Assembly: GCF_004010195.1 (NCBI RefSeq)
Contig: NC_057719.1
Coordinates: 6,072,309 to 6,092,308, forward strand
Reading direction: 5' to 3'
DNA from: Chiloscyllium plagiosum
Taxonomy: Eukaryota
Length of the DNA: 20,000 nucleotides
A program made the translations under genes and the position numbers. Positions 1 to 20,000 of this stretch are shown here, in pieces. Position 1 is the first letter of the stretch. The number at the start of each line of letters is the position of its first letter. The notes below the pieces were generated by a model. It searched no databases. It had not been told where the DNA came from and saw nothing but the letters and a program-made list of their open reading frames with translations.

Positions 1-2109
1 GTGCACCTCTTCCTTCCCCCATTTCTTTCAACATTTAACCTATGTATCACCAACACTTTGCTCCCTTTAAGCTTAAACTTTGTGCTACACCAGCACGAGC
101 TGGTATTCAGGGAAAAAGGTTTTTAAAATAGTGTTTCAAAAGAGAAAGGAATGGTAATACTTTAAATTTAAACAGCTGTGAAAGAGTGACCCTGAAAGAA
201 GTCACTGTTCAGGTCTGTAGCCCTCAGCACAGATAAGATGTCCAGGCGTGAAGGCTCCTCTGCATATCTGAGACTGGTGTCTCAGCCCATTAAAGAGAAA
301 CATTACAAACAGCTTTTGAAGTTATGCACATGCACACCCCTGCTCAAACGTCCTCGTGAATGTAAATGCTATTTATTTGATCGGTTTACTGACCAAGCGT
401 CTGAAAACCAGTCTGGCATAAAGCACAGAATGATTGATCTTCATTAGGTATCAAACTGATGAGGCAGTCAGTCAGCACTGTGCACTGGAATGTGCAAGAT
501 GTTTGAGTAGTATTCAAACCGAGTACCCAGAGAATTCTTTCAGAAACTCAATCTGGTGCCTTGTAATTTATGTTTAGAACTGAGCCTTTCTTGCCATCGC
601 TGGATATAGCTGCACAATCCAAATGGGTAAGGGCAATAAAATGTTATTACAAGCAAAGTTCTTCACCTCTATGGTCTGTTTGGTGTTTTGAGTTGGCATG
701 TTAATAAATACTGATATCTCTCTGGGATTGTCAAATGTTGCAGTATCCAATGGGACATCATCTGTAGTGACATCATAACTACTCTGTAACTGCCTTTGAC
801 TAAATCTGCAACCAGACCCCAGTGACATAGTGAAGCCGACGGTGAAATGATGATTTATGTTCCTTCTCTTCAACCATAGCCTGCCCCACAACCCCCCGCG
901 ACTTCCTAGAATCCTTGGGATTCTAGCACATTGCACTAGTTTGAATCACTGGTCAGCAGTGGGTGGGAAATCTACAGTGGGCCTCCATCTCTCCGTCACT
1001 GCTGACTCCTGCTGGACAAGGTACACAGCTGGATTTCAGATCAGGGCCAAGTTGGGATTCTGTGTGATTGCCCATGCAGTGGAATAGCCAGCCATGCATG
1101 TTGGCTGGTACAAAAAGATGGCCACTTAGGCCAAGGCTAACAGAGGGCCATAAGTAGCTCCTACCTGAAGGAACTATATTCCAGGAAGAATTAACGCCAT
1201 CAGAGGCAAGAAAAGTAAAGAGCATTTGGTCACTGAAGTCAGCTTTTGAGTCAGATTCAAGCTCGAACAAAAAAATATAACTGGATCCTTACTTTAATAA
1301 AAGGCACATTAAAAATTCAGCAGTGTAAAAATATTTGTTTTGTTTCTGATTACGTCTGCCAAGTGTGTGTTTAGTGTATATTTCAAATGGGTTTTACTTG
1401 GGCGTTGCTGTATTTGTAGCTGCAAGTTTCATGTATGAAAAATAGCACAAGTGTAATGTGTGTGCATGCTGGGCTCAAACTGGCAGCTGTCGATACATCT
1501 TCATTGCAACTGATGTGAAGAGAAGATATTGTTAATGAAGTGTGACTGATGTTATCATGTTCTGTAATTGGTCATTTTTTGCACAAGCTCAATATTTATT
1601 GATTGTTATTAAACTTATTTTCAAATGGACATGGTCTGATTATTTCTTTCCCTTATTTGTGACTACATTAATCCACCAGTGGTGATTTCCCTGATGGGGG
1701 GAACTGAACCACATGGATCCAGGATGACGTCAGATTGTCCGTCTGAAATCCATGCCAATTTGGACAGGATCTACAGGGTGTGACTGACCTCACGTTCAAA
1801 GGTCAGGCAAGGTTCAGTGGAACTTCATCACTTGGTCACCTGCCGGTTCTCTGTCCCCTCGTAGTTCCACTCCTACAACCCCATTCATTTGGAGAGTGTC
1901 CCAATAGACAGGGTGGGGCTCAGTTGTGATCATTTGATCCAAGACCAAGCCATTACTGGCTGCCCTTTACTGCACTGGCAGAGGTGGGGACCAGAAGCCC
2001 AACTGCCTTTTGAGGGGAACATCAGACCCCCACCCCCACCCACTCAGCCATCCTTACAAACGCGCACACCATTTCAAAGAACATGGCAGATGTTATCTCC
2101 ACAATGTCT

Positions 2110-2270
2110 CAGCCACAATTAGCAAAACATATTGGCTGTCATCCTGTTGCTGCTTGTGGGACCTTGCTGTACAAATTGTCTGCTCCCTTTCCAGTGACTG
2201 CACTTCATCAGCTGTAGAGTGTGGTGCTTGGTGAGCCCCTAAGATGTCATGAAAGACACTTGCATTACAG
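2110..2270 (+). mobile_element. Degenerate Deu-domain SINE (SacSINE1/AmnSINE1-like), 3' fragment
   Basis: 'ttgctgcttgtgggaccttgctgtacaaattgtctgct...cagtgactgcacttca' resembles the recalled Deu-domain core and tail; a related copy lies at 8092-8420 in the opposite orientation. Confidence 0.55.
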
Positions 2271-2336
2271 GCCTGTTTTTGTGAGGATAGGTGTTTGGTG
2301 CTGCCCAACACCTCTCCCATTTGAATGGATTTTCTG

Positions 2337-2695
2337 AGTCATAAGACTATAAGACATAGGAGCAGAAATTGGGCTCTTTGGCCCATCGAGTCTGCTCCGC
2401 CATTCAAAAGTGGCTGATAGGTTTTCCAACCCCATTTTCCTGCTTACTCCCCGTAACCTTTAATCCCCTCGGCAATGAAGAACTTATCTATTGCTGTTTT
2501 AAATATACTCAATGACCTAACCACCTCAGCCTTCTGTGGCAATGAATTCCACATCTTCACCGATCTCTGGCGAAGCATATTTCTTCTTATCTCCGTTTTA
2601 AAGGGTCTTCCCTATACTCTAAGGCAGTGCCCTCAGGTCCTCCTCTCTTCTGCCAATGGAAGCATCTTCCCAACATCCACTCTGCCCAGGCAATT
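2337..2695 (-). mobile_element. 5'-truncated CR1 LINE, 3' end
   Basis: Starts with tail repeat 'ataagactataagacataggagcag', then typical CR1 3'UTR and ORF2 C-terminal sequence read in reverse ('ccacctcagccttctgtggcaatgaattccac'); same type as 16783-17080. Confidence 0.85.
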
Positions 2696-3619
2696 CATAA
2701 TTACAATACATCTAGTACCGACAGAATAATTACATGATTAATTGCTTAATTGTAACAACAACAGCATGGAACTAGGGATTCTCAATATCTACTAGCCACT
2801 AATAAGTCTGAAAGGAAATCCAAGAGAAATCTCATAGAGACTGATTTTGTTCAGTTTTTAATGGGAAGTGGTTGCAGAGGTTAGTGTAGCATTTTAGAGA
2901 AGGCATATGAGCAAGAATATGGGCCCATTTTGAGTCCATTGGTCTGTTAAGTGTGTTCCAAATGTCGTATTGTACTCCTGACCCTGACATCTTAGTTGCA
3001 GTCCCCGGTTAACTGCTATCTCAGACAGGACCTACTGTGCTCTCACAGATTAGTTCCAATGTGAATTGCATGCTGTGTCATTGAATAAGGATGAACACAT
3101 CCCATTCTACTTTATTTCACGTGCAGTCATGCCACAGCTCTCAGGTATTCACTTTTTTCTCTTGAATATTCCTGCTATTCTCTGAGGAATGACATTTCCT
3201 GGGATTTTTCTATTAATGTAGTTAAGGAAAACCTCCAATTCTCCTTCCATACCTCATAATTTTGGATTTCTTTGTTGAAGCATGGTCTTCATTGGATTCT
3301 TGTTCAGTGACTTCAAATCAGAAGACACCATTGGGTTTCTAATAGCTGTCTGCAATTGGTTCCAGCTACCTCATAGCTCCTGATCCCCAGCTGCTTTCTG
3401 TAACCGCTCTAAACTGTTCCAGAGCTAGCCTTTGACCACCTGTGTGGGAGAGATCACAGATTAAAAACCCAAAACCAAAAGAAAATCTCTCAGCGATGTA
3501 TCTTCACAACAATGTAGTGTACGTTGGATATCCCAGCATCACAACAGATTTATCTGCACAACAAAAAAGTGTGGCAATGCAGTAGTCACAGGGGTTTTCT
3601 TTGTAATAGGCCTGGGACA

Positions 3620-3755
3620 TCAGAACAGAAATAGACCATTCAGCTCCTTGAGCAATTGGATGAGATCATGGCTTATCTGTGGCCTATCTAAATATGCCTG
3701 CCGTTACAGCAGATCCTTTAATACTTCTGCTTAGCAAAAAAAAACTATCTCAAAA
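3620..3755 (-). mobile_element. Highly degenerate CR1 3' tail
   Basis: 'aacagaaatagaccattcagctccttgag...gagatcatggcttatctg' parallels the CR1 tails at 2337 and 9645. Confidence 0.45.
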
Positions 3756-3949
3756 TGAGTTCCCCTGATTCTAAACTCTATTGGAGTTGAAATTGGGAGA
3801 TTATATGTCAGGTAGCTGCTGTTTCACTGTCACATTTTTTGATGAGTCAACTATTAATCCAAGTCACAGGATTCAGTATTTTATAGGACCTGGCACATTA
3901 TGATTTGTGTTGTACAACGTGCTTGGTCTCTAAACAATCTGTGACAGAT

Positions 3950-4395
3950 TCAACCCCTGCCACCAAATTGGAACAATCATCAATCTGAAATGACATCCAG
4001 TGTGACAGTGACAAAGGTAAACTATCCTTCCATTTTCTCTTCTCTAATCTTTGATGATTACCCACACCATCCTCCTCCAGTGCCTCTCCATTATCATCCA
4101 AATGGGTGAAACTAGGCTTCCTTGTATTTAGTCATAGTGAGTGTATCGTTTGTTGTTGCTTCTCTTCCCACACAAATTGTCATCTCTGCTGTTAGCCAGT
4201 GATCTATCTTTGGCCCTTCCTGTATCTCATCTGCATGCTTCCCTTAGGTAACACCATCTGAAAATGTTGTCTCTACTGACCCAACTCTCTCAACATCTCC
4301 ACCCACCATGACTGAACTGTTGCTTACAGGATGCTCATCTGACATTCAGTGCAAGAAAGCTCCTTCAAATACATATTGTGAAGGCTGATAACATT
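3950..4395 (+). mobile_element. Old L2-clade LINE, RT-domain fragment (5' piece)
   Basis: Manual reading with frameshifts gives HTILLQCLS..IQMGET and (Q)*SIFGP..LICMLPLGNTI, matching recalled L2 RT motifs DHTILLQRL and QGSILGPLLFLIYMLPLGDII. Confidence 0.6.
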
Positions 4396-5005
4396 GTCAT
4401 TGAGATGTACATCATTGAGATGGAAACAGATGCTTCAGTCCAACTTGTCCATGCCAAACAGGTATCCTATAATAATTTAGTCCCATTTGGCCCATATCCC
4501 TCTAAACCCTTCCTATTCATATACCCATCCAGGTATATTTTAGATGTTGTAATTGTACCGGCCTCCATCACTTCCTCTGGCAGCTCATGCCACCCTCTGC
4601 GTGAAAAAAATTGCCCCTTAGGTCCTTTTTAAATCTTTCTCCTCTGACTTTAAACATATGCCCTCTAGTTTTGGGACACCCCCCCCCCCCCCCCCGCCCC
4701 TCTACCCCCTCCCTCCCCTGCCTCTCTTGATTTTATGAACCTCTATAAGGTCACCCCTCAGTGTCCGACCCTCCAGGGAAAATACCTCCAACTTATTCAG
4801 CCTTATAGCTCAAACCCTCCAAATATGGCAACATCCTTGTAATTTTTTTCTGAATGCTTGCAAGTTTCATGACAGGAAGGTCAGAATTGCATGCAGTATT
4901 CTGAAAGTGGACTAACCAATGTCCTGTGGAGCCGCAACATGACCTCCCAACCCCTATACTCAATGCACTGACCAATAAAGGCAAGTGTACCAAATGCCTT
5001 CTTCA
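4396..5005 (-). mobile_element. 5'-truncated CR1 LINE inserted into the L2 element
   Basis: Minus ORF 4793-4993 ends ..LASIQKKITRMLPYLEGLSY (CR1 ORF2 C-terminus); CR1 3'UTR near 4400-4520. Confidence 0.85.
4679..4719. repeat. Poly-C / C-rich low-complexity tract
   Basis: C17 run at 4679-4695 followed by shorter C-runs, inside the CR1 copy. Confidence 0.9.
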
Positions 5006-5550
5006 TTGTGTTTAATCTCTAAACATGATTCCCGAGCTCCTGATCAGTGCCCTCTTGTGAGTCACTCTTTGAGACTAAAACAGTCTCTTCACAAACCTGG
5101 GATTGTGCCTGGCTCCAAGATGATCTTCTGACCATATAACACTAATCCTACCTATTTCCACCTGCATAACATCACCTGACTTCACCTCTGTCTCAACACA
5201 TCTGTTGAAAATCTGATTCATGCCCTTGTCACCCTTGACTCTATCTGATGCACTCCTGGCTAGTGTTCCATGTTCCACAAGTTGTACTTGAGGTCACCAA
5301 AATCACTGCAATCTTTGTCCTCACTTGCCAAATCCTATTCCCCTATCATTTCGGTGCTCTGTCACCCACACTGGCTCCTGCTCAGACAAAGCTGTGATAT
5401 TAAAATTCCTTGTTTTCAAATCATGTTTTTGCTGCACTTTATCTCTGTAATTTCCTCCAACACAGGAACCCCTCAAGAGATGCACTGATCCAATATTGTC
5501 CTCTTGACCGTCCTCAATTTTAATCAGTTCAGCATTAGCAATTGTGCTTT
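5006..5550 (+). mobile_element. Old L2-clade LINE, post-RT region (3' piece, continues 3950-4395)
   Basis: Reads TYFHLHNIT*LHLCL..ENLIHALVT..ALLA and SPIISVLCHPHWLLLRQ..IKIP, matching recalled L2 motifs AYFHLRNIARLR, LIHAFVTSRLDY and PITPVLADLHWLPV. Confidence 0.7.
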
Positions 5551-5587
5551 TGCTAATGAGAAGTTGGAGAGATTGAACGTGAGGAAT

Positions 5588-5632
5588 CTTTAGCCCACAT
5601 CCTGTGAGCTGACTTTAGCCCACATCCTGTGA
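5588..5632 (+). repeat. Perfect 20-bp direct repeat
   Basis: ctttagcccacatcctgtga at 5588-5607 and 5613-5632 with a 5-bp spacer. Confidence 0.9.
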
Positions 5633-5654
5633 AAAAGATACTGGTACAAGTGAT

Positions 5655-5860
5655 CATGAGCTATCTTCTTGAACTGCTGCAGTCCATTTGCTATAAGTTG
5701 ACCCACAATGCCAAAGAGGGAGGGATTTTGACCCAGTGATAGTGAAGGAAAGGCAATACATTTCCAAGTCAGGATGGTGAGTGGCTTGGAGGGGAACTTG
5801 CAGGGGATGGTGTTCCCTTGTCCTTTTAGGTGTCGAGGTCACAGATTTGGTAGGTGGCAC
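5655..5860 (-). mobile_element. LINE fragment of the same family as 17630-19570
   Basis: Reverse complement resembles about 19330-19490 ('gggaacaccatc..ttcccctccaagcc..ctcacca..ttggaaat..gggtcaaaatc'). Confidence 0.75.
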
Positions 5861-6369
5861 CAGGGAATGTATCAGAATGTGCCCAAAAGAAAAATGAAAG
5901 CAAATAAGACCAGGTAAGTCTGTGATCTGTTCTACTCAAACTCAACCCATCATTGAACTTTCCTGTCTGTTTCCAAAGAGACAATCTAGTCACATCATGC
6001 ACACAGAATGCAGATGGGCAATAACTTTTTGCATTGATTTATATTTTTGGTTTTTACCATAGCAACACTTGGCACTTTAACAAATTAAAACAGCAAATCA
6101 GTCAAGCTTGTAGAATTTCAATTACATTATGGCTATCAGATTGCAATGTTAACTGATGTTTGGATTTTTTTTGCATTTTAGGTCATTGGGAATAAGAACA
6201 AAGGAAATCAATCTCCATTTGCAAATAATACGCTGATCCCTATGTTTGTTTTGAAGCCAGATCGGGTCTCATCATGTGTTAATGTGGTTGATCTCCGTTG
6301 TGGCAGCAGTAAGGGTGTGCTGTTATTCTTGTCCATGGTACAGGGTAGATAGAGAATGTGCCAGTTCAT

Positions 6370-6564
6370 AGGTAAAAACAAGCACTGCAGATGCTGAAAA
6401 CCAGAGTCTAGATTAGAGTGGTGCTGGAAAAGCACAGCAGTTCAGGCAGCAACCAAGGAGCAGGAAAATCATCGTTTCGGGAAGGGCTTTTGCCCGAAAC
6501 GTCAATTTTCCTGCTCCTCGGATGCTGCCTGAACTGCTGTTTATTTCCAGCATCACTCTAATCT
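6370..6564. mobile_element. Penelope-derived short palindromic element, copy 1
   Basis: About 75-bp inverted arms (6407-6481 and 6493-6567); flanking 17-bp direct repeat agaatgtgccagttcat at 6353-6369 and 6565-6581, overlapping the arm end by 3 nt. Confidence 0.8.
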
Positions 6565-6791
6565 AGAATGTGCCAGTTCATTACTATTTAGCATCCACTG
6601 TTCAAAGTTATGTTTCTCCACTCAGGCTTGGGATGTGGGTATCACAAAGCCAGCAATTCTTGACAATCACAGCTGTCTTTGAGGAAGTCCTGGTGAGCTA
6701 CCTTTTGGAACTGCTGCAGTTTTTGTGTGTAGCTACAATTGCTGCTAAGGATGAATTGTGGGATTTCAGCTGTCAATAGTGAGCTGTAGGC

Positions 6792-6928
6792 AAAAGTGAG
6801 GACTGCAGTTGCTGGAAACCAGAGTTTAGATCAGAGTGGTGCTGGAAAAGCACAGAAGGTCAGGCACCATTCGAGGAGCATCTTTCCTGATGAAGGGCTT
6901 TTGCTGAAACATCAGTTTTCCTGCTCCA
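6792..6928. mobile_element. Penelope-derived short element, copy 2, with + strand hammerhead core motifs
   Basis: Similar to copy 1; CTGATGA at 6887-6893, GGGC-TTTT-GCT, GAAA at 6906-6909; 17-bp direct repeat aatagtgagctgtaggc at 6775-6791 and 6929-6945. Confidence 0.8.
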
Positions 6929-7102
6929 AATAGTGAGCTGTAGGCCATACATTTAGAAGGTACGAAGGAAAAGCCATAATGAGTTGCATCTTGTAGGTGG
7001 TACATCCTGTCACATCCATGCACTGGTTGTGGAGGGAATGGATGTTCAAAGTGGTGAATAAACTGATAATTGTGTCCTGTATGGGCAATAATATTTTTAG
7101 GT

Positions 7103-7219
7103 AAAAACAGATGCTGGAAACCAGAGTCTAGATTAGAGTGGTGCTGGAAAAGCACAGCAGGTCAGGCAGCATCCAAGGAGCAGGAAAATCAACGTTTCAA
7201 GCAAAAGTCCTTCATCAGG
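7103..7219. mobile_element. Penelope-derived short element, copy 3 (single arm), with - strand hammerhead core motifs
   Basis: Close to the left arm of copy 1; reverse complement of 7191-7220 is tcCTGATGAaggacttttgcttGAAAcgtt; 13-bp direct repeat aatatttttaggt at 7090-7102 and 7220-7232. Confidence 0.8.
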
Positions 7220-7774
7220 AATATTTTTAGGTGTGCCTTCATCCAAGAAATTCAGAATATTCCTTCAGATTTCTGACTTAAGTCTTGGAGGTAGTGGTCA
7301 GGCTTAGGGGAGTCAATTAGTGAGTTACTCATTGTAGCATTCCTCGCCTCTGACCTGCTCTGGTAACCATTGTGTTTGTATAGGTGGTCTAGTTTAGTCT
7401 CGTCAAGTCTCACAGTCAAGTCTACAGTGTTGGCATTCATGGTCAAGTAGGTTCCCAGCTCTCTCTGTCTGTGTTCACATGTGAATAAAGGCTTATCCAA
7501 GCAAGTCTTTAGCAGGCACATCACCCCAGGAACTGTGAGGTTGCAGGAGAGATGCTTAAAGTAAAGGAGTGGTTACAGTACGAATCTGGTCAAACACGTT
7601 CAGTGTGAGCTGACAATAACTAGGGGAGATGAAAGACTGTTGAGCATGTCACTTTGCGGTGTTGGTCTGATCCACCTGTGATTCCAGGTGACACTCTATG
7701 TTGAGTCATAATCCCCTGTTTGAGGTGACGAGGTGAGCTTTTCAGTGTTAAAGGAATTGCTGTTGCAGTAAATG

Positions 7775-8075
7775 AGGGAGGTGGTGGTGGAGTGGTAATG
7801 TCACTGGCCTAGAGATCAAGACCCACTCCCAGGGCTTGGTTTCAAATCCCACCATGGCAGCTGCTGCAATTTAAAGTCAATTATTTAAGACATTCGAATG
7901 GCTAATAGTTGAAAGTGAGTCTCAATGACCATCAAGCTGTCACCAATTGGTTCATTAGAGTCTATTCGGGAAGGAAATCTACCTGGTCTGGCCTATATGT
8001 GACTCCAGACTCCCAGCAACATGGCTAGCCTAGCAAGGTACTCAAGGTGAAGTGGTCAGCAATGTCCACATTGTA
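7775..8075 (+). mobile_element. tRNA-derived SINE
   Basis: A-box-like TGGTGGAGTGG at 7785-7795 and B-box-like GGTTTCAAATCC at 7838-7849; body 'ggaaggaaatct..acctggtctggcctatatgtgactccagac'; tail 'cagcaatgtccacat' resembles the 3' end of the 17630-19570 LINE. Confidence 0.75.
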
Positions 8076-8091
8076 TATTTTAAAATATTAA

Positions 8092-8420
8092 GTTCGCACA
8101 GCAAGTTTCCACAAGCAATGATGTGTTCATGAACAGATAATGTATTTTTGTGATGTCAATTGCGGGATGAAAATTGGTCCAGGACATTGAAGAGAACAGT
8201 CCTGCTCTTCAAACCTTTAGCCAGACGGACTTCCACATCGAAATGAGGGGCCAGCAGGTTTGAATGCCTTGCTCAAAAGAGGACATCTCTCGCAGGGAAG
8301 CCCTGCCTCAGTATTGCATCAGAGTATCAGCTTAGATAATTTGATCAAGGCTTGGGAGTCAGACTTGAACCCAGTCAGCTTGTATCCAGGGGACAGAATG
8401 CTGCCCAGTGAGTTACAGCT
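8092..8420 (-). mobile_element. Deu-domain tRNA-derived SINE (SacSINE1-like), head plus Deu domain
   Basis: Minus-strand B-box GGGTTCAAGTC at 8362-8372, A-box-like sequence near 8402-8420, and reversed Deu core 'gcacagcaagtttccacaagcaatg' at 8096. Confidence 0.7.
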
Positions 8421-9644
8421 ATACCCAAACAGCAATGAATTAACTACAGTTTAATGCCTTTTCAATTAACATCACCTAATAGTTTCAGGAGGCAGGATTT
8501 GAAAGAGGTTTACATAAAACCTTAGTTTTGGAAGCATTAAGATGCACGCATGGGGCTCTGAGGAAGAATTTTCTAGCACTCTGAGGATGTCACAGAACGT
8601 GCCAGCAACCTGATGTCAGGTACAAGATGTCAGTTTAAAAAGAAAGAAGCAGAGTTTAATCTGTGACTGAATAATTTAAACTGAGGCCAGGCGTGGAGAG
8701 AGAGCTTCTTTGGTCCCGCTGTCCATCTGGAGCTCTGTCTAATCTTACTGTGGGTTGACAAGGGGATTCTGCTGATTAAATCATGAAGCCTCTATTGCCA
8801 GAGGTCTCTGGGACAGCTTTAAATGTTTAATATGATTTGTATCCAATCTAATTTAACTAATGCATTCGGCCTTTTGTTCGGGAATCTGAGCCAGGCTTGT
8901 ACGTGTCTAATGACTGATTGAAGTTAGCATGACGGCCAGAGAATGAGAGAGATTCAGTAACTGTACTGGGTTCAGCTCTGGCCAATTCAGACAATCCCAG
9001 TGACAATGACCTCAGTCCATGACACTAATTCTCCGTCTGCAATCATTTTAAATCCATGTCCCGTTGCCATCTCTGTCCCAGCCTTCCACCACTGTGCTTC
9101 CATAAACTTTTCCAGATGTGACTCCAATGGAAAGGCTATGATCCCAGTGTGAAATGTTGCAGGATATGGGTGTGGTTGATTAAGTGATGGGTCACTGGGG
9201 AGAGGTGGAGTGGACAGATGGTGGTTCTCAGTTGCTGAGCAAGACAGGAGTTGAGGGTTGTTGGGAGACCAAGGTGGAGTATTGGGGGTGTGGGGAAGGG
9301 GGCAGGGTGTGTTGGGGAATGTGTTTGAACTGTTTAAACTGCAGGGATTTTTAATTTTAAAACACACTCAACTGCTTTTACTTTGTTGCAGCGTAAGGTT
9401 TAAAAGATCTGTCCTTTAGGCCAATCGCACCATTAAAAATAAACGAGCATTGAAGGGGTCTGAGATAGCACTCACACTGAGCTCCATGGCAACTGTTACT
9501 TGACTCCCATTCCACAGCCCCAAAATCCCACCCCATGATCCTTGCTAGGTGTCATAATCCACACTGCTCCACCCAAAGAGAAAATCCAGTGGCACAGCAG
9601 TAATAGGTGGGAATGAACATAGCGTTTGTACTGGAGCACCGTAC

Positions 9645-9775
9645 TGAGGTACACAAGACATTGATTGCCATTCAGCCCTTCGAGCCTGCCCCACCATTCA
9701 ATAAGGTCATGGTTGATCTGATGTTAACCTTCTTGCATATCCCTTTGGCAATCAAGAGTCTATCTACCTCAAAGT
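9645..9775 (-). mobile_element. CR1 3' tail fragment
   Basis: 'gccattcagcccttcgagcctgccccaccattcaataaggtcatggttgatctg' is a typical CR1 3'UTR in reverse. Confidence 0.7.
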
Positions 9776-9844
9776 ATTCACTTTCTCTAGAGCATCTTCT
9801 GTTATTTGCTCATGCCATTTCCAGTCCCTTTGGTGTTTGCACGA

Positions 9845-10090
9845 TCTAATCTCTCCTGCTTCCAACCCTATCACACACCTCCCTTTTTGCTCTTTCCTGT
9901 TTTGCCCATTTCTTGTCCCACTGCACATGCCCACCTTTCCCAATTTAGAGATCGGTTCTTATCTGTAAACTCCTCAGTTTGAGTGGAGGTTAGTCAATCA
10001 GAAGCAATGTCCTCTCACTTTGCATAGCTGATTACTGACCTGTTAAACATTTTCAGGATTTCCCATTTTCAATCCAGCATCTCAGTTTCC
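9845..10090 (+). mobile_element. Old degenerate Penelope-like 3' end
   Basis: Pyrimidine-rich tract then 'ctgacctgttaaacattttcaggatttcc..tccagcatctcagttt', resembling the reverse complement of the ends of the 6370-7219 elements; hammerhead core eroded. Confidence 0.45.
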
Positions 10091-10398
10091 AACCTATTGT
10101 TAGAAGGCAGTGAAACAGGTGGGGGTGGTTCAGGCATGTTCTATTTCCAAATGGTTTAACCAAACTGGTAAATCAAACAAAGCCTAAGAGAGAGAAAAAA
10201 ATAAAAGTACAATTATGGAATTACGTGACACTGGCAAGGAAAGAACCTGCAGGGTCAACGATCGAGTTTGATCTGCCAATCAGCAGGATCATGCGGAATC
10301 TTTATCAATCACCTCCAAACCTGTTCTATCTTATTTTGAAACAACGCCTCCCACTTCAAAGAGTTTTGGAGAAAGAGTTTCTGATGGCAACTACTCTT

Positions 10399-10865
10399 TA
10401 GAGTCGTGGAGTCAGAGTCCTACAACATGGGGACAGGCCCTTCTGCCCAAACTGGTTCATGCCGACCAAAATGTCCAACCATGCTAACCCCATTTCCCTG
10501 CATTTGGCCCATATCCGTCTAAACCTTTCCTATCCATGTATTTGTCCAAATGCCTTTTAAACGTTGCTATTGTACCCACCTCAACAACTTCAGCTGGCAG
10601 CTCATTCCATGTGCATACACCCTCTGTGTAAAAAGGTTGCCCCTCAGGTTCCCTTTCATTCTTTCCCCTCTCTTTTTAAACTAATGCCCTCTAGTCCTTG
10701 ATTCCCCAACCCTGGGAAAAAGACTGAGTGCATTCACCCCATCAATGCCTCACATGACCTTATACACTTCTATAAGGTCCCCCTCAGTCTCTTATGCTCT
10801 AAAGAAAAAAGTGCTAACTTGTCCAACCTCTCCCTCGAACCATTGAGTTCTGGTAACATCATTGT
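10399..10865 (-). mobile_element. 5'-truncated CR1 LINE, 3' end
   Basis: Tail 'tagagtcgtggagtcagagtc' then CR1 3'UTR and ORF2 C-terminus; similar to 4396-5005 and 15407-15925. Confidence 0.85.
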
Positions 10866-11325
10866 ATTAAAGAAAACGATTTAAACATATCTTTCTCATT
10901 CTCTGTACTTTCATCCTATATTTTTTAGAAAACTTAAATAAAATGGAAGTCTCATAACGTAATGGCAAAGCCATCTCACGTTCTCGTAAACTCCCCTTCT
11001 TCCTATCTAAGTCTCTAAGCCTGACATCTAGTCACCAATCTTCCTTCTAAACTACACGGCCGTGTATTTGCTTGGAACTCTGCCCAGGCCAATGGGTATC
11101 GTCGCATTGCCTTCCAGTTCCAGGATACACACACCTCAGAAATCTGCACAGCAGCAAGAAAAATCACAGGGGATATAGCTAGTCCCAACATCATCAGGAA
11201 ACAATCCAACATATTCCTCTTGCAACAACTGACTTTCTTCTACTTGTCCTGGTCATTCCAACATCCTTGATGAGGCCAGTATGTTGAAATTTGCCAAGTC
11301 ATTTCCCAAGGTGAAATCAATTACA
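10866..11325 (-). pseudogene. Gypsy (Gmr1-like) pol remnant: protease C-terminus and linker
   Basis: Minus translation from 11323 gives VIDFTLGNDLANFNILASSRMLE*PGQVEESQLLQEEYVGLFPDDVGTS (cf. recalled GIDLILGNDLAG...PGIFPECVVTRS); a weaker DMFKSFSLI lies near 10866-10892. Confidence 0.7.
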
Positions 11326-12658
11326 GACTCCAGCTTCTCACTACGGTCTGAAGTCCCCACCTGCTTCCAGAGGTCCATCATCCTGGAGCCAAAGCAAAAT
11401 CATGCAGCTTGCCTGAATGACTGACACCCAGTAGCTCTGACCTCCATAACTATGAAGTGCTTCGAGAGGTTAGTCATGGCTCACATTAACTCCAGCCTCC
11501 CAGCCTGCCTTGATCCTTTGCGATTCGCCTACTGGCACAACAGTTCCACAGCAGATGCCATCTCCCTGGTCCTACACTCATCCCTGGAACGTCTGGATAA
11601 CAAGGATACCTACATCAGGCTCCCACTTATTGACTACAGTTCCGCCTTCAACACCACAATTCCAAACAAACTCATCTCTGAACTCCGTGGTCTTGGCTCT
11701 CTCCTCTGTAACTGGATCCTCGACCTCCTGACCCATAGACCACAGTCAGTAAGAACAGGTGACAGCACCTCCTCCATGATAATCCTCAACACCAGAGCCC
11801 CGCAAGGCTGTGTACTCAGCCCTCTACTATACTCCTTATACATAAACCACTGTGTCGCCAAATTCTGCACTAACTCCATTTCCTAGTTTGCTGACGACAC
11901 CATTGTTGTAGGTTGGATCTCAAACAATGATGAGGTGGAATACAGGAAAGACATGGTTTGCTTAGCTGCATGGCGTTAAGACAACAATCTCTCCTTTCTG
12001 GTTATTGGCTTCAGAAAGTGGAGTGGAGGGAATGCCTCTGTCTGTATCAGTGGAGCTGAGGGTGGAGACGGTGGAGAGCATCAAGTTCCTGGGAGTGATG
12101 ATCACCATCATCCACCCACATCGACACCTCTACTTCCTCAGGAGGCTAAGGAAATTTGGGATCAATACTAGAAATTGCTGGAAAAACTCAGAATTCGAGC
12201 AGCATTTGTGGAGAGTGGCTTCAGTTTTTAACAAGGGAATTCAGCACGTCCACAAGAACTCTCATCAAGAGATGCACCGTAGAAGGCATCCTGTCTGGAT
12301 CCATCACTGTGTGGTATGGCAACTGCACTTCCCAACACTGTGAGAAACTACAAAGAGTCATGAACACAGCCCAGTCCATCACTCAAGCCAGCCTTCTAGT
12401 CTCTACCATTCTCTTCCATCAGGTAGAAGATAGGTACATTCAAACATTTATATGAACAAATTCAAGAATAGCTTCTTCCCTGCTGTTACCAGACTTTTGA
12501 ACAGGCCACTCAAATGTTAATTGTGATCTCTCTCTCTGCACCTTCTATTCTCTGTTCTGCTTCCCTGACGCACTCTGTCAATTTGCCTGCATAACGTGCA
12601 AAACAACACTTTTCACTGTATCCCGGTATATGTGACAACAATACACCAGTCAATCAAC
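11326..12658 (+). mobile_element. 5'-truncated Rex1/Babar-clade LINE with disrupted RT
   Basis: [27 protein letters not shown]...IDYSSAFNT...[14 protein letters not shown]...*FADD, then LYFLRRLRKFG and WYGNCT; tail 'tgtgacaacaat..gtcaatcaa'; contains stops and frameshifts. Confidence 0.88.
12160..12232. mobile_element. Short Penelope-derived fragment inserted in the Rex element
   Basis: 'gaaattgctggaaaaactcag..gcagcatttgtggagag' interrupts RRLRKFG|xSTRTL; degenerate duplication aaggaaatttgg / aagggaattcag flanks it. Confidence 0.55.
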
Positions 12659-12993
12659 ATACAAGGTCACTCTTCTATCCGATTGTGTATAATGGGGCTG
12701 GTTTGTAATCTCTACCTATAACTCCAATTCATATTTTTCTCCGTCATTAGCTCCTCTGGAAGACCATTTGTGTCATTAGCCAGCAGAAGCAATTGACATG
12801 TTCCTGTGTCTGTAAAAACCATTAATGCTTTACCTCATTCAGTCAAAGGATGAATAAATACCTCTCCCTGTGATCATAACTGTCCCGAGCCATCTCCCCT
12901 TTCTAATCAATGCTGAGGGAACACACTGTTCCTCTATCACTGCTACAGTTTATACCCCCTTTTCCTTTTCTGATACACTCTTTGCTTAAGGTT
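12659..12993 (-). pseudogene. Gypsy (Gmr1-like) aspartic protease remnant
   Basis: Minus translation SQGEVFIHPLTE*GKALMVFTDTGTCQLLLL...LPEELMTEK, then after a frameshift GVIGRDYKPAPLYTIG*KSDLV; catalytic D-T-G codons at 12802-12810. Confidence 0.75.
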
Positions 12994-13690
12994 CATTGGG
13001 TGAGATTCTGAATGTTTACTTTGCATCAGTGTTCACTGAGGAGAGGAACATGATGAATGTTGAGATTAGAAATAAAAGTTTGATTAGTCTGGATTATGTT
13101 GACATAAGTAGGGAAGCTGTGTTGGGTATGCTAGAGGTTATTAAGGTGGACAAATCCCCAGGACCGGTTGGGATCTATCCCAGGTTTCTGAGGGAGGCGA
13201 GAGAGGAAATAGCTGGGGCCCTGACAGGTATCTTTGTAACATCCTTAAATACAGGTGAGGTGCCGGAGGACTGGAAGGTTGCTCATGTTGTCCCCCTGTA
13301 CAAGAAGGGTAGTAGGGATATTTCAGGTAACTACAGACTAATGAGCCTGACGTCAGTGGTGGGAAAGTTGCTGAAAAAGGGACTGAGGGATAGGATCTAT
13401 TTATATTTAGAAAGAATGGGCTTATCAGTGATAGGCAACATGGTTTTGTGCGGGGGAGATCGTGCCTTACCACCTTAAGAGTTCTTAGAGTAAGTGACCA
13501 AGTTGATAGATGAAGGAAGGGCTGTTGATGTCATATACATGGACTTTGGTAAGGCATTTGATAAGGTCCCCATTGTTAGACTAATGGAGAAAGTGAAGTC
13601 ACATGGTGTGCAGGATGTTCTAGCTAGGTGGATAAAGAACTGGTTGAGCAACAGGAGACAGAGAGTAGTAGTTGAAGGGAGTTTCTCGAA

Positions 13691-13948
13691 NNNNNNNNNN
13701 NNNNNNNNNNNNNNNNNNNNNNNNNNNNNNNNNNNNNNNNNNNNNNNNNNNNNNNNNNNNNNNNNNNNNNNNNNNNNNNNNNNNNNNNNNNNNNNNNNNN
13801 NNNNNNNNNNNNNNNNNNNNNNNNNNNNNNNNNNNNNNNNNNNNNNNNNNNNNNNNNNNNNNNNNNNNNNNNNNNNNNNNNNNNNNNNNNNNNNNNNNNN
13901 NNNNNNNNNNNNNNNNNNNNNNNNNNNNNNNNNNNNNNNNNNNNNNNN
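13691..13948. other. Assembly gap (258 N)
   Basis: Run of N bases. Confidence 1.
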
Positions 13949-14163
13949 TGGAAGGTGCTAGCTATGAAGAGAGGTTGAGTAGGTTAGGATTGTTTTCATT
14001 AGAAAAAAGGAGATTGAGGGGGGACCTGATTGAGGTTTACAAAATCATGAAGGGTATAGACAGGATGGATAGAGACAAGCTTTTTCCCAGGGTGAAGGAT
14101 TCAATAACGAGAGGTCACTCTTTCAAGGTGAGAGGTGGAAAGTTTAAGGGGGATACACGCGGC

Positions 14164-14329
14164 CACAGAGGGTAGTGGGTGTTTGGAACACGTTGCCAGC
14201 AGAGGTAGTAGAGGCAAGCACGGTAGATTCATTTAAGGTGTGTCTCACACAGAGGGTGATGGGTGTCTGGAACGTGTTGCCAGCAGAGGTAGTAGAGGCA
14301 GGAACGGTAGATTCATTTAAGATGCGTCT
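14164..14329 (+). repeat. 82-bp tandem duplication inside the CR1 3' region
   Basis: 14164-14245 versus 14248-14329, 9 mismatches by manual alignment. Confidence 0.9.
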
Positions 14330-14460
14330 GGATAGATGCATGAGTTAATGGGGAGCAGAGGGATACAGATGCTTAGGAATTTAGACAGTAGATTTGAATC
14401 AGCTCAGGCTTGGAAGGCCGAAGGGCCTGAACCTGGGCTGTAAATTTTCTTTGTTCTATT

Positions 14461-15406
14461 CCTACTACCGCAATGGATCTCCCATTTAACTTCCAGAAAC
14501 TTTTAGTTTTAGTATGCCCTGTCTTATTATGATAGAAGCAAATTATTTTCTTTCTATCACTTTTCAGTCCTAACTTTTCTGTATTATTTTAGCATTCCTC
14601 TGTATTCTTCATAAAACTAATACTATTTCCATCTCTAAATTTTCTATTTCTCCAATTTCCTTGTTGATTTCCCCACATGAGATATTACGGTCGAGAGTGT
14701 CACATTCCCCAGTGTGGGATATCATGGGTACCTGTCAGAACAGCCACTTCACAAATCGCTGATACTTGACACTGATCTAAGTAAGGATTGCCAGAATACT
14801 ATTTCAGAGTTCTTCTATAATTATGAATTCTCTTACTTTCTCAACACTTTTCTCTAATTTTGATGATCACAACTATGGACCACATAGCAATTCTGTTTCC
14901 CTGTAAAATGTTACAAATAAGAGATGAGGTTTCTTTCCTAATGCCGTAAATTTTAACGGAGATAGTTCAGAGACAAGTCCATAAGTATTGGGCATTTCCT
15001 TTTTAATAATGTTACAGTCTGAAGACAATTTTTCTGCTGAATATACACGTAGCTGTATTGATCAAGACACTTCGGGATAATTAATGTCCAAACATCTTTT
15101 GACCACGTCATCTTCCCAGCTGTCTTTACAAATGAGGTGAAATATCTTCCATCTCCTTTCTCTGTAAATGTAGACAATTCAGCAGGTTTCTACTTAAATC
15201 ACATCCCTCATTGGAATCAGAATGATCCTCCCAGTTATCCCCTCTCCTTTCTTTGTTTCCTCTGAGCTTCTCTCTGTCAATGTCATGTTGTTTGAGTTCT
15301 CTGTCTCTTTAAGGATCATGTTTTTTAATCCCATTCCCCTTTCCATTACTTGTTCTTTTTCTTTCTCCTCACTTTTTTAATTGGCGGTTTCTTATTTCTA
15401 GTCCTT
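14461..15406 (-). pseudogene. Gypsy (Gmr1-like) gag remnant: coiled coil, capsid/SCAN-related region, zinc knuckle
   Basis: Minus translation with frameshifts: FTEKGDGRYFTSFVKTAGKMTWSKDVWTLII; IIKKEMPNTYGLVSE..KFTALGKKPHLLFVTFYRETELLC; EKVREFIIIEEL*NSI; YLDQCQVSAICEVAVL; KIICFYHNKTGHTKTKSFWKLNG (decayed CX2CX4HX4C, first Cys codon at 14538-14540). Confidence 0.8.
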
Positions 15407-15925
15407 ATAGAGCAATAGAGTCAGGCAGCATCCTTTGGTCCAACCAATCTATGCCGACTATAATCCCAAACTAAACTCGTCCCATCTGCCTGCTCCTGGA
15501 CCATATTCCTCCAAGCCTTTCCTATTCATGTACTTACCTAAATGTTGTTTAAATGTTATAACTGGACCCACAGGCACCACTTCCTCAAAAGTTCATTCCA
15601 ACACATGAACCGTCCTCTGTGTAAAATAATTGGCCCTGACTTTTTAAAAATCTCTCTCTTCTCACCTTAAAACTGCGTCCCCTAGTCTTGAAAGCCCCAC
15701 CCTAGGGAAAAGACACTTGCCATTAACCATATCTACATCCCTCATGATTTTATAAACCCCTATAAGGTCACCTCTCAACCTTCTATGTTCCACTGACAAA
15801 AGTCCCAGCCTATCCAGCCTCTCCTTATAACTCAAACCCTCCATTCCCTGCAATATCTTGTTAAATCTCTTCTGAATCCTCTCCAGCTGAATAATATCCT
15901 TCCTATAACAGAGTGACCAGAAATG
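15407..15925 (-). mobile_element. 5'-truncated CR1 LINE inserted into Gypsy gag
   Basis: Minus ORF GMEGLSYKERLDRLGLLSVEHRRLRGDLIGVYKIMR; tail 'tatagagcaatagagtc'. Confidence 0.88.
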
Positions 15926-16300
15926 ATGACAGCATTTTTTAAACTTTCTGTCTTTTTCAATTTCTCGTTTTCCTTCATTTAAATTTCCTCATTCCTCTTT
16001 CTCTTTCTCCTCCAGTTCAGGCCTTCTCACCTCTCTCCCACCCTCCATGTCATTTTTCTTTTCATTTTGAACTGTATTTTTAGTTAATTCTTTTGATCAC
16101 GCATTAAGTTCAGATGGCCCTCCTTTTAATTCTAAATGTTGAATAATCATTTTAAGCATCTAATCCATGCTAGATCCTGGTTTTATTTCAACCTTCAATT
16201 AACCAAAAAATCTCACAGTTTAACCTCCGCCCAAAGCTGTGAAATATTCTCTTGTTATATTTTCTACTCCCGAGAAAACCTTAGCAACATTCATAGCCAT
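15926..16300 (-). pseudogene. Gypsy gag N-terminus remnant
   Basis: ATG at 16300 reads MAMNVAKVFSGVENITREYFTALG, then LKMIIQHLEL and a purine-rich E/K/R coiled-coil-like stretch that resumes at 15406. Confidence 0.65.
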
Positions 16301-16417
16301 TTGGAAAGTCCACTCTGTGAAATGTACTTCACAACAATGCTCCTGTTTTATGCTCAGAACCTCCAAGCACTTATTTCTTTACAGATTCACAGATCCCTCT
16401 TATTTAATAATTTTTTT

Positions 16418-16435
16418 ATCCTACCGAAATCCCCA
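16418..16435 (-). promoter_or_regulatory. Degenerate primer-binding site
   Basis: Minus-strand TGGGGATTTCGGTAGGAT, 4 nt from the inferred LTR end; 10 of 18 positions match the tRNA-Pro PBS TGGGGGCTCGTCCGGGAT. Confidence 0.45.
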
Positions 16436-16439
16436 AATT

Positions 16440-17626
16440 TATTATGATCCCAGCTGATGACAATAACGGACAAGTCAGATTCCAAACTGAAACCTGCTTA
16501 ATAAGTGATAAAGTTAAACAATTGTGATTGTGATACTGTGGTGATCAGTCACTGAAAGTATTCACAAGAGGCTGCCAATGTACTTTTAATAAAATAACAG
16601 ATTTATTACACAAAATACAGTCTAATAATAAAAAGTTCTAACAGACAATTTGGAAACAGCACAAAGAAAGATTTGATCCTTTTTGTCAGCATTGCACTCA
16701 GCTGAAAAATCATTCCTATCTTCACTCACAATTTCTTACTCAACTGACAAGGTCTCTCATAATTCCTTTTGGTGACTTTCTGTTGGGGAGATGTTTCCAC
16801 TGGTAGGAGAAAAGGGAAGACCTTTTAGAACAGAGATAAGGAGAAACATCTTCAGCCAGAGAGTGGGGAATCTATGGAATTCACTGCCACTGAAGGCTGT
16901 GGAGGCCGGGTCATTGAGTACCTTTCAGACTGAGATAGATAGATTCTTGATTGTCAAGGGGATCAAGGGTTACAGGGAGAAAGCAGGAGAATGGGGTTGA
17001 GAAACTTATCAGCCATGATTGAATGGTGGAGCAGACTCGATGGGCTGAATGGCCGAATGTCTGCTCCAATGACTTATGGTCTTTCTGCACATTAGCCAGA
17101 TGTGATTCTCACTCACACAGTGACATAGAGACACAGGCTAACTCACTGGTGTTTGTCTTACTAAATCCTAAAACAATCCCAGCACTTTCTCTAGCAATGT
17201 TCACTTGCTCTGCAAAAGTAGTTTCAGACTCCTTTCCAGCTCTGATGGCCTGGAGACCACCAAAGACAAAAATTGTCCTTCTGCTGGTTTACATCTGCTT
17301 GCGGCTCCTGACCACTCTTTCTTGACATGTTAAAACACACCAGCAATTTTCGCATCAGGTCGTGTATCTAGTCATTTAGCTTAAGTTACAAACTTTCTTG
17401 GATGTGCTGTTTTGACCTCAATGTCAAAAATGATTTTCTGACCTGTTAAAAAAATTGCCTTAAAGACCTAAAACAAAAGCTCTTTTACTTCTAGAATCCA
17501 AGCCTTAGTTAATAATAATATATTATAAACCTTTGTCACACTTTCCTACCTACCGTTACATCATCAGGAAATGTGGTTATAACACACTTGGCACCTTCAT
17601 TCAAGTCATTAATATAGATCATAATA
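16440..17626 (-). repeat. Putative 5' LTR of the Gypsy element; distal end uncertain (17540, 17560, 17584 or 17626)
   Basis: Adjacent to the PBS and upstream of gag; minus-strand AATAAA at 16602-16607; perfect 10-bp inverted repeat tattatgatc (16440-16449) / gatcataata (17617-17626). Confidence 0.55.
16783..17080 (+). mobile_element. Short CR1 3' end inserted in the LTR
   Basis: FRTEIRRNIFSQRVGNLWNSLP (ORF2 end), tail 'cttatggt'; candidate 7-bp TSD ctttctg at 16776-16782 and 17081-17087. Confidence 0.85.
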
Positions 17627-17629
17627 TAG

Positions 17630-19570
17630 TTGCTGGTCTAATGAAGAGATCAGGAGGACATGCCAGGAGCAGCACCAGGCAGACCTGAAGATGAGGTGTT
17701 AACCTGGTGAAGCTACCAAACAGGACTACTTCCATGCCAAACAGCATAAGCAACAAGTGATAGATATAGCTCAGTGATCCCACAGTCACTGGATCAATTC
17801 TAAGCTCTGCAGTCCTGCCACATCCAGTTGTGAATTGTGGTGGATGATTAAACAACCCACTGGAGGGGGAGAGTCCACAAATATCCACATCCTCAATGTT
17901 GGAGGATCTCAGCACATCGGAGCAAAAGATAAGGCTGAAGCTTTCACAGCAATCTTCAGCCAGAAGTGCCCAATGGACGATCCATCTTGGACTCCTCCAG
18001 TAATCCTCAATATTACAGATACCAGTCTTTACTCCATATATTGGAAGCACTGGATACTGCAAAAGATACAATTGACAACATTCAGGCAATAGTACTGAAG
18101 GTCTGTGCTCCAGAACCTGTCGCTCCCCTTGTCAAGCTGTTCCAGTCCAGTTACAACACTGGCATCTACTCAACAATGTCAAAAATTGCCCAAGTATGCA
18201 AAAACCAGGATAAATCCAACCCGGCCAATTACTGCCCCATCAATCTACTCTTGCTCATCAGTAAGGGGCATCAACCGTGCTATCCAGCAGCATCTGCTCA
18301 GCAATAACCTGCTCAGTGACGCCCAGTTTGGGTTCTGCCAGGGCCACTCAGCTCCTGACCTCATTACAGCCTTGGTTCAAACATGGACAAAAGGAGCTGA
18401 ATTCCAGAGGGGAGGGGAGAGGGCCAGCCTCTGACAACTAGGCTGCATTCGACTGAGTGTGGTATTAAGGAGCCCTGGCTAATTCCGGAATCAATGTATC
18501 TCGGGGGAAAACTCTCCAGTGGTAAGAGTCATACGTGACACAAAGGAAGATGATTGTGGTTGTTGGAGATCAGTCATCTCAGCTGCAGGACATCTCTGCA
18601 GGAGTCCCTCAGGGTTGTGTCCTAGGCCCAACCATCTTCAGCTGCTTCATCAATGATCTTCACTCCATCGTAAGGTCAGAGGTGGGGATTTTCGCTGATG
18701 ATTGCACAATGTTCAGCACCATTCGCACTCCTCAGATGCAGCAACAGTCCGTGTCCAAATGCAACAAGATCTGGACAATATCCAGGCTTGGGCTTACAAG
18801 TGGCAAGTAACTTTTGTGCCACACAAATGTCAGGTAATGACCATCACCAATAAGAGACGATCTAACCACTGTCCCTTGATATTCAATGGTGTTACCATCA
18901 CTGAATCCCCCAATGTCAACATTCTGGGAGTTATCATTGACCTTAGACTCAACTGGACTCACTACATAAACTCAGTCTATACAAAAGCAGCTCAGAGGCT
19001 GGGACTCCTGCAGCAAGTAACTCACCTCTTGACTCCCCAAAGCCTGTCCACCATCTACAAGGCACAAGTCAGGAGTGTGATGGATTACTCCCCACTTGCC
19101 TGGACGGGGGCAGCTCCAACAACGCTCAAGACCAACAACGCCATCCAGGACAAAGCAGCCGCTTGATTGGCACCACATCCACAAGCATCCACTCCCTCCA
19201 GCACCCATGTTCAGTAGCAGCAGTGTGTACTATCCACAGGATGCACTGCAAAAATTCACCAAAGATCCTCTGTTTAGCACCTTCCAAACCCACGGCCACT
19301 TCCATCTAGAAGGACGAGGGCAGCAGATACATGGGAACACCATCAGCTTCACTTTCCCCTCCAAGCCGCTCACCAACCCGGCTTGGAAATATATCGCTAT
19401 CGCTGGGTCAAAATCTTGGAATTCCCTCCCTAAGGGCATTGTGGGAAAACCAATAGCACATGGAAGGCAGTAGTTTAAAATGGCAGCTCACCCCCACCTT
19501 CTCAAGGGACAACTAGGGACATGTAATAAATACTGGGCCCAGCCAGCGACACCCACAAACTAAAAAGAAT
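17630..19570 (+). mobile_element. 5'-truncated CR1/L2-group LINE of a second family, disrupted ORF2 through the 3' end
   Basis: LKVCAPEPVAPLVKLFQ, SNPANYCPINLL, QFGFCQGHS, SAGVPQGCVLGPTIFSCFINDL...FADD and LSTIYKAQVRSVMDYS across several frames; ends 'ccagccagcgacacccacaaactaaaaagaa'. Confidence 0.88.
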
Positions 19571-19632
19571 GTTGAGGCTAAAGTTCTGATCCACATGGCA
19601 TCCAACAAGTTATAGCTGGTCAACCTGAAAAT

Positions 19633-20000
19633 AATAGAACATAGAACAATACAGCACAGAACAGGCCCTTCGGCCCACGATGTTGTGCCGAACATTTGTC
19701 CTAGCTTAAGCACCCATCCATGTACCTATCCAATTGCCGCTTAAAGGTCACCAATGATTCTGACTCTGCCACTCCCACAGGCAGAGCATTCCATGCCCCC
19801 ACCACTCTCTGGGTAAAGAACCCACCCCTGACATCTCCCCTATACCTTCCACCCTTCACCTTAAATTTATGTCCCCTTGTAACACTCTGTTGTACCCAGG
19901 GAAAAAGTTTCTGACTGTCTACTCTATCTATTCCTCTGATCATCTTATAAACCTCTATCAAGTCACCCCTCATCCTTCACCGTTCCAACGAGAAAAGGCC
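19633..20000 (-). mobile_element. Young CR1 LINE 3' end, continuing beyond the window
   Basis: Uninterrupted minus ORF RGDLIEVYKMIRGIDRV...FFTQRVVGAWNALP...FKRQLDRYMDG; tail 'atagaacatagaaca'; CpGs retained. Confidence 0.92.

Follow-up and report, generated by a model that had tools for sequence, protein, structure and literature searches.

The question raised by this locus is which kind of element left three short, related inserts, each bearing all or part of a hammerhead-ribozyme core, between positions 6353 and 7232 of the window, the whole stretch of 20,000 nucleotides that was analysed. A sequence-only reading had presented them as a mobile, retrozyme-like family derived from Penelope-like elements (PLEs). 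The coordinates, lengths and motifs that it gave were reproduced, with bodies of 195, 137 and 117 bp between the duplications of copies 1, 2 and 3, and its view of a mobile family was borne out by exact target-site duplications and by insertion into older DNA. The duplications measure 17, 17 and 13 bp in copies 1, 2 and 3, respectively, and the bases outside each repeat differ. As a control, 2922 intervals were drawn at random from the window, and 5 of them had direct repeats of at least 13 bases at comparable spacing; in four cases the repeat was 17 long and is probably a real duplication resampled. A blastn search of the 20,000-nt window detected no copy beyond these three.

When written in the direction in which the hammerhead is read, the five arms of the three copies align to one unit of ∼133 nt and are pairwise 75–94% identical over their shared columns. 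In all three copies, the main arm is minus-sense and stops at a common 3' point, and a common 5' limit is seen in the two copies that reach the hammerhead core. Copies 1 and 2 carry an extra, inverted 5' piece, and copy 3 is a plain, near-complete unit. Since the main arms are minus-sense and the 5' pieces are inverted, the plus-strand cores belong to the inverted pieces. A fixed 3' end, 5' truncation with an adjacent inverted piece and a duplication of variable length, as expected of PLE copies, are all present.

The left duplication of copy 1 (6353–6369) is repeated exactly at 6565–6581. Its main arm (6369–6480, minus strand; columns 25–136 of the unit) extends from the end of stem II and GAAAC to the family 3' end and shares 94% identity with copy 3 across 103 columns, and its inverted 5' piece (6481–6567, plus strand; columns 12–98) lacks CUGAU and overlaps the right duplication by its last three bases. 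Together, the arms form a long hairpin with a predicted energy of −119 kcal/mol (z −14.5), and 0 of 200 shuffles were as stable. The arms differ at 9 of 74 columns, which indicates that the insertion is old and that its arms were not homogenised. Positions 6446 and 6533 hold a base common to both arms and absent from copies 2 and 3, as expected if the arms came from one template.

Copy 2 is flanked by exact repeats at 6775–6791 and 6929–6945. Its main arm (6787–6880, minus strand; columns 43–136) is devoid of the hammerhead, and the 5' third of the unit is inverted (6884–6927, plus strand; columns 4–48), overlapping the start of the main arm by 6 nt. Copy 3 (7098–7222, minus strand) is uninverted, with a 9-nt deletion near its 3' end. 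It lies between duplications at 7090–7102 and 7220–7232, the first three bases of the latter also fitting the family 5' end as given by the loose-end consensuses. In copies 2 and 3, the final five bases of the left duplication match the element 3' terminus; in copy 1, the match is a single base. This five-base word occurs 29 times in the 20,000 bases (∼0.0015 per base in the window), and its recurrence in two of only three copies suggests either microhomology priming or a target preference.

A structural feature was also observed in the 3' two-thirds of the unit (7098–7175 on the minus strand and its counterparts in copies 1 and 2), for which a long stem enclosing smaller hairpins is predicted. 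The z score of this fold was −2.0 in copy 3, with 4 of 200 shuffles as stable, and the stem is present in the consensus too. It may represent a protein-binding structure or one at which reverse transcription starts. Among the difference rows and loose ends listed, subfamily variation seems to fall between the arms of this stem.

Copies 2 and 3 sit in a decayed LINE-type relic (6587–7443, minus strand) that lies outside the family and is colinear to 18894–19479. Upon removal of both bodies and one duplication each, the relic aligned to 18894–19479 with a score of 197, against at most 46 in 50 shuffles. As this empty-site reconstruction is colinear across both junctions, copies 2 and 3 are insertions into older DNA. 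A contig of organism B (DNA run X11) spans the right junction of copy 3, and the insertion therefore predates the split of organisms A and B; the left junction of copy 1 was reached in organism B by 26 bases only, the rule being 31 bases. No empty-site joint was seen among the 15 joints listed of 665 in the sequencing runs.

The host relic is one of several decayed copies of a LINE-type family (5657–5821, 6587–7443 and 17939–19490), with RVT_1 matches at 18526–19163. A further LINE-type relic at 11425–11886 has an RVT_1 match at 11425–11883, and 12990–14175, 15662–15988 and 19701–19976 are presumably more such relics, judging by their general resemblance and mutual repeats. Elsewhere in the window, an assembly gap of N falls within 13475–13983, an 84-bp unit is duplicated in tandem with an 89% match (14164–14329), and another dispersed repeat family occurs in inverted orientation, 79–92% alike (2343–2619 with 16807–17083; 9667–9771 with 16931–17053). 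Upstream of copy 1, a splice-donor-like sequence (5910–5920) and an acceptor-like one (6165–6185) were noted, and RNA depth was nil at 6200–6363 in both RNA runs matched to the window.

The letters of the hammerhead were compared with the minimal type I motif (min-HHR) of metazoan PLEs, in which, as drawn in Fig. S3 of Cervera and De la Pena 2014 (PMC4209133), a palindromic pair comes after GAAA, U-H comes next, and there is no loop III. The window consensus, which was computed from the arms with a CpG rule, holds the full motif, with a 4-bp stem II, a GUC triplet and a stem I with two Watson–Crick pairs. It fits the published motif including the bulged base, the G10.1–C11.1 pair and the loopless CG palindrome, in agreement with the earlier assignment to a Penelope-type core. 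The core of CUGANGA, an unpaired base, a stem II closed by G10.1–C11.1 and GAAA is present in both the consensus and the read majorities, and the palindromic 15.2–16.2 pair running without a loop III into U-H is seen in the consensus and, as GAAAC-GUC, in copy 1 (6496–6503). The sequence-only reading had been unable to draw a stem I or an NUH cleavage site. It had sought a looped stem III and missed the site: for the family, the layout is GAAAC directly followed by GUC, with a loopless palindromic stem III and a 2-bp stem I. Triplets stand at the expected place in all three copies (GUC at 6501–6503, AUC at 6911–6913 and GUU at 7193–7191). In the consensus, the two Watson–Crick pairs of stem I (UC/GA) are succeeded by U-U and A-U, and its predicted pair probability is below 0.03.

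Each copy retains a different part of this motif. On the plus strand, as previously read, the inverted piece of copy 1 keeps a perfect GGGC/GCCC stem II (6484–6495) and GAAAC (6496–6500), and that of copy 2 keeps a core at 6887–6910; in the latter, stem II is one base short and stems III and I are broken. On the minus strand, the core described for copy 3 was also confirmed, at 7218–7194; it comprises 7218–7212, a stem II at 7210–7199 with two G-U pairs and one A-C mismatch, and GAAAC at 7198–7194, and stem I pairs 7220–7219 with 7190–7189. The proposal that the palindromic form has a core on both strands did not hold for these copies, as a complete core is absent from copy 1 and is confined to the plus strand in copy 2 and to the minus strand in copy 3. 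Complete head-to-head forms do appear to exist in the family, the joint 7222–6481 being found in 15 contigs of DNA run X1 and 9 of X11.

In 20 Mb of dinucleotide-matched random sequence, the loose core occurred 42 times (∼0.004 per 880 bp, both strands) and the full minimal-hammerhead descriptor twice. None of the three window copies passes the strict descriptor, and neither does any of the eight other loose CUGANGA..GAAA matches in the window. An Rfam search returned eight matches with E up to 5, none of them a hammerhead; seven were to the copy 1 hairpin (RRE and miRNA families), below gathering and reflecting structure only. No covariation in stem II was detected in the window copies, in 40 of 108 difference rows or in 24 of 2096 loose ends, all of which sample one family.

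Sequence runs were used to look beyond the window. Reads and contigs were matched at 82% likeness to 6200–7400, X1 and X11 being DNA runs and X16 and X21 RNA runs. The matches, nearly all on the three copies, numbered 108,330 of 19,387,400 contigs in X1, 111,805 of 25,386,572 in X11, 7,841 of 1,060,404 in X16 and 3,688 of 12,955,460 raw RNA records in X21. The genomes may thus hold tens of thousands of copies or more, a figure to which the summed depth does not translate as a copy number. A look-up of sequencing runs listed no RNA run containing the sequence, an outcome that says nothing about expression. In more than 100,000 contigs per DNA run, the majority letters restore stem II and the cleavage triplet. 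The restoring letter makes up 55–82% of depth at 7191, the C of GUC, across the four runs and 68–81% at 6504; in copy 3, it makes up 88–95% at 7200, 77–96% at 7208 and, at 7199, 44–46% in the DNA runs and 58–84% in the RNA runs. Loose ends 5' of the core were heterogeneous at 6481 and 7222, with an agreement of 0.33–0.47 in X1, X11, X16 and X21, and the 24 loose-end consensuses listed of 2096 have only a few core-adjacent bases in common. Within the same 24, subfamily variants fall at N7 and loop II and not at core letters; these are positions at which the hammerhead tolerates variation. Among the difference rows and loose ends listed, there are subfamilies with indels in the 3' half.

The damage to the individual motifs consists of the missing CUGAU in copy 1, changes in stems II, III and I in copy 2 and the two G-U pairs and mismatch in stem II of copy 3. 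Most of these changes are transitions, of the CpG type or otherwise, and they do not compensate one another. The earlier caveat that the copies may be inactive or need dimerisation is upheld in both parts: no intact motif is present in any of the three, and a dimer or helper requirement is supported. The consensus monomer is predicted to favour an inactive extended stem (−11.4 kcal/mol), and the active dimer reaches −13.3 against −24.6 kcal/mol for the best dimer, in a folding model that ignores core tertiary contacts. These predictions fit the reports of poor cutting, only as dimers or with protein. A palindrome was considered as a source of the dimer partner and rejected; the two cores of a head-to-head palindrome lie on different strands, so that no dimer can form in cis, and its transcript folds into a long hairpin. 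Judging by the letters, the family RNA probably carried an ancestral minimal type I hammerhead, whose cleavage we infer.

Within the unit, 102 nt separate the cut site from the 3' end, and 122 nt separate the start of stem II from that end. Because the cut site is internal, the two copies that hold the core begin a few bases upstream of it and the loose ends diverge there, the template was most probably an uncut RNA. We consider the inserts to be old retrocopies, decaying neutrally, of the terminal module (a hammerhead-bearing pseudo-LTR, or pLTR, plus tail) of an endonuclease-positive PLE, a reading to which we give somewhat better than even chances. In the proposed sequence of events, the PLE protein would make a staggered cut 13–17 bp apart, and the nicked DNA would prime reverse transcription at a constant position inside the RNA, ∼122 nt downstream of hammerhead stem II, helped in two copies by a five-base RNA–DNA match. 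Copying of the uncleaved RNA would then end a few bases 5' of the core, probably where the RNA itself begins. The inverted 5' piece of copies 1 and 2 may have arisen because the second DNA end primed on the RNA as well; the resulting geometry of copy 2 is one that we take to resemble L1 twin priming. The ancestral RNA would have held a hammerhead that needs a dimer or the help of a protein for cutting, and the template was most likely transcribed from an autonomous or partial-tandem PLE and not from a dedicated mini-element.

As no PLE reverse transcriptase or GIY-YIG gene was found adjoining the inserts, the PLE link is drawn from architecture. No open reading frame with both domains is joined to the unit within the 20,000-nt window, nor would one be expected in an end piece of 130 nt. 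Pfam gave 0 GIY-YIG matches in the 29 window frames scanned of 46 listed, and returned three RVT_1 matches in LINE-type relics and one marginal, unrelated match. Six PLE protein motifs sought in six frames gave two weak matches of one motif, none convincing, and a protein search with the 30-residue frame through the copy 1 inverted arm gave 0 matches, a weak test with so short a query. DNA pattern scans yielded 0 and 0 matches in viral contigs and 0 and 0 in metagenomes; four loci in prokaryote genomes were dismissed as chance, their similarity stopping within 21–34 bases. Several findings count against the terminal-module reading: stem II showed no covariation in the sequences compared, stem I has only two Watson–Crick pairs, the duplications exceed the 8–10 bp reported for rotifer PLEs (PMC3846280, PMC8557442), two of the three targets are only 53–59% AT as against the AT-rich DNA preferred by the anole enzyme (PMC11167929), the five-base junction match departs from the homology-free start described for that enzyme, and the indel-rich subfamilies would fit independent short masters equally well.

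The last of these would suit a dedicated non-autonomous, SINE-like family, in which one or more ∼133-nt PLE-end masters would be transcribed alone and mobilised in trans by a PLE protein. The enzyme and the hammerhead would be identical to those of the terminal-module reading; the template alone differs. Fixed 5' and 3' ends, the very high abundance in X1 and X11, the subfamilies with 3'-half indels and the lack, in the window copies, of an open frame running from hammerhead to 3' end all agree with such masters, and in the rotifer, according to PMC3846280 and PMC8557442, pLTR sequences alone suffice for trans mobilisation. However, an internal start on a PLE transcript beginning in the pLTR would be expected to fix the ends as well. 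In addition, 99% of the matched X21 raw RNA reads, which come from both strands, continue into unlike sequence, and their starts and ends show no pile-up, in a poly(A) single-cell library that would miss short RNAs and is unsuited to showing cleavage; this pattern fits passive read-through. Independent masters are possible, and we hold them to be the less probable source. Whether the transcript came from an autonomous element or from a short master, a PLE origin as such is very probable. The fullest form of the proposal, a self-standing, hammerhead-headed PLE SINE of ∼133 nt at very high copy number, with priming by a match of a few bases and a second priming that gives the inverted half, appears doubtful.

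Non-LTR retrozymes, whose tandem monomers would be cut by the hammerhead, circularised and reverse-transcribed from circles, share the type I hammerhead and the long duplications, and PMC7229834 and Li et al. 2026 (10.64898/2026.07.22.740005) report families in one chondrichthyan genome as well as solo monomers. Yet no head-to-tail tandem units with complete hammerheads occur at these copies, the internal cut site leaves ends that are fixed and not permuted, and the motif is minimal rather than canonical and shows no read-end pile-up. As they neither form tandem units nor end at the cut site, the copies are not retrozymes in the published sense, and the label retrozyme-like was given up, the copies being solo, with the cut site kept inside and a start just upstream of the core; a retrozyme origin is very unlikely. 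Inversions of 5' ends through twin priming, long duplications and junction microhomology are LINE traits too, and the sole reverse transcriptase matches in the window are LINE relics, which would suit a SINE mobilised by a non-PLE LINE (CR1, L2 or RTE type, abundant in the window) that carried the hammerhead by chance. Against this, the 3' end has no poly(A) or simple-repeat tail, blastn of the unit against the window LINE relics gave only 12–14-base words and one weak 39-base match (E 0.03), and the motif type is known from PLE ends (PMC4209133), so that such an origin is highly improbable. The long palindrome of copy 1 could also recall a palindromic DNA-transposon derivative (MITE) with incidental hammerhead letters. 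Copies 2 and 3 are not palindromes, copy 3 largely refuting the idea, arm lengths and junctions vary among copies, duplications are 13 or 17 bp, and the full motif was as rare by chance as given above; a MITE is scarcely credible.

By motif and architecture, as read from the sequence, the inserts are best grouped with the dispersed minimal hammerheads known from truncated PLEs. As a ribozyme finding, this is ordinary, such hammerheads having been known since 2014 (PMC4209133). The many short, duplication-flanked copies are instead material for counting junction microhomology, inversion breakpoints and 5' ends genome-wide. These counts bear on the priming of reverse transcription by PLEs and on the origin of their inverted ends, for which three copies are too few. 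If the self-standing SINE were real, PLE priming would use microhomology in vivo, against the homology-free start in vitro described by Frangieh et al. 2024 (PMC11167929). It would also explain the head-to-head pLTRs previously ascribed to self-priming on antisense RNA, the mechanism favoured for inverted pieces by Arkhipova et al. (PMC3846280).

Comparison with known systems places the inserts closest to PLE ends. Non-LTR retrozymes consist of tandem repeats with one hammerhead per unit and are expressed as circles (PMC7229834; 10.64898/2026.07.22.740005). The inserts resemble them in being non-coding, in the type I hammerhead, in the long duplications and in the proposed PLE origin, and differ in that each is a single or inverted unit whose fixed ends do not lie at the cut site.

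The PLE min-HHRs mostly occur singly and dispersed, which has been attributed to truncated PLEs, with opposite-strand pairs noted, and they cut poorly and only as dimers (PMC4209133). The window consensus shares with them CUGANGA followed by an unpaired base, G10.1–C11.1, GAAA, the loopless palindromic C-G-U-C and a short stem I. Its stem II has 4 bp and its stem I has 2 bp plus U-U and A-U, which lies at the short end of the published motifs (D. virilis also has 2 bp). Cartilaginous fish are not represented among the 56 motifs of Fig. S3 in that paper, and our search of the openly accessible literature found no account of the motif in this group.

In the green anole element Poseidon, reverse transcription starts 111–118 nt after the start of the open reading frame, which coincides with the start of stem II; most templates are uncut RNA, and protein is required for cleavage (PMC11167929). 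The inserts agree in a hammerhead placed close to the beginning of the terminal module, in the probable use of an uncleaved template and in the distance to the start of reverse transcription, at 122 nt as against 111–118 in this one comparator. No frame or frame start can be assigned in the window copies and two of the three junctions have the five-base target–RNA match, unlike in Poseidon, and the likeness noted here is one of architecture.

PLE insertions have a direct pLTR, an adjacent inverted, 5'-truncated copy and a tail (Arkhipova et al. 2013, PMC3846280; Craig et al. 2021, PMC8557442). The inserts depart from this pattern in that the whole insert is an end module of 117–195 bp and in duplications of 13–17 rather than 8–10 bp. 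They conform to it in the head-to-head inverted piece, the short junction overlap, the target-site duplication and the occurrence of solo pLTRs.
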